A DNA stretch of 64,000 nt. Source: an uncultured Pseudomonadales bacterium. Lineage in GTDB: Bacteria > Pseudomonadota > Gammaproteobacteria > Pseudomonadales > Porticoccaceae. Within the stretch, counting starts at the first letter, position 1, and every line of letters begins with the position of its first letter. Below the pieces are notes generated by a model. It had not been told where the DNA came from and searched no databases. It saw only the letters and a list, made by a program, of their open reading frames with translations. The position numbers were made by a program, and so were the translations under genes. Location of the stretch: assembly GCA_943788875.1 (NCBI GenBank), contig CALSSA010000012.1:18855-82854 (forward strand). The letters are read 5' to 3'. Shown one piece after another: positions 1-64,000 of this stretch.

Positions 1-74
1 GCGGCAACTAGCGCCAGCAACCAATAGAGATGGCTGGGTCTGTAGTTAATCACTATCGGCTTACGTTCAATCAT
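1..74 (-). CDS. 5' fragment of a probable membrane protein running off the window edge ([24 protein letters not shown]...)
   Basis: ATG at 74-72 overlaps the argC stop (TAATG) and the frame is open to position 1, with a hydrophobic stretch beginning; not in the ORF track because it is truncated. Confidence 0.5.
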   Translation of the reverse strand, partial: MIERKPIVINYRPSHLYWLLALVA

Positions 75-1108
75 TAGGGCACCATTCCCGGAGCACTCAA
101 CCCAGCATTCTCTGGCAGATCAAACATCAGATTCATGCATTGAATAGCCTGGCCCGACGCGCCTTTGGTTAAATTATCTTCGACCACCAACACCACAACC
201 TTGCGGCCATTGCCAGGGCGATGTACTGCAATACGGCAATAATTGGAGCCACGCACAGACCTAGTCTCTGGATGACTGCCCGCAGGCAACACATCAACAA
301 AGGGCTCATCGGCATAAGCCTGCTCAAATAAAGCCTGAACATCCACCGAAGGGTCAGTCAGATTGGCATACAGCGTAGCATGAATGCCGCGGTTAATCGG
401 CAATAGATGAGGCACAAAAGTCAGGTTCACTGACTTGCTGGCCATATCTGTCAAACCCTGCTCAATCTCTGGCTGATGCCTGTGCCCCGATGCGGCATAA
501 GCCTTAAAACTATCACTGACTTCAGGCAGTAAATTGGCAACACTCGCCTGCCTGCCCGCGCCACTGACTCCAGACGCGGAGTTAGCAATTAAATCTGCGG
601 TATCCACACAGCCTGCCTGCAGCATTGGCATAAAGCCCAGTTGCACCGCAGTGGGATAACAGCCGGGACAGGCCACCAGATCTGCACCCGCTATGGCACT
701 GCGATTATATTCTGGCAAGCCATACACCGCATTTTCCACAAGCTCAGGAGCAGCATGGGCCTGACCATACCATTGCTCCCAAACGGCAATATCTCTAATC
801 CTAAAATCGGCAGAAAGATCAATAACTTTGGTGCCTGTTGCCATAATGGCAGGCACTGTACTCTGAGCGACACCGTGGGGAGTAGCAAAAAACACCAGAT
901 CACAGCTGGCCAGCATATCAATATCAGGTGCCACAAAATCCAGATCAACAATGCCTCTGAGATTCGGATACAGCTTAGCAACCGCCACGCCTTTTTCTCC
1001 GCGTGAGGTTATAGCCACCACATCAGCATTGGGGTGCGCGGCCAGCAGACGCAGTAACTCTGCTCCTGTGTAGCCTGTTCCTCCGACAATACCAACTTTA
1101 ACCACCAT
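74..1108 (-). CDS. argC: N-acetyl-gamma-glutamyl-phosphate reductase
   Basis: [12 protein letters not shown] dinucleotide fold, catalytic [20 protein letters not shown]; start moved to MVVKVG (1108). Confidence 0.97.
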
Positions 1109-1225
1109 AGCCTCGCTTTTGAATATCCAGAATCGTTTTGGCCGCCTATAATACCCGAAAATCTTGCATCCAGACATTCCAATACTGTCCGGATGCTCTC
1201 TTCAAGCAGTTGAATGGGGTCAATA

Positions 1226-1651
1226 ATGTATAAATGGGTGCTAGCTTTTCATATTATTGCGGTTATCTGCTGGTTTGCTGCGCTGTTTTATCTGCCACGG
1301 CTGTTTGTCTACCACGCCATGTCGGATGACAGCCCCAGTATTGAACGCTTTAAAATCATGGAGCGCAAACTGTATCGCGGCATTGCCAACCCCTCAATGA
1401 TTGTCACGGTAGTGCTGGGTGTTTGGCTAGTGGCCATGGCACCCGACGCTTATCTGAACCAGACCTGGTTTCAACTGAAAGCCTTTTTCGTGGTGCTTTT
1501 AATCGGCTATCACCATATGTGCCTCGGGCATATGAAACAGCTGGCGGAGGATCGCAGCGAAAAATCCCATATCTACTTTCGCGTATTTAATGAGGTGCCG
1601 GTACTTTTTCTGGTGGCCATTGTCATTCTGGTGGTAGTCCAGCCTTTTTAG
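1226..1651 (+). CDS. hemJ: Protoporphyrinogen IX oxidase (HemJ/CopD family)
   Basis: AFHIIAVICWFAALFYLPRLFVYH and FRVFNEVP motifs; multiple TM segments; start 1214 or 1226. Confidence 0.93.
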   Translation: MYKWVLAFHIIAVICWFAALFYLPRLFVYHAMSDDSPSIERFKIMERKLYRGIANPSMIVTVVLGVWLVAMAPDAYLNQTWFQLKAFFVVLLIGYHHMCLGHMKQLAEDRSEKSHIYFRVFNEVPVLFLVAIVILVVVQPF

Positions 1652-1670
1652 CCCTGTTAGTCTAGTCGAG

Positions 1671-2276
1671 CTAAAACCCGCTGCCCGGAGTATCTAGATA
1701 TTCCTGCTCCTGCTCAGTAGTAGTGCGCCCAAGGATTTTATTGCGGTGGGGAAAACGGCCAAACTTTTGAATCACATCGCGATGGCGCTCGGCAAAACGG
1801 TAAAACCCCTCGTAAGTGCCATCACTGGGGGCCTCCTGATAATTAATATTATCGTCCAGCAAGTCAGAGAACTTACGGCATGACAGGTCTTGCATCTGCA
1901 CATCCTCGGCATGCTCCAGAGGCAGGTAAAAGAATACCCGCTCGACCGGCTCCAACTGTAAGTCCTGGTGGTTATCAATGCCTTCCAAGCACCAAGATAA
2001 TGCAAGACTGTCCTGAGCAAATGCCTGAGGCGTATCGCGATAGATATTTCTGGAGAACTGGTCGAGAACGATAATAGCGGCCAACCTACCGCTTGCTGTT
2101 TGCAGCCAGTCGCTGTATTCACCCCGGACCAGCGCCTGCAATCCATCTACAAATTTGTGCCGTATCTGCAAGTCTATTTCAGGCTGTTTAGACCACCAAA
2201 TTTTAGCCTGCTTAGAGGGGGTCTCAGGCCCAACTGTCAGACCAAACCAAAACTGCAAAACCTGTTGAATATCCAT
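1671..2276 (-). CDS. DUF924 family protein
   Basis: VLQFWFG, IIVLDQFSRNIYR, FFYLPLEHAE, FGRFPHRN motifs. Confidence 0.9.
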   Translation of the reverse strand: MDIQQVLQFWFGLTVGPETPSKQAKIWWSKQPEIDLQIRHKFVDGLQALVRGEYSDWLQTASGRLAAIIVLDQFSRNIYRDTPQAFAQDSLALSWCLEGIDNHQDLQLEPVERVFFYLPLEHAEDVQMQDLSCRKFSDLLDDNINYQEAPSDGTYEGFYRFAERHRDVIQKFGRFPHRNKILGRTTTEQEQEYLDTPGSGF

Positions 2277-2382
2277 AATGGCTCCATTCATCCTTTTTAC
2301 TTAATAGCTTAAATAGCTTCCGTCATGTTAATTAAGGATAATACAATTCAGCTCTATTCGTTTACTTGTCAGGAAACTTTTA

Positions 2383-3687
2383 ATGTCCGATACAGCAGCA
2401 ATTACAAATCCCCGCTCGCAACAGCTTTTTGAGGCTGCCAAGCAGCATATCCCCGGCGGTGTTAATTCTCCGGTCCGCGCCTTTCGCGCTGTGGGCGGGA
2501 CCCCTGTATTTTTTGACCGCGCCAGCGGCGCCTATATGTTCGACGCAGATGGCAAGCGCTATACCGACTATGTACTGTCTTGGGGCCCCATGCTGCTGGG
2601 CCATGGCCACGAAGATGTGCTGTCGGCAATTCGCACACAGCTAGAAAAAGCCATGACATTTGGCACTCCCACAGAATTAGAGATTAAACTGGCAGACAAA
2701 ATTTGCTCAATTGTGCCAGGCATGGAAATGATTCGTATGGTCAACTCGGGAACCGAGGCTACCATGAGCGCCATTCGCCTTGCCCGCGGTTACACAGGCC
2801 GAGATAAAATCGTAAAGTTTGAGGGCTGTTATCACGGCCATTCGGATTCTCTGCTGGTCAAGGCAGGTTCCGGCGCACTAACCCTGGGTGTGCCCAGCTC
2901 CCCCGGTGTTCCCGATTGCCTTGCAGATCACACAGTGACCCTTTCCTATAATAATATTGAGCAGGTCAAGCAGGCCTTTGCTGAAATTGGCGATCAGGTT
3001 GCCTGCATTATTGTTGAGCCCGTGGTTGGCAATATGAACTGCGTGCCACCTATTCCCGGGTTTCTCGAAGCTCTGCGCGAGTGCTGCACAGCCAGCGGTG
3101 CGCTGCTTATTATTGACGAAGTTATGACCGGGTTTCGTATTAGCCAACAAGGTGCAATCGGTCATTATGGTATTGATGCCGACCTTATTTGTCTGGGCAA
3201 AGTGATTGGCGGCGGCATGCCAGTTGGCGCATTTGGCGGCAAGCGCGAAATCATGCAACAAATTGCGCCTCTGGGTCCTGTATATCAGGCAGGCACCTTA
3301 TCCGGAAATCCAGTTGCCATGGCGGCGGGCCTGGCAACTCTCGAACTAATATCAGAGGCAGGCTTTCTGGAGCCAGTGATTGAGCGCACAGACAGGTTGG
3401 TGAAGGGACTCGTCGAGCGAGCCAGGGCTGCCGACATTCCAATGACCAGCAACCATGTCGGGACCATGTGGGGCGTTTTCTTTTCCACCGAGGAAAAAAT
3501 TATCAATTACGATCAGGTGATGCAGTGCGATACCGAGCGCTTTGCCAAGTTTTTTCACGGCATGCTCGAGGAAGGCGTCTATCTGGCACCGGCTTCCTAT
3601 GAGGCGGGCTTTATGTCGGCGGCACATACGGATCAGGATATTGAAGATACCCTCAATGCCGCAGAGAGAGTCTTTGCAAGGATATAA
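2383..3687 (+). CDS. hemL: Glutamate-1-semialdehyde 2,1-aminomutase
   Basis: [30 protein letters not shown] lysine in [16 protein letters not shown]. Confidence 0.98.
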
Positions 3688-3741
3688 AACTGTAACCACT
3701 GTTTTCGTATTATAATCACGGCCATCAAAACCCTGATTTAA

Positions 3742-4788
<1,047 letters not shown>

Positions 4789-4790
4789 TC

Positions 4791-5483
4791 TTGCGCCTGG
4801 ATAAATATATCAGCAATGCCACTGACCTATCGCGGACAGACGCCAAACGCCTGATCAAAAACGCTGTTGTAACCATTGATGATGTTATAGCCAATAACCC
4901 AGCGCAGAAAATTGGTGCTGATGAAATAGTGGCCATTGAAGGTTCCGCCATTAATCGGGCCCAGAGCCGCTACTTTATGATGAATAAACCAGCTGGTGTG
5001 GTGTCTGTCACCAAAGACCATAATAATCCCACCGCAATCGGTCTGATGTACGAACATCGCAGTGACGAGTTGCAGATTGCTGGGCGCCTGGATATAGATA
5101 CTACGGGCCTTTTACTGATTACCGATGATGGCAAGTGGAACCATCGACTTACCTCTCCTCGCTCGGACTGCGCCAAAATTTATGCTGTTGGTCTGGCTGA
5201 GCCTATTGCGGCGGACTATCAAGAAAAACTCGCTACAGGTGTTTTGCTCGATGGCGAAAAACATCGCTGCCTGCCCGCCAGCATGGAGCAGATTGATGAT
5301 CACCATCTAACTCTGAGCATTGCTGAGGGCAAGTATCATCAGGTCAAACGTATGTTTGCCGCGCTGGGAAATCATGTGGTCAGCCTGCACCGCTTTCAGG
5401 TTGGCAATATTTGTTTGGATACAGAACTTGAGCCCGGCGACTACCGCCCCCTGACAGAACTCGAAGTCGCCTCAATTACATGA
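4791..5483 (+). CDS. rsuA: 16S rRNA pseudouridine synthase, RsuA family
   Basis: N-terminal S4 domain (MRLDKYI), catalytic GRLDIDTTGLLL, EGKYHQVKRMF; TTG start. Confidence 0.88.
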   Translation: MRLDKYISNATDLSRTDAKRLIKNAVVTIDDVIANNPAQKIGADEIVAIEGSAINRAQSRYFMMNKPAGVVSVTKDHNNPTAIGLMYEHRSDELQIAGRLDIDTTGLLLITDDGKWNHRLTSPRSDCAKIYAVGLAEPIAADYQEKLATGVLLDGEKHRCLPASMEQIDDHHLTLSIAEGKYHQVKRMFAALGNHVVSLHRFQVGNICLDTELEPGDYRPLTELEVASIT

Positions 5484-6553
5484 GTGATTCTCCAGCCCTG
5501 GATAAAAGCCTCGACTTGCTGTTGCAAAAACTGCCTGATCTTACGGGGAAAGTTCTGCTGGTCGCTGACGAGAACTGGTCGCAGGCCCATTGGTCCGCGA
5601 TCAAAAATAGCACCAAATGCCAACTTATGCTGATCAGCAATCGTTTTGATATTGCTGTGGGAGGTAAGACCGCGGGCATAGACAGCAGATTTAATGATTT
5701 TGATTTTTCCGATCTCGCCCAGCACAGTTTCGATGCAATACTTTTCCGAGTGTCTAAAGAGCGCGCCAACAGCCATTATGTGATCAATCAAGCAGCGCAA
5801 CTATTACAACCCGGTGCTGAACTATGGCTTAGTGGCGAGAAAAAAGATGGCATAAAAACCTATACCAAGCAGGCCTGCAAGCGCTTCAGTGATAGCACTA
5901 ACGCGACAAAGCATGGGATCTGCTACCTCGCCTCAATTAAATTACACCATGCAGAATCCAGCCCGCTCGACGACAAAGACTATACCCAGATACGGCCAAT
6001 TAAAGCCCAGCATTACAGCAAAGCGAAATACCTCAGCAAACCGGGTATTTTTGGCTGGGATAAAATTGATCGCGGCAGTGCCTTTCTAATTGATCACTTG
6101 CCAGAGTTTTTGGCTCGCTACCAGACAGCGCCAAAGTCACTGCTGGACCTCGGCTGCGGCTATGGTTATCTTTCATGCGAAGCGAGCCAATATGGCTTTG
6201 CCCATATCAGCGGTACGGACAACAACGCCGCCGCACTTATAGCCGCTGAAAATAATTTTTCTCAACTACTCAGCATCGACTATCAAGTTATTGCCGCGAA
6301 TGTCGGTGACCAACTCGATCAGCGCTTTGATACCATTCTGTGTAACCCGCCCTTTCATCAAGGTTTTACCTTAGATGATGATCTTGGGGTCAGATTTCTC
6401 CAGGCCAGCAAGCGGCTGTTAGCCACTACAGGAAAGGCACTGTTTGTAGTCAATACATTCATCCCTCTTGAGCATAAAGCCAAACAGCATTTCAGACAGG
6501 TCGACGTTTTGGCTAATAATGGCTCTTTTAAACTAGTGGCGCTGAACCAATGA
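5480..6553 (+). CDS. rsmC: 16S rRNA m2G1207 methyltransferase-like (RsmC family)
   Basis: Two-domain layout; PGIFGWDKIDRGS, LDLGCGYG SAM motif, NPPFHQG; ATGA overlap with rsuA. Confidence 0.8.
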   Translation: MSDSPALDKSLDLLLQKLPDLTGKVLLVADENWSQAHWSAIKNSTKCQLMLISNRFDIAVGGKTAGIDSRFNDFDFSDLAQHSFDAILFRVSKERANSHYVINQAAQLLQPGAELWLSGEKKDGIKTYTKQACKRFSDSTNATKHGICYLASIKLHHAESSPLDDKDYTQIRPIKAQHYSKAKYLSKPGIFGWDKIDRGSAFLIDHLPEFLARYQTAPKSLLDLGCGYGYLSCEASQYGFAHISGTDNNAAALIAAENNFSQLLSIDYQVIAANVGDQLDQRFDTILCNPPFHQGFTLDDDLGVRFLQASKRLLATTGKALFVVNTFIPLEHKAKQHFRQVDVLANNGSFKLVALNQ

Positions 6554-7404
6554 AAACTCCAAAACGATTACAGCCTCTGATTGAGGACGGCTTAGTCGAT
6601 GAGGTGATAGGTCAATTGATGAGTGGCAAAGAGGCTACGGTTTATACAGTGCGCTGTGGCACAGAAGTTCGCTGCGCCAAAGTCTATAAAGAAGCAGCAA
6701 AACGCAGCTTTAAAAAAGCCACCCAGTATCAAGAGGGCCGCAAAGTACGCAATAGTCGCCGCGCTCGGGCCATGGAAAAAAACTCTAAATACGGCCGCAA
6801 GCAGCAGGAGGAAACCTGGCAAAACGCTGAGGTCGATGCGCTGTATCTGCTGGCCAATGCCGGAGTCAGAGTACCCAAACCCTATGGCTGTTTTGATGGT
6901 GTGCTGCTGATGGAACTGGTCACTGACGACAGTGGCGATGTAGCGCCACGACTAGGGGATGTGGCTATGAGTGCCGAGCAGGCACTAGAGGACCATGCAT
7001 TGATGATGGACTATGTGGTGCTGATGCTCTGCGCCGGCATTGTCCACGGTGACCTGTCCGAATTCAATGTCTTGGTCGATGATTATGGGCCAGTGGTTAT
7101 TGATCTTCCCCAGGCAGTAGATGCATCAGCAAACAATCATGCTGAATCTATGCTGTACCGAGATGTGGATAATATGACTCAATATTATGGCCAGTTTGCA
7201 CCGCAGCTATTACATTCCCAATACGGCAAAGAAATCTGGTCACTGTATGAAGATGGCGCCCTGAAACCAGACATTGAGCTGTCTGGTAATTTCGCTGAAC
7301 CAGAACAGGCTTCAGATGTTGATGCTGTTCTGGACGAAATTAAAGCGGTGTTAATGGAAGAGCAAAAGCGGCAAGAGCGTCTTGCAGAGGATAATGAGCA
7401 ATAA
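6550..7404 (+). CDS. RIO1-family atypical protein kinase/ATPase (PA4780-like)
   Basis: MSGKEATVY, AKVYK, LLMELV, VHGDLSEFNVL, IDLPQAV motifs; ATGA overlap with rsmC. Confidence 0.88.
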   Translation: MKTPKRLQPLIEDGLVDEVIGQLMSGKEATVYTVRCGTEVRCAKVYKEAAKRSFKKATQYQEGRKVRNSRRARAMEKNSKYGRKQQEETWQNAEVDALYLLANAGVRVPKPYGCFDGVLLMELVTDDSGDVAPRLGDVAMSAEQALEDHALMMDYVVLMLCAGIVHGDLSEFNVLVDDYGPVVIDLPQAVDASANNHAESMLYRDVDNMTQYYGQFAPQLLHSQYGKEIWSLYEDGALKPDIELSGNFAEPEQASDVDAVLDEIKAVLMEEQKRQERLAEDNEQ

Positions 7405-7423
7405 AATCTATAGCCCTTACAGG

Positions 7424-8629
7424 CTAGACTCCCATAGCCCGTTTAATAATTTCGTTCTTAGCAAAACTGTGCTGGTTCAGCTTTGACATACCTAGATTGC
7501 GCAGCATTCTCAGCGGTAACTGATCAGCAGAAAAAAGTCTTTTAAAACCTTCCATCGCCGCCATTGTGGCCAAATTTTCCGGCTTTCGGCGGCGCTGGTA
7601 ACGGCCCAACGTGGCCATATCACCTATATCCACACCGCGCTCCACAGCCCGGCCAATCTCTTCTACCAACACCTCGACATCTGCAAAACCCAGATTCACA
7701 CCCTGACCAGCCAGTGGATGGATACTATGGGCAGCATCGCCAACCAGAGCCACTCGATGAGCAACATAATCAGTGGCATGACGCTGGCGCAGGGGAATGG
7801 CATAGCGCTCTTCGACATCGACAACCTGCCCCAGGCATTGCTCACTGGCCAGCGACAGTTGGGCACAGAACTGCTCATTATCTAAGGCCATTAATTCCTC
7901 TGCCACCACAGTTTCCTGGGACCAGACAATGGAACAATGGTGCATGTCCTCAGCCTTTATCAATGGCAAAAATGCCAGTGGCCCTGTGGGCATAAATCTC
8001 TGACGTGCCGTCTGCTGATGGGGCCGCTCAGTCGCAATAGTAGTCACTATAGCGCTGTGGCCATAGTCCCACTCCCTGGTAACAAATTGAAAATGCTGGC
8101 GAATATTTGAATTAGAACCATCCGCAGCAATTAACAACTTGGCGATCAGTTGGCGCCCATCATCTAGCTCGACAATCACATTGTCGCTCTCCATCTGATA
8201 ATCAGTGATGCTCACCGGGCAGTAAAAATCTATATTGCCGAGCCTGGCAACCTCTGCCAGCAGACTATCCACCAGTGCCGAATTTTCGACAATATGGCCC
8301 AGATTAGGCTGATGGATATCCTCGCAGTCAAACTCAATACGGCCGGTACCCTCAGCATCCCAGACGTCCATGCGCAAGTAAGGACTCACTCGCTTTCCCA
8401 CAACAGACTGCCAGAGTCCACCGCGCTCAAACATCTGTCGCGACTTCTCGGTAATCGCCGCCACGCGGGGATCAAACTGGCTCTTATCAAAAGGCGCCGT
8501 GACTCGAGCCTCGACCAGAGCTATGGATAACTGGGGATTGGCCTGAGCCAAAAAACAGGCCGCCGCCGCTCCCACCATGCCGGCACCAACGATAATGGCA
8601 TCGTAATGACCCTGAGATCGGTTAACCAT
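7424..8629 (-). CDS. ubiI: FAD-dependent ubiquinone-pathway hydroxylase (UbiI/VisC type)
   Basis: GAGMVG FAD motif, AADGSNS, GDAAHSIHPLAGQGVNLG; directly after ubiH; GGAGG SD before ATG 8629. Confidence 0.8.
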   Translation of the reverse strand: MVNRSQGHYDAIIVGAGMVGAAAACFLAQANPQLSIALVEARVTAPFDKSQFDPRVAAITEKSRQMFERGGLWQSVVGKRVSPYLRMDVWDAEGTGRIEFDCEDIHQPNLGHIVENSALVDSLLAEVARLGNIDFYCPVSITDYQMESDNVIVELDDGRQLIAKLLIAADGSNSNIRQHFQFVTREWDYGHSAIVTTIATERPHQQTARQRFMPTGPLAFLPLIKAEDMHHCSIVWSQETVVAEELMALDNEQFCAQLSLASEQCLGQVVDVEERYAIPLRQRHATDYVAHRVALVGDAAHSIHPLAGQGVNLGFADVEVLVEEIGRAVERGVDIGDMATLGRYQRRRKPENLATMAAMEGFKRLFSADQLPLRMLRNLGMSKLNQHSFAKNEIIKRAMGV

Positions 8630-9854
8630 TGCTCGCCTCCGATGCTGCCAGTCCCATGCCAAAGCGCGCAAAGCGACCGCGCAGAGCGGGAATTAAATCC
8701 ATCGCCAACAATCCCGAATTGCGCCCTGCAGCCACCAGTGAAGATGACAGTCCAAATATCTTCGGTAGGCTGTCGCTAAACAGCACTGTATTACGCTGAT
8801 CGGCAGATTGTTTTTGATAATAATGTTGCAGGGTTGCAAGGTCGCCAATAGCGCCTGGGCTCTCGGCCAACACCTTAGATAAGGTAGCTGCATCTCGCAG
8901 AGACAAGTTAAAGCCCTGCCCTGCCACCGGGTGCAGACTGTGCGCGGCATTGCCCATCACCACTAGATGGCGACGTACCTGCTCAGTGGACCTGGTTAGA
9001 GCCAATGGATAGCTGACCCGCTCGCCCACAGCTTCAAACCGACCCAGACGATAGCCAAACTGCTCCTGCAGGCGGGCCAGAAATGCCTCATTATCTGCCG
9101 CCATTAATGCCTCCGCCTGATCCTGAGGCTGAGTCCAGACCAGCGCGCTGCGTGGTCGGCCCTGAAAGCTGCTCAGTGGCAGCAGAGCCAGAGGACCATG
9201 TTCAGTAAACCGCTCATAGGCAACAGCATTGTGGGGCTGGGCAAGACTGATATTGGCAATAATGCCCGACTGATTATAGGCAGTACTGTCACTGTGAATG
9301 CCCAGCTTCTCTGCGGTACTGGAACCTGCGCCATCGGCAATGACCAAAAGACCGGCATGGACAGTTTGCCCATCAGCAAAAGTTAACTGCATACCAGAAG
9401 CCAAGGTTTCAACCCCTGCAACTGTGGTTGAGCCGCGCAGTTCTATCTGTGTCTGTTGCAACTGTGCCAGTAGAGCGGCACCAAGCCGCTGATTTTCGAC
9501 TACATAGCCAAGAGCATCTACATCAGCTTCCTGCGCATCAATGCGAGTCAGGCCCATATGGCCGCGGTCACTGACATGGATCTGGGCAATATTAGATACA
9601 TGAGGCTCTAGCTGTGACCACAGCCCCATGGACTGATAAATTTCACGGCTGCTCCAAGACAGTGCCGTGGACCGGGCATCAAAGCTGGGACTGTATGCCC
9701 CATCCACAGGATTACCGATTTCCTGAGCCTCGACCAATAATATTTTCCAGTCATGCTGGTCCTCCAGCAACAGGGCTAAACTAATACCCACCATACCGCC
9801 ACCGACGATAATAATATCGTAGCTGCTGTTGGTTTCGAGTTCGGCTCTGATCAT
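8622..9854 (-). CDS. ubiH: 2-octaprenyl-6-methoxyphenol hydroxylase
   Basis: GGGMVG, FDARSTALS, AYERFTEHGPLALLP, GNAAHSLHPVAGQGFNLSLRD; pepP-ubiH synteny. Confidence 0.92.
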   Translation of the reverse strand: MIRAELETNSSYDIIIVGGGMVGISLALLLEDQHDWKILLVEAQEIGNPVDGAYSPSFDARSTALSWSSREIYQSMGLWSQLEPHVSNIAQIHVSDRGHMGLTRIDAQEADVDALGYVVENQRLGAALLAQLQQTQIELRGSTTVAGVETLASGMQLTFADGQTVHAGLLVIADGAGSSTAEKLGIHSDSTAYNQSGIIANISLAQPHNAVAYERFTEHGPLALLPLSSFQGRPRSALVWTQPQDQAEALMAADNEAFLARLQEQFGYRLGRFEAVGERVSYPLALTRSTEQVRRHLVVMGNAAHSLHPVAGQGFNLSLRDAATLSKVLAESPGAIGDLATLQHYYQKQSADQRNTVLFSDSLPKIFGLSSSLVAAGRNSGLLAMDLIPALRGRFARFGMGLAASEASNG

Positions 9855-9877
9855 TATTGTCTCTTGTGTTGGGCGAC

Positions 9878-11188
9878 CTAACTCGCCATTAACTGTTCGA
9901 TCTCGTTCCGGGCACTGGGCACGTCTGAGGTCAGATTCTCGCAGCCGGTTTTAGTCACCAGCATATCGTCCTCGATACGCACGGCAATACCACGCCACTT
10001 TTCATCAACATTGGTATTGTCCGGAGAGATGTAAATACCGGGCTCTACCGTCAATGCCATTCCCGGCTCATAGATACGCCAGTGATTATCAATTTTGTAA
10101 TCGCCCACATCATGAACATCCATACCCAGCCAATGGCCTGCATTGTGCATATAAAAATCGCGGTGAGCACCGCGGGCAATCAAGTCTTCAACGTCGCCCT
10201 GAAGAATTTTTAAATCCACCAAACCCTGGGTAATTACGCGCACTGTCGCATCATTGGCCAAATTATATTCAAGGCCAGGGGCAATTAACTCAGCCGCCGC
10301 CACCTGAGAGGCTAAAACGATATCGTAGATGGCCGCCTGCACAGAGCTAAACTTGCCATTGACCGGGAAGGTGCGGGTGATATCAGCGGCATAGTCCTGA
10401 TATTCACAGCCAGCATCAATCAGCACCAGATCGCCAGACCTCAATTTATCTCGATTCTCAATATAGTGCAGGATACAGCCATTTTTACCGCCACCAACAA
10501 TGCTGGTATAGGCCGGCCCTGTGGCTCCAGACAACATAAACTCATGCTCAATTTCTGCCTGCAACTGATACTCAAACAGCCCTGGACGACTCATCTGCAT
10601 GGCCCGCCGATGAGCTCGAGCCGAAATCTCTCCCGCCTTGCGCATCAGTTTAATCTCAGCTGCACTTTTGATCAGCCGCATCTCATTGACCAGATGATCG
10701 AGATCAACAAACTCCCCCGGCGGCATGGCGTCACTACCGCGTTTATCGCGCACGCCTTTGACCCACTCCATCAAATGCTTATCAAACTCCGTATCCTTGC
10801 CGATCCCGTAGTAAACGCGATCACGACCCTCGAGCATGCCAGGCAGAATATCGTCGATATCATCAATGGGGAAAGCATCGTCGGCGCCAAAATTTTGTAC
10901 TGCACCTGCGGGTCCCTGACGATAACCATCCCAGGTTTCACGCAATGGATCTTTGTCACGACAGAAAAACACTACCTCACCCTGTGGCCGTCCAGGAATA
11001 AGTAACATCACTGACTGGGGTTCTGGAAAACCGGAGAGATAACTTAAATTAGTAGACTGTTTATAGGGATAATGGGTATCTTTGGAGCGAATTTTTTCTG
11101 GTGCAGCAGCAATCACAGCAATGCTGTTGCCCTGCATCATGGCCATCAGATCTCGGCGTCTGGACGCATATTGTTTGTGTGAAATCAT
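9878..11188 (-). CDS. pepP: Xaa-Pro aminopeptidase
   Basis: LIDAGCEY..YAADITRTFP, HNAGHWLGMDVHD, TVEPGIY, RIEDD metal ligands. Confidence 0.96.
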   Translation of the reverse strand: MISHKQYASRRRDLMAMMQGNSIAVIAAAPEKIRSKDTHYPYKQSTNLSYLSGFPEPQSVMLLIPGRPQGEVVFFCRDKDPLRETWDGYRQGPAGAVQNFGADDAFPIDDIDDILPGMLEGRDRVYYGIGKDTEFDKHLMEWVKGVRDKRGSDAMPPGEFVDLDHLVNEMRLIKSAAEIKLMRKAGEISARAHRRAMQMSRPGLFEYQLQAEIEHEFMLSGATGPAYTSIVGGGKNGCILHYIENRDKLRSGDLVLIDAGCEYQDYAADITRTFPVNGKFSSVQAAIYDIVLASQVAAAELIAPGLEYNLANDATVRVITQGLVDLKILQGDVEDLIARGAHRDFYMHNAGHWLGMDVHDVGDYKIDNHWRIYEPGMALTVEPGIYISPDNTNVDEKWRGIAVRIEDDMLVTKTGCENLTSDVPSARNEIEQLMAS

Positions 11189-11213
11189 ATAGCAAGATCC
11201 CTACATTCGGGGA

Positions 11214-11759
11214 CTAATGAATAGTGGGTTCAGCCTGAGCATCCAACTCCGGATGCAGATCAGAAAATACCAGCTGCACTGCAATGCGGATGTATTCCAC
11301 CAACTCAGCATAGTCTCTCTCACCGTCATCGTCGGATTCAAAATCCACTGATACCTGACCTATGGCGGCCAAATCTTCCAGCGCCTCTTTGCCTTCCACT
11401 GAAACTTCAAACTCAGCACCCATACCCTCGGCGAGGCCAGAAATATAATTGCTACACCAATCGCCCACTGCAACCAGACGCTCGGCCAGCGGCAACTCAT
11501 CATCCGGCAGCAATGGCTGGAATAGAAAGCTGATATCTTCCAAATTGCTCAATGAAGCCTGATAAAAATCCTCAAGGGAATTTTCTGCAGCCTCAGCCTG
11601 CTCTTCAGCCATTGCCAGCCACTGGCTTGACGCGTCCACCAGCTGCTGCATATCCACTGCTCCACAGCTGAGTCGGCCACAGAGAAAGCCATGAAATCCA
11701 GATGGATTGGCTTGGATTTGCAGTGTAAAAAACAGATCTTCGAGTTGTTCAAAGGTCAC
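11214..11759 (-). CDS. ygfB: UPF0149 (YgfB/YecA) family protein
   Basis: HGFLCG, FQPLLPDDE, ELVEYIRIA motifs; upstream of pepP; GTG start with GAGG SD. Confidence 0.85.
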   Translation of the reverse strand: MTFEQLEDLFFTLQIQANPSGFHGFLCGRLSCGAVDMQQLVDASSQWLAMAEEQAEAAENSLEDFYQASLSNLEDISFLFQPLLPDDELPLAERLVAVGDWCSNYISGLAEGMGAEFEVSVEGKEALEDLAAIGQVSVDFESDDDGERDYAELVEYIRIAVQLVFSDLHPELDAQAEPTIH

Positions 11760-11826
11760 AGGATTACCTCATGGAATTATTCCGCATCCTACCATCCTTG
11801 ATACTGCGCTGCATCTAATCTTGTAA

Positions 11827-11855
11827 TTGACCAGACCGAATTCAATGCCTATAGT
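11827..11855 (+). promoter_or_regulatory. sigma70 promoter for TIGR02449-zapA
   Basis: TTGACC-N17-TATAGT, 41 nt upstream of ATG 11897. Confidence 0.7.
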
Positions 11856-11896
11856 TATGCCGTTACAGCCGAACCTCAAAAGACAGCAGCTGCGCA

Positions 11897-12097
11897 ATGA
11901 CTGATACAGATAAATTCGAAGAAAAACTAGATCGACTGATTGAGTTGTGCCAACAGCTCAAGCGTGAAAATCAGAGCCTGCGTGAACGGGAGGCTGGACT
12001 TCTGGGTGAGCGCGGTGAATTAATCGAGAAAAATGAAATGGCACGACAGAAAATCGAAACCATGATTAACCGCTTACGCACTTTGAGTGCAGAATAA
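11897..12097 (+). CDS. TIGR02449 family coiled-coil protein (ZapB-like)
   Basis: 66-aa heptad-rich sequence (LIELCQQLKRENQSLR...KIETMINRL) immediately before zapA. Confidence 0.85.
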   Translation: MTDTDKFEEKLDRLIELCQQLKRENQSLREREAGLLGERGELIEKNEMARQKIETMINRLRTLSAE

Positions 12098-12099
12098 TT

Positions 12100-12396
12100 A
12101 TGCCGTCAATTTCTTTAAAAATTCGTATTCTGGACAAAGAATACCAGGTTAATTGTCAGCCGGAAGAGCGCGAGGCACTCGAGTATTCGGCTCAATTGCT
12201 CAATGAAAAAATGGAAGAGATCCGTCGTGGTTCTCATATTATCGGTCTCGAGCGAATTGCGGTTATGGCCGCCCTCAATCTGGCCCATGATTTAATTCGC
12301 AGTGAAGAAACTGCCAAGGTGGATAACAGTGCTAGCAACCTGCTGCAATCCATGGATTCAAAGCTGGACTCAGTACTGACCGACCTGACCAATTAA
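12100..12396 (+). CDS. zapA: Cell division protein ZapA
   Basis: IRILDKEYQVNC, ERIAVMAALNLAHDL. Confidence 0.93.
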   Translation: MPSISLKIRILDKEYQVNCQPEEREALEYSAQLLNEKMEEIRRGSHIIGLERIAVMAALNLAHDLIRSEETAKVDNSASNLLQSMDSKLDSVLTDLTN

Positions 12397-12454
12397 ATAC
12401 GCCCTTTTAACCTGAATTAATTGCTAACTGACAACGATTTTTGCGCTATCCCTC

Positions 12455-12463
12455 TGCTATACT
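12455..12463 (+). promoter_or_regulatory. Extended -10 promoter of 6S RNA
   Basis: TGcTATACT about 5 nt before the 6S 5' stem; no good -35. Confidence 0.5.
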
Positions 12464-12467
12464 AGTC

Positions 12468-12637
12468 GCTCCTGGGGTGTTTGCCAGCCAAGAAGTCCCT
12501 GAGCCGATAATTTATACCCGGCAGTTCTCCGCCAACAATGTTGTGCACTTCCGTGCGTCGGAAAGCCTGATTTGTTGCGAGGATAGCCACCTTGAACTCT
12601 TCGGTTCAAGGCCACGTTGGCAGCGGCACTCTGGGGT
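12468..12637 (+). ncRNA. ssrS: 6S RNA
   Basis: Canonical position between zapA and ygfA; conserved GTCCCTGAGCCGATA and CCTTGAAC-TCTTCG-GTTCAAGG segments; 5' CTCCTGGGGTG/TGCCAG pairs with 3' TTGGCA/CACTCTGGGG; ends approximate. Confidence 0.93.
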
Positions 12638-12660
12638 TTAACAAAAATCGGTTCGAATCT

Positions 12661-13251
12661 ATGACTAGTACTGATACCAGGCAACAACTTCGCGCCGCCC
12701 GCCGATCTCTCTCAGCGGACCAGCAGCAACTCTGCGCAGACCAGCTAGCCTCTATTATCTGTCGAGAAGGTTTTTTCCTGCGCGCCAAGCGCATTGGTAT
12801 CTATCTAGCCAATGATGGTGAAATAGACCCCTCTCTATTAATGGATATAGCGCTCAAAGCGGGCAAGTGCTGCTTTTTGCCCATACTGCACCCGTTGAAA
12901 GAGAATCGCCTGTACTTTGGCCAGTACAGTGCTGACACTGAACTTGTGCCCAACCGTTTTGGTATTCCAGAACCCAAATTTAACAGCGCTCAGATTGCTC
13001 CGCCCTGGAGTCTGGACGTTATTTTTATGCCGCTGGTTGCTTTTGACCGTAAGGGCAATCGTATGGGCATGGGTGGTGGCTACTACGATCGCACCCTGGC
13101 CTTTATGGCCAGGGGCAACGGACTGCGGCCAAAACTGGTCGGCCTCGCCCACAGCGGCCAGGAAATAAATCAGATATCTCAGCAGCGCTGGGATGTGCCC
13201 TTACATTTAATAGCGACTAACCAAGAGATCATATGCGCCAGACAAAAATAA
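12661..13251 (+). CDS. ygfA: 5-formyltetrahydrofolate cyclo-ligase
   Basis: NRFGIPEP, PLVAFDRKGNRMGMGGGYYDR; follows ssrS. Confidence 0.95.
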   Translation: MTSTDTRQQLRAARRSLSADQQQLCADQLASIICREGFFLRAKRIGIYLANDGEIDPSLLMDIALKAGKCCFLPILHPLKENRLYFGQYSADTELVPNRFGIPEPKFNSAQIAPPWSLDVIFMPLVAFDRKGNRMGMGGGYYDRTLAFMARGNGLRPKLVGLAHSGQEINQISQQRWDVPLHLIATNQEIICARQK

Positions 13252-14639
13252 TCTGCACCATAGGCCCAGCCACTGAAACCGTTGAAATGCTGGAAAAGCT
13301 TGCCGATGCCGGGATGAATGTCGCGCGCCTAAATATGTCCCATGGCGACCATAACTCCCATGCCAAAATCATTAAGTCGATTCACCAGCTAAATGCCACA
13401 CGCGCCCATCCTATAGCCCTCTTGCTAGATACTCAGGGTCCGGAAATTCGCACTGGTGATATGGTCGATGACCTGCATCTGAATGAGGGCGATACTATTT
13501 CTATCGTTGCGCGCGGTGCCGAAGATGTTGAGTCTTCATCAATTCATATTAATTATGAAGACCTGATCAATGATGTTGATATGGGCGACATTATTACTGT
13601 GGACAATGGTCTGATTAACCTAGAGGTGCTCAGCAAACAAGAGCGAGTGATGAAGGTAAAGGTGATCGACGGCGGCCTGCTCAAGAGTAAGCGTCATGTC
13701 AATCTGCCCGGCATCAGGGTAAACCTGCCCGCTATCACCGACAAAGACCGCCGTGATATTCAATTTGGTATGGATCAGGGAGTCGATTTTATAGCCCTGT
13801 CATTTGTGCGCCAGGCAGCCGATGTCAACGAGCTGCGTGAGCTGCTCGGAGATCAATCTAACAACATCAAAATTATCGCCAAACTGGAAGATCAGGAAGG
13901 CATTACCAATATGGTCGACATTATCGATGCTGCCGATGGCGTGATGGTTGCGCGCGGAGATCTTGGGGTCGAGGTTCCCTTTGAAGTGCTGCCACGCATT
14001 CAGCGCCGCATTATCCGCACCTGTGCCGAGATGGGTAAGCGGGTGATTGTAGCAACCCATATGCTGGAATCCATGATTGAAAACCCAATTCCAACCCGCG
14101 CCGAAGTGACTGATGTGGCCAATGCTGTCTATGAAGAAGCAGATGCCATTATGCTCTCCGGTGAAACTACAGTGGGAAAGTACCCTGTTAAATGTGTTGA
14201 GATACTCGACCGCATTGCGCGCTCCACCGAAAGCAGTCGGGGACTGCGCTTTACCGACAATCTACAACTGTTAGAGGACAAACAGCAGATTGCCAAGGCC
14301 GCTGTAGATCTGGCCACTTCAATTGCGGCCAAGGCTATTATTGTTCCCACCAGACGCGGGCGCATGGCTAATCGCATCACTAATTGCCACCCGGAATCCA
14401 TCGTCTGTGCCTTTACCAACAACAGCAGCACCAGGCGCCAGCTGGTGCTTAACCGCAACGTGTTGAGCTATCAGATTGAGATTGGTGATGACTCAGAGAA
14501 AACCCTGGCCGCCGCCGCAGCCATTATGATTCAGCGGGACGAGTTTTCTCCAGACGACCAGGTCGTGGTTATTTCCGACGCCTTGGCTGGTTCAGGTTTT
14601 GAGGCACTGCAGATCCGCAAAATTTCGGATCTGCTATAA
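13233..14639 (+). CDS. pyk: Pyruvate kinase
   Basis: TKIICTIGPA, RLNMSHG, DTQGPEIRTG, MVARGDLGVE, ATHMLESM, MLSGET. Confidence 0.97.
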   Translation: MRQTKIICTIGPATETVEMLEKLADAGMNVARLNMSHGDHNSHAKIIKSIHQLNATRAHPIALLLDTQGPEIRTGDMVDDLHLNEGDTISIVARGAEDVESSSIHINYEDLINDVDMGDIITVDNGLINLEVLSKQERVMKVKVIDGGLLKSKRHVNLPGIRVNLPAITDKDRRDIQFGMDQGVDFIALSFVRQAADVNELRELLGDQSNNIKIIAKLEDQEGITNMVDIIDAADGVMVARGDLGVEVPFEVLPRIQRRIIRTCAEMGKRVIVATHMLESMIENPIPTRAEVTDVANAVYEEADAIMLSGETTVGKYPVKCVEILDRIARSTESSRGLRFTDNLQLLEDKQQIAKAAVDLATSIAAKAIIVPTRRGRMANRITNCHPESIVCAFTNNSSTRRQLVLNRNVLSYQIEIGDDSEKTLAAAAAIMIQRDEFSPDDQVVVISDALAGSGFEALQIRKISDLL

Positions 14640-14645
14640 GTAATT

Positions 14646-16163
14646 CTATTTGCTACCGAGGAAAAACTGGTAGGCCTCATTATCGCTTTCATCTGTGTAG
14701 GGATAGCCCAAATTATCGAGGAATTTTTTCACCTCTCGAGCATCCTTAGCGGACGCCTGCAGGCCGACTAATACGCGACCAAAGGCGGAGCCATGGTTGC
14801 GGTAATGGAACATAGAAATATTAAAACGGCCGCCAAGTTCCACCAAGAAATTTAGTAATGCACCCGGGCGCTCAGGGAATTCAAAACGGAACACCCGCTC
14901 CTCTCCCACATGGGGCGAGTGGCCACCGACCATATGGCGAATATGTAACTTCGCCATCTCATTGTCAGTCATATCAGTTACGGCATAGCCTTTGTCGCCT
15001 AACTCGCTGACCAGCTGCTGACGATCCTCATCTGAGGCTACTTTGACACCGACAAAAATCTGCGCCTGCTTATCATCGTTGTAGCGATAATTAAATTCAG
15101 AAATATTGCGCTTGCGCAGAGCAGTGCAAAACCTTTTGAAGCTGCCCGGCTTCTCATCAATGGTTACCGCCAGAACTGCTTCGCGTTTCTCACCAGTTTC
15201 GGTGCGTTCAGAAATATAACGCAGACGATCGAAATCTATATTGGCACCACATTGAATAGCCAACAGAGTCTGACCCGCAACACCATGAGTCTCTACATAT
15301 TTTTTAAGCCCGGCAGTACCCAGCGCACCAGAGGGTTCGCAGATCGCACGAGTATCATTGTAAACATCTTTAATCGCAGCACAGATCTCGTCAGTGCTGA
15401 CAGTGATTACCTCGTCCACCAGATCCTTAAGGATTCTAAAGGTCTCCTTGCCAATCTGAGCAACCGCGGTGCCATCGGCAAAGATACCCACTTGTTTGAG
15501 CCGAACTCTGCGACCAGCTTTCATCGCAGCGTCAAGACAAGCGGCATCGTCCGACTCCACAGCAATGATTTTGACCTCAGGGCGCAGATGCTTAATATAG
15601 GCAGCAACCCCAGCACAGAGTCCACCACCGCCAACCGCAATAAATACAGCGTCGAGATCACCCTGCACCTGACGCAGAATTTCCATGCCGATGGTGCCCT
15701 GCCCGGCAATGACATCAGGATCGTCAAATGGATGAATATAAGTCAGGCCTTGCTCGGCAATCAACTGGTCGGCATGGGCGGCCGCAGCATCGTAGTTATC
15801 ACCGATCAGTACCACCTTGGCGCCGCGGGCGCGCACTGCATCAACCTTAATCTGCGGTGTTGTCTTAGGCATTACAATAGTTGCCTTAACGCCCATTTTT
15901 TTCGCTGCCAGCGCCAGACCCTGAGCGTGGTTTCCCGCTGAGGCGGCAATAACTCCAGCGGACAGCTGCTCTGCAGAAAGGTGGCGCAATTTGTTGTAGG
16001 CGCCACGAAGTTTAAACGAGAACACCGGCTGCAGGTCTTCACGTTTGAGCAGCACTTCATTGTTGAGGCGCTGGGAGAGTAAAGGTGCTGCATCCACCGG
16101 CGTTTCTATCGCCAGATCATAAATGCGGGCATCGAGAATTTTTTCCACATACTTTTGCGGCAT
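14646..16163 (-). CDS. ilvA: Threonine ammonia-lyase, biosynthetic
   Basis: KREDLQPVFSFKLRGAYN, SAGNHAQG, C-terminal regulatory repeats (FPERPGAL, SMFHYRNHG); start moved to MPQKY. Confidence 0.97.
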   Translation of the reverse strand: MPQKYVEKILDARIYDLAIETPVDAAPLLSQRLNNEVLLKREDLQPVFSFKLRGAYNKLRHLSAEQLSAGVIAASAGNHAQGLALAAKKMGVKATIVMPKTTPQIKVDAVRARGAKVVLIGDNYDAAAAHADQLIAEQGLTYIHPFDDPDVIAGQGTIGMEILRQVQGDLDAVFIAVGGGGLCAGVAAYIKHLRPEVKIIAVESDDAACLDAAMKAGRRVRLKQVGIFADGTAVAQIGKETFRILKDLVDEVITVSTDEICAAIKDVYNDTRAICEPSGALGTAGLKKYVETHGVAGQTLLAIQCGANIDFDRLRYISERTETGEKREAVLAVTIDEKPGSFKRFCTALRKRNISEFNYRYNDDKQAQIFVGVKVASDEDRQQLVSELGDKGYAVTDMTDNEMAKLHIRHMVGGHSPHVGEERVFRFEFPERPGALLNFLVELGGRFNISMFHYRNHGSAFGRVLVGLQASAKDAREVKKFLDNLGYPYTDESDNEAYQFFLGSK

Positions 16164-16334
16164 GAAATATCCAAAGTGACTCAAAGGTTGTGCAATAGTA
16201 ATTTGATCCAAGGGTTTTCGCCAGTCTGTGATAGCACTAATGGTCCGCTGCAGCTTGTTTTAGTACTGCTTTATGTATTGATTGCCCTATAATTGGCGGC
16301 ATAGTTTTTACTAAAAATCTTTTTGGAGTTATCA

Positions 16335-17015
16335 GTGGATCAGAATCAACTTAAACAAGCAGTTGCGCAGGCCGCCGTAGATTACACATTAGAACGAATC
16401 GACGCAGACAGTATCGTTGGCATCGGTACCGGCTCCACCGCTAACTGTTTTATTGATCTTATCGCTGCACACAAACATAAATTCCTCGCCACAGTTGCCA
16501 GCTCCGAAGGTTCTGCAGATCGTCTGCGCGGTCATGGCATTCAGGTATTCGAGCTCAATGCAGTGCCCGAGGTGAGCATTTATATCGATGGCGCCGACGA
16601 GGCCAACAACCAGCTACAACTAATCAAGGGCGGTGGCGCTGCCCTGACCCGTGAAAAAATTGTTACTGCCGTGGCCAATGAGTTTGTCTGTATCGCTGAT
16701 GAAAGCAAATTGGTTGACCATCTGGGTACATTCCCCCTGCCGGTTGAAGTGATTCCCATGGCCCGAAGCTATGTGGCCAGAGAATTGGTCAAGCTAGGAG
16801 GAGACCCTGTGTGGCGGGAAAATGTTGTGACTGATAATGGCAACTTGATTCTTGATGTTCACCACCTCTATCCCATGGGTTCAGCCTGTGAACTGGAAGA
16901 AAAAATTAACCAGATTACCGGTGTGGTCACCAATGGCCTGTTTGCTGTAAAGCCCGCGGATATTTTATTCTTGGCCACTCAGCAAGGCATTGTGACTCAC
17001 AAAGCTAAATCCTGA
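16335..17015 (+). CDS. rpiA: Ribose-5-phosphate isomerase A
   Basis: [26 protein letters not shown]; GTG 16335 has a GGAG SD. Confidence 0.96.
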
Positions 17016-17043
17016 GAGCACATTAATTAAGAGCAATGGAATA

Positions 17044-18033
17044 ATGAAAAAATATAATGTCTATGGATTGGGTAATGCCCTTGTTGATACAGAGATTCAG
17101 GTAGCGGACCAAGATCTGGAAAACCTCAGCATTGAAAAAGGCCTGATGACTCTGGTTGATGAGGATCGACAGCACTTTCTGATCGATAACTTGCAAGATC
17201 ATCTAACATTATCTAAGCGCGCCTGCGGCGGCTCGGCGGCCAACACAGTTATTTCTGTTGCTCAGTTCGGTGGCAGTGGCTATTTGGCCTGCAAAGTGGC
17301 CGACGATGACAATGGTCAATTCTATCTGCAGGATCTGATCGATAGCGGTGTCGACCACAGCGTTGAGCCCGACCTTGAACGGGGTATCACTGGGAAGTGT
17401 CTGGTTATGGTGACCCCGGATGCGGAACGAACTATGAATTCATTTCTTGGTATAGGTGAGCAATTAGCGCCAACAGATATTGATGCCAGTGCCATTGCCG
17501 CATCCGAATATATTTATATAGAAGGCTATTTGGTCACCAGCGATACGGGACGCGCGGCGGCGATTAAGGCCCGCGAACTAGCGCAGGAAAATGGTACTCA
17601 GGTCGCCATTAGCCTCTCGGACCCTGGTATTGTCGAGCATTTCAAACAGGGCCTCAAGGATATGATAGGGCCAGGTGTAGATCTGCTTTTCTGCAATAAA
17701 CAGGAAGCCTTAAACTGGTGTGAGACAGACGATTTTGAAGTGGCAACTAAAACCATGCAAAAAACCGCCAAAAAATTCGCTATTACCATGGGTAGTGATG
17801 GCGCGGTGGTTTTTGATGGCTTTGATACATTACATGTTCAGGCTCAGCCTGTCACCGCAGTGGATACTAACGGTGCAGGAGATATGTTTGCCGGAGCCTT
17901 TCTGTATGGCATCACTCAGGGACAGAGCTATGTGGACGCTGCAACCTTTGCCAATCGCGCTGCCAGCGCAGTGGTAGGACAATATGGTCCGCGACTGCAT
18001 GTTGCTGAATATAACGGATTGAAGATCGCCTAA
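17044..18033 (+). CDS. PfkB-family carbohydrate/nucleoside kinase (adenosine kinase-like)
   Basis: GNALVD, GGSAANT, DTNGAGDMFAG. Confidence 0.85.
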   Translation: MKKYNVYGLGNALVDTEIQVADQDLENLSIEKGLMTLVDEDRQHFLIDNLQDHLTLSKRACGGSAANTVISVAQFGGSGYLACKVADDDNGQFYLQDLIDSGVDHSVEPDLERGITGKCLVMVTPDAERTMNSFLGIGEQLAPTDIDASAIAASEYIYIEGYLVTSDTGRAAAIKARELAQENGTQVAISLSDPGIVEHFKQGLKDMIGPGVDLLFCNKQEALNWCETDDFEVATKTMQKTAKKFAITMGSDGAVVFDGFDTLHVQAQPVTAVDTNGAGDMFAGAFLYGITQGQSYVDAATFANRAASAVVGQYGPRLHVAEYNGLKIA

Positions 18034-20615
18034 ATGGGCGGAATACCCTTATCTAGAGGCTTAGGTCGCTGGACTTGAAAACCCTGCACATAGTCGACGC
18101 CAATTTTTTTGAGCAGCTGATGTTGGGTTTTATTCTCCACACCCTCGGCCACCGTAGACACTCCCATAATATGTCCAAGATGATTTATCGTGCTGACTAC
18201 TGAGTAATCAACTTCACTGTTATCCATGGTTTGAATAAAGCTGGAATCAATCTTCAGGCAGTCAATAGGCAGCTCTTTTAGATAGGCGAAAGAGGACAGG
18301 CCACTACCAAAATCATCCAGAGCAAAGGACACACCCACGGAGCGCAAGGTACCTATTAACTGCTTCGCCTCGGACAGATGTTTGACCGCTGCTGTCTCGG
18401 TAATTTCAAACTGAATATGCTTTGGCGCAATACCGCTGTCGCTAAAACCAGCCAGAATGTAGTCAATCGCATTTTCATCGCCAACCGTGCTGCCAGAAAG
18501 GTTCACTGCCAATGTAGGCAAGACAGCTGTAGTCTGTCGTAGCTTTTTCAGAAAGGCGAGCGCATTGGTAAACACCCATTTATCCAGATCATCAATTAGC
18601 GAGTAATGCTCAGCCACAGGAATAAATTCGGAGGGAGGCAAAATAGTGCCGTCGTTATCCCGCATGCGCACCAGAATTTCATAATATTTTGGCAGCGCCA
18701 CATTAGGGTTCAGAGAGACAATGGGCTGGGCATATAAGGTAAAGCGGTCTTCATCTAATGCACTGACTATCTTAGGCATGCTGGTGGCCAACCGACGACG
18801 CTTGCTGACCTCTTCATTAAATGACTGAAAGTGGATCTTGTTGCGACCCTTATCTCTGGCAGCGGCGCAGGAAGAACCGGCGGAAATCATCAGATCTATA
18901 TCCGAAAGCGCGTCCGAATCAATCATAATGCCGCCAATACTGGCACCTACTTTTAAGGTCTCGCCTTCCCAGGTAATACTAAAGTCTTTTATCACATCTA
19001 GAACCTGCTCAGCCATTGCCATAGCTCGGTCGTAGTTCATGCAGTGCAATAAAAGAGCAAACTCATCATTGCCAATGCGCGCAGCAATATCACTGGGGCC
19101 CGCGGCTTCGATCAGCAAATGGGCAAATTGCACAAGCAATTCATCACCGGCCATATGCCCGCTGGTGTCATTAATTACCGAGAAGTTATACAGATCTATA
19201 TAGAGCAGGGCATGAATAGCACCATCGCGCTTGGCACTTTTAATAGCGCGCTGAATTCTCTCGGCCAGAGATTTGCGGTTGGGCAAGCCGGTCAAGGTAT
19301 CATGCATAGACTGCCAGAGCAGGCGACTCGATACCCGCCGCGCCTCACTGAGCGGACGAAATATAACCAGACACTTTTCCACGTGGCCGATAGTATTGCG
19401 TATAGGGAATGCAGAGACTGCAACTGCCAGAGGTTCTGCACCACGGACTTTTAACAGCAAGGACTCACTGACTTCAACATTACTGGCCCGGCTCAATGCA
19501 TCTTCAACAGGGGTAACAGTAATACCGGTTTCTTCATTGGCCAATGGCATCACCGTATGAATCTGCACCGCTTTGGATCTATCCAACTCAAAGCTAAGCA
19601 ATTGCTCTGCGATAGGGTTGATCTCCTGAACAAAGCCCTCGGCATCCACTACTAATACACCGTCAGCAACACTTTTTGCAGTACTATCGAAAAGCTGCCC
19701 ACGGTTGATTAATTGCTCGATTTTGCGGCTGCTATCAGTACAGTCTCGGCACAGCAAGATCAGTTCAGCGGATTTATCTGCGCTGCGGAAAGACTGAATA
19801 TCCAGACGTCTGGTTTGGCCCTCGGCGGTGGCCGCAAGAATATGACCAAGAGGACTCTGCGCGGATAGAATGGCAAGGGACTCACCAATATCACCTACCT
19901 CATCCATTGCATTGAGATCAGGGAAAATAACTCTGACAGAGCTGCCTTTTAACAGCGTCTGACTGTAACCCAGCAACTGCTCCGCGGCGGCACTGATACT
20001 CTGAATAACCCCCTTAGAATCGATGATCACCATAATGGCATTACTGTCAAAATTCAGCGGACGACCATATAGCCCCTGCTGTTCAGCAACCAGCCTGGCA
20101 TTATCTTGCGCATAGGACAATGACGCTTCTAAACAGCCCGGGTCTGTTCGCCATTGCAGCTGAATTAATGCATAGATCGAATTGCCGTCGGGATAGGCTC
20201 GGATAGAGATAGCATTGAGTGCGGGGCCCTGCTTCAACTCTGCGCCAGCAGGTTTTTCAAAGGCTTGAGAGAACTGTTCCAGAAGAGTATTTTCTGCAGG
20301 TCTGGAGCATTGTTTGCGACCTACAAATGCCAGCACCTCATGGAGTTCCGACGCAAAAAGACTGCCGAGTAAACTGGGAAATAAGGCATAAAATCTCTTA
20401 CCCTGAGACTGCCCGGCAGAAACCGAGCAGTACTGAGCAACTGTGGCATCGATCATCACCACTTTAAAGTTGTGGTCAACTACCATGACGCCACCTTTAG
20501 AGCGGCCAGCCATCAGTTCTCTGCTAAGTTCTTTAGTCAGCGATTGACCCAGCTTGTTAGCTAGCTCAACGCCTGTTCCCGAACCAATTCCATCTGCGCT
20601 CAAGACGTCTGTCAT
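18030..20615 (-). CDS. PAS-GGDEF-EAL c-di-GMP signalling protein
   Basis: HDTLTGLPNR, ARIGNDEF, EILVRM, FEITE, LDDFGSG, LKID, AEGVE; PAS-like repeats upstream. Confidence 0.92.
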   Translation of the reverse strand: MTDVLSADGIGSGTGVELANKLGQSLTKELSRELMAGRSKGGVMVVDHNFKVVMIDATVAQYCSVSAGQSQGKRFYALFPSLLGSLFASELHEVLAFVGRKQCSRPAENTLLEQFSQAFEKPAGAELKQGPALNAISIRAYPDGNSIYALIQLQWRTDPGCLEASLSYAQDNARLVAEQQGLYGRPLNFDSNAIMVIIDSKGVIQSISAAAEQLLGYSQTLLKGSSVRVIFPDLNAMDEVGDIGESLAILSAQSPLGHILAATAEGQTRRLDIQSFRSADKSAELILLCRDCTDSSRKIEQLINRGQLFDSTAKSVADGVLVVDAEGFVQEINPIAEQLLSFELDRSKAVQIHTVMPLANEETGITVTPVEDALSRASNVEVSESLLLKVRGAEPLAVAVSAFPIRNTIGHVEKCLVIFRPLSEARRVSSRLLWQSMHDTLTGLPNRKSLAERIQRAIKSAKRDGAIHALLYIDLYNFSVINDTSGHMAGDELLVQFAHLLIEAAGPSDIAARIGNDEFALLLHCMNYDRAMAMAEQVLDVIKDFSITWEGETLKVGASIGGIMIDSDALSDIDLMISAGSSCAAARDKGRNKIHFQSFNEEVSKRRRLATSMPKIVSALDEDRFTLYAQPIVSLNPNVALPKYYEILVRMRDNDGTILPPSEFIPVAEHYSLIDDLDKWVFTNALAFLKKLRQTTAVLPTLAVNLSGSTVGDENAIDYILAGFSDSGIAPKHIQFEITETAAVKHLSEAKQLIGTLRSVGVSFALDDFGSGLSSFAYLKELPIDCLKIDSSFIQTMDNSEVDYSVVSTINHLGHIMGVSTVAEGVENKTQHQLLKKIGVDYVQGFQVQRPKPLDKGIPPI

Positions 20616-20621
20616 CTGCGT

Positions 20622-21695
20622 CTAACCTTGGGAGAGTAACTCCCGTAAATCAATGATCGCCGCATTAGCGCGGCTGATATAAGAGGCCATAACCAATGAG
20701 TGATTAGCTAACACACCAAAGCCTTCACCATTAACAATCATAGGGGCATGCACGGGCTGCTGAGTCATTTCCAATTCGCGGATAATCTGCCGGACACTGG
20801 CGACAGCGTTCTTCTTGGCCAACACATCGGCGAAATCAATTTCAATAGCCTGTAGAAAATGTAGCAGAGCCCAAGAAGTACCGCGAGCTTCGTAAAACAC
20901 ATTGTCGATCTGTAGCCAGGGAGTTTTTATCTCTAACTCTTGAGGAGCTGCAGTGGACTGGACCGCACCGGCAGCGCCGGCTAGATCTATATTAATGCGC
21001 CGCTGACCGACACTGGCAGAGAGCCGCTGAGATAAACTACCCAGACGGGTTTCGACGGTAGCCAGCCAATAGCGCAGATTGTCGGCACGGGCATAGAACT
21101 GAGCATCGTAGACCTGTTCGTCTCCCAGACGCTGCAGATAACCACTTAGATAATTGCGGCCATCGGCATATTCACTCTCAGGCCAGGGCACAGCCCAACT
21201 TCTGTGGTCAACATTAAACCTGGGCTCGGCTAGAGCCAGATCGCGATCCTCTGTCGATTGAGACTGGGAGCGACTAAAAGATTCACGCAGTGCTTTGCTC
21301 AGATCGCGAACCTGAACCAGGACACCAAACTCCCAGCTGGGCAAATTATCCAACCATAGGCCCGGAGGAGAAATATCATTGGCCAGATAGCCGCCCCGCT
21401 TATGCAGGACGACATCAATAGCTTTGATAAGAGTAGAAGTAGTGGCTGCGCCAATGACTGGCTGCCCGGACTCGCCATTATTTGCATTGGTGATCTGCCG
21501 CACATCAAACTGGCCCGGCTCATTGCTCCAGTGCCAGCCCAGCAGCAGCAAAACAACGAGCACGAAAAGCGAAGAAATTAGGCTGTAGCGAAGACCTTTT
21601 GGCGCTCGCTCACCGACATAATCCTCGGAGATGGTTTCGCTAATATCATTGTAAGAGCGGCTCCATTTCCCTTTTAGCCAATCAAACAGTTTCAT
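20622..21695 (-). CDS. DUF2333 family protein
   Basis: Single N-terminal TM then WLDNLPSWEFGVL, SRSQSQSTED, IDNVFYEARG motifs. Confidence 0.85.
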   Translation of the reverse strand: MKLFDWLKGKWSRSYNDISETISEDYVGERAPKGLRYSLISSLFVLVVLLLLGWHWSNEPGQFDVRQITNANNGESGQPVIGAATTSTLIKAIDVVLHKRGGYLANDISPPGLWLDNLPSWEFGVLVQVRDLSKALRESFSRSQSQSTEDRDLALAEPRFNVDHRSWAVPWPESEYADGRNYLSGYLQRLGDEQVYDAQFYARADNLRYWLATVETRLGSLSQRLSASVGQRRINIDLAGAAGAVQSTAAPQELEIKTPWLQIDNVFYEARGTSWALLHFLQAIEIDFADVLAKKNAVASVRQIIRELEMTQQPVHAPMIVNGEGFGVLANHSLVMASYISRANAAIIDLRELLSQG

Positions 21696-22177
21696 TAATG
21701 ATCGTGCTTCGCCATGGGAGGCGCCTTGAGGCTGCGAACGTCAGCGCTGAATTCAACTGAACCGCATTGATCTGTATTGAACTGAAGCTGCGTAACTTCT
21801 CCAGCGACAACTTTCTGCTCAACATTAAACAACATGATATGCAGACTGCCCGGTTTAAAGGTCACTGTCTCACCGGCTGGCAGAACTACGCCACCATCGA
21901 CTGGTCTCATACGCATCATTCCATCCTGGTGGAGATGTTCGTGAAACTCAAGACGATTAGACAGCGGCGAACTGGCCCCAATAACCTTGCAGTCTTCAGT
22001 GCCGTGATTAGTTATAGTAAGAAAGCCCGCGGTGGTGTTGCGCCCGGGGGGCATAGTGCGAATATAGGCTCCGCTGACATGCAAGTTCTGAGCTACCTCT
22101 GTTTGGGCCGACAGTACGGGCTCCAGTAACAAAAATTGGGCGGCTAGGATAACGGCTAAACTGGTAGATTTTTTCAT
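21695..22177 (-). CDS. Periplasmic copper chaperone, PCu(A)C family
   Basis: Signal peptide; AYIRTMPPG, HEH...GMMRM, PGSLHIML copper-ligand pattern. Confidence 0.9.
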   Translation of the reverse strand: MKKSTSLAVILAAQFLLLEPVLSAQTEVAQNLHVSGAYIRTMPPGRNTTAGFLTITNHGTEDCKVIGASSPLSNRLEFHEHLHQDGMMRMRPVDGGVVLPAGETVTFKPGSLHIMLFNVEQKVVAGEVTQLQFNTDQCGSVEFSADVRSLKAPPMAKHDH

Positions 22178-22341
22178 AGGTTCCCTCAGGTAAACTATAG
22201 CATGTGGCCACAGAGAATGACCGACTTACTGGGTTATTTTTAGCCCCACAAGAGGGCAAAATGTTAAAGTGGCGGTCGGTAGCCCAAATCCATGCCTTGC
22301 CGTATAGACAGTGTACGAAAAAAGATTATCAAAGGATGACT

Positions 22342-24105
22342 ATGAATAAACTGCTTAAGAAAAGTTTGTGGCTGCTAGCCTGCCTGACAATCAGCCTGCC
22401 GTCCCTTGGGCAAGCTGCTCTCACTAAAGGCTTACAGAGCAGCGGCAGCACTTTTTTCGCACAGAATAGCAGCGCGGAATTTTTGCCTGTGGAGCAGGCT
22501 TATCAGCTTGCAGTCACCGTCGAAGAGAACCAGCTGTTGCTAAACTGGACCATTACCGACGGCTACTATCTTTACCGCGATCGCTTCAAATTCAATGCAG
22601 TCGACCCCAGTAGTCAGTTACAGCAACCAATATTCCAGACCGGCAAAGTAAAATGGGACGAATATTTTGAGGCTGATCTGGAAGTTTACTACTACAACAC
22701 ATTGGTCAGCCTGCCATTTAGTACGGCAGCACAGCAAATCGAAATACAAATTGAATCCCAGGGCTGCGCTGACGCAGGGCTCTGCTATCCACCCTACAAA
22801 CAATGGCTAACCGTTGACCTTAGCTCAGGTAACGTTGAAGTCAGCAGCAAACCTTCAACCTCCGCTCGCACTGGCAACGCAGCCAAACCGTCAGATAATG
22901 AACAGATGTCACTGGCCTGGATACTACTCTTTGCCTTGGCTGGAGGCATGATTCTAAATCTGATGCCCTGCGTATTCCCAGTGCTTTCAATCAAAGCCCT
23001 GAGTTTTACCCAAAATCATCAGTCAGACAAAAGCAAGCAGATCCATGGTCTGGCCTATACCGCAGGCGTGGTCTCAAGCTTTGTTGGCATCGCTATGGTT
23101 ATGTTAATACTGCGCTCTGCTGGAGAAGCTATCGGCTGGGGCTTCCAGCTGCAGTCTCCGGCTTTTATTATCGGCTTAATCTATCTGTTCTTTGTTATGG
23201 GTCTGGCATTTTCCGGCTATGTCGAAATTGGGGCCGGACTAATGTCCGTCGGCCAGTCCTCTTCGAGTAATGAGCAGAGCCTGACCTCCTCCTTTTTGAC
23301 TGGCGTATTGGCAACCACAGTCGCCAGCCCCTGCACCGCACCGTTTATGGGGCCGGCACTGGGCTACGCGGTATCTCAGTCCTCCGGCACTGCACTGCTG
23401 GTATTCGCATTCCTGGGACTAGGTATGGCCCTGCCCTTTATTCTGCTCACATGGATTCCCGGCCTCAGCCAGCGACTGCCAAAACCGGGACAGTGGATGG
23501 ATACTTTTAAACAGTTTTTGGCGTTCCCACTCTATCTAACGGCAGTTTGGTTGCTATGGGTTGCCGGTCGCCAGACTAGCATCGATGTTGCCGCAACCGT
23601 GATTATTGGTCTAGTGCTTATCGCCATGGCAATCTGGCTGTGGAAACTCGGCTCTGCAAAGCAGTCCGGCAAACTTAGCCCAAGCAAATTTCTAGCTGTC
23701 GCCTGCTTGGCCGCAGCCATCGCTGTACCTTGGCTGGCCATGTCAAAGGACGATCAGCCACAGCGCTGGGAAGCCTATTCTCCAGAGCGCCTCAGCCAAC
23801 TGCGCGCTGAAGGCAAGGCGGTATTTATAAACCTCACTGCAGACTGGTGCATCACCTGCTTGGCCAATGAACGGGTTGCCCTGAGCTCCGCCGCGTTCTA
23901 CCAAACGCTAGATGTCAATGACATTACCTATCTTAAAGGGGACTGGACAGACAGCGATCCAGAGATCACAGAGCTGCTTAATCAATATCAACGCAGCGGC
24001 GTACCTTTATATTTACTCTTCCCCACGGGAGAGGGAAAAGCGCAGATATTGCCGCAAATTTTGCTCGAAACCACAATATTAGAGCTGCTGGATAGCGTTA
24101 ATTAG
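22342..24105 (+). CDS. dsbD: Thiol:disulfide interchange protein DsbD/DipZ
   Basis: QGCADAGLCYPP, MPCVFP, SPCTAP, ADWCITC; start set at ATG 22342 after AAGGA. Confidence 0.93.
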   Translation: MNKLLKKSLWLLACLTISLPSLGQAALTKGLQSSGSTFFAQNSSAEFLPVEQAYQLAVTVEENQLLLNWTITDGYYLYRDRFKFNAVDPSSQLQQPIFQTGKVKWDEYFEADLEVYYYNTLVSLPFSTAAQQIEIQIESQGCADAGLCYPPYKQWLTVDLSSGNVEVSSKPSTSARTGNAAKPSDNEQMSLAWILLFALAGGMILNLMPCVFPVLSIKALSFTQNHQSDKSKQIHGLAYTAGVVSSFVGIAMVMLILRSAGEAIGWGFQLQSPAFIIGLIYLFFVMGLAFSGYVEIGAGLMSVGQSSSSNEQSLTSSFLTGVLATTVASPCTAPFMGPALGYAVSQSSGTALLVFAFLGLGMALPFILLTWIPGLSQRLPKPGQWMDTFKQFLAFPLYLTAVWLLWVAGRQTSIDVAATVIIGLVLIAMAIWLWKLGSAKQSGKLSPSKFLAVACLAAAIAVPWLAMSKDDQPQRWEAYSPERLSQLRAEGKAVFINLTADWCITCLANERVALSSAAFYQTLDVNDITYLKGDWTDSDPEITELLNQYQRSGVPLYLLFPTGEGKAQILPQILLETTILELLDSVN

Positions 24106-24378
24106 TTTTTAGCGTCTTTTAAGGCCACAATTACCGAACTTAATGCTTTTTTCCTCGAACTTCGTTATATATGCGTTGTTCTGTAGGGATTAGGTCCCGA
24201 AAAACCACTAACTCGTCAATAAAAAGCACTAAAAAACCAACAACCCCGAAGAAAATACCAGTAAAACAACATCAAATTCCTCTAAGTTCGTCGAAAATCA
24301 TATTTTTCTGCAATTTATGGACAGCCTGTCTCTTTTAGTGCAGACTGCGGCTAACTTAGCTCACCCCTGAGATTCATT

Positions 24379-24819
24379 ATGTCGACCATACTTCTTTTGC
24401 ACGGCCCCAATCTAAACCTGCTGGGCACCAGAGAACCTGAGATATACGGTGGTGACAGCCTCGAACAGATCAATCAGCAGTTAATGGATACGGCAATCTC
24501 CGCAGGTCATCATCTGCTAGCCCTGCAAAGCAATGCTGAATACGAGCTTATTCAACGCATTCACGATGCCAAACAGGAAGGGGTTAACTTTATTATCATC
24601 AACCCCGGCGCCTTTACTCACACCAGTATCGCCTTGCGCGATGCCCTGCTTGGGGTAGAAATCCCCTTTGTAGAAGTGCATCTGTCCAATGTGCACGCCA
24701 GAGAAGAGTTTCGCCGCCACTCCTATTTTTCCGATGTTGCTGAAGGCGTAATCTGCGGCTTCGGTGCGCAAAGTTACCATCTCGCTCTGCACGCTGTGCT
24801 GAGCAAGCTTGACCACTAA
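24379..24819 (+). CDS. aroQ: Type II 3-dehydroquinate dehydratase
   Basis: [33 protein letters not shown]. Confidence 0.97.
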
Positions 24820-24842
24820 TTAGAATTGACCGAGAGACCAGA

Positions 24843-25292
24843 ATGGATATTCGTAAAGTTAAGAAGCTGATAGAGCTACTTGAAGAATCAAATATAAATG
24901 AATTAGAGATCACTGAAGGTGAAGAGTCTGTGCGCATCAGTCGCGGGGGCCCAGTGGCCTATGCTGCGGCACCAATGCCAGTGCCGGCCCCAGCGCCCGC
25001 CCCTGTAGCACAGGTAGCAGCGCCAGTCGCAGAAGCTCCAGCAACTGATGAACTGGTCGGCCATGTGGTGCGATCACCCATGGTAGGCAGCTTTTACAGC
25101 TCTCCTGCACCGGGCTCAGCCAGCTTTGTCACTGTAGGTCAGACAGTAGCCTCCGGTGATGTTCTATGCATTATCGAAGCGATGAAGATGATGAACCAGA
25201 TTGAAGCAGATAAAGCCGGCACCATTGGAGCTATTCTGGTTGAAGATGGCGAACCTGTTGAATTTGATCAACCTATTTTCACCATTATTTAA
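24843..25292 (+). CDS. accB: Acetyl-CoA carboxylase biotin carboxyl carrier protein
   Basis: [12 protein letters not shown], Pro/Ala linker, EAMKMMN biotinylation site. Confidence 0.97.
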
Positions 25293-25312
25293 AGCCTGTC
25301 AGGAACTGAATC

Positions 25313-26653
25313 ATGCTCGACAAAGTGCTTATCGCCAACCGCGGTGAAATCGCCCTACGAATCCTTCGCGCCTGCAAAGAGTTAAATATTAAAACTGTTG
25401 CAGTGCACTCTAAGATCGACGTAGCTCTAAAACATGTAAAACTCGCAGATGAAGCTGTATGCATCGGCCCCAACCCCTCGCCGCAGAGCTATTTAAATGT
25501 GCCAGCGATCATCAGCGCCATGGAAATTACCGGCGCAGAAGCCGTGCATCCGGGCTATGGTTTTTTAGCGGAGAATGCTGACTTTGCCGAGCAGGTCGAA
25601 AACAGCGGTTTTACCTTTATAGGGCCAACCGCAGAAGTTATTCGCACTATGGGCGATAAAGTGGCCGCCATTAAAACAATGAAAGCTGCAGGCGTTCCCA
25701 CAGTGCCAGGCTCAGACGGCCCTTTATCCGATGACCCGCAGTTCCTGAAAAACACTGCATTGCGTATCGGCTACCCGGTGATTATTAAAGCCGCAGCTGG
25801 TGGTGGTGGCCGAGGTATGCGTGTGGTCGAAAACGAACAGACCCTGCTCAATGCTGTAAGCATCACCAAAACTGAAGCCGCAGCTGCCTTTGGTGATGGT
25901 ACTGTGTATATGGAAAAGTTTTTACAGAACCCAAGACATGTTGAGGTACAGGTGCTGTCAGACGGTCAGGGCAGCGCCATCCATCTGGGTGATCGCGACT
26001 GCTCACTGCAGCGCCGCCACCAAAAAGTGATTGAAGAAGCCCCTGCTCCAGGCATTCCTGAAGATGCTCGACAAGCTGTATTTGAAAGCTGTGTTAAGGC
26101 CTGTATTCAGATCAACTATCGCGGCGCTGGTACTTTTGAGTTCCTCTATGAGGACGGCAATTACTACTTTATCGAGATGAACACCAGGGTTCAGGTTGAG
26201 CATCCAGTGTCCGAGATGATTACTGGTGTCGACATTATTAAAGAGCAATTGCTGATTGCCAGCGGCAGGCCTCTGAGCTTTAAGCAGGAAAATATTATTT
26301 TTCGAGGCCACAGCTTTGAGTGCCGTATCAATGCCGAAGATCCGGTGAGTTTTCTGCCTCAGCCCGGCACTATTCTGGCCTATCATGCGCCCGGAGGTAA
26401 TGGTGTGCGCGTTGATTCCCATATCTACAATGGCTACAGCGTGCCGCCCAACTACGACTCACTGATCGGCAAAGTTATTACCTATGGTCGAGATCGCGAC
26501 TCGGCACTGTCCAGAATGCGCAATGCTCTCGACGAGATGGTCATTGATGGCATCAAGACGAATATTGAGCTGCATGAGAACCTGGTGAGAGATCCGGAGT
26601 TTAAAAAAGGTGGTGTTAATATTCACTACCTTGAGAAAAAGCTCGGTCTCTAG
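25313..26653 (+). CDS. accC: Biotin carboxylase
   Basis: [38 protein letters not shown]. Confidence 0.98.
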
Positions 26654-26658
26654 GCCAG

Positions 26659-27543
26659 ATGCCATCCCAATGGGTTCAGCTGCAGACTGAAGTCTCCCGC
26701 CAGCATAGCGACTTAACTGAAGATGCCATGCTGGAGGCCGGAGCCCTGTCAGTAACTCTGGAGGATGCCGCAGATCAGCCGATTCTGGAACCTGGCGTTG
26801 GTGAAACACCACTCTGGGATCAATGTATAGTCAAAGCGCTGTTCCCTGCTACAGTAGATACAGACCTGATAAGCGAGCAACTGCAAATAAACCTGCAGTC
26901 AGAGTTACGCTGGGAACTGCTGGAAGACAAAGACTGGTCCCAAGAATGGAAAAAATATTTCCAGCCGCGCAAGTGCGGTGACCGGTTGTGGATCTGCCCC
27001 AGCTGGACTGAGGTGCCAGATCCAGATGGCTTCAACCTGATGCTGGATCCGGGACTGGCTTTCGGTACCGGCAGTCACCCCACTACACATCTTTGTCTGC
27101 GCTGGCTGGACCAGCAGAATCTGGCTGGCAAAATCGTTATTGACTATGGCTGTGGTTCCGGCATTTTAGGTATTGCGGCCCTGCTGTTAGGCGCCGAAAA
27201 AGTCATCGCCATCGACAATGATCCCCAGGCCCTGCTTGCCAGTCGAGACAATGCCCAGCGCAATCAGATTGCCGATCAGCGCCTAATTACCTGCCTGCCA
27301 GATGCTATCCCAGAGGGTATTCTCGGCGATGTCATGCTGGCCAATATACTCGCGGCACCTTTAATAGAATTAGCCCCCAATATTAGCAACCTCACTGAGG
27401 CCAACGGACTGCTTTGCCTATCCGGCCTTCTTGAATCCCAGATTGAGGATGTGTCCGCCCCCTATCAGGCCTACTTTGACTTTGACAGTCCCGGCATTGA
27501 AGATGACTGGGCACAGCTATCTGCGCGCAAAACTCGCCACTGA
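26659..27543 (+). CDS. prmA: Ribosomal protein L11 methyltransferase
   Basis: DPGLAFGTGSHPTT, IDYGCGSGIL, ANILAAPL. Confidence 0.96.
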   Translation: MPSQWVQLQTEVSRQHSDLTEDAMLEAGALSVTLEDAADQPILEPGVGETPLWDQCIVKALFPATVDTDLISEQLQINLQSELRWELLEDKDWSQEWKKYFQPRKCGDRLWICPSWTEVPDPDGFNLMLDPGLAFGTGSHPTTHLCLRWLDQQNLAGKIVIDYGCGSGILGIAALLLGAEKVIAIDNDPQALLASRDNAQRNQIADQRLITCLPDAIPEGILGDVMLANILAAPLIELAPNISNLTEANGLLCLSGLLESQIEDVSAPYQAYFDFDSPGIEDDWAQLSARKTRH

Positions 27544-27635
27544 GCTTTACCCTCGGTATAGGGTTCAATGCTGCTAAACTCATTACTCGAACCCACTAGC
27601 AAAACTGAGCCGCAAATAAATGCCCCGGAAAATCA

Positions 27636-28541
27636 ATGTCTGACATTGTCACCCGCTGCCCCGAGTGTAATATTGCATTTCGCGCCGAGCCCAGCCAGCT
27701 ATCTGCTGCCGCTGGCCTGGTGCGCTGCGGCACCTGTCTGGCGGTATTCAATGCCGTAGAACATATCGAACAACCCGGCTCAGATACAATCAATGTCGAC
27801 TATCTACCCTACGTGCTTGATAAGTTCGAAGATCTAGGCGAGGCCACAGACCAGCTCGAGGAACAATTAAATAGCGTATTGGACGGGCGACTCGAGCAAG
27901 AAATTGATCATGAAATAATGGATACCGAACTGGTTAGCAGCGCTGAAAATCACGGTAAATTCGGCGATATGCTTGGCCAGATACTGGAAGACTCCGTGAG
28001 CGATCAAGCTGATTTACCCAATCCCTTTACTCTCGATGAAGCATTAACCCAGCCTGAGGTTGAGAGTACCAGAAGCAGGCTCCCTGCTTTTGCCGCATTG
28101 CTGCTGGCCCTCTCTGTGTTGGCCGCGGCGCTTGTTTACGTCAACAGTGCGCGGCTCAGCTTAAACCCTCAATATCGCTCGTCACTGGAAATCCTGTGCC
28201 AGCATGCCGGATGCGCTATGGCCGAATACCGCAACCTGACTGAGATCGAGGTGACGCAATTGACAATGCTCAGTCACCCGCAGCTGACGGGCAGTATTAG
28301 TATGCAGTTGCTAGTTACTAATCGCTCAGCGCACAGCCAGCGCTTTCCCAAGCTTAAAATAGTATTTACTGATTTAGAGCAGCAGCCAGTGGCTCAGCGC
28401 ATTATCCCAGCCGCTGAGTACCAGCTAAAACAGCCTGCACAGAGCAGATTGATGAAGCCCGGTCAACAGACCAGAATTGATATGCAGCTGGTCGACCCTG
28501 GCCCAGCTGCAATCAACTACTCCATCAAACTACTCGACTAA
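27636..28541 (+). CDS. Zinc-ribbon + DUF3426 domain membrane protein
   Basis: CPEC...VRCGTC zinc ribbon, acidic linker, one TM; usual position between prmA and dusB. Confidence 0.85.
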   Translation: MSDIVTRCPECNIAFRAEPSQLSAAAGLVRCGTCLAVFNAVEHIEQPGSDTINVDYLPYVLDKFEDLGEATDQLEEQLNSVLDGRLEQEIDHEIMDTELVSSAENHGKFGDMLGQILEDSVSDQADLPNPFTLDEALTQPEVESTRSRLPAFAALLLALSVLAAALVYVNSARLSLNPQYRSSLEILCQHAGCAMAEYRNLTEIEVTQLTMLSHPQLTGSISMQLLVTNRSAHSQRFPKLKIVFTDLEQQPVAQRIIPAAEYQLKQPAQSRLMKPGQQTRIDMQLVDPGPAAINYSIKLLD

Positions 28542-28653
28542 AACTAACTGCTACAGAATAGATTATTTGCGCTTTTCCTGACCAACCAGGCCACAGGGAT
28601 ATAAAATACAGTGTTTTTTCAATTGATCACTTTTTAATCAGCTATCCAAAGGG

Positions 28654-28667
28654 TAGAATGGCCGGCC
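28654..28667 (+). promoter_or_regulatory. Candidate -10 plus GC-rich discriminator of dusB-fis
   Basis: TAGAAT followed by GGCCGGCC, the layout of stringently controlled promoters; -35 not evident. Confidence 0.35.
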
Positions 28668-28695
28668 TGTTTTATTACTGACCCTCGGGATTCGC

Positions 28696-29682
28696 TTGTT
28701 CAATATTGGACCCTATCAGATTGACCGCAAAACCATTCTAGCCCCCATGGCTGGCGTGACAGATCTGCCATTCCGCCGACTCTGCCGAGAAATGGGAGCA
28801 GGGCTGGTGGTATCAGAAATGGTCGCGGCGGATCCCAGTACCTGGGATACCAGAAAATCCCGCCTGCGTATTCAGTTTGGTGATGAGCCCGCACCCAAAT
28901 CAGTGCAGATTGCCGGCTATGACCCGCAGATGATGGCCGAAGCCGCCCGCTTCAATGTGGCTCAGGGTGCAGAGATTATTGATATAAACATGGGTTGTCC
29001 GGCGAAAAAAGTCTGCAAACGTGCAGCAGGTTCCGCCCTGCTGCAGGACCCGCAACTGGTGGATGATATTTTGCAGGCAGTGGTCGCGGCAGTTGATGTG
29101 CCTGTTACCTTAAAAATACGTACCGGCTGGGATCGCCACAATCGCAACGGATCAACTATAGCCAAAATTGCCGAACAGGCTGGCGTAGCCGCTCTTGCAG
29201 TACATGGCCGCACTCGCGCCTGTCGATTTGTCGGGGAAGTGGAGTATGACACTATCGCGGAGGTGGTCGAGGCTGTATCCATGCCGGTGATTGCCAATGG
29301 CGATATCACAACGCCGCAAAAAGCCGTTGCCGTGCTCGAACACACTGGCGCTGCTGCAGTAATGATTGGTCGCGGCGCTCAGGGTAACCCGTGGATTTTT
29401 AACCAAATTAATCATTATCTCGACCAAGGCGAACTGTTAGCGCCGCCAAGTACTGAGGAAATCGGTGTAATGATGGCCCGCCATCTGCAGGCGCTGCACA
29501 ATTTTTACGGCGAAGTTGGCGGCGTACGGATCTCTAGAAAACATATTGGCTGGTACAGCAGCGAACTCGCGGGAGGCAAAGAGTTTACCCAACATTTTAA
29601 TAAGCTCGAGTCCCGACTTCATCAACAGGAATTTCTCCATCAGTTTTTCCTTAATGTTATCAATCAGGAACAAGCGGCATGA
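28696..29682 (+). CDS. dusB: tRNA-dihydrouridine synthase B
   Basis: LAPMAGVTD, DINMGCP, VHGRTR, NGDI; upstream of fis. Confidence 0.95.
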   Translation: MFNIGPYQIDRKTILAPMAGVTDLPFRRLCREMGAGLVVSEMVAADPSTWDTRKSRLRIQFGDEPAPKSVQIAGYDPQMMAEAARFNVAQGAEIIDINMGCPAKKVCKRAAGSALLQDPQLVDDILQAVVAAVDVPVTLKIRTGWDRHNRNGSTIAKIAEQAGVAALAVHGRTRACRFVGEVEYDTIAEVVEAVSMPVIANGDITTPQKAVAVLEHTGAAAVMIGRGAQGNPWIFNQINHYLDQGELLAPPSTEEIGVMMARHLQALHNFYGEVGGVRISRKHIGWYSSELAGGKEFTQHFNKLESRLHQQEFLHQFFLNVINQEQAA

Positions 29683-29981
29683 ATTCTGCGGAACAAAACC
29701 AACAACAAACAGCGGAACAGGTCCCAGCATCAACGCCCAGTGAAAACTACAGCAGCCAATCACTGCGCTACAGTGTCGCCGAGGCGATGCAGCGTTATTT
29801 TGCCGATCTTGATGGTCAGGAAACCCGCGACCTCTACGATCTGGTGATGGCCGAAGTTGAGCCACCACTGCTGAGCGCGGCGATGAACTACACACGCCAA
29901 AACCAGAGTAAAACTGCTGAATTGCTGGGTCTCAATCGCGGCACTCTGCGCAAAAAATTAAAACAATATAACCTTCTGTAA
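29679..29981 (+). CDS. fis: DNA-binding protein Fis
   Basis: LYDLVMAEVEPPLL, NQSKTAELLGLNRGTLRKKLKQY; ATGA overlap with dusB. Confidence 0.96.
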   Translation: MNSAEQNQQQTAEQVPASTPSENYSSQSLRYSVAEAMQRYFADLDGQETRDLYDLVMAEVEPPLLSAAMNYTRQNQSKTAELLGLNRGTLRKKLKQYNLL

Positions 29982-30005
29982 TCACCTTCTGTACTCGAGG
30001 ACTCC

Positions 30006-31580
30006 ATGAGCGATCTAAGAAAAATTTCCCGCGCACTAATTAGTGTTTCCGATAAGACTGGCATTGTTGACTTTGCCCGCGCCCTGACCGAGCAAGGTGT
30101 AGAACTGCTCTCAACAGGCGGCACATATCGTCTGCTCAGTGAACATGCTATTGCAGTTACCGAGGTATCTGATTACACCGGTTTCCCTGAGATGATGGAT
30201 GGCCGGGTAAAAACATTACACCCAAAAGTCCATGGTGGCATTTTGGGTCGCCGCGGTCAGGACGATGCGGTGATGACTGAACATGGCATCAAGCCCATTG
30301 ATATGGTGGTGGTCAACCTGTACCCGTTTGCTGCCACAGTGGCAGACCCCAGCTGTGATTTGCCAACAGCTATTGAAAATATTGATATTGGCGGCCCAAC
30401 CATGGTGCGCTCGGCGGCAAAAAATCATAAAGATGTAGCCATTGTGGTTAATGCCAGCGACTACATAACCGTTATTGACGAAATGCAGGGTAATGGCGGT
30501 CAGCTAAATTACGACAGCAGATATCAGCTGATGGTAAAGGCCTTTGAGCATACCGCAGGCTATGACGGCATGATTGCCAACCATTTTGGTGCGCGCAATA
30601 CTGCCAATGAGAAACGGGACTTCTCTGACACCTACAACGTGCAGTATTTTAAAACTCAAGAAATGCGCTATGGCGAGAACCCTCACCAAAAAGCAGCCTT
30701 CTACACCGAAGCCAACCCAGTAGAGGCCAGTGTGGCAACCGCCAAACAGCTACAGGGTAAAGAGCTTTCATTTAACAATATTGCAGATACAGATGCGGCG
30801 CTGGAATGTGTTAAGCAATTTGATCAACCCGCCTGTGTCATTGTAAAACATGCCAACCCCTGTGGCGTTTCGGTTGCAGTGGATATTGCCACAGCCTACC
30901 AACTGGCTTTTGCTACAGACCCAGAATCTGCCTTTGGCGGCATTATCGCCTTTAACCGCGAGTTAGATGCAGCCACAGCAGCGGCGATCTGCGAAAAACA
31001 ATTTGTTGAAGTGATTATTGCACCCTCAGTGGCCGCGGATGCCGTGGAAGTGGTTGCAGCTAAAAAGAATGTACGCCTGTTGGAGTGCGGTACCTGGGGC
31101 TCCGACCGCCCTCAGGACTTCGACTACAAACGCGTCAATGGCGGACTGCTGATTCAGGACCGAGACAATGGCATGATTACCGAGCAGGACCTCAAGATTG
31201 TGTCTGAACGCACTCCCTCCGAGGCGGAAATGGCCGATATGCTATTTGCCTGGAAAGTGGCCAAGATGGTGAAGTCCAATGCCATTATTTATGCCAAAAA
31301 CAATCAGACCATAGGTGTGGGCGCTGGCCAGATGAGCCGTATTAATTCCGCACGCATTGCCGGTATTAAAGCCGAGCATGCCGGGCTTGAAGTCAAAAGC
31401 GCAGTAATGGCCTCAGATGCATTTTTCCCGTTCCGCGATGGTATTGACAACGCAGGTGCTGCTGGCATCAGCTGCATTATTCAGCCCGGTGGATCAATGC
31501 GTGATGATGAAGTCATCGCCGCTGCCAATGAACATGGCATGGCGATGGTGTTTACTGGCATGAGACATTTCAGACACTAG
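30006..31580 (+). CDS. purH: Bifunctional AICAR transformylase/IMP cyclohydrolase
   Basis: [33 protein letters not shown]. Confidence 0.98.
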
Positions 31581-31591
31581 AAAACCAGGCA

Positions 31592-31606
31592 TCCCTGCCA
31601 CAGGGA
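31592..31606. terminator. Short hairpin between convergent purH and photolyase
   Basis: TCCCTG-CCA-CAGGGA; only a weak T-run on the minus strand. Confidence 0.3.
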
Positions 31607-31612
31607 ACCCAG

Positions 31613-33052
31613 CTATAGGGAATCGAGCTTAGTCAGTTTAAACGCGGCGAGGGCTCTTTCCCTGGACTCCTTGATATCGACAATAGGTGCCGGATAGTTG
31701 GCGCCTATTTCAACCCCAGCAGCGCGAAGAATCTCTGCCGGTGCAAGCCAGGGCGCGTGGATATATTTAGCCGGCATCTCAGCCAACTCTGGCACATAGC
31801 GACGAATATAATCTCCCTGCTTATCAAATTTTTCACTCTGGGTGATGGGGTTAAAAATTCTAAAGAATGGAGCAGCGTCAGCACCACAACCAGCAATCCA
31901 CTGCCAGCTTGCACTATTGGCAGCCAAGTCCGCATCAACTAGACAGTCCCAAAACCACTCCTCCCCGCGATGCCAGTGAATCAGTAGATTCTTAACCATA
32001 AACGAGCCCACCACCATACGCACTCGATTGTGCATATAGCCAGTGTTATACAGCTCGCGCATACCTGCATCGACGAGGGGATATCCGGTGCGCCCCTGTT
32101 GCCAGGCGCTTAACTCGGCAGCCGTATCTGGCGCCCATGGAAACGCATCGAAGCGTTGCTGCAGATTATCTTTGGGCAGCTGGGGAAAATGATAAAGCAG
32201 ATAATGGGAGAACTCACGCCAGCCCAGCTCACTTAAAAAGGTATCTATGCTGGCTTCATTATTAACCAACGCCGCCGCATCTGAGGCCCGGTGCCAGGCA
32301 GTATTAGTCGAGATCTGACCAAAATGCAGATAGGCTGAGAGTCTTGATACATTAGCTTTGTTGGGGAAATTGCGGCCTTCGCGATAGTCTTCAAGCTCCG
32401 CCAGTACAAATTCATCCAAGCGGTCCTGAGCCGCTGTCTCACTAATATCCCATCTTTCCTTCATTTCCCTATCCCAAGGAATATTCGGCAGAAGCTGCAG
32501 GCTATCTAAGGAAACTGAGTCCTTACTTATTGGCCATGCACGTAGATTAGCAGGAGTCGATAATGGTCGTCTGGGGGGCGTTTTGGACAGACATCCGCGT
32601 CGATAATAGGGGGTAAAAACCTTGTAGGGGGTCTCATCTTTTTTAAGCACCTGCCAGGGTTCCCAAAGCAAGGAACCATTAAAACTATCCACCTGAATAT
32701 CAAGTTCTTTTAGCTCAGCCTTGATGTTGCCGTCGCGGGCGATACGCCAGGGTTCATAACAGCGATTCCACACCACGGCGGCTGCAGATGTCTGTTCTAC
32801 AAGCTGGCGTAGAACCTGCTGAGGGTCACCCTGAAAAATATTTAACTTGCCTGCCAGAGACTGGTTGAGACTTTCAAGAGCATGGTGCAGCCACCAGCGA
32901 CTGGCACCGCCCATAGCCCATTCCCCAGCATTGTTATCATCGAGGATATAGACGGGAACGATGTCTCCGTTTTCACAGGCGGCAGATAATGCTGGATTGT
33001 CAGCTAGGCGTAAATCCTGACGAAACCAGACAATGGTGGGGTAGTGAGACTT
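31613..33052 (-). CDS. phrB: Deoxyribodipyrimidine (CPD class I) photolyase; start codon unresolved
   Basis: SRLSAYLHFG, ELGWREF, TGYPLVDAGMREL, MHNRVRM, RIFNP; the frame continues upstream of ATG 32914 through IVWFRQDLRLADNPAL. Confidence 0.9.
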   Translation of the reverse strand, partial: KSHYPTIVWFRQDLRLADNPALSAACENGDIVPVYILDDNNAGEWAMGGASRWWLHHALESLNQSLAGKLNIFQGDPQQVLRQLVEQTSAAAVVWNRCYEPWRIARDGNIKAELKELDIQVDSFNGSLLWEPWQVLKKDETPYKVFTPYYRRGCLSKTPPRRPLSTPANLRAWPISKDSVSLDSLQLLPNIPWDREMKERWDISETAAQDRLDEFVLAELEDYREGRNFPNKANVSRLSAYLHFGQISTNTAWHRASDAAALVNNEASIDTFLSELGWREFSHYLLYHFPQLPKDNLQQRFDAFPWAPDTAAELSAWQQGRTGYPLVDAGMRELYNTGYMHNRVRMVVGSFMVKNLLIHWHRGEEWFWDCLVDADLAANSASWQWIAGCGADAAPFFRIFNPITQSEKFDKQGDYIRRYVPELAEMPAKYIHAPWLAPAEILRAAGVEIGANYPAPIVDIKESRERALAAFKLTKLDSL

Positions 33053-33214
33053 ATTGGAGGCTGAGATAACGGCAGACCTATTATTTATATTGTTGTTCAG
33101 AATACGATAACCCGATTGCTTTAGATTGTCGCGGTTTAATATTACTCGCCAGTCCTTAGACGGTTAAGACAGCTGCTTTTTGTCCTCTGGTGTAAATACG
33201 CCAGTATCACAGTC

Positions 33215-33223
33215 TGGTATAAT
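33215..33223 (+). promoter_or_regulatory. Extended -10 promoter upstream of purD
   Basis: TGgTATAAT, 29 nt before ATG 33253. Confidence 0.55.
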
Positions 33224-33252
33224 TCTCGACTTAATAAACAGCTGGAATACGA

Positions 33253-34551
33253 TTGATGAATGTACTGGTTATTGGCTCTGGTGGGCGGGAACATGCACTG
33301 GCTTGGAAAGCGGCGCAAAGTGAAGATGTAGAAAAGGTGTTTGTTGCCCCGGGTAATGCAGGTACAGCCATAGAACCCAATATCAAAAACCTTGATCTGA
33401 AAGTAAATGACTTTCAGGGGCTGGCTGAATTTGCCGCCAGCAATCAGGTCGGTTTGACCATTGTGGGTCCAGAGCAGCCGCTGGTGGATGGTATCGTCAA
33501 TTATTTTCAGGGCCTTGATCTGCCTATTTTTGGACCGTCTCAGGGCGCAGCTCAGCTGGAAGGCTCCAAAGCCTTCACCAAGGATTTCCTCGAGCGCCAT
33601 CAGATTCCAACTGCCGCCTATGGCAACTTCACCGATATAGACGAGGCCATGGCCTACCTACACAAAGTGGGCGCGCCCATTGTAATTAAAGCTGACGGTC
33701 TGGCTGCGGGTAAAGGGGTTATTGTCGCCATGACTATGGCGGAAGCTGAAGCCGCGGTCGAGGATATGTTAGCCGGCAATGCCTTTGGTGAAGCCGGCCA
33801 TCGAGTGGTAATAGAAGAATTTTTGGATGGCGAAGAAGCTAGCTTTATTGTCATGGTCGATGGAGTCAATGTACTGCCCATGGCCACCAGTCAGGACCAC
33901 AAGCGCGCCGGCAATGGTGACACTGGTCCAAACACCGGCGGTATGGGAGCCTATTCTCCAGCACCTGTCGTCGACAACATTATTTACCAGCGGGCAATGG
34001 ATGAGGTTATTTACCCCACGGTAAAAGGTATGGCCGCTGAGGGCAACGATTACACTGGCTTTCTATATGCCGGGCTGATGATTATGGCCGATGGCACCCC
34101 CAAAGTTATCGAGTATAACTGCCGCTTTGGCGACCCGGAAACCCAGCCGATTTTGCTGCGCCTACAGTCTGATCTGGTTGCCCATTGCTTGGCTGCGCTA
34201 TCCGGTGATTTGGATAAACAGCAAGCAAAATGGGATCCGCGACCAGCGGTCGGCGTTGTCTTAGCCGCTGGCGGCTACCCCGGTGCCTATAGTGGCGGCG
34301 ATATTATTACAGGCCTGAGGTCGGCGGCAGCTGATGTCGATGGTGCCAAGGTGTTTCACGCTGGCACCAAACAGGATGGGGACGCTATTGTCACCAGCGG
34401 TGGCCGAGTACTCTGCGCTACAGCGATGGGAGATTCAGTTTCCGAGGCTCAGCAAAAAGCCTATCAACTCGCCTCAGAGATTGACTGGAATAATATGTAT
34501 CTCAGGAATGATATTGCATGGCGCGCTATTGAGCGGGAAGAGAATAGCTAG
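33253..34551 (+). CDS. purD: Phosphoribosylamine-glycine ligase
   Basis: GSGGREHAL, KADGLAAGKGV, QDHKR, NTGGMGAYSP, RFGDPE. Confidence 0.98.
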   Translation: MMNVLVIGSGGREHALAWKAAQSEDVEKVFVAPGNAGTAIEPNIKNLDLKVNDFQGLAEFAASNQVGLTIVGPEQPLVDGIVNYFQGLDLPIFGPSQGAAQLEGSKAFTKDFLERHQIPTAAYGNFTDIDEAMAYLHKVGAPIVIKADGLAAGKGVIVAMTMAEAEAAVEDMLAGNAFGEAGHRVVIEEFLDGEEASFIVMVDGVNVLPMATSQDHKRAGNGDTGPNTGGMGAYSPAPVVDNIIYQRAMDEVIYPTVKGMAAEGNDYTGFLYAGLMIMADGTPKVIEYNCRFGDPETQPILLRLQSDLVAHCLAALSGDLDKQQAKWDPRPAVGVVLAAGGYPGAYSGGDIITGLRSAAADVDGAKVFHAGTKQDGDAIVTSGGRVLCATAMGDSVSEAQQKAYQLASEIDWNNMYLRNDIAWRAIEREENS

Positions 34552-34597
34552 ACGATAAAGCTGCGGCGACCGGTTAAAGGCAATAATAAGGATTCCT

Positions 34598-35347
34598 ATG
34601 GATCATCCCTTTTTCAGCTTTGATATTCCCTTTGCATCTTTTAGTGCATCCCATTGGTGGACATTGGCCGCCTTTGTCCTGATATTGGCGCTGACAATAC
34701 GGGTAGGTCAAAAACTCAGCCCCAATCAAAACCTTTGGCTGGGAAGGGTAATTGCCATCTTCCTGTCTATTACTGTGGTTATTTTCTCTTGGATTCACAG
34801 TGCCAACGGCCTGTTTAACTATAAGGTAGATCTACCTCTCTCAATCTGTAACCTGTTCGCTCTGCTGGCGCCGCTGCTATTTTGGAAGCCCAATTTCAGG
34901 CGCTTTGAGATGATTTATTTTCTAGTACTGTGCGGAACATTTCAGGCGATGCTGACACCAGACCTCTATGCCGGTTTTCCCAGCTATGGTTTCTTTAAAT
35001 ACTGGATTGTCCATGGCGGATTGGTGATTCTGGTGATTCATCATCTGCTGGCTTTCCAACTTATTCCCCAAGCCAAAGGTATGGTGCGGACATTTGTCTG
35101 GCTAAATGTCTATTTACTGGCACTGGTGCCGGTAAATCTAATTTTGGATGCCAATTATTTTTATATGATGGAAAAACCTATCAATCCGTCGATATTGGAT
35201 TATTTTGGCGACTGGCCATTTTATATTCTGGTGTGTGAAGTATTGGCCATGGGCTTTTTTGCCATTGCCTACGTACCTATTTTAGTAGGCAAGAAATACT
35301 TTTCCAAAGCGACTACAATTGCAACTGACGAACCCACAGATAGATAA
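34598..35347 (+). CDS. YwaF/TIGR02206 (TMEM164-like) integral membrane protein
   Basis: About 6 TM segments; [39 protein letters not shown] family-type motifs. Confidence 0.75.
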
Positions 35348-35348
35348 C

Positions 35349-35993
35349 ATGGCAAATCGACAACTCTCAGGTCTTGACCGAATTTTAACCCAGCTGGATC
35401 AGGGCTTGCGCACTGTTCTGGGCAATGCTCCTGCGCCACAGCGAGCCTCACCGGCCGTTGAGCTCACTGAGTCGGAGCTATCTGATCAGGAGCGCCAGCA
35501 TGCTCTAGGGCTAATGCGAGTAAATCACGCAGGGGAAGTCTGCGCTCAGGCTCTGTATCAGGGCCAGGCACTGACTGCCAAGCTGCCCGAAGTGGGTGAG
35601 CAAATGGAGCATGCTGCCGCAGAAGAAATTGACCATCTGGCCTGGTGTGAACAGCGTATCCATGAGTTGGGCGGGCGCACCAGTGCACTAAATCCACTGT
35701 GGTATGCCATGTCTTTTGGCATTGGGGCCGGGGCCGGTTTTATTAGCGATAAACTCAGTCTCGGCTTTGTGGCTGCGACTGAAGATCAGGTCTGTGATCA
35801 TTTGCAGCAACATCTCGAGGAATTGCCGGCCAATGATCAAAAAAGCCGCGCTATTGTTGAGCAGATGCTCGAAGATGAAGCGCGACACGCCCAATCCGCG
35901 CTGGATGCAGGAGGCCATCAGTTTCCTGCACCTATCAAAAAACTGATGACCTTGGTTTCCTCTGCCATGACCGGCAGTAGTTATCGACTGTAG
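35349..35993 (+). CDS. coq7: Demethoxyubiquinone hydroxylase (di-iron Coq7 type)
   Basis: [40 protein letters not shown]. Confidence 0.95.
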
Positions 35994-36980
35994 TTACCTT
36001 TGTTTGGCAACGCTGCCGCTCTCGGCCTCAAGCGTTTTCTCCCAATCATGAATCAAGCCAACAATCTTATCTGACAACCAGCGGTGAATGCCGGAGCCGG
36101 ATGTGCGCTTGTGTTGCAGTAACACCAATGAGATCGTACCTTTGTGAGGCAGGTCTGCTGGATAGGGCTTGCGCACAATACGATACATTTCACGTTCCAT
36201 AGTGAGACCATGTTTGGCGGCCACCATCAGACAGTCCGTACCACAGACAGTTTCTACTGCAGTCATCAACTGATTAGTCACCAGAGCTTTTTTGCGCTTG
36301 CGGCCCATATCTCGAAGAACTCGATCAAATCGTGCATCGGTGCGCGCACTGACGCGCTTGGCAATCAGCAGGTAATATTGCACAAAGGGATATTCCAGAA
36401 TTTCATCCAAGGTGACGCGACTTTTTTCAGCAAGGGGATGGTCTTCTCTCATCCAGATAGACGGCGTAAAGTTAGCCAGGCTTCTGATGCTAATGTCTTC
36501 TGTCATGGTTTTTTCAATATCAATAGCAAAGTCCAGTACGCCTTCTGCCAGCTCACCCTCTACTGATGAATCAGTCTCACTGGAAATTGACAACACCACA
36601 CCAGGCGCATGCTCAGTGACCACTTTGGATAATTGAGAGATCAGAGAAATGGCTACAAACTCAGGGACAGCAATACTAATCTCACCCACATAGGTAGCCG
36701 GATCAAACTCCCCCTCACTAACCATTTCCAAAATGCTATCCAACAATCTGGGCAACCGGGCCTGTAACTCCCGTGCTTTGGGGGTTGGTACAAGTTCATT
36801 GCCTGTGCGGGTAAATAATGGGTCATCGAGCTGATGTCTAAGCCGCTGCAATACGCGACTCATGGCGGGCTGAGTGATAAATAATCGTCCGGCTGCACGA
36901 GTCACGCTTTTCTCTTCAAGCAGGGCCTGCAGCGAAACCAGTAAATTGAGATCGAGTCGCGAAAGTTTCTGTAAATTCAT
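35994..36980 (-). CDS. LysR-type regulator, NodD/MexT/LeuO-like subgroup
   Basis: RLDLNLLVSLQALLEEKSVTRAA..LFITQPAMSRVLQRLR..LDDPLFTR helix-turn-helix; start at MNLQK. Confidence 0.92.
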   Translation of the reverse strand: MNLQKLSRLDLNLLVSLQALLEEKSVTRAAGRLFITQPAMSRVLQRLRHQLDDPLFTRTGNELVPTPKARELQARLPRLLDSILEMVSEGEFDPATYVGEISIAVPEFVAISLISQLSKVVTEHAPGVVLSISSETDSSVEGELAEGVLDFAIDIEKTMTEDISIRSLANFTPSIWMREDHPLAEKSRVTLDEILEYPFVQYYLLIAKRVSARTDARFDRVLRDMGRKRKKALVTNQLMTAVETVCGTDCLMVAAKHGLTMEREMYRIVRKPYPADLPHKGTISLVLLQHKRTSGSGIHRWLSDKIVGLIHDWEKTLEAESGSVAKQR

Positions 36981-36993
36981 TAAATTAAGCTCC

Positions 36994-37033
36994 ATTACCA
37001 AAACGCATATTATTAATGCAAACAATGCATTTG
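36994..37033. promoter_or_regulatory. LysR operator copy 1 (two T-N11-A sites 7 bp apart, nod-box-like)
   Basis: ATTACCAAAACGCAT-N7-ATGCAAACAATGCAT-TTG, between the LysR start and a divergent sORF; repeated at 37371-37410. Confidence 0.75.
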
Positions 37034-37059
37034 GATTATGTCATAGGAATCTCTATATT
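37031..37059 (+). promoter_or_regulatory. sigma70-like promoter of unit 1
   Basis: TTGGAT-N17-TATATT with the -35 abutting the operator. Confidence 0.55.
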
Positions 37060-37105
37060 GTCACCCATAGAGCAGTGGCTCTTAAATTTAACTAAGGAGA
37101 TAGAC

Positions 37106-37216
37106 ATGACACTCGTATATTTAATGATAGGTTTTACTGGCCTCGCGGGTGCTGCAATTGCGAAAGATAGTTTCGCCAAGTTGGAAGCACCAGGACTCGA
37201 GGCTTCTGAGAAGTAA
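37106..37216 (+). CDS. 36-aa small hydrophobic protein MTLVYLMIGFTGLAGAAIAKDSFAKLEAPGLEASEK
   Basis: Strong SD TAAGGAG 6 nt before ATG 37106; downstream of a promoter and upstream of a terminator; N-terminal hydrophobic helix. Confidence 0.65.
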   Translation: MTLVYLMIGFTGLAGAAIAKDSFAKLEAPGLEASEK

Positions 37217-37311
37217 AACTCGACAGCAACACTGAGTTTTTATTTACAGATTTACCAAATTCGTAGTTTTAAAGTATTACCCCTCTTAATCCTTGCTATA
37301 GGATTTTTTAC

Positions 37312-37339
37312 CGGGACCTGCCAAGGTCCCGTTTTTTTT
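37312..37339 (+). terminator. Rho-independent terminator 1
   Basis: CGGGACC-TGCCAA-GGTCCCG followed by T8. Confidence 0.9.
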
Positions 37340-37370
37340 GCCTGACCATTTTTAACGGTTAGTTTTGCAT

Positions 37371-37436
37371 ATTACCTAAACGCATGACTAGGATGCAAAT
37401 AATGCATTTGATTTATAGGCAGCAGATTTCTAATAT
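37371..37436 (+). promoter_or_regulatory. LysR operator copy 2 plus sigma70-like promoter
   Basis: ATTACCTAAACGCAT-N7-ATGCAAATAATGCAT-TTG (31/40 identical to copy 1); TTGATT-N17-TAATAT in the same register (+377). Confidence 0.72.
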
Positions 37437-37442
37437 GCTCCT

Positions 37443-37568
37443 ATTGAAAGAGAGACAGCAGTTTTAGAGAGGTGGCTAACAGCGGCTTCTCACATGTTTT
37501 ACCCCTAACCCCTCTTTGTATTCCATTCAAAGAATTTTTTCAGGAGCCTGCCAAGGCTCCTTTTTTTT
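37443..37568 (+). ncRNA. Candidate ~125-nt small RNA (unit 2)
   Basis: Bounded by promoter copy 2 and a plus-strand-only terminator; no credible ORF; 5' hairpin GAGAGG/CTTCTC and C-rich single-stranded core; 5' end estimated. Confidence 0.6.
37542..37568 (+). terminator. Rho-independent terminator 2
   Basis: AGGAGCC-TGCCAA-GGCTCCT followed by a T run; same loop as terminator 1. Confidence 0.9.
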
Positions 37569-37577
37569 GCCTAAAAT

Positions 37578-38003
37578 TTAGATACCAGCGGCCTCAATTA
37601 CATAACTATGACTCATTTCAACACCAGCAGCTTCAAGCATTATAGAGGCGGAGCAATATTTTTCGGCTGACAGCTCAACGGCACGCTTAACCTGCGCTTC
37701 TTTAAGATTAACGCCAGTAACGGTAAACTTCAGATGTATCTTGCTAAACACTGCAGGTACCGCGTCGACTCGCTCTGCTTCGACCTCAGCCCTGCAATCA
37801 GTGACCTGCTGGCGGCCCTTTTGCAGCATGCTCATCACATCGAAGGAAGCGCAGCCACCAAGTCCTACTAAAATCATTTCCATTGGGCGCACGCCCATAT
37901 TCCTACCGCCCTGCTCCGGCGCTCCGTCCATAACCACTGAATGGCCACTGCCGGATTCACCTAAAAACATCACACCGTCTACCCATTTTACTGTTGCCTG
38001 CAT
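37578..38003 (-). CDS. yhfA: OsmC/YhfA family protein
   Basis: GVRPMEMILVGLGGCASFDV, SAEKYCSAS; divergent from crp as in enterics and Pseudomonas. Confidence 0.9.
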   Translation of the reverse strand: MQATVKWVDGVMFLGESGSGHSVVMDGAPEQGGRNMGVRPMEMILVGLGGCASFDVMSMLQKGRQQVTDCRAEVEAERVDAVPAVFSKIHLKFTVTGVNLKEAQVKRAVELSAEKYCSASIMLEAAGVEMSHSYVIEAAGI

Positions 38004-38182
38004 GACTCACCTTTACCCTATATGGCTGATTTTTGAGGCCGCAAAGATTAGCACAGACCGTTGCTGAAATTTCGTGCGCGACCAAAATATTTTTACTACT
38101 ATTAGACACAGGGGTCGCAAATAACTGTTATATGTAGTGGTAACCACTCGCGGCTTATAAAAACCATATAAGGAGATACACA

Positions 38183-38818
38183 TTGGCGCCTGCACCTCTT
38201 ACCCCACATATAGACAATGTCGAAGAGTTCTTATCCCATTGCCACCGTCGTCGCTACCCCGCTAAAAGCACTATTATTTATGCCGGAGATCAGGGCGACA
38301 CCCTCTACTATATAATCAAAGGATCAGTGACTGTCGTTATTGAAGATGATAGCGATGGCAAAGAAATGATTCTCGCTTACCTTAATCCCGGAGACTTTGT
38401 CGGTGAAATGGGTCTTTTTGACCAGGAGCATCGCAGTGCCTGGATTCGTACTAAGACCGAATGTGAAGTCGGCGAAATCAGCTATGGTAAGTTTGTCGAA
38501 CTGGGCCATAAACACCCGGAATTCCTATTTGCCATCAGCAAGCAGATTGCCCAGCGCCTGCGAGATACTACTCGCAAGGTCAGTGACCTGGCCTTTCTTG
38601 ATGTGACTGGCCGTGTCGCTCGCACTTTGCTTGACCTGTGCAGAGAGCCAGATGCCATGACCCACCCAGATGGAATGCAAATTAAGATCACCCGTCAGGA
38701 AATTGGCCGTATTGTTGGCTGTTCAAGAGAAATGGTCGGCCGGGTACTCAAAGATCTGGAGGAGCGGGAACTAGTCTCTGTGGCTGGCAAGACCATGGTG
38801 GTGTTCGGCACCAGATAA
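38183..38818 (+). CDS. crp: cAMP receptor protein, Vfr/CRP type
   Basis: GEMGLF..RSA cNMP pocket, DTTRKV (Vfr-type TT), [25 protein letters not shown]; TTG start after AGGAG. Confidence 0.95.
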
Positions 38819-38830
38819 ACCAGATGCTTT

Positions 38831-39631
38831 TTAGCTAAACATCTCTCGCAGCCGCTCGCCTGGCTCATCACTACGCATAAAGGCTTCGCCCACTAAAAAC
38901 CCATTGACGTTGCGGTCGCGCATAGCGGCCACATCATCCCGATGATGAATGCCGCTCTCTGTAATCACAATTTTGCCGACGGGAATTTGCGCTAGCAATT
39001 GATAGGTGTTTTCCAGAGACACCTCGAAGCTGTGTAAATTACGGTTATTGATACCCACCATTGGGTTGTCCAGCTTGAGCGCAATCTCCAGCTCGGCTTT
39101 ATCATGAACTTCTATCAGCACATCCATACCCAGAGATTGAGCCTCCTGATGCAACTGGTGCAGCTGGTCTTCGGAAAGTGCTGAAACAATTAATAAAATA
39201 CAGTCTGCACCCATGGCACGAGCTTCGTAGATTTGGTATTGATCAATTATAAAATCTTTGCGAATTACAGGTAAGTCACAGGCCGCTCGCGCTGCCTGTA
39301 AATACTCATCGGCACCCTGGAAAAAATCCACGTCAGTTAGCACTGATAAACAGGCGGCACCCCCGGCAGCATAACTTGCAGCGATAGCTGCGGGATCAAA
39401 GTCTTCACGAATAACGCCTTTGCTGGGCGAGGCCTTCTTGATTTCAGCAATTACCGCAGATTCGCCAGCGGAAATCTTGGCGGCCATGGCCGCAGCAAAA
39501 CCACGGGGCGCGGATGCTGAACTAGCTCGCACCAGCAGGTCTTCGGCTGAGACAACGGCGCTGCGCTCAGCGATCTCTTCGTGCTTTCGAGCAAGAATCT
39601 TTTTTAATATGGTGGGTGTATCTGAGCTCAT
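38831..39631 (-). CDS. trpC: Indole-3-glycerol-phosphate synthase
   Basis: [33 protein letters not shown]. Confidence 0.97.
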
Positions 39632-39649
39632 GATGAAGTCCCTTAAATT

Positions 39650-40687
39650 TTAACCGTCTTGCTGAACCTGAGTGAAAGTCGCTAGGTCGTTTATTTTTGC
39701 CTTTGCCAAACCAGAGCCAATAGCATCCTGAGCCATAGCAACCGCCTGACCCAAGTCAGCAGCGCAACCCGCGACATAAAGTGCAGCTCCTGCATTAATC
39801 GCAATCAGATCTGCGGCTTTACTGGCATTGGCAGACTGTCTCTTGCCCAATGCATCAGTAATCAGTGCCAGTGACTGCTCGGCATTGTCCACCGCCAAAC
39901 CCTCAAGACTCTGACGTTGAGTTAAGTAGTCTTCCGGGCTGATAATATATTCTCTGACGGCGCCATCCCGATATTCTGCAACAAAGGTTTGCTCAGCAAT
40001 ACTGATCTCATCGAGCCCATCGGCGGAATGGACAACCATAATATGCTCAGCACCCAGGCGGCCCAGAACCTCGGCCATAGGCTTGCACAGCTCTTTCTTG
40101 TACACACCAATTAACTGGCGAGTCACACCAGCCGGATTGGTCATAGGTCCAAGGATATTAAAAATAGTCCGCAACCCCAGCTCTTTGCGCGGGCCAATAG
40201 CATGTTTCATGGCACTGTGATGAGCAGGCGCAAACATAAAGCCAACACCAAGCTCTTCAACGCAGAGTGCTACCTGAGTCGGGCTGAGATTGAGATTAAC
40301 CCCCGCGGCTTCCAGCAAATCTGCCGCACCGCTATTACTGCTGACGGAACGATTGCCATGCTTGGCAACCCGGCCACCGGCCGCGGCCACGACGAAGGTT
40401 GATGCCGTAGAGACATTAAATAAATTGGATTCATCACCCCCGGTGCCAACAATATCAACCAGATGCTCACCCGCGACCTGAACCCCTGTGGCCAGCTCAC
40501 GCATCACTTCAACGGCGCCGGCAATCTCATCAATGGTTTCACCTTTGATACGCAGAGCAACCAGAAAAGCACCGATCTGTGCATCCCCAGCATTGCCTGT
40601 CATTATCTGGCGCATCACATCGCGCATCTCAGCAGAGCTCAGATGCTGTCCATTCACCACATTTTCTAAAGCTGTTTTGATATCCAT
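39650..40687 (-). CDS. trpD: Anthranilate phosphoribosyltransferase
   Basis: [39 protein letters not shown]. Confidence 0.97.
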
Positions 40688-40690
40688 AGA

Positions 40691-41269
40691 TTAAGACTCC
40701 AGAAAATTTTGCAACAGGTCATGGCCATGCTGGGTAAGAATTGACTCTGGGTGGAACTGCACCCCTTCGATCGCAAGCTGGTTGTGACGCACGCCCATAA
40801 TCTCATCAATTGAGCCATCTTCATTCTGAGTCCAGGCATTGACCACCAGACAATCGGGAATAGAGGATTGCTCTATGACCAATGAATGATATCTGGTCGC
40901 CTCAAACGGATTACTCAACCCTTTAAAGACGCCGGTATTATCGTGGTACATCATTGAGGTTTTACCATGCATAACCTGTTTCGCACGAATAATCTTGCCA
41001 CCAAAGGCCTGTCCAATACTCTGATGTCCCAGACAGATACCCAGAATTGGAATTCGCCCAGCAAAGGTATTAATGCACTCGACACTTATACCCGCTTCAT
41101 TTGGAGTACAGGGACCGGGAGAGATAACGATTTTTTCTGGCGCCAACTGCTCAATTTCGGAAATCGTAATTTCATCATTTCTATAAACCTGAACGTCAGC
41201 ATTTAACTCAGCCAGAAACTGCACCACGTTGTAAGTAAAAGAGTCGTAGTTATCGATCATTAATATCAT
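40691..41269 (-). CDS. trpG: Anthranilate synthase component II (glutamine amidotransferase)
   Basis: [30 protein letters not shown]; ATGA overlap with trpE. Confidence 0.95.
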
Positions 41270-42756
41270 TTGGACTCTCCACTCGGCGCTTTGCACACCA
41301 TTGCTGCAGCGCGTATAAGAGCTCGCGCCTTGTTCATTGTCTCTTCCCATTCCAGCTCGGGAACGGAATCGGCCACTACGCCAGCACCAGCCTGCACATG
41401 TAACATGCCATCTTTAATTACCGCTGTGCGAATGGCGATAGCCGTATCCATATTGCCATTCCAACCAATGTAGCCCACTGCTCCGCCATAGATCCCGCGT
41501 TTTACCGGCTCTAGCTCATCAATAATTTCCATAGCGCGAATCTTTGGCGCGCCGCTCAAGGTGCCAGCAGGCAAGGTAGCCTTGAGTACTTCCAGCGCGC
41601 CCATATCTTCAGTCACGTCACCGACCACATTAGACGTGATATGCATAACATGGGAATATCGCTCAACGACCATTTTCTCGGTCACTTCGACAGTGCCAGT
41701 CTTACTAATACGGCCAACATCGTTGCGGCCAAGGTCTATTAACATCAAATGCTCAGCAATTTCTTTGGGATCGGCGAGCATATCTTGCTCCAGAGCCTGA
41801 TCCTCTTCCTCATTCTGGCCGCGACGTCTAGTACCAGCGATAGGCCTAACTGTAACCTGGCCATCTTCTAAACGAGCCAAGACCTCTGGGGAAGAACCTA
41901 CAATATGGATGCCGTCTAAGTCCAGAAAGTACATGTAGGGAGAGGGGTTGAGCCGACGCAATGCACGATAAAGGTTGATGGGTGCTGCATCAAATGGCGC
42001 CGAAAGGCGCTGAGATGGCACAACCTGCATCACATCACCGGCTAAAACATAGTCTTTGACCCTGTCCACAGCAGCCATATAGTCTTGCTGGCCAAAGCTG
42101 GAAACAAAGGCGTCCTCTCTAATTCCTTCACCTGAAATATTCATCGGCGGTAACTCTGGCGCCGGCTGCGCCAGCTTGCTCTCTAGTTCATCTAAACGCG
42201 CCTCGGCCACCTCTAGGGCTCCAGGCTGTGCAGCATCCACATGAACAACCAGCATAATGGTGCCCGACAGATTGTCGAAGATCGCCACCTCGTCAGAAGC
42301 GAGCAGTAAAATATCCGGCGCGCCCAAATCGTCTTCAGCTGCAGTATTGGCCAGTCGGGGCTCGACAAATCGAACCGTATCATAGCCAAAATAACCCACC
42401 AGGCCGCCAGTAAATCGGGGCAGATCCGGCAGCACAGGCATACTGAAAAGTTGGCGAAAACGCTCAACCTCAGCCAGGGGGTCGCTGGTAGTGCGGTTAA
42501 CCATTGGCTTGCCATCGCGGATGATTTCAAGACGGTTGCCGTAGACCTTGAGCAGCGTCGAGGTCTGCAGCCCGATCAACGAGTAGCGGCCCCATTTCTC
42601 GCCGCCCTGCACCGATTCGAACATATACGAGTTGGCGCCGAAGGCGAGCTTTAAATAAACACTGAGGGGGGTTTCTAGATCAGCCAGCACTTCTCGAGTG
42701 ACTGGAATACGATTGAAATTTTGGCCTGCCAGCTTGGCAAATTCTTCCGGGGTCAT
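41266..42756 (-). CDS. trpE: Anthranilate synthase component I
   Basis: [48 protein letters not shown]. Confidence 0.97.
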
Positions 42757-42811
42757 GATAGTTTCCTTGAACAGTTTGATTTATACAGGTGCGCGATGCA
42801 CGGAGGCGACA

Positions 42812-42874
42812 CTAGCTGCACCATCGCCACCACGGCTGGATATAATCAAACTGTAAAAAACTAATGGCTCTCAA
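42812..42874 (-). CDS. trpL: Putative trp leader peptide MRAISFLQFDYIQPWWRWCS
   Basis: TTG start 7 nt after AGGAG, three Trp codons (W-W-R-W), stop 55 nt before trpE; absent from the ORF track. Confidence 0.8.
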   Translation of the reverse strand: MRAISFLQFDYIQPWWRWCS

Positions 42875-42900
42875 GACCCATCTCCTGACATTAAGCCAGC

Positions 42901-42929
42901 ATTGTAATCAAATTACGGTTTTCAGTAAA
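42901..42929 (-). promoter_or_regulatory. sigma70 promoter of the trp leader
   Basis: TTTACT-N17-TACAAT on the minus strand directly after the rpe stop. Confidence 0.65.
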
Positions 42930-43601
42930 TTAGCCAGCTGAGGCCAATTGTTCACGCATTTTATCAATCACAGCCCGATAGTCTGGCTGACTAAAAATGG
43001 CCGAGCCTGCAACGAAGGTATCAGCTCCTGCTGCGGCCACCTCAGCAATATTATTAACTCCAACGCCGCCATCGACCTCTAGACGAATATCATAGCCACT
43101 GGCATCAATCATCTGGCGAGCCTGTTTTAATTTATCCAATGTTGAGGGGATAAATTTTTGCCCGCCAAAACCGGGGTTTACAGACATTAACAGTAGCATA
43201 TCCATTTTATCCATCACCCATTTCGCAACATCCAGACCGCTGCCGGGGTTTAAAACCAGACCGGCTTTGCAGCCTAGGTCTCGCACCAGCTGTAATGAAC
43301 GATCAATATGATTGGAGGCTTCTGGATGGAAAGTGATATAGGTTGCGCCTGCATCAGCAAACATACGAATCAAGTCGTCCACTGGCTGCACCATCAGATG
43401 CACATCGATTGGTGCCGTTACACCATGGTCCCGAAGCGCCTTGCACACCATTGGCCCAATGGTGAGGTTGGGCACATAATGGTTATCCATAACATCAAAA
43501 TGAACAATATCGGCCCCAGCTTCGAGTACATTATCAACCTCTTCACCGAGTCGGGCGAAGTTAGCGGCTAGGATGGATGGGGCAATCAAAAAATCAGTCA
43601 T
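42930..43601 (-). CDS. rpe: Ribulose-phosphate 3-epimerase
   Basis: [45 protein letters not shown]. Confidence 0.98.
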
Positions 43602-43627
43602 AAGACACCATAATTCAGTTCAGGCGC

Positions 43628-43656
43628 AATGATGCGGCAGAACCCTTTTAGGTGCA
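43628..43656 (-). promoter_or_regulatory. Candidate rpe promoter, overlapped by palindrome GCAAAT-N-ATTTGC (43654-43666)
   Basis: TTGCAC-N17-CATCAT on the minus strand. Confidence 0.4.
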
Positions 43657-43691
43657 AATTATTTGCCCGGCGTGTGTGGATATTATTCCGC

Positions 43692-43834
43692 GAGGTACCT
43701 GTCAGCCGGCACAGGATCAGCGGGTTTATCCCGGTGATCGGCTTTCAATTGCCATCACCATCTGCAATAACGGGTTCAAACAGCGAACCTCTACCTAAGC
43801 CCGTGGATGATCCGCTATCGCCCAGGTAGAAGTT
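43692..43834. other. Hairpin-dense intergenic element (candidate structured RNA)
   Basis: Five adjacent or overlapping inverted repeats in about 140 nt. Confidence 0.45.
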
Positions 43835-43846
43835 GATGCCAAGCAG

Positions 43847-45469
43847 TTATGAATACTCATAGTCCGAAAACTGTTCGCGCAGATCCTTCTTGCTGACCTT
43901 GCCCGTTGCTGTATGGGGAATTTCATCCACAAACACACAGTCTTCTGGTATCCACCAGCTGGCGATCTTACCTTTGAGTGATGTCAGGATATCCTGTTTG
44001 TCCGGTGTAGCGCCCGCAACAGGGATCACAATCAGCAATGGCCGCTCGGTCCATTTTGGATGAGGCACACCGATCACAGCGGCTTCTTGCACCTCGGCAT
44101 GGGCCATGGCTGCATTTTCAACATCAATAGAGCTAATCCATTCACCACCGGACTTAATCACGTCTTTAACGCGGTCAGTGATAATAACGTAGCCATATTC
44201 ATCAATTGACGCCATGTCGCCGGTATCAAACCAGCCATCCGCATCCAGTGCTGGCTTTTCCTCGAGACGATAATAGGCGCGGCACACCCAAGGACCTTTG
44301 ACCAGCAGTAGCCCAGAAGCGACACCATCCCAAGGCAAGTCATTGTTTTCGGAATCAACAATTTTCATCTCAACGCCATAGACGATACGACCGGCGCGAA
44401 CACGGTAGGCATCTTTTTCCTCTTCGGTGCAGTTCGCCATCCAAGCCAGAGGCTTGTTGTAGGATCCCAGGGGGCTCATTTCGGTCATGCCCCAGCCCAC
44501 ATGCATATAGATACCATATTCATCCATTGACTGCATAAGCGACAGTGGGCAGGCAGAGCCGCCAGCAACCACTTTTTTCAACGTTTCTACCGTTTTGCCG
44601 CTGCTCTTCAAATAATCAATCAGGGCCAGCCATACTGTGGGCACACCCAGAGAATAGTTAACCTTTTCCTCGTTAATAAGATGGGTCAATGTCTCACCAT
44701 CAGCCATTTTTGGTCCGGGGAACACCAGTTTGGCGCCAACCATGGGGCCGTTATAGGCGGTGCCCCAGGCATTAACATGGAACATCGGAACTATGGGCAT
44801 AATCACATCATGATTGGACAGGTTCATCACATCCGGTAATGAGCCCACAATAGAATGCAGCACTGTGCTGCGGTGACTGTAGACCACACCTTTTGGATTA
44901 CCCGTGGTGCCAGAGGTATAGCACATGGAACTAGCTGTATTTTCATCAAGTTCCGGCCAGTCGAAGGTATCGGGCTGACCTTCAATAAAGGTTTCATAGC
45001 AGTGTACATTGTCCAGCGATGTCTCTGGCATCTGTGCCGCACTGGTCATGACCACATAGCCTCTGACTGTGGGCAGCTTGTCTTTTAATGCCTCCAGCAG
45101 AGGTACAAACATAGGGTCAGTAAATACCCACTGATCTTCTGCATGGTTGATAATAAAATCAATCTGCTCGGGGAATAATCTTGGGTTAATCGTGTGGCAA
45201 ACATGTCCGGCACAGGAGATAGCGTAATACAGCTCAAAGTGTCGGTAATCATTCCAGGCAAGAGTGGCTATGCGATCACCCTGCTTGAAACCAACTTGCT
45301 GCAGCGCGTTCGCCATCTGGCGAACTCTGCGGAAGGCATCCTTATAGGTATAGCGATGATGAGGATTATCACCAGTAAACGAAACAATTTCACTTGCCCC
45401 ATTAATACGATCCGCATGTTTCATGATTGAGGTAATGGTGAGATGAGAATCCATCATTAAGCCGTTCAT
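43847..45469 (-). CDS. Acyl-CoA synthetase, DmdB/medium-long-chain fatty acid CoA ligase type
   Basis: [41 protein letters not shown]; MNGLMMD..LTITSI N-terminus. Confidence 0.85.
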
Positions 45470-45587
45470 ACTTTTGCCCCTACGTTTATAGTTGTTATTA
45501 AGATTCAAGGCTACCATTTGTCAATCGCTGAGCAAAACTACAATATGCGGCTTGCGGGTCACGTTTTTAAACCGGTATATTTAATCG

Positions 45588-46079
45588 TTAAAAATACAGC
45601 GGGATCTGCTTAAGGTAAGCCTCTATTTCCTGAAAATCTGGCAGCAACAGATCCTCTCCCTGCACAGCCAAATCTATTTTGACGCAATTCCCCAGATCCT
45701 CAGCACCCTGAGAAGTCATATCGGTACTGGCCTCAACACTAATGGTATGGGGAAAACCCTTGGTCATGATGGCGTAGTATCTATGGCTGTGACCTTCTGA
45801 GTAACTATTTAGCACCAGTATTCTAGTACTGGCACCAAAATCCTTGGCGTCGCGGTTTAGCTGCACTGCAGTAAAGTCGATCAAGGGAATATTTAAATGG
45901 CGCCATTCGATCCAGCCAGCCACCCAGGCTGGCAGCTTGTCACTAGTTATCCGAGCCTGATTCAATACAATTTCGGCCACGGCAGGCATAGGTACCAGCA
46001 GTTGAGACTGACCAACATTAACCGCCAGGCAATCAATTTTTTCGACCACTTCCTGTTTGTCTAAGAAAAATAAACTCAT
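45588..46079 (-). CDS. chpC: CheW-like adaptor ChpC
   Basis: QLLVPMPAVAEI, GWIEWRHLNIPLIDF; last gene of the Chp cluster. Confidence 0.8.
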   Translation of the reverse strand: MSLFFLDKQEVVEKIDCLAVNVGQSQLLVPMPAVAEIVLNQARITSDKLPAWVAGWIEWRHLNIPLIDFTAVQLNRDAKDFGASTRILVLNSYSEGHSHRYYAIMTKGFPHTISVEASTDMTSQGAEDLGNCVKIDLAVQGEDLLLPDFQEIEAYLKQIPLYF

Positions 46080-46675
46080 TGGCTACATGCCTCCATTTGA
46101 TGCGTTTCCATGCATATCCTTTCTGCCAACTGCGCGACAGAGCCCACAAAGTCGGCTTTACCAATGCCTACCACTGCACTTGGCATTGCTGGTGCGGTGC
46201 ACTCTGCGGGATCCTGAACCCAGACCCTGCCACCCCGATCTACAATTGTTTGACAACCTTTTACGCCATCATCTCCCATGCCAGTAAAAATAATTAATCC
46301 AGAATTATGCTTGTATCTAAGCGCCAACCCCAAAGCTAGCGAATCAATAGAGGGGGCGTACTGGCCCTGCCATGGCGAGTCAAAGCGCAGCATCCAGCCC
46401 CGCCTGCAGAGCCTGGTCTCGTACTGGGGCGACACCAAGGTAACTGTACCGGGCTCTATTAGCTGCCCGGTGGTCGCATGACGGGCCGGCCATCCGGTCT
46501 GTGTCTCAATCATTCTCATCAAAATATCGACTTGCTGATTATCAATATGCTGAACATAGATAAAAGCGACCTCCTTGCTTACCGGCACTGCAGAGAGAAA
46601 CTGCTTAACCGCTGACAACCCGCCAGTCGAAGCACCCAGCAACCAAACTCTCTCTGCCGCCTGCTGCATCAGCAT
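46076..46675 (-). CDS. chpB: CheB-type methylesterase ChpB (catalytic domain only)
   Basis: GASTGG, VQHI, TGMGDDG catalytic triad motifs. Confidence 0.87.
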   Translation of the reverse strand: MLMQQAAERVWLLGASTGGLSAVKQFLSAVPVSKEVAFIYVQHIDNQQVDILMRMIETQTGWPARHATTGQLIEPGTVTLVSPQYETRLCRRGWMLRFDSPWQGQYAPSIDSLALGLALRYKHNSGLIIFTGMGDDGVKGCQTIVDRGGRVWVQDPAECTAPAMPSAVVGIGKADFVGSVAQLAERICMETHQMEACSQ

Positions 46676-46677
46676 GC

Positions 46678-49600
46678 CTAACTGTCCTGCACGGCCAGGA
46701 GCTCATCAATGGCATCAAGCAATTGCTCTTCCTGATACGGCTTGCCCATATATTGATTGACGCCAATTTCCATAGCCCGCTGGCGATGCTTGTCACCAGT
46801 CCTTGAGGTAATCATGATGATAGGCAGATGTTTGAGAGACTCACTGGCACGTACACGAGCTGCCACTTCAAAACCGTCCATCCGGGGCATCTCGATATCC
46901 AATAGCATTAATTCAGGCACTTCTTCCTGCAGGTGCTTCATTGCCTCAATGCCATCTTTGGCGGTTGCCACCCCATAGCCATAACGTTTTAAAATACGGC
47001 TGGTCACCTTGCGAACCGTGACAGAATCATCAACTACTAAAATCAGCGGCCCATTGTCGCCAGAGGCAACTTTTTCGCGGTTGACATCTGCGCTGTCGTT
47101 CTGGAGATCAATAGATGATGACTCGGTATTGCTGAGCAATTCGCCATCGCTAATTGCAACTCGCGCTAACTCATTGAGATCAATAATAACCAATACTCGT
47201 CCATCGCTGAGGATCGTTGCACCACCCAAACCTGGAACCATGGAGAACTGCGCACCTAGACTTTTCACAACAATTTCCTGGGTACCGATAATGCCATCAA
47301 CCTGAGCGGCAAAGTAACGGTTGTCAGAGTGAAACAACACCAGAGCGACAGAATCGGTCAACTTATCTAGCCCATGCTCAAGATCTTTATTTAGCAGCGA
47401 GCCGAGATACTGAAATTCATAATCTCTTCCGCCGTAGTGAATATTTCCGTCATTAGCAACAGCTTTGCGTAGGCTATCTGGGCTCATAAAATGGACGCCA
47501 TCAATGCTGTTGAGAGACAGAGCATAGTGGTCACCGGCAACTTTAATCATCAGAGCCCGATTAACTGACAGAGTAAATGGCAACACCACAGTAAACTGAG
47601 TTCCCTGGCCCTTGGACGAATCAATATTGACCGAACCGCCGAGTTGACGCACCTGGCTGCTGACAACATCCATGCCTACCCCGCGACCAGAAATTTCAGA
47701 GACAGAGTCTGCGGTAGTAAACCCAGGGTAAAAAATAAACTGTGCTATTTCATGGTCCGAGAGCAACGCATTTTTATGCATTAACTCTTTCTCAATGGCC
47801 AAGGCTTTAATTCGCTCTATATCTAAACCACAGCCATCGTCGGCGAGATTAATAACAATGTCGCCACCTTGGCGATAGGTGGTAATGGAGATAGTGCCAA
47901 CAGATGGTTTTTTAGCTTTCTTGCGTTGCTTTTCGGCCTCTATACCATGGTCCACCGCATTGCGAATCATATGCTCCAAAGGCGCGACCATTAGGTCTAG
48001 AACAGAACGGTCCATCTCCCCATGAATACTGTCCATACTCAGCTGTACCTGCTTGTCTAACTCAAGACCAACCTGCCGGACAATACGGCGCAAACGCGGC
48101 ACTATGCGTGAAAAGGGCACCATGCGAGTCTGCATCAAACCTTCTTGTAAGTCGGTATTAATACGCGACTGATGAATAAGCAAACTCTCGGTACCCACAA
48201 GCTTGTCAGCCAATGTTTCCTTGAGGTCATAGAGATCTGACGCCGACTCCAGGAGTGAACCAGAGAGTTGTTGTAAATGAGAGTAGCGATCCATTTCGAG
48301 CGGATCAAAACTGTCAGCCTCCCCCAAGGCTTCAATTTTCTCACGGCGATAATCGATCTGCGCTTCAGTTTCAGTACCTAACCTGCGCACCTGTTCCTGA
48401 AGACGCAGAATAGTGGCGTCCATTTCGTCCAGTGAATAATTAAACTCGCTAACCTGCTCTTCAACGCGCCCGCGGAAAATAATATTTTCCCCAGATAGGT
48501 TGACCAAGGTGTCGAGTGTTTCCGATCCGATCCGCACCACTTCCTTTATTTCAATCTGAGAATTGGACGCTTTGCTGCTATCAGCCCGGGGCTTGGTGTC
48601 ACTGTCGCTGGAGCCCTTCTCTGGCATTCCCCCAGTTGGCAAAAGTTCGCTTTCCAGCTTTTTGGCTGGGGCCTTTTCAGCCTCGAGATATTTACTTTCC
48701 AATGCCGCGATCTGTTCACTCAGTTGAGCCAGGCTACGACCAGCAACAATACTTCGAGCGATATCATAACTATTGCTAAGACGCTCCTGACTATTTTCCA
48801 GCTGCTTGAATAAAATGGGGCCTGGTTTATCTGTGCTGTCGATAAGAGTTTCAAAGTCGTGACTGTATTGCCCAATCGCATTAAACCCCGCCATTCTGGC
48901 GCCCCCCTTGAGGGTGTGCAGGTCGCGCTTAAGTCGATCGGGAAATTTTTCTTCCTGAGGATTCTTCTGCCAGCCATGCAAGGACTCTTCGAGGTGATTA
49001 ATAATATCCTCAACTTCCTCGACAAAAATAGCGGCAATCTCTTGATCCAGATCTTGCTCTACCCATTGGGGCCCTGACTGGTCTGAAGCAACGCTCTCTG
49101 GCTGCTGCGGAGGTGACTGCCCTTCAACCTGCTGCTCAGCCACTGCGACATTTTCCTGATGTTCTGCCGGCTCATTTCTCTCTTCTAGCTCTTCCGACCC
49201 TACTCTTTCCATTAGCTCTGGAAGTTGTCCGATTAATTGCCTCAATGCCTGACTGTGCTCTCGCGGAAGCTCTGGAACATTCTGGTCTGCAGCCAACATA
49301 TCAAAGAAATTAAGCAGAGTTTCGTGGCTGTGCTCAAGCAGTGCGTAGGAATCCTCCGGCGGCACTGCAGTCGCAGCAGACAATGTCTGGTATAGATCCA
49401 ACAACAGTCCAGCCAGTTCTGACAGCCCGGGGAAATCTGTGGTTGGCAAAATATCTTGCAGATCGGCAATCAAGGGCTGATAGATTTTTACCGGCGCCAA
49501 AGTTTGCTTTTGCAGATCCTGTAGCAGTTGCAAATAATTTTGTAGATTGGTCAGACCTGTGGCCATCAACTCTTTGATTACTATCATATCTCGAGGACGG

Positions 49601-52584
49601 TCGCTGTCGCCACCTGCTCTTAGCGCTAAGCCGACATGTTTGTCATGCAGCTCTGCAAGACGCGCATAAAACATCTCCAAACCCTCAGGTTGGAGTAGCT
49701 CTACCGCAGATTCTTCACTGACAGACATCTGCTCGAGTAGATGTCTAAAGAAAGTAATACCATCATTGATCAGAAAAATAATATCTTCATCAACATTAAT
49801 CTGATGGTTGTGCAGGTCTTTAACAAAGTCATCAAGGGGCGATATTAATTTGCTCAGGGCGCAAAATTGCGCCATATCAGATGTGCCATTTAATGTGTGC
49901 AACGCTCGCTGCAATGTCGATGTTGGCGGCTCATGAATTGGCTCTAGACCACGAGCTTGAATGAGATAATGATCTATAGAGCGAAGATGCACTTTCGCCT
50001 CATTAGTAAAGATATCTAATAGGATTTTTTCTTCATTTTCAGATTCAGAATCCGACAGGTCCTCAACAACTAGTGCAGGAATTTGAACAGCCTCCTGTGG
50101 CTCAGCCAATGGTGCCTGTTCCTCCGCCGGACTCTCTAACTCCGGCTCACTTAGGGGCTCAGTCGGTCCATCATGCTGCCCCTCTAATAGAGCTTGCAAG
50201 AGGTCTATTGCAGGCTCCTCTTTTGCAAGTCGCTCTGCTATCTCAATAATCCGCTGGCTTTCCTGCGCATTGGGCTGTGGTTTTTGACAGGCAAATGCAT
50301 CAACCAAAAGTGGCAGCCTCGCGATAGTGATTTCGACAATTTGGCTAAGACTAATGCCGCCGGAAATACGACCATCGAGAATCCGGTTCAACATATTTTC
50401 AATCGCCCATGCCAGATCTCCTATAGCGATAGCGCCTACCATTCTGCCGCTACCTTTTAAAGTATGGAATGAGCGGCGAATAACGGCTAGTGTCTCACTG
50501 TCTTCTGGCTGATTTGTCCACAGGGGAAATTTTGATTGCAGAGTCTCTATAACTTCTTGGGCTTCTTCGACAAAAATATCGATGATTTCACTATCTATTT
50601 CTGGGCTCTCGTCTGAAGCTGGCTCGGAGATTGGAGCTTGCTCTTGGTGTTGTTTGGCGCTATCTGATGAGTCGCTAATTTTTGCTTGCTCAGAGTCTTT
50701 TATTGTCTCAAGACTTTCCAACTGCTCAGGGCTGTTGGCTTGCTCAGGGCTGTTGGCTTGCTCAGGGCTGTTTGCTTGCTCAGGGTTGTTTACCGCTTCA
50801 ATGCTTTTTATCGGTTCAAGGCTATTTTCTGACTCGGGGCTGGTAACCTGCTCGGCGGGCAAACCCGATATCGTACTTTCCAATAACGCTTCAATGCTAC
50901 TCTCAGCACCAGCAAGAACACTGTCTTGATCGACATCCTCAATGGTGACTAGTTGTTCAAGATAATATTCTACAACGGTTATGGTGTCGGCAAAGATATC
51001 CAATGTATGCCATTCAATGACCGCTTCCTGATTGATCAGGGACTGCTGAACATAGATTCCACAGCCGTCCATAATCGCAGCTGCTCGCTGTAGACCAATA
51101 ATTTTTAAAGCACCAGACAGCTCATAAAACAGGGCTGGCAATGGCTTAACCAATTCTCGATCCCATTGGGAATTAATAAATTCAACTACGGATTCTTTAA
51201 TCCGCTCTATGCCGGTTCGAGTTTCCGATAAAAGAACTTCACTGGCGCGCTCCAGTTCATAATTATTTTTTTGATCATCGAGCTCTATTTCATCATCATA
51301 TTTTTCGGGATGCGCCGCCCAGGCATTTAAAATGGCGCTGACCTGAGTGAGACTATGGACTGATTCAGCAATCTTATGGTCATCAATCACGATGTTTGAA
51401 TTAAATATCGACTGCAATTGCTGCTCTATTGCATTGATCGCGTTCCTTAGTTTTCCCTGGCCTACCAGCGCTAGCGCATCGGACATATTGCGCAGGATGG
51501 GGAGGGTTTTGCACACGTCTTCAGAGGACAGGCCGCCCTCAACACTATATTGTTCCAGAGCAGATCGGACTGTATTTAGCTCCCCTTGAATAGCACTCAC
51601 CAATGAGCGAACTACTGCCGGATCATAACTCGGCGTTAGGCGATTAGACTCAGGGTCTATAACCCCTGATGGCAATGCGGCTTGCAGTTGAAACTGCTGC
51701 CACAGACTGCGTTGCTGCTCGGTCTCAGGTTTAACAACCATCAGGTAGTACAGCAGGTTTTTTATAAGGGCAGTATCCACAGGAGTAACGGCTCCGGCAC
51801 GGGCGTCGGATAATGTAATTTTTAATTGGGTATCCAGCGCACGAAATAGCTTTTTTAAGGCCATGGTAAAGTCGATTTTGCGAGTTGCCACCAGACCTAA
51901 CACCTGCTCAGCGATTAACCATAGATCCTGCCGCCAGGTGCCAGTGCAAAGCTCTTGCATACGTTGAAAGACTTTTTTCAAATTGTCCTGATGACTGTGA
52001 CGCTGCTCTTCTTTGATAAATTTGATCAAAGATATTTGATAGATCTGACGCAATCTTGTGACAAGATCTATATAGGCTTTTATGTTGTGGTTGTTATTTT
52101 CTGCTACCTTTTCCTCAATAGAAGAGAGGTCGGGTGAGAACAAAACTGATTCCGAAATCAATGTTCTTCCCTGAGCAGCACGGAGATCATTGAGTAGCAA
52201 AATCAATGATTCTGGCTGGTCTACTCTGGTAACTAAAACCTGACGAAGATAGATAGGCAAACGAATAATGGCCTGCACCAGTATTTCGCAGGCCTCAGGA
52301 ATATTAGACACTTGCCGATCAATAATCGCCTGAGTCAGAGCTTCCATTTCCTCGGCTAGTAAAATCAGGCCCTGACATTGCAAGATTTTAAAAGGACCAC
52401 TTATCTGGTGTAAATGACCCAAGCAAAAATGGATTTTTGTTTCGTCATCAAGATCCTGAGTAAAGGATTCAAGTTCATTAAAAGCTGATGTTAGATTTTT
52501 TTCAATGTCATCAATGAGCCATTCCAGCCCTTTGAATATCTGAACCTTTTGCTCCCTAGCCTTATCCATCTGAATGTCACTCAC
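46678..52584 (-). CDS. chpA: Hybrid chemosensory histidine kinase ChpA
   Basis: Several Hpt motifs (HTLKG), HMIRNAVDHGIE, DDGCG..SGRGVGMDVV HATPase, CheW domain, C-terminal receiver (LLDIEMPRMDG). Confidence 0.95.
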   Translation of the reverse strand: MSDIQMDKAREQKVQIFKGLEWLIDDIEKNLTSAFNELESFTQDLDDETKIHFCLGHLHQISGPFKILQCQGLILLAEEMEALTQAIIDRQVSNIPEACEILVQAIIRLPIYLRQVLVTRVDQPESLILLLNDLRAAQGRTLISESVLFSPDLSSIEEKVAENNNHNIKAYIDLVTRLRQIYQISLIKFIKEEQRHSHQDNLKKVFQRMQELCTGTWRQDLWLIAEQVLGLVATRKIDFTMALKKLFRALDTQLKITLSDARAGAVTPVDTALIKNLLYYLMVVKPETEQQRSLWQQFQLQAALPSGVIDPESNRLTPSYDPAVVRSLVSAIQGELNTVRSALEQYSVEGGLSSEDVCKTLPILRNMSDALALVGQGKLRNAINAIEQQLQSIFNSNIVIDDHKIAESVHSLTQVSAILNAWAAHPEKYDDEIELDDQKNNYELERASEVLLSETRTGIERIKESVVEFINSQWDRELVKPLPALFYELSGALKIIGLQRAAAIMDGCGIYVQQSLINQEAVIEWHTLDIFADTITVVEYYLEQLVTIEDVDQDSVLAGAESSIEALLESTISGLPAEQVTSPESENSLEPIKSIEAVNNPEQANSPEQANSPEQANSPEQLESLETIKDSEQAKISDSSDSAKQHQEQAPISEPASDESPEIDSEIIDIFVEEAQEVIETLQSKFPLWTNQPEDSETLAVIRRSFHTLKGSGRMVGAIAIGDLAWAIENMLNRILDGRISGGISLSQIVEITIARLPLLVDAFACQKPQPNAQESQRIIEIAERLAKEEPAIDLLQALLEGQHDGPTEPLSEPELESPAEEQAPLAEPQEAVQIPALVVEDLSDSESENEEKILLDIFTNEAKVHLRSIDHYLIQARGLEPIHEPPTSTLQRALHTLNGTSDMAQFCALSKLISPLDDFVKDLHNHQINVDEDIIFLINDGITFFRHLLEQMSVSEESAVELLQPEGLEMFYARLAELHDKHVGLALRAGGDSDRPRDMIVIKELMATGLTNLQNYLQLLQDLQKQTLAPVKIYQPLIADLQDILPTTDFPGLSELAGLLLDLYQTLSAATAVPPEDSYALLEHSHETLLNFFDMLAADQNVPELPREHSQALRQLIGQLPELMERVGSEELEERNEPAEHQENVAVAEQQVEGQSPPQQPESVASDQSGPQWVEQDLDQEIAAIFVEEVEDIINHLEESLHGWQKNPQEEKFPDRLKRDLHTLKGGARMAGFNAIGQYSHDFETLIDSTDKPGPILFKQLENSQERLSNSYDIARSIVAGRSLAQLSEQIAALESKYLEAEKAPAKKLESELLPTGGMPEKGSSDSDTKPRADSSKASNSQIEIKEVVRIGSETLDTLVNLSGENIIFRGRVEEQVSEFNYSLDEMDATILRLQEQVRRLGTETEAQIDYRREKIEALGEADSFDPLEMDRYSHLQQLSGSLLESASDLYDLKETLADKLVGTESLLIHQSRINTDLQEGLMQTRMVPFSRIVPRLRRIVRQVGLELDKQVQLSMDSIHGEMDRSVLDLMVAPLEHMIRNAVDHGIEAEKQRKKAKKPSVGTISITTYRQGGDIVINLADDGCGLDIERIKALAIEKELMHKNALLSDHEIAQFIFYPGFTTADSVSEISGRGVGMDVVSSQVRQLGGSVNIDSSKGQGTQFTVVLPFTLSVNRALMIKVAGDHYALSLNSIDGVHFMSPDSLRKAVANDGNIHYGGRDYEFQYLGSLLNKDLEHGLDKLTDSVALVLFHSDNRYFAAQVDGIIGTQEIVVKSLGAQFSMVPGLGGATILSDGRVLVIIDLNELARVAISDGELLSNTESSSIDLQNDSADVNREKVASGDNGPLILVVDDSVTVRKVTSRILKRYGYGVATAKDGIEAMKHLQEEVPELMLLDIEMPRMDGFEVAARVRASESLKHLPIIMITSRTGDKHRQRAMEIGVNQYMGKPYQEEQLLDAIDELLAVQDS
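50723..50790. repeat. 18-bp tandem repeat (about 3.8 copies) within chpA, encoding EQANSP
   Basis: TGCTCAGGGCTGTTGGCT x2, then two slightly diverged copies. Confidence 0.93.
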
Positions 52585-53517
52585 TCAGCATCTCCTTTTG
52601 GCCTGCTCTAAAGCAAACCCAGTGATAATCTCTTCTCTAGGCTTGGCAGTCTCTTCCTGTGCGGTTCGCACCTTATAGGCCTGCACTGTTTTCGGCACAG
52701 TGCGCTCCAATCCCGGCGGCACCCATATTCCTAACTCGCCCAGCCCGACCAACATATGTCCATCCGGCTGGAGATGACTTATCAGTTTGGTAATAATCTC
52801 GCGACGCTGCCAGCGACGAAAATAAACCAACATGTTCTGGCAGTAAATCAAATCCATTTTGCGCCGTACCATTGGTGATTTGTCATCGAGAATATTGCTA
52901 CTTAAGAAACAAATATGGCGTCGCAGATTGTCTTTGACTCTGTAGTTGTGGTCGTCTACCTGATCAAAATATTTGTCCTTCAGCACTGCGGATATACAAG
53001 TCAATTTTTTTGCAGCATAAATTCCACGGCGGGCTTCGCCGATCGCTTTGCGGCTAATATCTGTTGCCACAATACCAAAAGCGGCTTTCCTACCTCTGCG
53101 TTCCATGGCTTGCTTGACCACAATAGCCAGGCTGTAGGCCTCTTCACCAGAGGCACATCCGATGCTCCACAACCAGATGGGTCGCCGCCGCTTAGATTTG
53201 GCTTTTATATTTCGCTCAATCCAATTCTCAACATATCCCAATGAGGGCGGATGACGGAAAAAACTGGTTTCTTTAATCAGCAAGCTATCCACTAACTGAC
53301 TCCATTCTCCAGCACCTTTTGCGTCATCAAGAGAGTCGGCAAAATAGTCCTTTACATCTTCATAGTGCAGTTCGTCCATCCGCCGACTTAGCAAACTCAC
53401 AAGTGCATTTTCTCGATCTGCAGTTATGCGCACGCCAGTACGCTGCTCAATCGTTTTTTTCCATAACCAAAACGATTGGTCGTTATTGCACGCAATACTA
53501 TTGCTGTTTATCACCAT
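52585..53517 (-). CDS. pilK: CheR-type methyltransferase PilK
   Basis: ETSFFRH, WSIGCASGEEAYSLA, ATDIS, IYCQNMLVYF. Confidence 0.92.
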   Translation of the reverse strand: MVINSNSIACNNDQSFWLWKKTIEQRTGVRITADRENALVSLLSRRMDELHYEDVKDYFADSLDDAKGAGEWSQLVDSLLIKETSFFRHPPSLGYVENWIERNIKAKSKRRRPIWLWSIGCASGEEAYSLAIVVKQAMERRGRKAAFGIVATDISRKAIGEARRGIYAAKKLTCISAVLKDKYFDQVDDHNYRVKDNLRRHICFLSSNILDDKSPMVRRKMDLIYCQNMLVYFRRWQRREIITKLISHLQPDGHMLVGLGELGIWVPPGLERTVPKTVQAYKVRTAQEETAKPREEIITGFALEQAKRRC

Positions 53518-53545
53518 AACTTTTCCTGTGTTATTGGGTGACTAA

Positions 53546-55852
53546 CTAGCGCTGCTTTTCACTGTCAGTTAACAGTGCTTCTATTTCAGCCTCAAATTCC
53601 TCAAGATGAAATGGGTCCTCATCATCACTGTCTTCACTGCCCCTATTCCTAGCCTCAGATGACTGTTCGTCGAGCATGCCTCTTTCAATATCCTGATCTG
53701 GACTTTGCTCGTAAACCGGGTTAGCCAAGTCAGTGTCGTCATCTTCTACCCTCAGTTCCTCGCTGTCCTCAACTGAGGCTTGCATAAGATCTTCTATACC
53801 CAGATGATCATCCTCAGTAGTCGTGGATTCAGTCTCCTCGGCCGAGGAGTCCTCAGGCAAAATAAAGCCTGTGATGGATTCGCGCATCTCGACAGCCATA
53901 TCCGCAAGATCACCAATGGATGCTGCAGTATCATTAGTGCCTGACAATGTTTGCGAGGTAATTTCCTGAATCACATTCATGGTGTTGGAAATATGCGAGG
54001 AGGTGGTTGCCTGATGTTTAGCTGCTTCAGAAATATCTTGAATCAATTCGGCAAGGTTAGTAGATACTGTTTCAATCTCTTCCAGAGCAACCCCAGCACT
54101 GTTGGCCAGTTCAGCTCCCTTAACCACCTCAGCTGTGGTTTGCTCCATCGATGCCACCGCCTCATGGGTGTCGTTCTGAATTGTCTTTACCAACCCAGCA
54201 ATCTGCTTGGTGGCTGTTGCGGAACGCTCTGCAAGGCGTTGAACCTCATCCGCAACGACTGCAAATCCGCGGCCAGCTTCACCTGCCATAGCAGCCTGAA
54301 TGGCCGCATTCAGTGCCAAAATATTAGTCTGATCGGCAATTTCATTGATCAGCGATACTATGTCACCAATCTCCTGCGAGCTTTCACCAAGACGTTTAAT
54401 ACGCTTTGAAGTATCCTGAATCTGCTCACGGATGGTGTCCATGCCATCAATGGTATTGCGCACCACAGTGGTACCATTCTTGGCGATAGATACCGACCGT
54501 TCAGCAACAGCAGCAGACTCAGCAGAGTTAGATGAAACCTGATCAATAGTAATAGCCATCTCGTTAATCGCTGCAGATACTCCAGCAATTTCCTGAGCCT
54601 GATGCTCGGCACTCTCAGCTAACTGCAACGAGGTGGAGCGGCTAGTATCTGTGGAGCTTGCCACTTTTTCTGAAGTAGTTGCGACGTTTTGCACCAGACT
54701 GCGCAATTCGGCAATAGCGAAGTTAATCGAGTCGGCGATCGTTCCGGTGAAGTCTTCTGTCACTGTTGCTTCGACCGTCAGATCACCATCCGCTAAATCA
54801 GAGATATCATCGAGTAATGTCAGTATCGCCTGTTGGTTTTTGTCCTTAACCAATTCGGCTTCGATCAAATTGCGTCTGGTGCTGGTATAGATAATGAGGC
54901 CTAGCAGAACTAGTGAGGCCATAAAACCGGCGACGGCGAGCAGCGTGGTATTGTTATTGAAAATGCGTTTCTCGGAAAGGTTCAAGTCACTGATTGTATC
55001 GTCTAGCCTATCGAGATTGGTTAATAGTGCCGGAACATTATTGACGAGTTCATTGGCTGAATTCTGTGCTATCGAAAGTTCATCAGCAGATTCGTGGATA
55101 CGTTCAATTTCGTTGGAAACTATATTAAAAGACTGCTCAATTTCATTAATACTGTCCAAGGCGTTTTGATCTGTGACCTTTGATATGCCAAGAATAAAAT
55201 TTCCGTTCTTCATGGCATCCAGAGTATCGCGGAATATATTACTATCATTTTTAAATTGATCAGCCGCCACATTTGCGTCTTCGCTACCGGCAATCATCTT
55301 GTCGATATTTCGACCAATGCGCTCAATTAACCAGAGCTGCTCTTGAGCAATAACGATCTGGCCAGAGGGGGCAGAGCGCGAAATAAGGGCATCGACGACC
55401 TGCTCTGAGTTATCTTGCAGCAAAGGGAGTTTGTCATTTAGCTCTTTGGCAACTGTTGATACAAATAGAACGATTTCACGGTTGTCGCTAAGAGACTGAA
55501 GATCCTGTCTCACTAGATCCCAGCTTTTGGAAACAGACTGGACCTGAGTACCGGAAACCTCGCCCTGTTTAACCAGTCTGTTTTTTAAACCGATCCATCC
55601 ATTATTCATCTGCGCATTTAAAGTAGTCAGGCTATCAAATGCCTGTTCGCCTCCAGCGCTGGCATTGCGAGCCAGCTGGGTAATTCGTAGCGACTTTACT
55701 CGGAGATTGGCAACTGCCTGAATATTATTCTGATCATCCCGCGCTGTGTTGCTGACTTTAAAGCCACTGTATCCAGCAACTAACATGCAGGCGAGGCCCA
55801 ATAAAATAATTAGATTTCTAAAAAATGTCCGCTTACCTGTTCCCTTGCTCAT
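53546..55852 (-). CDS. pilJ: Methyl-accepting chemotaxis protein PilJ
   Basis: Two TM segments, [54 protein letters not shown]; start 55852 or 55864. Confidence 0.95.
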
Positions 55853-55893
55853 GCCATCCTCCAAGTTGATGCTGTGATACTCCTAATCGACGT

Positions 55894-56427
55894 CTAGGCA
55901 GATACGCTCATAAAATCATGATCTTCCATTAGTCGCTGGGGTCGAAATAATTCAAATGTCTGCTCTTGCACCACAAACCTGCCATCGATAAAGCTGCCCA
56001 GAGGGCCTGTTTCACTGGCGGGCTGGTAGCTGTCCACAGGCAGGGCTTTGATGCCCAGTACCTGATCGACAATAATGCCTAAATAGGTGCCAGCGATATC
56101 GAAGACCAACACTCTGTGAGCGCTGCTGACTCCGCTGTGCTGTCGCCCTAGAAATTTTGCAAAATCTATGACGGGTAGTAACCGTCCGCGCACATTGGCC
56201 ACCCCCAACACCCAGGGTTTGACTCTGGGCAGTTTGGTACATTTGGGCACTTCCAATACTTCACTGATGTCGCTAAGAGGGACAACATATTCCATATCAA
56301 ACAGACAAAAGCCGATCAGCTTCTCTGTTTCGGCAATTTTTTTCTGTGCCGGAAGCCCATAGTCCGACGTACCGAAGCGCTGGACAACCTTGCTAATGAT
56401 GGAAAAAATTTCCTTTCCCTCGGACAT
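55894..56427 (-). CDS. pilI: CheW-like adaptor PilI
   Basis: LPRVKPWVLGVANVRGRLLPVID. Confidence 0.92.
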   Translation of the reverse strand: MSEGKEIFSIISKVVQRFGTSDYGLPAQKKIAETEKLIGFCLFDMEYVVPLSDISEVLEVPKCTKLPRVKPWVLGVANVRGRLLPVIDFAKFLGRQHSGVSSAHRVLVFDIAGTYLGIIVDQVLGIKALPVDSYQPASETGPLGSFIDGRFVVQEQTFELFRPQRLMEDHDFMSVSA

Positions 56428-56439
56428 CTTATGCAACCT

Positions 56440-56802
56440 CTACGCTAAAACTTCGTCAATAGCGGTCACCAACTGCTTCTCGTCGATGGGCTTAACTAAA
56501 TAGGCTCTGGCACCCTGCCTCTCAGCCCAAACCTGATCGGCCTGTTGATTTTTAGCAGTCACAATAATGACCGGGATATGCTTGGTTTCTGTCCCGCGAC
56601 TGAGTTGTCTGGTGGCCTGAAAGCCATTGAGTCCGGGCATAACTATATCCATCAACACTACATCCGGCTGCTCTGATTTCGCCAGATTAATGCCCTGCTC
56701 TCCGGATTCGGCAGACAACACCAAATGATCATTGCGCTCAAGTATATTGGTTAATTTGTATGTCTCTGTGGGACTGTCATCTACTATTAGTATCTTCGCC
56801 AT
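56440..56802 (-). CDS. pilH: Single-domain response regulator PilH
   Basis: ILIVDDSPTE, LMDIVMPGLNGFQATRQL; GGAGG SD. Confidence 0.93.
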   Translation of the reverse strand: MAKILIVDDSPTETYKLTNILERNDHLVLSAESGEQGINLAKSEQPDVVLMDIVMPGLNGFQATRQLSRGTETKHIPVIIVTAKNQQADQVWAERQGARAYLVKPIDEKQLVTAIDEVLA

Positions 56803-56865
56803 CTCACCCAACCTCCTGTCTGATTTGCTATTAAATACTGCTACCCAAAAACTGCTAGATAGATC

Positions 56866-57249
56866 CTAATTTTCATGCTCGACATAGCGCTCCAGCGCAT
56901 CAAGCAACTCTGCGCGCCCAAAGGGTTTGGTCAGATAATCATCGGCACCCACTATCCGTCCCTTGGCCTTATCAAACAGGCCATCTTTACTCGATAGCAT
57001 GATGACCGGAGTGGATTTGAACTCATCATTGTTTTTGATTAATGCGCAGGTCTGATAACCATCGAGACGGGGCATCATGATGTCGATAAATATGACATCT
57101 GGTTTGATATCGACGATTTTGGCTAATGAATCAAAACCGTCGGAGGCGGTCGCCACATCACAGCCGGCTTTTGCCAGCAGCGTTTCTGCGGTACGTCTGA
57201 TAGTATTACTGTCGTCTATGACGAGCACTTTGAGGCCCTGAACATCCAT
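56866..57249 (-). CDS. pilG: Single-domain response regulator PilG
   Basis: VIDDSNTIRRTAETLL, DIMMPRLDGYQTCALIK, SSKDGLFDKAKGR. Confidence 0.95.
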   Translation of the reverse strand: MDVQGLKVLVIDDSNTIRRTAETLLAKAGCDVATASDGFDSLAKIVDIKPDVIFIDIMMPRLDGYQTCALIKNNDEFKSTPVIMLSSKDGLFDKAKGRIVGADDYLTKPFGRAELLDALERYVEHEN

Positions 57250-57325
57250 TTTTTTCACCAAAATTAAAACCACTTAACGCCTTAAGTACTGCCAATATCA
57301 CTCAAGTTATGGAATTTTAAACACA

Positions 57326-57347
57326 GTTGTAATATATAATCTACAAC
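57326..57347. promoter_or_regulatory. Inverted repeat in the pilG/gshB divergent promoter region
   Basis: GTTGTA-N10(AT-rich)-TACAAC. Confidence 0.35.
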
Positions 57348-57461
57348 CCTCTATTTTTATTAATTTTTTTGCTTGCTAGCTCACAGATTTTGAGAGCATT
57401 AACCCTATAGCTAATTGCCATAGATAGTTATAGTGCAAAAATCACTACAAGGCGGTCATTT

Positions 57462-58409
57462 ATGGGTAAATCTCTCGGCGTCGTAATGGACCCAATTTCA
57501 TCAATCAATTACAACAAAGACACCACTTTGGCTCTGCTGCTTGCAGCTCAACGCCGTGGTTATAAATTATTTTATATAGAACAGCAGCATTTATTCCTCG
57601 AAAATGGTCATCCGCGGGCAGAGGTTCGGCCCCTGAAGGTGACGGAAAATCCGTTTAAATGGTATGAGCTGGAGGAAGCTAGCTCTATTCCCCTCGACGA
57701 GCTAGATGCTGTGCTGATGCGCAAGGATCCGCCCTTTGATGCGGAGTTTATCTACTCCACCTATATTCTTGAGGCTGCTGAACGACGGGGCACATTAATC
57801 GTAAACAAACCCCAGAGTCTGCGCGACTGCAATGAAAAAGTATTTGCTACGGAATTCCCCGAATGCACCCCCCCTCTATTGGTGAGCAGAGACGAACGGC
57901 GACTGAAAAAATTCCTCGCAGAGCATTTAGATGTGGTCTTTAAACCTCTGGATGGCATGGGGGGCACATCTATTTTCCGCGTCAAACAGGGTGATCAGAA
58001 CCTTAATGTCATTCTGGAAACCCTGACAAAGAATGGCAGTGAAACCATTATGGCGCAGAAGTATCTGTCTGAAATTACTACTGGGGATAAACGGATTTTG
58101 GTTGTTGATGGCGAAGTGATTCCTTATTGCCTGGCGCGTATTCCTGCTGATGGCGAATTCCGCGGCAATCTAGCCGCAGGAGGCCATGGTCTGGTCCAGC
58201 CCCTCAGCGACCGCGATCGCTGGATTGCCGAGCAGATTGCCCCCACCTTAAAAGAGAAAGGGCTTATATTTGTTGGGCTGGATGTAATTGGCGATTATCT
58301 CACTGAAATCAATGTGACCAGCCCTACCTGTGTGCGTGAGATTGATAATGCTGAGGGCACCGGGATTGGCGAACTATTGTTGGACGCTATTGATGCCAAA
58401 CTCAATTAA
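57462..58409 (+). CDS. gshB: Glutathione synthetase
   Basis: VVMDPI, MRKDPPFD, NEKVF, KPLDGMGG, RGNLAAGG, EINVTSPT. Confidence 0.97.
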   Translation: MGKSLGVVMDPISSINYNKDTTLALLLAAQRRGYKLFYIEQQHLFLENGHPRAEVRPLKVTENPFKWYELEEASSIPLDELDAVLMRKDPPFDAEFIYSTYILEAAERRGTLIVNKPQSLRDCNEKVFATEFPECTPPLLVSRDERRLKKFLAEHLDVVFKPLDGMGGTSIFRVKQGDQNLNVILETLTKNGSETIMAQKYLSEITTGDKRILVVDGEVIPYCLARIPADGEFRGNLAAGGHGLVQPLSDRDRWIAEQIAPTLKEKGLIFVGLDVIGDYLTEINVTSPTCVREIDNAEGTGIGELLLDAIDAKLN

Positions 58410-58424
58410 GCCGATATCAGGCAG

Positions 58425-59276
58425 ATGCAACATTTGAGCGATAGCTCCTGGGACCAAAGCAGCCCGCGCTTAAGGGGCTCTTTCTCTTTGGCGTTGTTGC
58501 TGCATCTTGCACTGTTGCTGGGGCTTGGGTTTAGTGTTTCGCCAATATCAAATCCAGCCACTTCAATGGATGTGACTCTCGCTCAATATGCCAGTGATAA
58601 GGAGCCAAATGAAGCGGACTTTCTTGCACAGACTAATCAGCAGGGCAGCGGCGACAAGGATTCCAGGCTAGAAGCTAGCTCAGACTCACAGTCTGCACTT
58701 GAAGCGATTGAGCATGGCGGCACCCCCGCAGTCCACAGTATCGCTGAGCAAACTACCAGCAACAGATTACTTGCCAGACAAGCCACTGCGATCAATTTCA
58801 ATCGACTCGAACAGTCGGCTGAGGTACCGATAGAACAGCCTCAACCATTGCCCACAGAACATTCTGTGGGGGCGATCAGGGCCAAACTAGATAAGCTAAA
58901 GCAGGCCTATAGCAAGCTACCCAAAGTCTCACGGATGACCTCAGCGTCAACCAAGAGCGCGGATGAAGCGGCTTACATGCATTATTTTGAACAGCAAATT
59001 GAGCTGGTTGGCAATCTTAACTACCCGCGGGAAGCAAAAGCCAAACAGCTCTCCGGCATGGTACAACTGGTAGTGGTAATCGCTCCAGACGGCATGGTGA
59101 AGAAAATCAGTATAGCCAGCGGGTCTGGATCCAAGGTTCTGGATCAGGCGGCAGTGCGCTCCGTCAGGCATGCCTCTCCATTTCGAGCCTTTCCTTCAGA
59201 GCTGCGCGACCATGATGAAATCCATATAATTCGCACATGGCAGTATCAGGCCAACCAGCTATCAACATCTAAGTGA
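58425..59276 (+). CDS. tonB: Energy transducer TonB (TonB3-like position)
   Basis: N-terminal TM with SxxxH-like ALLLHLALL, C-terminal NYPREAK..SGSKVLDQAA TonB-C; gshB-tonB-yqgE synteny. Confidence 0.82.
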   Translation: MQHLSDSSWDQSSPRLRGSFSLALLLHLALLLGLGFSVSPISNPATSMDVTLAQYASDKEPNEADFLAQTNQQGSGDKDSRLEASSDSQSALEAIEHGGTPAVHSIAEQTTSNRLLARQATAINFNRLEQSAEVPIEQPQPLPTEHSVGAIRAKLDKLKQAYSKLPKVSRMTSASTKSADEAAYMHYFEQQIELVGNLNYPREAKAKQLSGMVQLVVVIAPDGMVKKISIASGSGSKVLDQAAVRSVRHASPFRAFPSELRDHDEIHIIRTWQYQANQLSTSK

Positions 59277-59333
59277 CAGACAATTTACCCACAAACCTTG
59301 AGTTTACAGCTCTGATCCCCCATATTTATAAGT

Positions 59334-59912
59334 ATGAATGACAATACAAAAAAAGCTATTTCCAGTTTAAAAAACCATTTCCTTTTGGCCATGCCCGGCC
59401 TCAATGATCCCAATTTCTCACAGTCCGTTGTGTATATCTGTGAGCATAGTGTGGATGGAGCCATGGGCCTTATTATCAATCAGCAGTTGGATATTCCAGC
59501 AAAAGCAATCTTTGATCAGCTGGAGCTGGAATGTAATGACGGTTGCGGCAATGCATTGATTTTTGACGGCGGCCCGGTGCAGCGTGACCGCGGCTTTATT
59601 TTGCACAGAACCTGCGCTAAGCAATGGGAATCCACAGTGGCGATTGCCGGCGATATCAGTCTCACCGCATCTAAGGACATTCTCAGTGATATTGCTGTTG
59701 GCAATGGTCCGCAAGATGCCATGATCACTCTTGGTTACTCTAGCTGGGAGTCCGGTCAATTAGAGCAGGAGCTAGTGCAGAATAGCTGGCTGACCATTCC
59801 TGCGGACTCGGCGATTATTTTTCAGACGGACTGCGCCAAACGCGCCGGTGCTGCAGCTTCATCTATTGGGGTCAATCTGGAAATGCTTGCCTTAGACGCT
59901 GGCCATGCCTGA
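59334..59912 (+). CDS. yqgE: YqgE/AlgH family protein
   Basis: FLLAMP, YICEH..GAMGLIIN, GGPVQ.DRGFILH, LGYSSW..GQLEQE. Confidence 0.93.
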   Translation: MNDNTKKAISSLKNHFLLAMPGLNDPNFSQSVVYICEHSVDGAMGLIINQQLDIPAKAIFDQLELECNDGCGNALIFDGGPVQRDRGFILHRTCAKQWESTVAIAGDISLTASKDILSDIAVGNGPQDAMITLGYSSWESGQLEQELVQNSWLTIPADSAIIFQTDCAKRAGAAASSIGVNLEMLALDAGHA

Positions 59913-60360
59913 TAAACACAAAGCAGTACTCGCGTTCGATTTTGGCCTCAAACAAATTGGGGTGGCTCAGGGTCAGACGCTTATTGGCTCAGCCAATGGC
60001 CTGACAATTATCAAAGCCAGTGATGGCGCGCCTGACTGGTCGGTGGTCAGTAAGGTGATCGATGAATGGCAACCTGATCTTCTGCTGGTGGGCCTGCCAC
60101 TCAATATGGATGACAGCGAAAGCGAGCTTAGTCAGCGCGCGCGGAGATTTGCCCGCCGACTTGGGGGTCGCTACAACATTGAAGTGATTATGGTGGATGA
60201 ACGGCTGACCAGCCGCGAGGCCAAATCTATGCTTCAGGAAGAGCAGCGTAACTCTGGGCGAGGGGGCAGGAGCAGGGATCTGACCAAAATCGATCATCTG
60301 GCGGCGGCACTGATACTGCAGAGCTGGCTGCAGGCGCCGGATTTAGGACAGCAACCCTGA
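59905..60360 (+). CDS. yqgF: YqgF/RuvX nuclease (pre-16S maturation)
   Basis: LAFDFGLKQIGVA, VGLPLNMD, VDERLTS, DHLAAALIL. Confidence 0.94.
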   Translation: MPDKHKAVLAFDFGLKQIGVAQGQTLIGSANGLTIIKASDGAPDWSVVSKVIDEWQPDLLLVGLPLNMDDSESELSQRARRFARRLGGRYNIEVIMVDERLTSREAKSMLQEEQRNSGRGGRSRDLTKIDHLAAALILQSWLQAPDLGQQP

Positions 60361-60371
60361 CTCGACTGCCT

Positions 60372-61520
60372 TCACCAACGCAAAGTATCGGTTGGATCGT
60401 CCTCAATACTTAAACTGTCTATCCCGGTACTCAACTCAGTAATCTGATTGTTAGACTTCATCTTGATCATTAGCCGCAGGTCATTCTTTGAATCGGCGTG
60501 GGCGATAGCATTCTCATAGCTAATCTCACCATCGGCATAAAGCGCATACAGGGCCTGATCAAAGGTCTGCATGCCGTGCTCGGTGGAGCTTGTCATAATC
60601 TCCTTAATCTTATGCACATTGCCTTTGCGGATAGTATCTGCAACCAGTGGTGTGTTGAGCATAATCTCAATAGCGGCGCGGCGGCTCTTGCCGTCTGTAG
60701 TGGGCACCAGCTGTTGCGCAACAATACCGCGCAGATTGAGGGAAAGGTCCATCCAAAGCTGACTGTGGCGATCAGCGGCAAAGAAATGATTAATACGATC
60801 CAGAGCTTGGTTGGCATTGTTAGCATGCAAGGTAGCCAGCACGAGATGGCCGGTTTCAGCGAAGGTAATGGCATGCTGCATGGTCTCACGGGTACGGATT
60901 TCACCAATCAAAATAACATCTGGTGCCTGACGCAAGGTGTTCTTTAATGCTACCTCAAACGACTCAGTATCAACCCCCACTTCACGCTGAGTAATAATGC
61001 AGCCCTGGTGCTCATGGACAAATTCGATAGGATCTTCGATAGACACAATATGTCCGTGGCTGGTCTTGTTACGATGCCCTATTAGAGCGGCAAGTGAGGT
61101 GGACTTACCCGTGCCCGTAGCGCCGACAAAGATAATAATGCCGCGGCGATTCATCACCAGCTCTTTAAGGATAGGCGGCAATAATAAGGCTTCCGGCGTA
61201 GGTATCTTTGTCTCAATCCGTCGCAATACGATACCTATTTCACCGCGCTGATAAAATGCGCTGGCACGGAAACGTCCGGACTCTTCGCTGATTACCGCAT
61301 AATTTAACTCTTTGTCCCGATAGAACTCAGTCCGCTGTTCCTTTGACATGGTGCTTAATACCAGCTCCTCACAGCGCTGCTGGCTAAGTTTCTGTTTGCT
61401 GATTGGCACCACAGCGCCATTGAGCTTAATACAGGGAGGCAGACCCAGAGTTAAGAATAAATCTGAGGCTTTCTTTTCCACCATAATTTTGATTAATTTT
61501 TCGAACGTTTCATTGGCCAT
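60372..61520 (-). CDS. pilU: Type IV pilus retraction ATPase PilU
   Basis: GATGTGKST, IEDPIEFVH, LRQAPDVILIGEIR, TLHANNANQ. Confidence 0.93.
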   Translation of the reverse strand: MANETFEKLIKIMVEKKASDLFLTLGLPPCIKLNGAVVPISKQKLSQQRCEELVLSTMSKEQRTEFYRDKELNYAVISEESGRFRASAFYQRGEIGIVLRRIETKIPTPEALLLPPILKELVMNRRGIIIFVGATGTGKSTSLAALIGHRNKTSHGHIVSIEDPIEFVHEHQGCIITQREVGVDTESFEVALKNTLRQAPDVILIGEIRTRETMQHAITFAETGHLVLATLHANNANQALDRINHFFAADRHSQLWMDLSLNLRGIVAQQLVPTTDGKSRRAAIEIMLNTPLVADTIRKGNVHKIKEIMTSSTEHGMQTFDQALYALYADGEISYENAIAHADSKNDLRLMIKMKSNNQITELSTGIDSLSIEDDPTDTLRW

Positions 61521-61532
61521 GTTTTATATCCC

Positions 61533-62567
61533 CTAGAAACTGTCCGGTAATTTAGCTTTTTCTTTGGCAACTTCAGTGCTGATAAGCCGTTGGTCGACCA
61601 GATTATGCAGGCACTGATCCAGAGTCTGCATACCCAGGCCGCCGCCGGTTTGAATAGCAGAGTACATCTGTGCAACCTTGTCTTCGCGAATCAAATTTCG
61701 AATCGCTGCGGTACCGATCATAATTTCATGGGCGGCCACTCGGCCGCCGCCGATTTTTTTCATAAGGGTTTGAGAAATCACCGCCTGTAGTGACTCTGAA
61801 AGCATCGAGCGAACCATGGGCTTTTCTCCTGCAGGAAATACATCTACCACCCTATCGATAGTCTTCGCCGCCGAGGTGGTGTGCAATGTGCCAAATACCA
61901 GATGTCCAGTCTCTGCCGCGGTTAAAGCTAGCCTTATGGTTTCCAGATCACGCAGTTCGCCCACCAGTACCACATCCGGGTCCTCTCGCAAGGCAGAGCG
62001 CAGAGCCTCGCCAAAACCCAGGGTATCGCGATGTACTTCGCGCTGATTAATCAGGCATTTCTTACTTTGGTGAACAAATTCGATGGGGTCTTCAATGGTG
62101 AGAATATGGTCGTAGCGGTTCTCATTAATATAATCGACCATGGCTGCCAGAGTGGTAGATTTACCTGAACCCGTGGGCCCAGTAACCAGCACCAGCCCGC
62201 GGGGCAACAGAGACACTTTGCGGAAGATATCCCCCATACCCAGCTGCTCAAGGGTTAAAACCTGAGAGGGGATGGTTCGAAAAACCGCAGCAGCACCGCG
62301 ATTTTGATTGAATACATTGACCCGAAAACGCGCGACACCTGGAACATCAAAAGAAAAGTCTGTCTCAAGAAACTCCTCGTAATCTCTTCTCTGCTTGTCA
62401 TTCATTATTTCGTAGATCAAACTGTGCACTTGGCGGTGTTCCATTGGCGGCAGATTGATTCGGCGAACATCTCCATCAATTCTGATAATAGGAGGCAGAC
62501 CGGCCGAAATATGTAAGTCCGAAGCGCCTTCTTTTGCACTGAAAGCCAGTAACTCGGTAATATCCAT
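61533..62567 (-). CDS. pilT: Type IV pilus retraction ATPase PilT
   Basis: GPTGSGKST, LREDPD, TLHTTSA, AIRNLIRE motif. Confidence 0.97.
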   Translation of the reverse strand: MDITELLAFSAKEGASDLHISAGLPPIIRIDGDVRRINLPPMEHRQVHSLIYEIMNDKQRRDYEEFLETDFSFDVPGVARFRVNVFNQNRGAAAVFRTIPSQVLTLEQLGMGDIFRKVSLLPRGLVLVTGPTGSGKSTTLAAMVDYINENRYDHILTIEDPIEFVHQSKKCLINQREVHRDTLGFGEALRSALREDPDVVLVGELRDLETIRLALTAAETGHLVFGTLHTTSAAKTIDRVVDVFPAGEKPMVRSMLSESLQAVISQTLMKKIGGGRVAAHEIMIGTAAIRNLIREDKVAQMYSAIQTGGGLGMQTLDQCLHNLVDQRLISTEVAKEKAKLPDSF

Positions 62568-62645
62568 TGTTGTATCTCGCTTATTCCATTAAGACTAGTA
62601 CGGCTCGATGAGCCTGTCTCGAACTACAGTTGACGATTTAAGACT

Positions 62646-63338
62646 ATGCCAAATATTGAAAACAACATTACCGTTGTACAGAGACGTCTGCAACAGGCCG
62701 CCCGTGACGCAGGCCGCAATCCTGAGGATACACTCCTGCTGGCGGTGAGTAAGACGAGAAGTAGTGCACAGGTAAGCCTCGCTCAGGCCTCTGGTATTCG
62801 CAGCTTTGGCGAGAACTATCTGCAGGAGGCCAGCGACAAAATAAGTCAGTTGAGTGACCAGAAATTAGACTGGCATTTTATCGGCCCACTGCAATCCAAC
62901 AAGACTCGCCAGGTCGCGGAGCAATTCGCCTGGGTGCATACAGTGGACCGGCTCAAAATAGCCCAACGTCTCAGTACCCAGCGTCCGGCAACTATGCCAG
63001 CGCTTAATATTTGCCTGCAGATCAATATAGATAATGAAGAGAGCAAATCAGGCTTTAGCCCAGATCAGGCACGCAGTATGGCGGCAATCATCGCACAGCT
63101 GCCCAACCTGAGGTTGCGCGGACTTATGGCTATTCCCAGACCCAGAGCTACTATGGCAGAGCAGCAACAACCCTTTGCTCAGCTAGCAGCACTGCAAAAA
63201 GAGATCAATAGCACACTGGACAATTGTGAGAAACTGGATACCCTCTCTATGGGTATGTCCGCAGATCTTGAGGCGGCTATCGCTGAGGGCGCAACCATTA
63301 TCAGAGTGGGTACAGATATTTTTGGTCCGAGGGACTGA
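62646..63338 (+). CDS. yggS: PLP homeostasis protein
   Basis: LLAVSKT, FGENYLQE, HFIGPLQSNK, LSMGMSADLE, IRVGTDIFG. Confidence 0.96.
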   Translation: MPNIENNITVVQRRLQQAARDAGRNPEDTLLLAVSKTRSSAQVSLAQASGIRSFGENYLQEASDKISQLSDQKLDWHFIGPLQSNKTRQVAEQFAWVHTVDRLKIAQRLSTQRPATMPALNICLQINIDNEESKSGFSPDQARSMAAIIAQLPNLRLRGLMAIPRPRATMAEQQQPFAQLAALQKEINSTLDNCEKLDTLSMGMSADLEAAIAEGATIIRVGTDIFGPRD

Positions 63339-63395
63339 CAAGAGCGCAGATTACGTAAATCTGTGCAGCTAATAACCTGAGAGTACGTAGTATCT

Positions 63396-64000
63396 ATGAG
63401 TAAGATTGTATTTATTGGCGGCGGCAATATGGCCTCCTGCCTGATTGGTGGCATGATTGCCAATGGCACCTCAAGCCAGCAGATTTTGGTTAGTGAGCCA
63501 GGGGCAGAAGCTCGACAAAAACTCAGTGATCTCCATGGCGTAGAAACCACTGCTGATAATCAGGCAGCTGCGGCACAGGCGGATTTGCTGGTGCTGGCGG
63601 TCAAACCGCAAATCATGGGCGCTGTGGTCAACGATCTGGCTCCTTCACTCAGTCACAAACCGGCAGTGGTTTCTATCGCTGCAGGCATCCCTCTCAGCGC
63701 ATTGGAGAACTGGCTTGGCACTGATATCGCGCTGGTTCGCGCCATGCCCAACACTCCTGCTCTGGTCATGACTGGTGCCACAGGTTTGTTTGCCAACTCA
63801 TTACTCAACGAACAGCAAAAACAGATGGTGGAACAGCTGTTTCAGGCGGTGGGCTATGCCTGCTGGGTGGAGCGCGAAGAGCTGATTGATGCCGTGATCG
63901 CCGTATCTGGCAGTGGCCCCGCCTACTTCTTTTTGGTGTTGGAGGCGATGCAGAAAATTGGTCAGGAGCTTGGCTTGCCCAAAGACATCGCCGAACAGTT
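63396..64000 (+). CDS. proC: Pyrroline-5-carboxylate reductase (partial, runs off the window)
   Basis: MSKIVFIGGGNMA, LAVKPQ, SIAAG, RAMPNTP, AVSGSGPAYFF. Confidence 0.95.
   Translation, partial: MSKIVFIGGGNMASCLIGGMIANGTSSQQILVSEPGAEARQKLSDLHGVETTADNQAAAAQADLLVLAVKPQIMGAVVNDLAPSLSHKPAVVSIAAGIPLSALENWLGTDIALVRAMPNTPALVMTGATGLFANSLLNEQQKQMVEQLFQAVGYACWVEREELIDAVIAVSGSGPAYFFLVLEAMQKIGQELGLPKDIAEQ

Follow-up and report, generated by a model that had tools for sequence, protein, structure and literature searches.

Closest described systems

The closest analogue of the locus analyzed here is the alphaproteobacterial VtlR/LsrB system with the sRNAs AbcR1/2 and small proteins. AbcR sRNAs carry C/U-rich motifs directed against ribosome-binding regions, and the small proteins under VtlR control are soluble, not membrane peptides. 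In Alphaproteobacteria, the gene of this LysR-type transcriptional regulator (LTTR) is located directly upstream of the tandem sibling sRNAs AbcR1 and AbcR2; VtlR/LsrB directly activates genes for sRNAs and small hypothetical proteins via a short conserved box, has very few direct targets, and its small-protein gene atu1667 was regarded as a distinct target with a promoter of its own (PMC7486931). In the present locus an LTTR also adjoins two tandem sibling sRNAs, but the hosts are Gammaproteobacteria (Porticoccaceae), and the LysR gene is divergent from the RNAs instead of co-oriented with them. The operators differ as well (ATGCA-N5-TGCAT here versus GCAT-N3-TG-N3-T reported for VtlR). The small protein is predicted to be a membrane-type peptide, in contrast to the soluble proteins of the VtlR system, and, within the same cassettes beside the regulator, its ORF is either physically joined to the sRNA module or exchanged for it.

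In the enterobacterial SgrR-SgrS/SgrT system, a divergent regulator activates an RNA of ~230 nt with a 5' small ORF, a 3' base-pairing seed and a terminator, and the SgrT peptide and the SgrS seed serve the same physiological problem. A divergent regulator and a predicted RNA with a 5' small ORF, a putative 3' seed and a terminator are found here too, but SgrR is not an LTTR, SgrS has no sibling RNA and no sequence similarity to the first of the two transcription units described below (unit 1), and in some Porticoccaceae genomes ORF and seed also occur in separate cassettes. OxyR-OxyS and GcvA-GcvB of enterobacteria each comprise an LTTR divergent from the Hfq-dependent sRNA that it activates, with an operator shared with the autoregulated promoter of the regulator. 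The divergent orientation and, by prediction, the shared operator are common to the present locus, whereas those systems have a single sRNA and no peptide, and the seeds of GcvB are G/U-rich, not C-rich as here. NmsRa/NmsRb of Neisseria (RcoF1/2, NgncR162/163) are likewise tandem siblings with a C/U-rich motif resembling the anti-Shine-Dalgarno (anti-SD) sequence between hairpins and terminator. Their phylogeny is different, and the RNAs studied here are not members of that family because the Rfam score is far below the gathering score: NmsRb (RF02877), the best match in the cassette region at permissive thresholds, where all matches were sub-threshold and at chance level, gave 22.1 bits (E 0.73) versus a gathering score of 52. 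To our knowledge, no LTTR operator or peptide is associated with NmsRa/NmsRb. The regulatory logic of the locus is not unprecedented, being preceded by VtlR-AbcR, OxyR-OxyS, GcvA-GcvB and SgrR-SgrS/SgrT.

Organization of the locus

The locus belongs to a marine SAR92 bacterium (Porticoccaceae). Members of SAR92/Porticoccaceae are heterotrophs that abound in phytoplankton blooms of coastal and polar waters. In the window (the whole 64-kb stretch of DNA analyzed), direct reading and a repeat search revealed the same cassette twice on the plus strand, between the start of lysR (position 36980, minus strand) and yhfA/osmC (Table 1). Each cassette begins with an operator of 46 bp whose T-N11-A dyad abuts a weak -35 element, followed by a good -10 element and a short predicted transcript. 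This transcript contains a C-rich motif (ACCCCUCUU), then a small hairpin followed by a U-run, and ends in a strong intrinsic terminator. The -35/-10 register relative to the dyad is identical in both cassettes, and the terminator module is repeated at 37302-37338 and 37532-37568. The initial annotation had described a twofold operator-promoter-transcript-terminator cassette, and every one of these elements was found in place. It had also noted the lack of an ordinary protein target beside the regulator, and indeed no ordinary protein gene is located downstream of either promoter: coq7 is convergent on lysR, and osmC lies on the strand opposite to the cassettes.

The gene order coq7, LysR, cassettes, osmC, crp is conserved across SAR92 and other Porticoccaceae genera, and the layout of operator, 51 nt, predicted start and terminator recurs in nearly all of 66 SAR92 loci. 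It occurs as a single copy in conserved synteny, and the locus is not mobile.

Table 1. Features of the regulator gene and the two cassettes (positions in the window; transcripts, promoters and folds are predictions).
Feature	Position	Strand	Description
LysR-type transcriptional regulator, 328 aa	35994-36980	-	ATG at 36980; GGAG Shine-Dalgarno ~10 nt upstream
Operator 1	36994-37039		ATTACC-N4-ACGCAT-N7-ATGCAAACAATGCAT-TTGGATTAT; dyad 37016-37030; direct repeats D3, D4
Promoter 1	37031-37059	+	-35 TTGGAT 37031-37036; 17-nt spacer; -10 TATATT 37054-37059; predicted start ~37066
Promoter-like site for lysR	37035-37064	-	GTGACA-18 nt-TG-CATAAT; 10/12 consensus matches
Unit 1 transcript, predicted ~274 nt	37066-37339	+	bounded by promoter 1 and terminator 1; layout conserved
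Small ORF, 36 aa	37106-37216	+	MTLVYLMIGFTGLAGAAIAKDSFAKLEAPGLEASEK; SD AAGGAG 37094-37099, six nt upstream
Hairpin across ORF stop codon	37205-37250	+	followed by U/A-rich stretch UUUAUUUACAGAUUUACCAAAUUCG; inverted repeat I1
Type-A core	37279-37309	+	seed ACCCCUCUU 37279-37287; hairpin AAUCCU/AGGAUU 37288-37305; U6 37304-37309
Terminator 1	37312-37339	+	8-bp stem with 6 GC pairs, loop GCCA, T8; stem-loop 37312-37331
Operator 2	37371-37416		ATTACC-N4-ACGCAT-N7-ATGCAAATAATGCAT-TTGATTTAT; dyad 37393-37407; repeat search
Promoter 2	37408-37436	+	-35 TTGATT; 17-nt spacer; -10 TAATAT; predicted start ~37443
Unit 2 transcript, predicted ~126 nt	37443-37568	+	type-B sRNA without conserved ORF; model R1 94.9 bits
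Type-B stem-loop 1	37467-37491	+	GAGAGGUGGCU...GCGGCUUCUC; 11/11 pairs with compensatory double changes, 52 sequences
Type-B seed	37501-37516	+	duplicated C-run ACCCCUAACCCCUCUU; mostly single-stranded in the predicted folds
Type-B stem-loop 2	37513-37540	+	UCUUUG/CAAAGA, then U6; 93.6% of cells paired
Terminator 2	37542-37568	+	8-bp stem, loop GCCA, T7-8; stem-loop 37542-37561

The regulator and its operators

LTTRs are recognized by an N-terminal HTH_1 and a C-terminal LysR_substrate domain in a protein of about 300 aa. The encoded regulator contains both, PF00126 (HTH_1, 62.7 bits, 3e-17) and PF03466 (LysR_substrate, 68.5 bits, 7e-19), each above the cut-off, which agrees with its earlier assignment to the LysR family. 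Its more specific label "NodD/MexT-type" is only loosely right, since other families are nearer, all with scores below the cut-off, and neither NodD nor MexT is among the best 25 of the 52 NCBIfam families matching the protein. The best score was that of BsrA, 127 bits against a cut-off of 480, compared to 99 (500) for LelA and 84 (262) for LeuO; among named LTTR equivalogs, BsrA, LelA, YidZ, CitR and LeuO all remained far below their NCBIfam cut-offs. According to the paper on LelA, LTTRs of this type are local regulators of Legionella effector genes, which is uninformative on the function of the present LysR. Among solved structures, PA0477 (2esn) and DntR are the nearest. Orthologues at the same locus share 70-96% identity within SAR92 and 44-74% in other Porticoccaceae genera.

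The operator half ATTACCnAAACGCAT is repeated at 36994 and 37371, and each copy is followed by the dyad ATGCAAAnAATGCAT, a T-N11-A box. At the sequence level, these dyads (ATGCAAACAATGCAT and ATGCAAATAATGCAT) have the form of an LTTR operator in a divergent promoter region, the first one being located 36-50 bp from the lysR ATG. In the entire 2.48-Mb assembly (94.85% complete), the extended operator ACGCAT-N6-8-ATGCA-N5-TGCAT has exactly two matches, and these are the two sites of the present locus; a search for a wider regulon via additional operator sites found none elsewhere in the genome. Of 41 genomes from the genus, 39 contained the operator core ATGCNNNNAATGCATT, typically in about two copies on one contig, versus one match in total for the reversed control. 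Off-locus matches in other SAR92 genomes were sporadic single ones only; most had G/C-rich spacers and looked random, and a few with A/T-rich spacers were found in fragmented assemblies.

The -10 hexamer and its distance to the dyad are conserved in ~57 distinct SAR92 sequences per unit. The promoter-like site of lysR overlaps promoter 1 back to back. Because the dyad operator would cover roughly positions +1 to +13 of the transcript predicted for lysR, autorepression by LysR is suggested. The dyad centred near -43 could mean repression by LysR instead of activation.

The small ORF of unit 1

The encoded 36-aa peptide has a hydrophobic N-terminal helix followed by a charged tail. The ORF and its SD sequence are conserved in 42 loci. 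The pN/pS ratio was 0.27 in frame versus 1.03 and 2.62 off-frame, and pairwise differences summed by codon position 1/2/3 were 5.2/1.8/9.9; judging by these substitution patterns, the small ORF is under purifying selection. A profile search with the peptide yielded 46 homologous clusters (a count that leaves out two long repeat proteins) with proteins of 29-116 aa, and both distant homologues whose contigs were inspected occur in the same LysR setting. No Pfam or NCBIfam family matched the 36-aa peptide. By its sequence, it belongs to a conserved yet undescribed peptide family. A Sec signal peptide with A-I-A cleavage was considered and rejected, since a positively charged n-region is absent and the conservation lies in the hydrophobic part.

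The ORF with its coding signature and the RNA module are predicted to lie in one promoter-to-terminator unit with no strong internal terminator, so that unit 1 may be a dual-function RNA. The proposed composition of unit 1, a 36-aa ORF plus a structured 3' region of about 120 nt, was confirmed by the coding substitution pattern and by a 3' region of 123 nt.

The RNA modules and their relationship

The fold z-score of unit 1 was -3.4. The type-A core was identical in 50 of 54 distinct SAR92 unit-1 sequences; its seed and hairpin are invariant and therefore provide no covariation evidence. The seed is unpaired in the predicted fold of the 3' region alone, while in our reading of the predicted full-length fold its CCUCU pairs with the SD sequence of the ORF (GGAGA). 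Across SAR92, the stem of terminator 1 exists in at least 8 different versions, all of them perfectly complementary. The stem of the hairpin spanning the stop codon is retained with a different sequence in L034 and other loci, and this region is a possible processing or Hfq/RNase E site dividing the mRNA part from the sRNA part. The C-richness of the motif was also considered as a Rho-utilisation site, which was rejected because strong intrinsic terminators follow directly and the motif is invariant in sequence, not just C-rich.

Unit 2, for which the absence of an ORF had been correctly noted, has a fold z-score of -3.3 and a structure of three helices that is conserved and covarying in 52 genomes. 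In the alignment of 52 type-B sequences of SAR92, 90.6% of cells were paired versus at most 59.5% in slid controls. Double compensatory changes were found in 16 of 25 pairs, and the observed covariation score was reached by 0 of 500 shuffles, these values being counted on an alignment fitted to the covariance model R1, which favours structure. This model was built from a curated sub-alignment of unit-2 RNAs only, with subsequent realignment; MAFFT with RNAalifold on 41 unit-2 RNAs recovered only the terminator and misaligned the 5' stem. Stem-loop 2 had a compensatory change in one pair and several G-U switches, and terminator 2 had 100% of cells paired, with compensatory changes in 4 of 8 pairs. 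Both terminators have their T-run only on the plus strand, and osmC and lysR lie on the other one. On this comparative evidence, the RNA of unit 2 is non-coding and structured, its helices being supported by covariation.

The model R1 also matched the unit-1 module with 40.9 bits (E 8e-7 in one search, 3.9e-6 in the genome-wide one), and the genome-wide search found nothing beyond the unit-2 RNA and the unit-1 module in this assembly. Common to both modules are the motif ACCCCT (37279; 37501/37508), the U-run and the terminator loop GCCA. The view that the two small transcripts are siblings was borne out in that a model built from unit 2 alone finds the module of unit 1; by sequence and predicted structure, the two RNA modules are sibling sRNAs.

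Distribution and modularity of the cassettes

R1 matches were found in 66 of 151 Porticoccaceae genomes representing 10 of 20 genera, with 52 homologues in SAR92; in other genera they are located between LysR and osmC. Behind the same operator, different genomes have ORF-only, RNA-only or ORF+RNA cassettes. An ORF occupies the unit-2 position in some genomes (L077, L080), there are clades with both cassettes RNA-only, and some ORF-only cassettes are devoid of the C-rich module. Seven streamlined genomes (1.0-1.5 Mb) retain LysR and both RNAs, and the peptide is encoded nowhere in them. That genomes of such size still have the regulator and both RNAs argues that the circuit is important. The shuffling of ORF and RNA cassettes is useful as a natural experiment for tracing how dual-function RNAs evolve.

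Predicted mechanism and alternatives

Both RNAs have, by sequence and prediction, the architecture of Hfq-type sRNAs: their own promoter, a length of 50-300 nt, a Rho-independent terminator ending in a poly-U tail (at least 6-7), an internal U-rich stretch and a single-stranded conserved seed. The host genome encodes hfq. We consider it probable that the LysR has the two tandem small transcription units as its recognizable local and genome-wide output, consisting of Hfq-type anti-SD sRNAs and a membrane micropeptide. LysR would bind both operators and activate both promoters in the presence of its ligand, and would repress its own overlapping divergent promoter. The two RNAs would act in trans as Hfq-type sRNAs, whose C-rich seed, resembling the 16S anti-SD, could pair with G-rich ribosome-binding sites (AAGAGGGGU, AGGGGUA) and block translation of target mRNAs. 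Unit 1 may be a dual-function RNA like SgrS/SgrT or an mRNA whose 3' UTR is released as an sRNA, and the micropeptide would insert into the inner membrane and modulate a membrane protein.

Many genuine start sites in this genome have SD sequences of the AGGGGUA or AAGAGGGG type. Target prediction in the genome itself, using duplex energy and 8-mer seed complements at start sites, proposed leuA, an alpha/beta-hydrolase, an aldo-keto reductase, H-NOX, proteorhodopsin, ald, dctP, ilvE and pssA as candidates, named from reading the translated sequences and not from a family search, and any C/U-rich RNA scores against SD sequences in such a prediction. The best predicted partners were the ribosome-binding sites of leuA and H-NOX. 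These two candidates were compared across the genus and rejected, as their complementary sites are lost outside the closest relative, and no target is named for this reason.

A more specific version of the mechanism is a modular regulon of micropeptide plus anti-SD sRNAs similar to SgrS/SgrT, in which the peptide would act post-translationally as an inhibitor of a membrane transporter or a respiratory component and the sibling sRNAs would silence the corresponding or related mRNAs; we regard this version as speculative and rather doubtful. If it were true, the Porticoccaceae series would show the birth and splitting of dual-function RNAs and 3'-UTR sRNAs, and the persistence of LysR and both RNAs in streamlined genomes of 1.0-1.5 Mb would point to a core control circuit in a marine clade that is abundant and associated with blooms.

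Titration of a protein is an unlikely function of the RNAs. They would then act as sponges or decoys like RsmY/Z or CrcZ, the C/U-rich motif and hairpin binding an RNA-binding protein and not pairing with mRNA. Such a role would fit the 27-nt seed-and-hairpin part of the type-A core, whose near-invariance exceeds what a short seed needs, and the failure to find a conserved mRNA target among leuA and H-NOX. However, each RNA has one or two copies of the motif, while known sponges carry many, GGA or A-rich Hfq/Crc motifs are absent from the RNAs, and no candidate C-rich-binding protein was identified; the single-stranded seed, U-run and poly-U terminator are those of base-pairing sRNAs of the Hfq type. 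Another reading is a pair resembling type I toxin-antitoxin systems, with the peptide as a membrane toxin and the unit-2 RNA, together with the 3' module in cis, as an antitoxin occluding the ribosome-binding site of the ORF. The size and hydrophobic helix of the peptide are typical of type I toxins, and the GGAGA-CCUCU pairing read from the unit-1 fold would suit such occlusion, but we find this reading highly improbable: unit 2 and the unit-1 mRNA have no extended complementarity and are not joined by an inverted repeat, the RNAs persist with LysR in the seven streamlined genomes lacking the peptide, ORF-only cassettes lack the C-rich module, the locus is not mobile, and the peptide and RNAs, sharing one operator, would be induced together.

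The same predicted pairing in cis, as well as the ORF at the unit-2 position in some genomes, could be explained by a purely cis-acting element, where the C-rich anti-SD of unit 1 gates translation of the small ORF and unit 2 is a duplicate in decay, its ORF already lost. We give this very little credence, since unit 2 is conserved in 52 genomes and every one of the 11 pairs of its 5' stem shows compensatory changes, which is incompatible with decay, and since both cassettes are RNA-only in some clades. It is barely conceivable that the repeats are not expressed and are merely structural DNA, that is, LysR autoregulatory sites plus terminators of the neighbouring genes. Terminator 2 is indeed located just downstream of the osmC stop; against this stand the plus-strand-only T-runs, the fixed spacing of the -10 hexamers, the coding signature of the ORF and the RNA covariation.

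Novelty of the RNA and peptide families

LTTR-driven, sibling and dual-function sRNAs are all already established, and the locus introduces no new principle. New here are an sRNA family with two subtypes and a covariance model, a micropeptide family, a likely dedicated regulator and a defined operator. Together they make up a regulatory module that is accessible to direct tests, either in E. coli reporters or in cultured strains (HTCC2207, MOLA455, H231 and H921). We found no paper on this RNA/peptide locus, nor on post-transcriptional regulation in SAR92/Porticoccaceae. The RNAs had not been recognized as PrrF1/2, OmrA/B or other known sRNAs, and the Rfam searches concur: in the cassette region of the window no family reached its gathering score, including AbcR, OxyS, GcvB, NmsR, PrrF and OmrA/B, the OxyS and GcvB models gave no match, and six related loci searched against Rfam had no matches. 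On the evidence of these searches and of its conservation, the RNA family is conserved yet undescribed. The sole match at the gathering level in the window was 6S RNA, which is located elsewhere in it.

Locus organization and the duplicated cassette

The source genome (2.48 Mb, 14 contigs; the window is C12:18855-82854) belongs to an HTCC2207-type genus of the SAR92 clade, Porticoccaceae. The genes around the LysR-type regulator are ordered purD, a TMEM164-family protein gene, coq7, LysR, gap, yhfA/osmC, crp, trpC, and trpD. Since coq7 converges on LysR and osmC lies on the strand opposite to the plus-strand signals of the gap, no protein-sized gene follows these signals, in agreement with the initial annotation, which saw no ordinary protein target beside the regulator. 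Among the NCBIfam matches listed, LysR was closest to the BsrA, LelA, YidZ, CitR, and LeuO models and belonged to no named equivalog; it also resembled the PA0477 and DntR structures. The membrane protein encoded between purD and coq7 (249 aa) matched Pfam PF14808 at 2e-40; the TMEM164 family takes its name from a eukaryotic protein. The sole Rfam family found at gathering score in the window was 6S RNA (SsrS, 95.7 bits).

Features of the LysR locus and other elements of the window
Feature	Position	Strand	Source or remark
6S RNA (SsrS)	12466-12641	+	Rfam
TMEM164-family protein	34598-35347	+	Pfam PF14808
coq7	35319-35993	+	gene order
LysR-type regulator	35994-36980	-	gene order
Gap, 597 bp	between LysR and yhfA/osmC		holds both cassettes
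Operator half ATTACCnAAACGCAT	36994 and 37371		repeat finder
15-bp dyad ATGCAAAnAATGCAT, T-N11-A LysR box	37016 and 37393		repeat finder
Promoter-like site GTGACA-18-TGnCATAAT	37064-37035	-	would place lysR start inside first dyad
ACCCCT motif	37279 (unit 1); 37501/37508 (unit 2)		repeat finder
U-run and terminator module, 37 nt	37302 and 37532		repeat finder
yhfA/osmC	37578-38003	-	gene order
crp	from 38183	+	followed by trpC, trpD

The proposal that one cassette (operator, promoter, transcript, and terminator) occurs twice in the LysR-yhfA gap was borne out by the repeat finder, in which the direct repeats, dyads, C-rich motif, and terminators were all duplicated. Exactly two terminators were detected in the scan, both on the plus strand; their stems are 8 bp long, close on an identical GCCA loop, and are followed by T7-8. 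Reading of the sequence showed that the dyad directly abuts a weak -35 element (TTGGAT / TTGATT), with a good -10 element (TATATT / TAATAT) after a spacer of 17 nt. The starts predicted from these elements, ~37066 and ~37443, would yield RNAs of ~274 and ~126 nt, matching the ~270 and ~125 nt suggested initially. The minus-strand promoter-like site of lysR over the first dyad represents a putative case of the classic autoregulated divergent LTTR layout.

The extended operator has two sites in the whole assembly, both at this locus. The operator, the 51 nt to the predicted start, and the downstream terminator recur, mostly twice, in almost all of 66 SAR92 loci collected via the LysR protein, with the control-region consensus ATTAC-N7/8-GCAT-N7-ATGCaAAnAATGCATTnGnATTATG-N13-TAnanT (57 distinct sequences per unit). 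The operator core ATGCNNNNAATGCATT was present in 39 of 41 genomes of the genus, typically in about two copies separated by a few hundred bases of the same contig, while a reversed control pattern gave 1 match in total. Off-locus matches mostly had G/C-rich spacers and looked random; the few with A/T-rich spacers were in fragmented assemblies. Because the matches cluster at the LysR-cassette locus and the others are mostly random-looking, the recognizable regulon is probably essentially confined to it.

A conserved micropeptide

The 36-aa ORF of unit 1, MTLVY[ILV][LM][IL]GF[TA]GL[AT]GAAIAKD[DS]F..., preceded by a GGAG-type Shine-Dalgarno sequence (SD), was found in 42 loci. In 38 distinct sequences compared over their first 30 codons, the pairwise differences at codon positions 1, 2, and 3 summed to 5.2, 1.8, and 9.9, and pN/pS was 0.27 in frame versus 1.03 and 2.62 in the two other frames; this conservation and coding substitution pattern argue that the ORF is a real gene, as had been supposed. 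A profile of 16 peptides matched 46 clusters among 1.84 billion representative proteins, all tiny (29-116 aa) except two long repeat proteins. The homologues fall into two flavors, AAIAKDDF and SAIAWDDL, and are annotated as "hypothetical protein" alone; nothing was found in Pfam or NCBIfam at E up to 10. Among 301 genomes covering 134 genera of the order, matches to the micropeptide were restricted to Porticoccaceae. For two distant homologues, inspection of the contigs showed the same coq7, LysR, osmC, crp, trpC context. In UBA4026 (G009:C71), the region ~1-1700 nt upstream of LysR contains three rather than two operator-driven units, of ~500-600 nt each. The peptide motif is only partially matched there (profile positions 16-34), within larger open frames (89 and 134 aa), which might represent a fusion or extension of the micropeptide.

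Two related RNA modules

The SAR92 unit-2 RNAs (type B) have four elements in common. A stem-loop whose sequence varies lies at the 5' end; next come UUUUACCCCU(A)ACCCCUCUU, which is single-stranded, and a small hairpin (CUUUG/CAAAG, or a variant of it) with U6 after it; the fourth element is the terminator. Since MAFFT with RNAalifold recovered the terminator alone, the covariance model R1 was built on a sub-alignment of 20 sequences for which three helices were set by hand, and 52 homologues were then realigned. In this alignment, which is fitted to R1, standard pairs occupied 90.6% of cells versus 32-60% with partners slid by 1-3 columns, both sides had changed at 16 of 25 pairs, covariation was seen at every one of the 11 pairs in the 5' stem, and the covariation score was reached by none of 500 shuffles.

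In almost all genomes, R1 also matched the 3' part of unit 1 (type A), with scores of 30-50 bits; in the window the match covers positions 37235-37338 (40.9 bits, E 8e-7). R1 had no matches in the window's genome beyond the two units. The modules are therefore siblings, as initially claimed. The type-A core ACCCCUCUU-AAUCCU-loop-AGGAUU was identical in 50 of 54 distinct unit-1 sequences, in which the terminator stem had at least 8 perfectly complementary versions. R1 matches occurred in 66 of 151 Porticoccaceae genomes and 10 of 20 genera; at the loci examined, those in other genera mostly adjoin a LysR orthologue (44-74% identity), five lying between LysR and osmC, and Porticoccus loci have two terminator-bounded units with CUCCCUC motifs. 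Neither the cassette region of the window nor six relatives gave an Rfam match, and the literature search turned up no paper on sRNAs of SAR92.

Cassette modularity and losses

The payload behind the same operator differs between genomes. An ORF with RNA is followed by RNA in the window, H231, H921, and HTCC2207; two RNAs are found in the clade L040-L057; RNA precedes an ORF alone in L077, L078, and L080; and an ORF with the C-rich module precedes an ORF in L098. Three cassettes are present in L125 (ORF; ORF with C-rich module; RNA) and L126 (RNA; ORF with C-rich module; ORF). This modularity is notable, as is retention in streamlined marine genomes. Seven SAR92 genomes, streamlined to 1.0-1.5 Mb, have no copy of the micropeptide; G005, G147, and G168 have two R1 matches each, and G012-G014 and G021 have a DNA match to the cassette region. 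Since these genomes, checked by RNA or DNA search, keep cassettes without the peptide, the RNAs probably have a function of their own.

At the Porticoccaceae MAG loci L079 and L081-L085, which encode LysR orthologues of 71-73% identity, the dyad operator, the C-rich motif, and the terminator are all missing upstream of the regulator; in L079 and L084 the sequence there continues straight on with no cassette in it. These lineages appear to have kept the regulator and lost or replaced the cassettes. In L126 (GCA_050486485.1), a long GTTGTCA heptamer tandem array (3210-3340) directly follows the third cassette's terminator, beside osmC.

Possible function and targets

In predicted architecture, these RNAs match Hfq-dependent base-pairing sRNAs: each has its own predicted promoter and a C-rich seed that is conserved and unpaired, as well as a U-run inside the transcript and a terminator ending in poly-U. 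An hfq gene is present on contig C1, and its product shares 76% identity with residues 1-82 of E. coli Hfq. The seed is similar to the 16S anti-SD and complements ribosome-binding sites that are G-rich. For these reasons, the RNAs probably act as translational repressors activated by LysR. Unit 1 would serve either as a dual-function RNA or as an mRNA carrying an sRNA in its 3' UTR, and the peptide would be a single-pass membrane modulator.

A type I toxin-antitoxin pair fails as an explanation, as the units have no extended complementarity to each other and the RNAs persist in genomes without the peptide. A cis-acting anti-SD with a decayed copy likewise fails, given the covariation in unit 2. 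The invariant 27-nt type-A core would suit a sponge binding a protein, but the motif copies are few and there is no candidate protein, making this reading improbable. The cassettes are unlikely to be unexpressed, given that the T-runs are plus-strand-specific and selection signatures are seen in both coding and RNA structure.

OxyR-OxyS, GcvA-GcvB, SgrR-SgrS/SgrT, and the Neisseria NmsR siblings each have individual features in common with the translational-repressor system considered here. The closest known case to a LysR with tandem sRNAs and a small ORF is VtlR/LsrB of Alphaproteobacteria, an LTTR located upstream of the tandem AbcR1/AbcR2 genes that directly activates sRNAs and small hypothetical proteins through a short box (PMC7486931). 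The regulatory logic is already known, while the sequence comparisons point to two new families, one of sRNAs with two subtypes and one of micropeptides, governed by what is probably a dedicated LTTR. The initial observation is confirmed, and comparative evidence supports its interpretation.

Many genuine start sites in the window's genome have AGGGGUA- or AAGAGGGG-type SDs, and genome-wide, AGGGGUAA- or AGGGGUUA-type SDs, exactly complementary to UUACCCCU and UAACCCCU of the sRNAs, precede many apparently genuine start codons, including those of what we take, from translated sequences, to be rplB, a TRAP solute receptor, proteorhodopsin, hisZ, and mraZ. Type B with the ribosome-binding site of leuA (-26.6 kcal/mol) was among the strongest predicted duplexes, together with those at an alpha/beta-hydrolase site and at an H-NOX site that matches type A over 10 nt. 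For H-NOX and leuA, the two candidates checked across the genus, complementarity was gone beyond the nearest relative. Among the leuA sites (L156-L184), type B of the window reads CCCCUCUUUG and the leuA ribosome-binding site has AGAGGGAAGGG; in the HTCC2207-like G002 they read CCCCUUCCUUUG and AGGAAGAGAAG. This pattern could be co-variation or merely reflect purine-rich SDs.

Follow-up and report, generated by a model that had tools for sequence, protein, structure and literature searches.

In this study, we analysed a 40-bp element that is present twice in the window, by which we mean the whole 64,000-nucleotide stretch of DNA under investigation. The host belongs to the SAR92 / HTCC2207 genus within the Porticoccaceae. 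Judged from the sequence, it is likely that the element is the operator of the adjoining LysR-type transcriptional regulator (LTTR) and that in SAR92 bacteria it heads two sibling transcription units. The first of these is predicted to give rise to the mRNA of a small membrane peptide with a small RNA (sRNA) module at its 3' end and the second to a sibling sRNA. SAR92 is an abundant and ecologically important marine clade, some members of which are in culture, and its genomes are small and encode few regulators. The locus represents a defined and testable circuit, in which a regulator and a 40-bp operator with exactly two occurrences are combined with a micropeptide and two sibling RNAs.

Layout of the 40-bp element and its promoters

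Read directly from the sequence, copy 1 of the element (positions 36994–37033, plus strand) is ATTACCAAAACGCAT-ATTATTA-ATGCAAACAATGCATTTG and copy 2 (37371–37410, plus strand) is ATTACCTAAACGCAT-GACTAGG-ATGCAAATAATGCATTTG. A preliminary description of this DNA had stated that the two 40-mers are identical at 31 of 40 positions with a fully diverged spacer, that each contains two 15-bp T-N11-A sites and that promoters follow in identical register. All of this was borne out: the copies agree at 31/40 positions and at 0/7 in the 7-bp spacer, the T-N11-A pattern is present in both halves of both copies, and TTGGAT-N17-TATATT and TTGATT-N17-TAATAT are found at the same offset from their respective 40-mers, each of which ends ahead of the -10 box with the 17-bp spacing and in the same register. 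When the region 36900–37650 was shuffled 200 times with its dinucleotides preserved, the best pair of 40-mers agreed at 23.3 positions on average and at no more than 27, compared with the 31 observed.

In copy 1, the distal dyad ATTAC-N5-nGCAT (36994–37008) is centred at about -65, which is the usual RBS position of an LTTR; in other species its right half is GGTAT or GTAAT, which results in the dyad ATTAC-N5-GTAAT. The proximal dyad, ATGCA-N5-TGCAT followed by TTG (37016–37033), is a perfect 5+5 dyad that is centred at about -43 and overlaps the -35 box. Copy 2 is built in the same way, with a distal dyad at 37371–37385, the spacer at 37386–37392 and a proximal dyad at 37393–37407, which is again followed by TTG. 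The proximal dyad is nearly invariant among the 121 sites that were stacked, and the motif ATGCA-N5-TGCATTnG occurs 2 times in the whole genome.

The unit 1 promoter (37031–37059, plus strand) consists of the -35 box TTGGAT (37031–37036), a 17-bp spacer and the -10 box TATATT (37054–37059), which would place the transcription start at about 37066. In the same manner, the unit 2 promoter (37408–37436, plus strand) has the -35 box TTGATT (37408–37413), a 17-bp spacer and the -10 box TAATAT (37431–37436), with a start expected at about 37444. The TTG of the -35 box is conserved in register, as are the first two letters and the last letter of the -10 box (TAnnnT). On the minus strand and inside the unit 1 promoter, a promoter is predicted for lysR, GTGACA-18-(TGn)CATAAT (37035–37064), which matches at 10/12 positions and carries a TG extension; the predicted lysR transcription start falls within the proximal dyad of copy 1. 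The plus-strand sequences ATTATGnCA and TGTCAC are conserved at copy 1 only; read on the minus strand they are the two elements of this lysR promoter, TGnCATAAT being its extended -10 and GTGACA its -35. Interrupted T-N11-A dyads in both 15-mers of both copies, centres at about -65 and -43 from a start placed by the conserved -10 box (where LTTR operators have their sites near -65 and -35/-45), and an adjoining divergent LTTR gene whose predicted promoter overlaps the site together support the earlier proposal that the element is an LTTR-type operator. Readings of the element as a sigma-54 or a CRP site were rejected on inspection of spacing and consensus.

It was also observed that the AT at operator positions 44–45 (window 37414–37416) is almost invariant across species in copy 2 too, where there is no divergent lysR promoter to account for it. 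This AT may represent an additional, third point of contact for the LTTR, or it may belong to the promoter spacer.

The LysR-type regulator and its neighbourhood

The lysR gene (35994–36980, minus strand) encodes a protein of 328 amino acids with the Pfam domains HTH_1 and LysR_substrate. It is divergent from unit 1 and its start codon lies 14 bp from operator copy 1. Its neighbours are coq7, which is convergent with lysR and abuts it, an OsmC/YhfA-like gene, a crp/vfr homologue, trpC and trpD. The coq7 and lysR reading frames meet at 35993/35994 with zero intergenic space, which leaves no room for terminators between them.

The solved structures nearest to the regulator are PA0477 (2esn) and DntR, and the nearest curated families, namely BsrA, LelA, YidZ, CitR and LeuO, all fell far below their cut-offs. 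The N-terminal 149 amino acids align with NodD1 at 36% identity, and a hand count over residues 9–68, which include LDLNLL and QPAMS, gives about 55%; the effector domain yielded no alignment with NodD1.

The two transcription units and their RNA modules

Unit 1 spans approximately 37066–37339. Its transcript is predicted to begin with a leader hairpin AGAGC-AGUG-GCUCU (37069–37082, plus strand); in other SAR92 species the arms AGAGC/GCUCU are replaced by GGGC/GCCC, a change that looks compensatory by eye, without a formal count. The hairpin is followed by a small ORF of 36 amino acids, MTLVYLMIGFTGLAGAAIAKDSFAKLEAPGLEASEK (37106–37216, plus strand), which is preceded by the Shine–Dalgarno (SD) sequence AAGGAG and is predicted to encode a single-pass membrane peptide. 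Among 43 distinct nucleotide versions of this ORF, the variable columns are distributed over the three codon positions as 14/8/27, the other two frames are closed and 13 residues of the peptide are invariant. By this signature in the sequence, the small ORF is a real gene. An alignment-based search placed the peptide in a family of 80 protein clusters, all of which are named hypothetical and none of which contains a Pfam domain. A stem-loop with 17-nt arms (76% complementary) at 37205–37250 spans the stop codon of the ORF and could mark a processing site or separate the coding part from the sRNA module.

The 3' end of unit 1, module A (37279–37339, plus strand), is composed of the seed ACCCCUCUU (37279–37287), the hairpin AAUCCU/AGGAUU (37288–37305), a U-tract and a terminator (37312–37331) with T8. 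The terminator stem covaries, with 6 pairs changed on both sides, a value that was reached in 0/500 shuffles. The exact pattern CCCCTCTTAATCCTN{5,6}AGGATT was found in 59 stretches among 185,579 species, all of them from SAR92/Porticoccaceae.

Unit 2 (37444–37568, plus strand) has no ORF and would be transcribed as a sibling sRNA of about 125 nt, consisting of 5' stem-loops, the single-stranded stretch UUUUACCCCUAACCCCUCUU (37497–37516), the hairpin UCUUUG/CAAAGA (37513–37533), a U-tract and a terminator (37542–37561) with a T-run. Its fold has a z-score of -3.2 against shuffles with the C-rich stretch unpaired, and exposure of the C-rich seed is a feature of the predicted folds of the downstream units. 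The small hairpins of the RNA modules are 98% paired, a value that for the module of unit 2, module B, was obtained from 25 sequences. A covariance model of module B (R2) recovered the RNA in 13 of the 20 genera sampled in the family. When positions 35500–38500 were compared with Rfam at permissive E-values, nothing reached the gathering score; the best match was NmsRb with 22 bits versus the 52 required. The terminators at 37312–37331 and 37542–37561 share their loop and part of the stem, CCTGCCAAGG. This common loop and the relics of the ORF end in unit 2, GGCTTCTGAGAAGT versus GGCTTCTCACATGT, show that unit 2 arose from a duplicate of unit 1. An origin of the units by duplication is also shown by another Porticoccaceae genus (G063), where the ORF is still present in decayed form in the second unit.

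The genome encodes Hfq. Target prediction in the bacterium's own genome, for which home-made gene calls were used and RNAduplex was run on positions -35 to +20, gave no better values for the real seeds than for shuffled or reversed ones. Reversed k-mers likewise matched ribosome-binding sites just as often as the real ones, which is explained by the likeness of the seed to an anti-SD sequence and by the SD sequences of this genome, which are AAGAGG- or AGGGGT-like. Throughout the genome, ribosome-binding sites often read AAGAGG, TAAGAGG or AGGGGT(A/T), and any C/U-rich seed will therefore find many apparent targets. Among the neighbours, strong pairing was seen to none of lysR, the small ORF, osmC, crp and coq7. 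Taken together, an anti-SD-like seed and G-rich ribosome-binding sites make translational repression by pairing at the ribosome-binding site the likeliest action, and, judged from their sequence, the probable pairing partners of the sRNAs are ribosome-binding sites rich in G on other mRNAs.

Occurrence of the operator in the genome

The genome searched is a 2.48-Mb assembly of 14 contigs with a G+C content of 49.5%. With the 31 fixed positions as query, matches were obtained at the two known sites only, even when up to 7 mismatches were allowed. A position weight matrix (PWM) built from 56 orthologous sites scored 71.7 and 60.3 at the two copies, and the next best sites in the genome scored 19.3 and 8.1. 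The preliminary description had regarded the element as a ready motif for finding a regulon. This expectation failed, as neither the consensus with mismatches nor the PWM, the pattern suggested in that description or the core dyad revealed anything credible beyond the two sites; a genome-wide scan with the suggested pattern returned the two sites and one extra match (0.3 expected by chance), which is located inside the 3' end of a gene.

Two candidates were rejected. The site at position 143155 of contig C8 sits in the 3' end of a gene and was discarded as a further operator. The second-best PWM match, ATTCCTAATAAGAAT-N7-ATGCTAAATATGAAT, is found outside the window on contig C1 at about 32901 with a score of 19, between a leuC-like gene and a divergent gene of 287 amino acids with a LysR-type HTH-like N terminus. 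It was dismissed as a member of the regulon, as it resembles the site of another LTTR upstream of leuC, and it is probably the operator of that other LTTR and lies outside the regulon considered here.

As the operator is present at two places only, the direct regulon would comprise the regulator itself, the sibling sRNA and the mRNA that encodes the micropeptide and carries the RNA tail. With the direct regulon limited to these, any wider response would be post-transcriptional.

Conservation in SAR92 and other Porticoccaceae

Orthologues of the regulator are present in 36/36 genomes of the genus with 69–96% identity, in three further genera with 60–75% and in a fourth with 47%, and always adjoin the units. 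Outside the family, a search of 24 genomes from the other families of the order (E <= 1e-40) gave one match, with 37% identity. We compared 63 distinct SAR92/Porticoccaceae loci, in nearly all of which two operator copies are present and in which every promoter-to-terminator unit is preceded by an operator in fixed register; the syntenic block is coq7-lysR-units-osmC-crp. Stacking of 63 proximal and 58 second copies resulted in the consensus GGTC-ATTAC-N5-nGCAT-N7-ATGCA-aacAA-TGCATTtG. The information content is high in both dyads, in the -35 TTG and in the -10 TAnnnT, whereas the copy 2 spacer, which is free to vary, carries little information.

The commonest architecture is that of the window, in which an operator-ORF-module A unit is followed by an operator-module B unit. 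In streamlined species with genomes of about 1.0–1.5 Mb, the arrangement is operator-A followed by operator-B: the ORF is lost, and LysR, both operators and both RNA modules are kept. Other loci have an operator-A unit followed by an operator-ORF-A unit, and a few have a single unit. At a locus from Porticoccaceae UBA4026 (L022 / L042), at least three operator-headed units can be seen, one with an sRNA only and two or more with an ORF, some of the sequence being hidden by stretches of N; expansion of the cassette past two copies is thus possible.

Within the host's own genus, where LysR identity is 69–96%, the operator PWM scores are 36–73. The corresponding values are about 75% and 50–57 in genus g39, and 64% and 56 in genus g43, whereas in genus g33 (60–63%) the proximal copy scores 39–44 and the second copy 17–32. 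In these three genera the LysR orthologue is found in the same coq7-lysR-units-osmC-crp block, with proximal operator scores of 39–57. In genus g28, with a LysR identity of 47%, the scores are below 12, yet a diverged and duplicated operator is visible by eye. In G063 (LysR identity 47%), the operator has changed in sequence (CATGAAATTAATACATTTTATTTATG), yet a copy of it remains in each of the two units (locus L118, 1690–2330); unit 1 encodes a 35-amino-acid homologue of the peptide, MIVNYVMIVIVALLGSLIAWDDLRPIDRKPQENDQ, and unit 2 holds the decayed copy of that ORF mentioned above. The locus captures an sRNA in the course of emerging from a duplicated micropeptide gene. The preliminary description had proposed that the likeness of the two copies points to selection rather than a recent copying event, and the comparison across genera agrees with this view: both copies persist throughout the genus and in other genera, of which there are at least four, despite divergence of the spacer and the flanks. 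As the duplicated operator is kept, and diverges together with LysR, across genera, we conclude that it is old, selected and tied to the regulator and the units.

Alternative explanations

The alternative that fares best, albeit an improbable one, is that a different regulator binds the element, for instance the Crp-family protein encoded close by or a factor unlinked to the locus, and that the adjacency of lysR is mere synteny. The crp gene is indeed only 0.8 kb away and part of the same conserved block. However, the geometry of the dyads is that of an LTTR site (T-N11-A, 15-7-15) rather than TGTGA-N6-TCACA, and the operator and the predicted lysR promoter overlap, an arrangement that is seen in autoregulated LTTRs. 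Furthermore, the operator diverges in step with LysR, and a nod-box-like operator is here combined with a NodD-like DNA-binding domain in the regulator.

Somewhat less probable still is a type I toxin–antitoxin-like pair, in which the hydrophobic peptide would be the toxin, the sibling RNA the antitoxin and LysR would set the trigger. Such an arrangement would be in keeping with a hydrophobic peptide of 36 amino acids and a single helix, a strong SD sequence and an adjoining small RNA gene. However, the peptide mRNA has no antisense partner in the sibling RNA, which shows only weak complementarity to its leader or ribosome-binding site (-12.9 kcal/mol), and each genome has a single copy of the locus, in a fixed syntenic position. 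In addition, the peptide is missing from many species in which the two RNAs and the regulator have been retained, which indicates that the RNAs have a role of their own.

The nod box is defined by the feature ATC-N9-GAT (PMC2794183) and its consensus has been given as ATCCA-N7-GATG-N6-ATCCAAACAATCGATTTTACCAATC (PMC2575884). We recovered real nod boxes on pSymA of S. meliloti, which have the same geometry as the consensus, and NodD1 was located via its nod box. With the nod box the element shares the arrangement of a 15-bp dyad, 7 bp and another 15-bp dyad just upstream of the -35 box, and the preliminary description, which had likened it to the layout of nod and MexT boxes, was correct with regard to the nod box. 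The resemblance it had noted to the nod-box core could also be substantiated, as the proximal dyad ATGCAAACAATGCAT and the nod-box sequence ATCCAAACAATCGAT are identical at 12/15 positions, and 12/15 is likewise the agreement with the nod-box proximal half ATCnAAACAATCGAT, in the consensus and in the real S. meliloti boxes alike. Like NodD, the regulator has a wHTH domain of the LDLNLL...QPAMS type. These likenesses might suggest that the element is a genuine nod box or MexT box and a member of the NodD or MexT operator families, which we consider very unlikely. [quoted passage not shown] Moreover, the alignment with NodD1 is confined to the N-terminal 149 amino acids (36%) and does not extend to the effector domain, the nearest curated families (BsrA, LelA, YidZ, CitR, LeuO) are far below cut-offs, and in this marine Porticoccaceae host the genes downstream are those for a micropeptide and sRNAs rather than nod or mexEF genes. 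The term 'nod-box-like' is nevertheless a fair label, probably through a shared type of DNA-binding domain.

Finally, that the second copy is a functionless, neutral remnant of a recent tandem duplication is hardly credible, for even though unit 2 is clearly derived from unit 1, as seen from the ORF-end relics and the common terminator loop, both copies are kept in register with the -35 and -10 boxes across the genus and other genera while flanks and spacer diverge, and both are present in streamlined genomes of 1.0–1.5 Mb.

Proposed mechanism and implications

Taking the element as the operator of the adjoining LysR, the general LTTR model suggests that a LysR tetramer would occupy both dyads, the distal one at about -65 and the proximal one at about -43, where it reaches the -35 box. 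Together with a co-inducer, LysR would then recruit RNA polymerase to a sigma-70 promoter with a weak -35 and a good -10 box. A counter-point is that, of the two dyads, the one next to the promoter is the better, although many LTTRs have their stronger site in the distal position. Nod boxes, however, resemble the element described here in this respect. The whole operator-promoter cassette appears to have been duplicated along with the transcription unit, so that one regulator would control two sibling transcripts. The sites of copy 1 overlap the face-to-face lysR promoter, and LysR would therefore be expected to repress its own gene as well. The unit 1 transcript would serve as mRNA for the 36-amino-acid membrane peptide, and its 3' end is predicted to act as a Hfq-type sRNA module, in which the C-rich, anti-SD-like seed ACCCCUCUU precedes the hairpin, the U-tract and the terminator. 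Unit 2 would be a decayed copy in which the RNA module alone has been retained.

We hold more tentatively, and rather doubt than believe, a wider interpretation in which the locus is a Porticoccaceae-wide, RNA-dedicated switch. According to this interpretation, the entire direct regulon of a NodD-like LTTR consists of itself and two anti-SD sibling sRNAs, which arose from a micropeptide mRNA, namely from its 3' UTR, when the whole operator-promoter-gene cassette was duplicated and the ORF then decayed. If this is the case, the retention of the locus in SAR92 genomes of 1.0–1.5 Mb would make it a principal route from one chemical signal to a broad translational response in abundant marine oligotrophs. 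The loci also record stages in the origin of sibling sRNAs, namely an intact duplicate, a decayed ORF and no ORF.

Comparison with known systems

An LTTR with neighbouring sibling sRNAs is a known kind of switch; the example presented here is undescribed, and its RNA and micropeptide families are in neither Rfam nor Pfam. In the OxyR-oxyS and GcvA-gcvB systems of Enterobacteria, an LTTR activates an sRNA gene that is divergent from its own gene. These systems have a single sRNA, whereas the operator-promoter cassette is duplicated here, and the box sequences and RNA families differ. Furthermore, OxyR and GcvA control many protein-coding genes, in contrast to the regulator studied here, for which no further sites are present in the genome.

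The MexT box of Pseudomonas aeruginosa is, like our element, an LTTR site with two sites per promoter, and is derived from the nod-box pattern. Compared with the nod box itself, the element differs in having two sites per genome only, a regulator with an unrelated effector domain and no nod genes. It can be seen as a natural variant of the nod-box design, with ATG/CAT in place of ATC/GAT, that is combined with a NodD-like DNA-binding domain, and should be useful for studying the recognition specificity of LTTRs.

By analogy of organization, the closest system is VtlR/LsrB with AbcR1/AbcR2 of the Rhizobiales, in which a LysR-type gene lies directly beside the tandem sibling sRNAs AbcR1 and AbcR2 and VtlR activates abcR2; the AbcR sRNAs use short C-rich single-stranded motifs, CUCCCA and GUUCCC (PMC5461406, PMC4211561). 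At the SAR92 locus, two homologous tandem sRNA genes are likewise found beside a lysR gene, with shared 3' modules and terminators that are conserved across the family. However, the RNAs show no homology to AbcR or any Rfam family and are unrelated in sequence, and the host is a gammaproteobacterium of the Porticoccaceae, a different phylum-level lineage. A further difference from the VtlR/AbcR system is that here the two siblings share one type of operator, placed in identical register, and that one of them is the 3' end of a micropeptide mRNA.

Follow-up and report, generated by a model that had tools for sequence, protein, structure and literature searches.

Two neighbouring short transcripts, predicted within the 64,000-nt stretch of marine SAR92 DNA analysed here (the window), look like a pair of previously undescribed regulatory small RNAs (sRNAs) that are switched on by the adjoining LysR-type regulator. 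The modules at their 3' ends, located at 37272-37336 and 37501-37566, are not chance, and we consider it probable that they are a functional 3' end common to two sibling regulatory RNAs of one dedicated LysR-type circuit. The family is new; the class of RNA to which it belongs is already known. Streamlined marine heterotrophs possess few transcription factors, and to our knowledge almost nothing is known about riboregulation in them. The present locus describes a compact circuit, found in about 75 species, in which the sole recognisable genomic operators of a regulator precede two small RNAs and a 36-aa peptide. If this reading is true, essentially the entire output of one transcription factor sits at the RNA level.

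The regulator gene is situated on the minus strand at 35994-36980, divergent from the first transcript (unit 1), and encodes a LysR-type transcriptional regulator of the NodD/LeuO/YidZ/BsrA-like branch (Pfam HTH_1 and LysR_substrate). Its start is likely the Met at codon 16 of the 343-aa ORF. All of its NCBIfam matches remain under the equivalog cut-offs, the best being BsrA with 127 bits vs 480, and its PDB relatives are DntR and PA0477. Operator 1 (37005-37030), as read from the sequence, is composed of two overlapping dyads, GCAT-N7-ATGC at 37005-37019 and ATGCA-N5-TGCAT at 37016-37030, the latter being a LysR box of the T-N11-A type. It abuts the -35 hexamer of promoter 1 (plus strand, 37031-37059; TTGGAT-N17-TATATT), for which the start is predicted near 37066-37067. 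Operator 2 (37382-37407) again consists of GCAT-N7-ATGC and ATGCA-N5-TGCAT, and promoter 2 (plus strand, 37408-37436; TTGATT-N17-TAATAT), with a predicted start near 37443-37444, stands in the same register to its operator as promoter 1. Both promoters are putative elements, and neither of them is listed by a simple consensus promoter scan; the register and the hexamers are kept in relatives, where an operator is likewise kept 5' of every unit. The full operator is present in two copies in the 2.48-Mb genome, one per unit, operator 2 being the second and last; since it is confined to the two units, the regulator appears to be dedicated to them. An adjacent divergent LysR-type gene together with a T-N11-A dyad beside the -35 hexamer is the arrangement of the LysR-regulated divergent sRNAs of the OxyS/GcvB/AbcR type, and the regulator probably binds and activates at these predicted operators.

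The cassette has a common order across the approximately 75 SAR92/Porticoccaceae species, in which the LysR-type regulator is followed by one to three units, every unit having its own operator, promoter and terminator. The regulator gene adjoins the sRNA module in 81 of the 88 loci on contigs of related genomes, and the syntenic position is constant, with the modules of relatives' loci always beside the same regulator. At least two operators are present in 59 of 77 distinct intergenic regions, and nearly all of these regions contain at least one operator-to-terminator unit. By motif search, about 34 of 77 species' loci hold at least two modules, and the covariance model described below finds both module types in most. 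A variant cassette is present in one other genus of Porticoccaceae; an order-wide scan of 301 genomes restricts the module to the SAR92 genus and one sister genus.

Unit 1 (about 37066-37339, plus strand) is predicted to extend over about 273 nt between promoter 1 and terminator 1, and comprises a 5' UTR, a 36-aa ORF, a structured 3' region and a type-A module. The z-score of its minimum free energy (MFE) fold is -3.39. The small ORF (37106-37216, plus strand; MTLVYLMIGFTGLAGAAIAKDSFAKLEAPGLEASEK) has the Shine-Dalgarno (SD) sequence TAAGGAG, and most species keep its protein sequence. It measures 34-53 aa in about 50 species, in which the SD is present and the N-terminal 25 residues are conserved (consensus MTLVYxLxGFxGLxGAAIAKDxF). 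The product is hydrophobic in its N-terminal half and charged in its tail, and has no Pfam or NCBIfam family. A small ORF with protein-level conservation and predicted translation is the feature by which dual-function RNAs are recognised. The ORF is missing from a small-genome lineage (1.0-1.6 Mb), which retains both RNA modules and their promoters; in other lineages the small ORF is placed in a separate unit, and type-A modules stand alone behind their own operator. Directly after the stop codon, the MFE fold contains the hairpin AAAACTC...GAGTTTT followed by T5-A-T3 (37215-37245, plus strand). An analogous post-stop hairpin is carried by relatives, and that of unit 1 may act as a weak or partial terminator, or else mark a site of processing. 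The promoter scan, in which promoters 1 and 2 are not listed, predicts none between the ORF and the module of unit 1, and the 3' end of this unit could be released by processing.

The type-A seed ACCCCUCUU (37279-37287, plus strand) runs on into AAUCCU to give a 15-nt block that extends to 37293. This block, ACCCCUCUUAAUCCU, is unvarying in 65 distinct modules from species whose regulators are 60-100% identical. The small hairpin AAUCCU-UGCUAU-AGGAUU (37288-37305, plus strand; arms at 37288-37293 and 37300-37305) is observed in the folds, and its arms are invariant while its loop is variable between copies. A U-run (37304-37309, plus strand), which is kept in all modules and is a candidate Hfq-binding stretch, links this hairpin with terminator 1 (37312-37339, plus strand), in which CGGGACCU-GCCA-AGGUCCCG is followed by U8; the terminator is indicated by both the terminator scan and covariation.

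Unit 2 (about 37443-37568, plus strand) is predicted to give a non-coding RNA some 125 nt long, termed type B; it reaches from promoter 2 to terminator 2 and is convergent with an OsmC/YhfA-like gene at 37578-38003 on the minus strand. No conserved ORF is found in unit 2, either in the window or in the homologues. Its MFE z-score is -3.16, and its identity across the genus is 68-82%. Eight divergent type-B homologues were folded singly, and each of them shows a 5' stem-loop (SL1), a largely unpaired C-rich stretch, a small hairpin (SL2), a U-run and a terminator. The z-scores of six of the eight lie between about -3 and -8. SL1 (37467-37491, plus strand) is present in both the MFE and centroid folds; the homologues form the helix at the same place from differing sequences (for instance GAGAGAU/AUUUCUC, GAAAGA/UUUUUC and GAAGAGUUAC/GUAACUCUU). 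The type-B seed region UUUUACCCC-UAA-CCCCUCUU (37497-37516, plus strand) contains two C tracts and is unpaired in the centroid fold, and in the MFE fold one weak 3-bp helix involves its upstream part. The CCCC tracts are retained in all type-B RNAs. SL2 (37513-37533, plus strand; UCUUUG...CAAAGA), also observed in the folds, overlaps the 3' end of the seed, and its pairing is preserved by variant arms such as CCUUUGAGA/UCUCAGG and CUUGUG/CCAAGG. A U-run (37535-37540, plus strand) then precedes terminator 2 (37542-37568, plus strand), AGGAGCCU-GCCA-AGGCUCCU with U7, which is identified by the terminator scan and by covariation.

A sequence-only reading of this DNA had proposed a shared 3' module for the two units, and its elements are indeed located where it placed them. 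These are, in unit 1, TACCCCTCTT at 37278-37287, the AATCCT/AGGATT hairpin, CGGGACC-TGCCAA-GGTCCCG at 37312-37331 and T8 at 37332-37339; and in unit 2, TACCCCTAACCCCTCTT at 37500-37516, T6 at 37535-37540, AGGAGCC-TGCCAA-GGCTCCT at 37542-37561 and a T-run to 37568. The terminator stems differ at three of seven positions, and the opposite arm compensates each of the changes, as had been noted. Both terminators are assigned by a consensus scan to the plus strand, with an 8-bp stem and a GCCA loop. The T-run of terminator 2 is found solely on the plus strand, the minus strand having GAAAAAATT after hairpin 2, so a plus-strand RNA is needed at unit 2; the proposal that this RNA is non-coding and independently terminated is supported.

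A covariance model, the seed of which consisted of 32 type-A modules only, the window's own included, locates the module of unit 1 at 37272-37336 (82.1 bits, E 8.5e-19), and also finds the type-B module at 37501-37566 (43.5 bits, E 1.5e-8). The model yields 132 matches across 72 sources, and both modules are conserved across the genus. In the module alignment 98.6% of cells are paired and 13 of 14 pairs show double changes, the observed values being reached by none of 500 shuffles. The small hairpin (helix 1), with types A and B taken together, is 97% paired and has double changes in five of its six pairs, and in the terminator helix, where 99.5% of cells are paired, covariation extends to all eight pairs (118 distinct modules). 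Model-guided alignment and independent single-sequence folds were used for this purpose; the full-length type-B MAFFT alignments had register shifts. The two units are paralogous RNAs of one genome with a shared seed and 3' architecture, as is the case for sibling sRNAs. Features of the Hfq-type class include two plus-strand Rho-independent terminators with poly-U tails, and a conserved seed that is predicted to be largely unpaired in nine RNAs. The genome contains an hfq gene, the product of which is 76% identical to E. coli Hfq.

The interpretation of the C-rich motif as a seed agrees with its behaviour in relatives, in which ACCCCUCUU is invariant in type A, the CCCC tracts are kept in type B, and the motif is predicted to be unpaired; the perfect complement of the seed is a G-rich, SD-like sequence, as had been suggested. 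The claim of an identical terminator loop holds within this genome and fails elsewhere, TGCCAA being common to both units otherwise in one near relative only. The further idea that an invariant loop provides a second recognition site has to be abandoned, because the loops differ by species (TACCCAA, TTGCTTA, CACCAG, CTTCTTG, CCTCCCCGG and others). A recent local event, for example micro-conversion, accounts better for the 10-nt tract CCTGCCAAGG that is identical in both units.

The novelty of the family was assessed with Rfam and the literature. A scan of the whole window with Rfam 15 at the gathering threshold gave 6S RNA at 12466-12641 as the sole match, and none at the units. The best match of a permissive Rfam scan of 36900-37700 is NmsRb; unit 1 is not a member of the NmsR family because the match scores 22.1 bits vs a gathering threshold of 52, with E = 0.58. 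A known RNA family was thus ruled out for the units, since the Rfam scans gave nothing reaching threshold. Our literature search found no paper matching the family and none tying SAR92 or HTCC2207 to sRNAs.

We propose that the regulator would bind the double-dyad operators that abut the -35 hexamers of the two tandem promoters, and that this binding would drive units 1 and 2. Unit 1, with its conserved 36-aa hydrophobic peptide, would be a dual-function RNA, while unit 2 would be purely non-coding. Unpaired C-rich seeds, ACCCCUCUU in unit 1 and ACCCC-UAA-CCCCUCUU in unit 2, would be presented just 5' of the small hairpin, the U-run and the Rho-independent terminator. This layout of seed, hairpin, U-run and terminator is usual in Hfq-dependent base-pairing sRNAs. 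The seeds would most likely pair with G-rich ribosome-binding sites and block the initiation of translation. In this scheme we infer that transcription starts at the predicted promoters, that the regulator activates it, that the RNAs depend on Hfq and pair with ribosome-binding sites, and also which genes they target.

Several other explanations of the module deserve consideration. One of them, which we regard as unlikely, describes the transcripts as protein-binding decoy or sponge RNAs, in which the invariant ACCCCUCUUAAUCCU...AGGAUU block binds and titrates an RNA-binding protein and no mRNA pairing takes place. The invariance of both type-A hairpin arms, which do not covary, exceeds what structure alone requires, and the regulon-wide pairing signal, which is no higher than that of decoys, also speaks for this reading. 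However, a CsrA sponge of the CsrB/RsmZ type would display many GGA motifs in hairpin loops, whereas unit 2 has a single GGA and unit 1 has five over its 273 nt, none of them in a recurring loop pattern; the RNAs are not of this type. In addition, no candidate protein is known, and the retention of the type-B C tracts while the hairpin sequence changes is more in keeping with a seed for pairing than with a fixed site for a protein. It is similarly improbable that the module of unit 1 is a mere mRNA end, that is, the 3' UTR and terminator of a small-protein gene serving stability or termination, and that unit 2 is a decaying ORF-less duplicate with no trans function. An origin of unit 2 by duplication is suggested by the operator, promoter and 3' module that it shares with unit 1. 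A relic would nevertheless not retain a covarying 5' stem-loop and an unpaired seed, as unit 2 does in species at about 73-100% regulator identity, and the small-genome lineage has dropped the ORF yet keeps both RNA modules with promoters. Type-A modules of other lineages, too, stand ORF-less behind their own operator.

Control of the peptide as the main role, either through folding of the 3' seed onto the SD of its own ORF or through pairing of unit 2 with the unit 1 mRNA in the manner of a type I toxin-antitoxin system, is in our view very unlikely. In its small size and hydrophobic character the peptide resembles many type I toxins, and the MFE fold of unit 1 pairs the SD AGGAG with the seed CUCUU; but this pairing amounts to about 5 bp only and is missing from the centroid fold, and the duplex of the module with the 5' UTR has an energy of -8.2 kcal/mol. 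The energy of unit 2 with the 5' part of unit 1 is -51.0 kcal/mol vs -47.0 +/- 5.9 for shuffles, 21% of which are as good. The type I toxin-antitoxin system was therefore rejected, there being no extended complementarity beyond shuffles between unit 2 and this part of unit 1. Moreover, the same operator would drive RNA and ORF alike, which is not antagonistic expression, and the RNAs remain where the ORF is lost. Finally, the presence of two near-identical same-loop terminators less than 230 bp apart could suggest that both belong to a REP-like or mobile repeat which carries a terminator, is dispersed over the genome and serves no particular function. This can practically be dismissed, as hairpins with a TGCCAA loop and a T-run number two in the whole 2.48-Mb genome, both at units 1 and 2; the count had been set beforehand as the refutation test of the shared-module proposal, and the common-repeat reading fails it. 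The modules that combine CCCCTCTT with a terminator are also two genome-wide, both at this locus, and the constant place beside the same regulator and the confinement to two genera in the 301-genome scan are further arguments against a repeat. A pair of sibling regulatory RNAs remains our preferred reading.

The proposed circuit has several features in common with known systems. In enterobacterial SgrR-SgrS/SgrT, a dedicated regulator is divergent from a dual-function sRNA; the 5' part of SgrS encodes a peptide of about 40 aa, the 3' seed is located just before the terminator, and some lineages are ORF-less and keep the riboregulator. The present locus is similar with regard to the divergent regulator, an RNA of about 230-270 nt, the 5' peptide, the 3' seed and the loss of the ORF in some lineages. 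In contrast, SgrR is not LysR-type, the SgrS seed is not C-rich, there is no sibling copy of SgrS, and no sequence or Rfam similarity is observed. OxyR-OxyS and GcvA-GcvB consist of a LysR-type gene divergent from an Hfq-type, terminator-ended sRNA with a shared control region. Besides their sRNA, of which each has only one, OxyR and GcvA regulate many protein-coding genes; there is no peptide, and the GcvB seed is G/U-rich, the other seed being of another kind. The divergent lysR gene and sRNA are shared with these systems, unlike the siblings, the peptide and the C-rich seed found here. Unpaired C-rich motifs, often duplicated per RNA, pair with G-rich ribosome-binding sites in RsaE/RoxS and LhrC of Firmicutes. 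These RNAs differ in being Gram-positive and largely Hfq-independent, with other regulators and no homology (for the context of RoxS, see PMC8216469). In Neisseria, the tandem siblings NmsRA/NmsRB (RcoF1/2; RF02877) repress translation by means of C/U-rich anti-Shine-Dalgarno stretches (PMC5362039). NmsRb is the best, though insignificant, Rfam match to unit 1; the expression of NmsR depends on RelA and the stringent response, in place of which an adjacent LysR-type regulator is found here. VtlR/LsrB of Alphaproteobacteria is a LysR-type regulator that directly activates the siblings AbcR1/AbcR2 and small hypothetical proteins, and controls many genes indirectly via the AbcR sRNAs, which mainly target transporter mRNAs (PMC7486931, PMC8844928). 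The present units resemble AbcR as tandem sibling sRNAs under a LysR-type regulator, and a TRAP binding-protein gene is the candidate transporter target. They differ in that the bacterial class is another one with no homology, that peptide and sRNA share one predicted transcript, and that the GCAT/ATGC double dyad occurs twice in the genome.

With respect to targets, a more far-reaching reading, which we hold to be doubtful, is that of a clade-wide SAR92 post-transcriptional switch. Seed pairing would here throttle proteorhodopsin, nutrient-uptake and cell-division genes with an unusual G-rich ribosome-binding site and would thereby connect some metabolite signal with the harvesting of light energy in an abundant marine bacterium, with the 36-aa membrane peptide as a second arm of the response. 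A true link to proteorhodopsin or transporters would offer a first handle on how a bloom-associated clade controls light harvesting and uptake after transcription; even if the target link is false, a new family for RNA databases and a SAR92 marker for metatranscriptomes are gained.

Targets of a single genome were ranked by RNAduplex with a rough gene caller (2209 genes), a ranking in which loop-rich artefacts dominate for long seeds. The pairing of leuA, the top single-genome prediction, and of pssA is not conserved across orthologues, and both were rejected. A two-genome test, with a whole second genome as partner, gave 12 ortholog pairs strongly pairing in both genomes at the 5% level vs 9.4 +/- 2.2 for 40 shuffled-seed decoys, which indicates no regulon-wide signal; proteorhodopsin and the dcw cluster alone stood out. 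Among extended seed complements of 12-22 nt, pattern A15 and the part of pattern A12 that was covered revealed no near-perfect site in the genome except the sRNA gene itself. Perfect 8-mers (AAGAGGGG before ATG) in 41 genomes gave 234 matches vs 122 for the reversed control, an enrichment that is roughly that of any SD-like word, and the recurrent match AAGAGGGGTAATG is the sRNA gene itself on the opposite strand. About 1-2% of genes have a G-rich ribosome-binding site of the GAGGGG or AGGGGU type.

Two genes, both tentative, are the best candidates for targets: one encodes proteorhodopsin and the other a DctP-type TRAP binding protein, and each has a conserved G-rich ribosome-binding site to which the seed is complementary. 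Own sRNA-target pairs were no better than pairs swapped between species (p = 0.37 for proteorhodopsin and 0.36 for TRAP). The TRAP site AAGGGGUAAAA has a 10-bp match and is at the 7.2th percentile, and the proteorhodopsin ribosome-binding site GUAGGGGUUA has an 8-bp seed match. Within the genome-wide distribution of energies, proteorhodopsin orthologues of 30 species are at the 5.6th percentile, with 87% of them under the 10th percentile, and none of 40 shuffled-seed decoys beats the joint score; eight other ortholog groups from the same loci (six neighbours, leuA and pssA) range from the 17th to the 74th percentile. The proteorhodopsin ribosome-binding site also shows an association with the type-B RNA, which may simply be phylogenetic: UAGGGG is present in all 23 genomes with a type-B RNA and in none of the six without it.

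The 3′ modules of two neighbouring predicted short transcripts, unit 1 (~37066-37339, plus strand) and unit 2 (~37443-37568, plus strand), probably form the functional end that the members of an undescribed, putatively LysR-controlled family of sibling sRNAs have in common. In unit 1, the C-rich motif TACCCCTCTT (37278-37287) is followed by the small hairpin AATCCT-TGCTAT-AGGATT (37288-37305), a T-run, and the terminator CGGGACC-TGCCAA-GGTCCCG with T8 (37312-37339). The motif TACCCCTAACCCCTCTT of unit 2 (37500-37516) precedes T6 (37535-37540) and the terminator AGGAGCC-TGCCAA-GGCTCCT, whose T-run extends to 37568; all of these elements lie on the plus strand. The sequence-only reading of 37274-37568 describes the sequence exactly, including the compensatory changes in the terminator stems, where three positions differ and every one is compensated on the opposite arm, and the T-run of terminator 2, which the minus strand of the hairpin lacks. 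Each hairpin is called by a consensus scan as an intrinsic terminator of the plus strand, its 8-bp stem closing a GCCA loop. The possibility that TGCCAA-loop terminators are a common repeat is not borne out, as the whole 2.48-Mb assembly holds two such hairpins only, and CCCCTCTT-plus-terminator modules occur there only as the copies of units 1 and 2. This two-copy count and the order-wide scan exclude a dispersed repeat. The observation is real and conserved.

Upstream of the units lies a LysR-type regulator gene (35994-36980, minus strand; Pfam HTH_1 and LysR_substrate) of the NodD/LeuO/YidZ/BsrA-like branch, which reaches no threshold among the equivalog models. Downstream of them come an OsmC/YhfA-like gene in convergent orientation (37578-38003) as well as crp/vfr and trpC. 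Between the regulator and osmC, one cassette of operator, promoter, short transcript and 3′ module is present twice. The operator, a GCAT-N7-ATGC dyad overlapping ATGCA-N5-TGCAT, abuts the −35 hexamer of the predicted plus-strand promoters TTGGAT-N17-TATATT (37031-37059) and TTGATT-N17-TAATAT (37408-37436). In a search of the 2.48-Mb genome, the full operator is found only at 37005-37030 and 37382-37407, one per unit, so that the recognisable direct regulon would comprise the transcripts of units 1 and 2; judged from sequence, no further direct target of the regulator can apparently be recognised. A promoter scan also places a minus-strand promoter-like site of the regulator gene over the control region of unit 1, an overlap that would permit autoregulation. 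The promoters and 5′ ends are predicted, and we infer both that the RNAs depend on Hfq and that the regulator activates them. The genome has genes for Hfq and CsrA; none was found for ProQ.

BLAST against 60 relatives detects unit 2 across the genus at 68-82% identity. A pattern scan of the genomes of 185,579 species matched 88 loci, ~75 of them in Porticoccaceae/SAR92; the small remainder, which includes Smithella and Planktothrix, has no such regulator nearby and appears to consist of chance matches. The same LysR-type gene adjoins 81 of the 88 loci, and two operator-to-terminator units are present in the majority of the intergenic regions (77 distinct ones). Type A modules, as in unit 1, have the layout ACCCCUCUU-AAUCCU...AGGAUU, U-run, terminator, and type B modules, as in unit 2, ACCCC-U(A)A-CCCCU(U)CUUUG...CAAAG, U-run, terminator.

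A covariance model seeded with 32 type A modules recovers 132 modules in 72 sources, scoring type A at 61-87 bits and type B at 30-48 bits despite the absence of type B from the seed alignment; the two modules of the window score 82.1 and 43.5 bits. In the module alignment, pairing holds in 98.6% of cells, double changes that compensate each other are seen at 13 of 14 pairs, and all 8 pairs of the terminator helix covary; 0/500 shuffles and no slid control reach these values, although they rest on a model-fitted alignment and are biased towards the structure. Folded singly, unit 2 and eight divergent type B homologues share one order of elements, namely a 5′ stem-loop built from different sequences in different homologues, a largely unpaired C-rich stretch, the small hairpin, the U-run and the terminator (fold z-scores of about −3 to −8 in 6/8 homologues). 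An order-wide scan of 301 genomes with a covariance model gives real matches in this genus and in a single sister genus only. The sister-genus cassette (locus L214, G315:C2) comprises the regulator, an operator, a small ORF (MALVYILMSFAGLTGVAIARDEL...) whose stop codon is overlapped by a second operator, a type B RNA and osmC, and no type A module. Weak matches at two further loci (L215 and L216, family f55) correspond to tRNA-like genes in tandem, with a AAGGGACC...GGTCCCTTTTT terminator after each, which indicates that the model partly scores plain terminators.

Unit 1 contains a 36-aa ORF with a strong Shine-Dalgarno sequence (37106-37216, plus strand), encoding a conserved, unannotated peptide with a hydrophobic N-terminal half and a charged tail (consensus MTLVYxLxGFxGLxGAAIAKDxF...) that matches no family in Pfam or NCBIfam; this member of the family would be dual-function. 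The module of unit 1 might be the mere 3′ end of an mRNA and unit 2, which has no conserved ORF, a decaying duplicate. This is unlikely, because the modules are kept where the ORF is missing, and a covarying 5′ stem-loop is retained in unit 2. Most SAR92 species keep the ORF. The 1.0-1.6-Mb lineage has lost it, which leaves unit 1 as a bare sRNA, and other lineages place it in a second or third unit of its own, behind a separate operator; the 3′ module is therefore the constant part and the ORF optional. The invariant type A block, 15 nt ACCCCUCUUAAUCCU with the partner arm AGGAUU (65 distinct sequences, with varying loops and terminator stems), could, less probably, be a sequence-specific protein-binding site. 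Direct tests went against both a CsrA sponge and pairing of the type I toxin-antitoxin kind. We also note a hairpin AAAACTC...GAGTTTT with T5AT3 directly 3′ of the small-ORF stop codon (37215-37245, plus strand), which may yield a shorter isoform of the mRNA or indicate where processing releases the 3′ module; a motif ACCAAATTCG close downstream is also conserved among type A units.

For the sibling sRNAs, a base-pairing mechanism is probable. The proposal that the C-rich motif is a seed gains from its invariance, predicted accessibility and position beside the U-run and terminator. A G-rich variant of the Shine-Dalgarno sequence, AAGAGGGG(U), complements the seed perfectly, and ordinary AGGAG pairs with the seed over 4-5 bp only. 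The companion proposal of the invariant TGCCAA loop as a second recognition site does not hold, since only this genome and a single near relative have it in both units; the loops of other species differ from one another and from TGCCAA. The 10-nt tract CCTGCCAAGG common to both units would most simply reflect a recent local event.

Translation-initiation regions of 2209 genes (approximate, from our own rough gene caller) were ranked by duplex energy, ~1.5% having at least 8 contiguous Watson-Crick pairs with a seed, and site conservation was assessed in ~30 species. The sites of leuA (median 47th-49th percentile, share below the 10th 0.05) and pssA (34th, 0.09) are not conserved, and both were rejected. 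A DctP-type TRAP binding protein (RBS AAGGGGUAAAAAAUG, 10-bp match, −14.9 kcal/mol) has a median at the 7.2th percentile with 62% below the 10th, and proteorhodopsin (RBS GUAGGGGUUACACAUG, 8-bp match) at the 5.6th with 87%, against medians at the 17th-74th and shares of 0-0.29 for six neighbouring control ortholog groups. As a guard against selection bias, 1010 ortholog pairs were compared with the complete genome of a relative, G023. Twelve pairs reach the top 5% of each genome, against 9.4 ± 2.2 for 40 shuffled-seed decoys, and own and swapped sRNA-target pairs do not differ significantly (p ~0.36-0.37); without a regulon-wide excess or such a difference, the targets stay candidates. The joint score of proteorhodopsin is matched by 0/40 decoys. 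Seven dcw-cluster genes (mraZ, rsmH, murF, mraY, murG, murC and ftsZ) fall in the top 40 of 1010 for seed complementarity in the two genomes, against 3.3 on average, and 6 at most, with shuffled seeds. The cluster lies outside the window (G000 C7, ~124.9-141 kb), and the RBSs of the seven genes are G-rich. UAGGGG is present in the proteorhodopsin RBS of 23/23 genomes with type B RNA and of 0/6 with type A only, an association that may be phylogenetic inertia; ACCCCUA is found in most of the 23. The proteorhodopsin gene, also outside the window (G000 C3:25974-26666), has an unusual RBS, GUAGGGGUUA, kept in most of 30 species; AGGGGU-type Shine-Dalgarno sequences precede only ~1% of genes in this genome. 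The TRAP binding-protein orthologue in G023 (C1:445244-446189) is split into two overlapping pieces and is probably frameshifted or a pseudogene.

The architecture of unit 1 resembles that of SgrS/SgrT with its divergent regulator SgrR. The circuit is like that of VtlR/LsrB, which activates AbcR1/2 and small proteins (PMC7486931), and the seed logic like that of the NmsR siblings (PMC5362039) and the C-rich class of RsaE/RoxS. The present family belongs to none of the SgrS, AbcR, NmsR and RsaE/RoxS systems, and no paper on SAR92 or HTCC2207 sRNAs was found in the literature. Units 1 and 2 match no Rfam family at threshold; 6S RNA (SsrS, RF00013; 12466-12641, plus strand, 95.7 bits) is the one family that passes its gathering threshold anywhere in the window.
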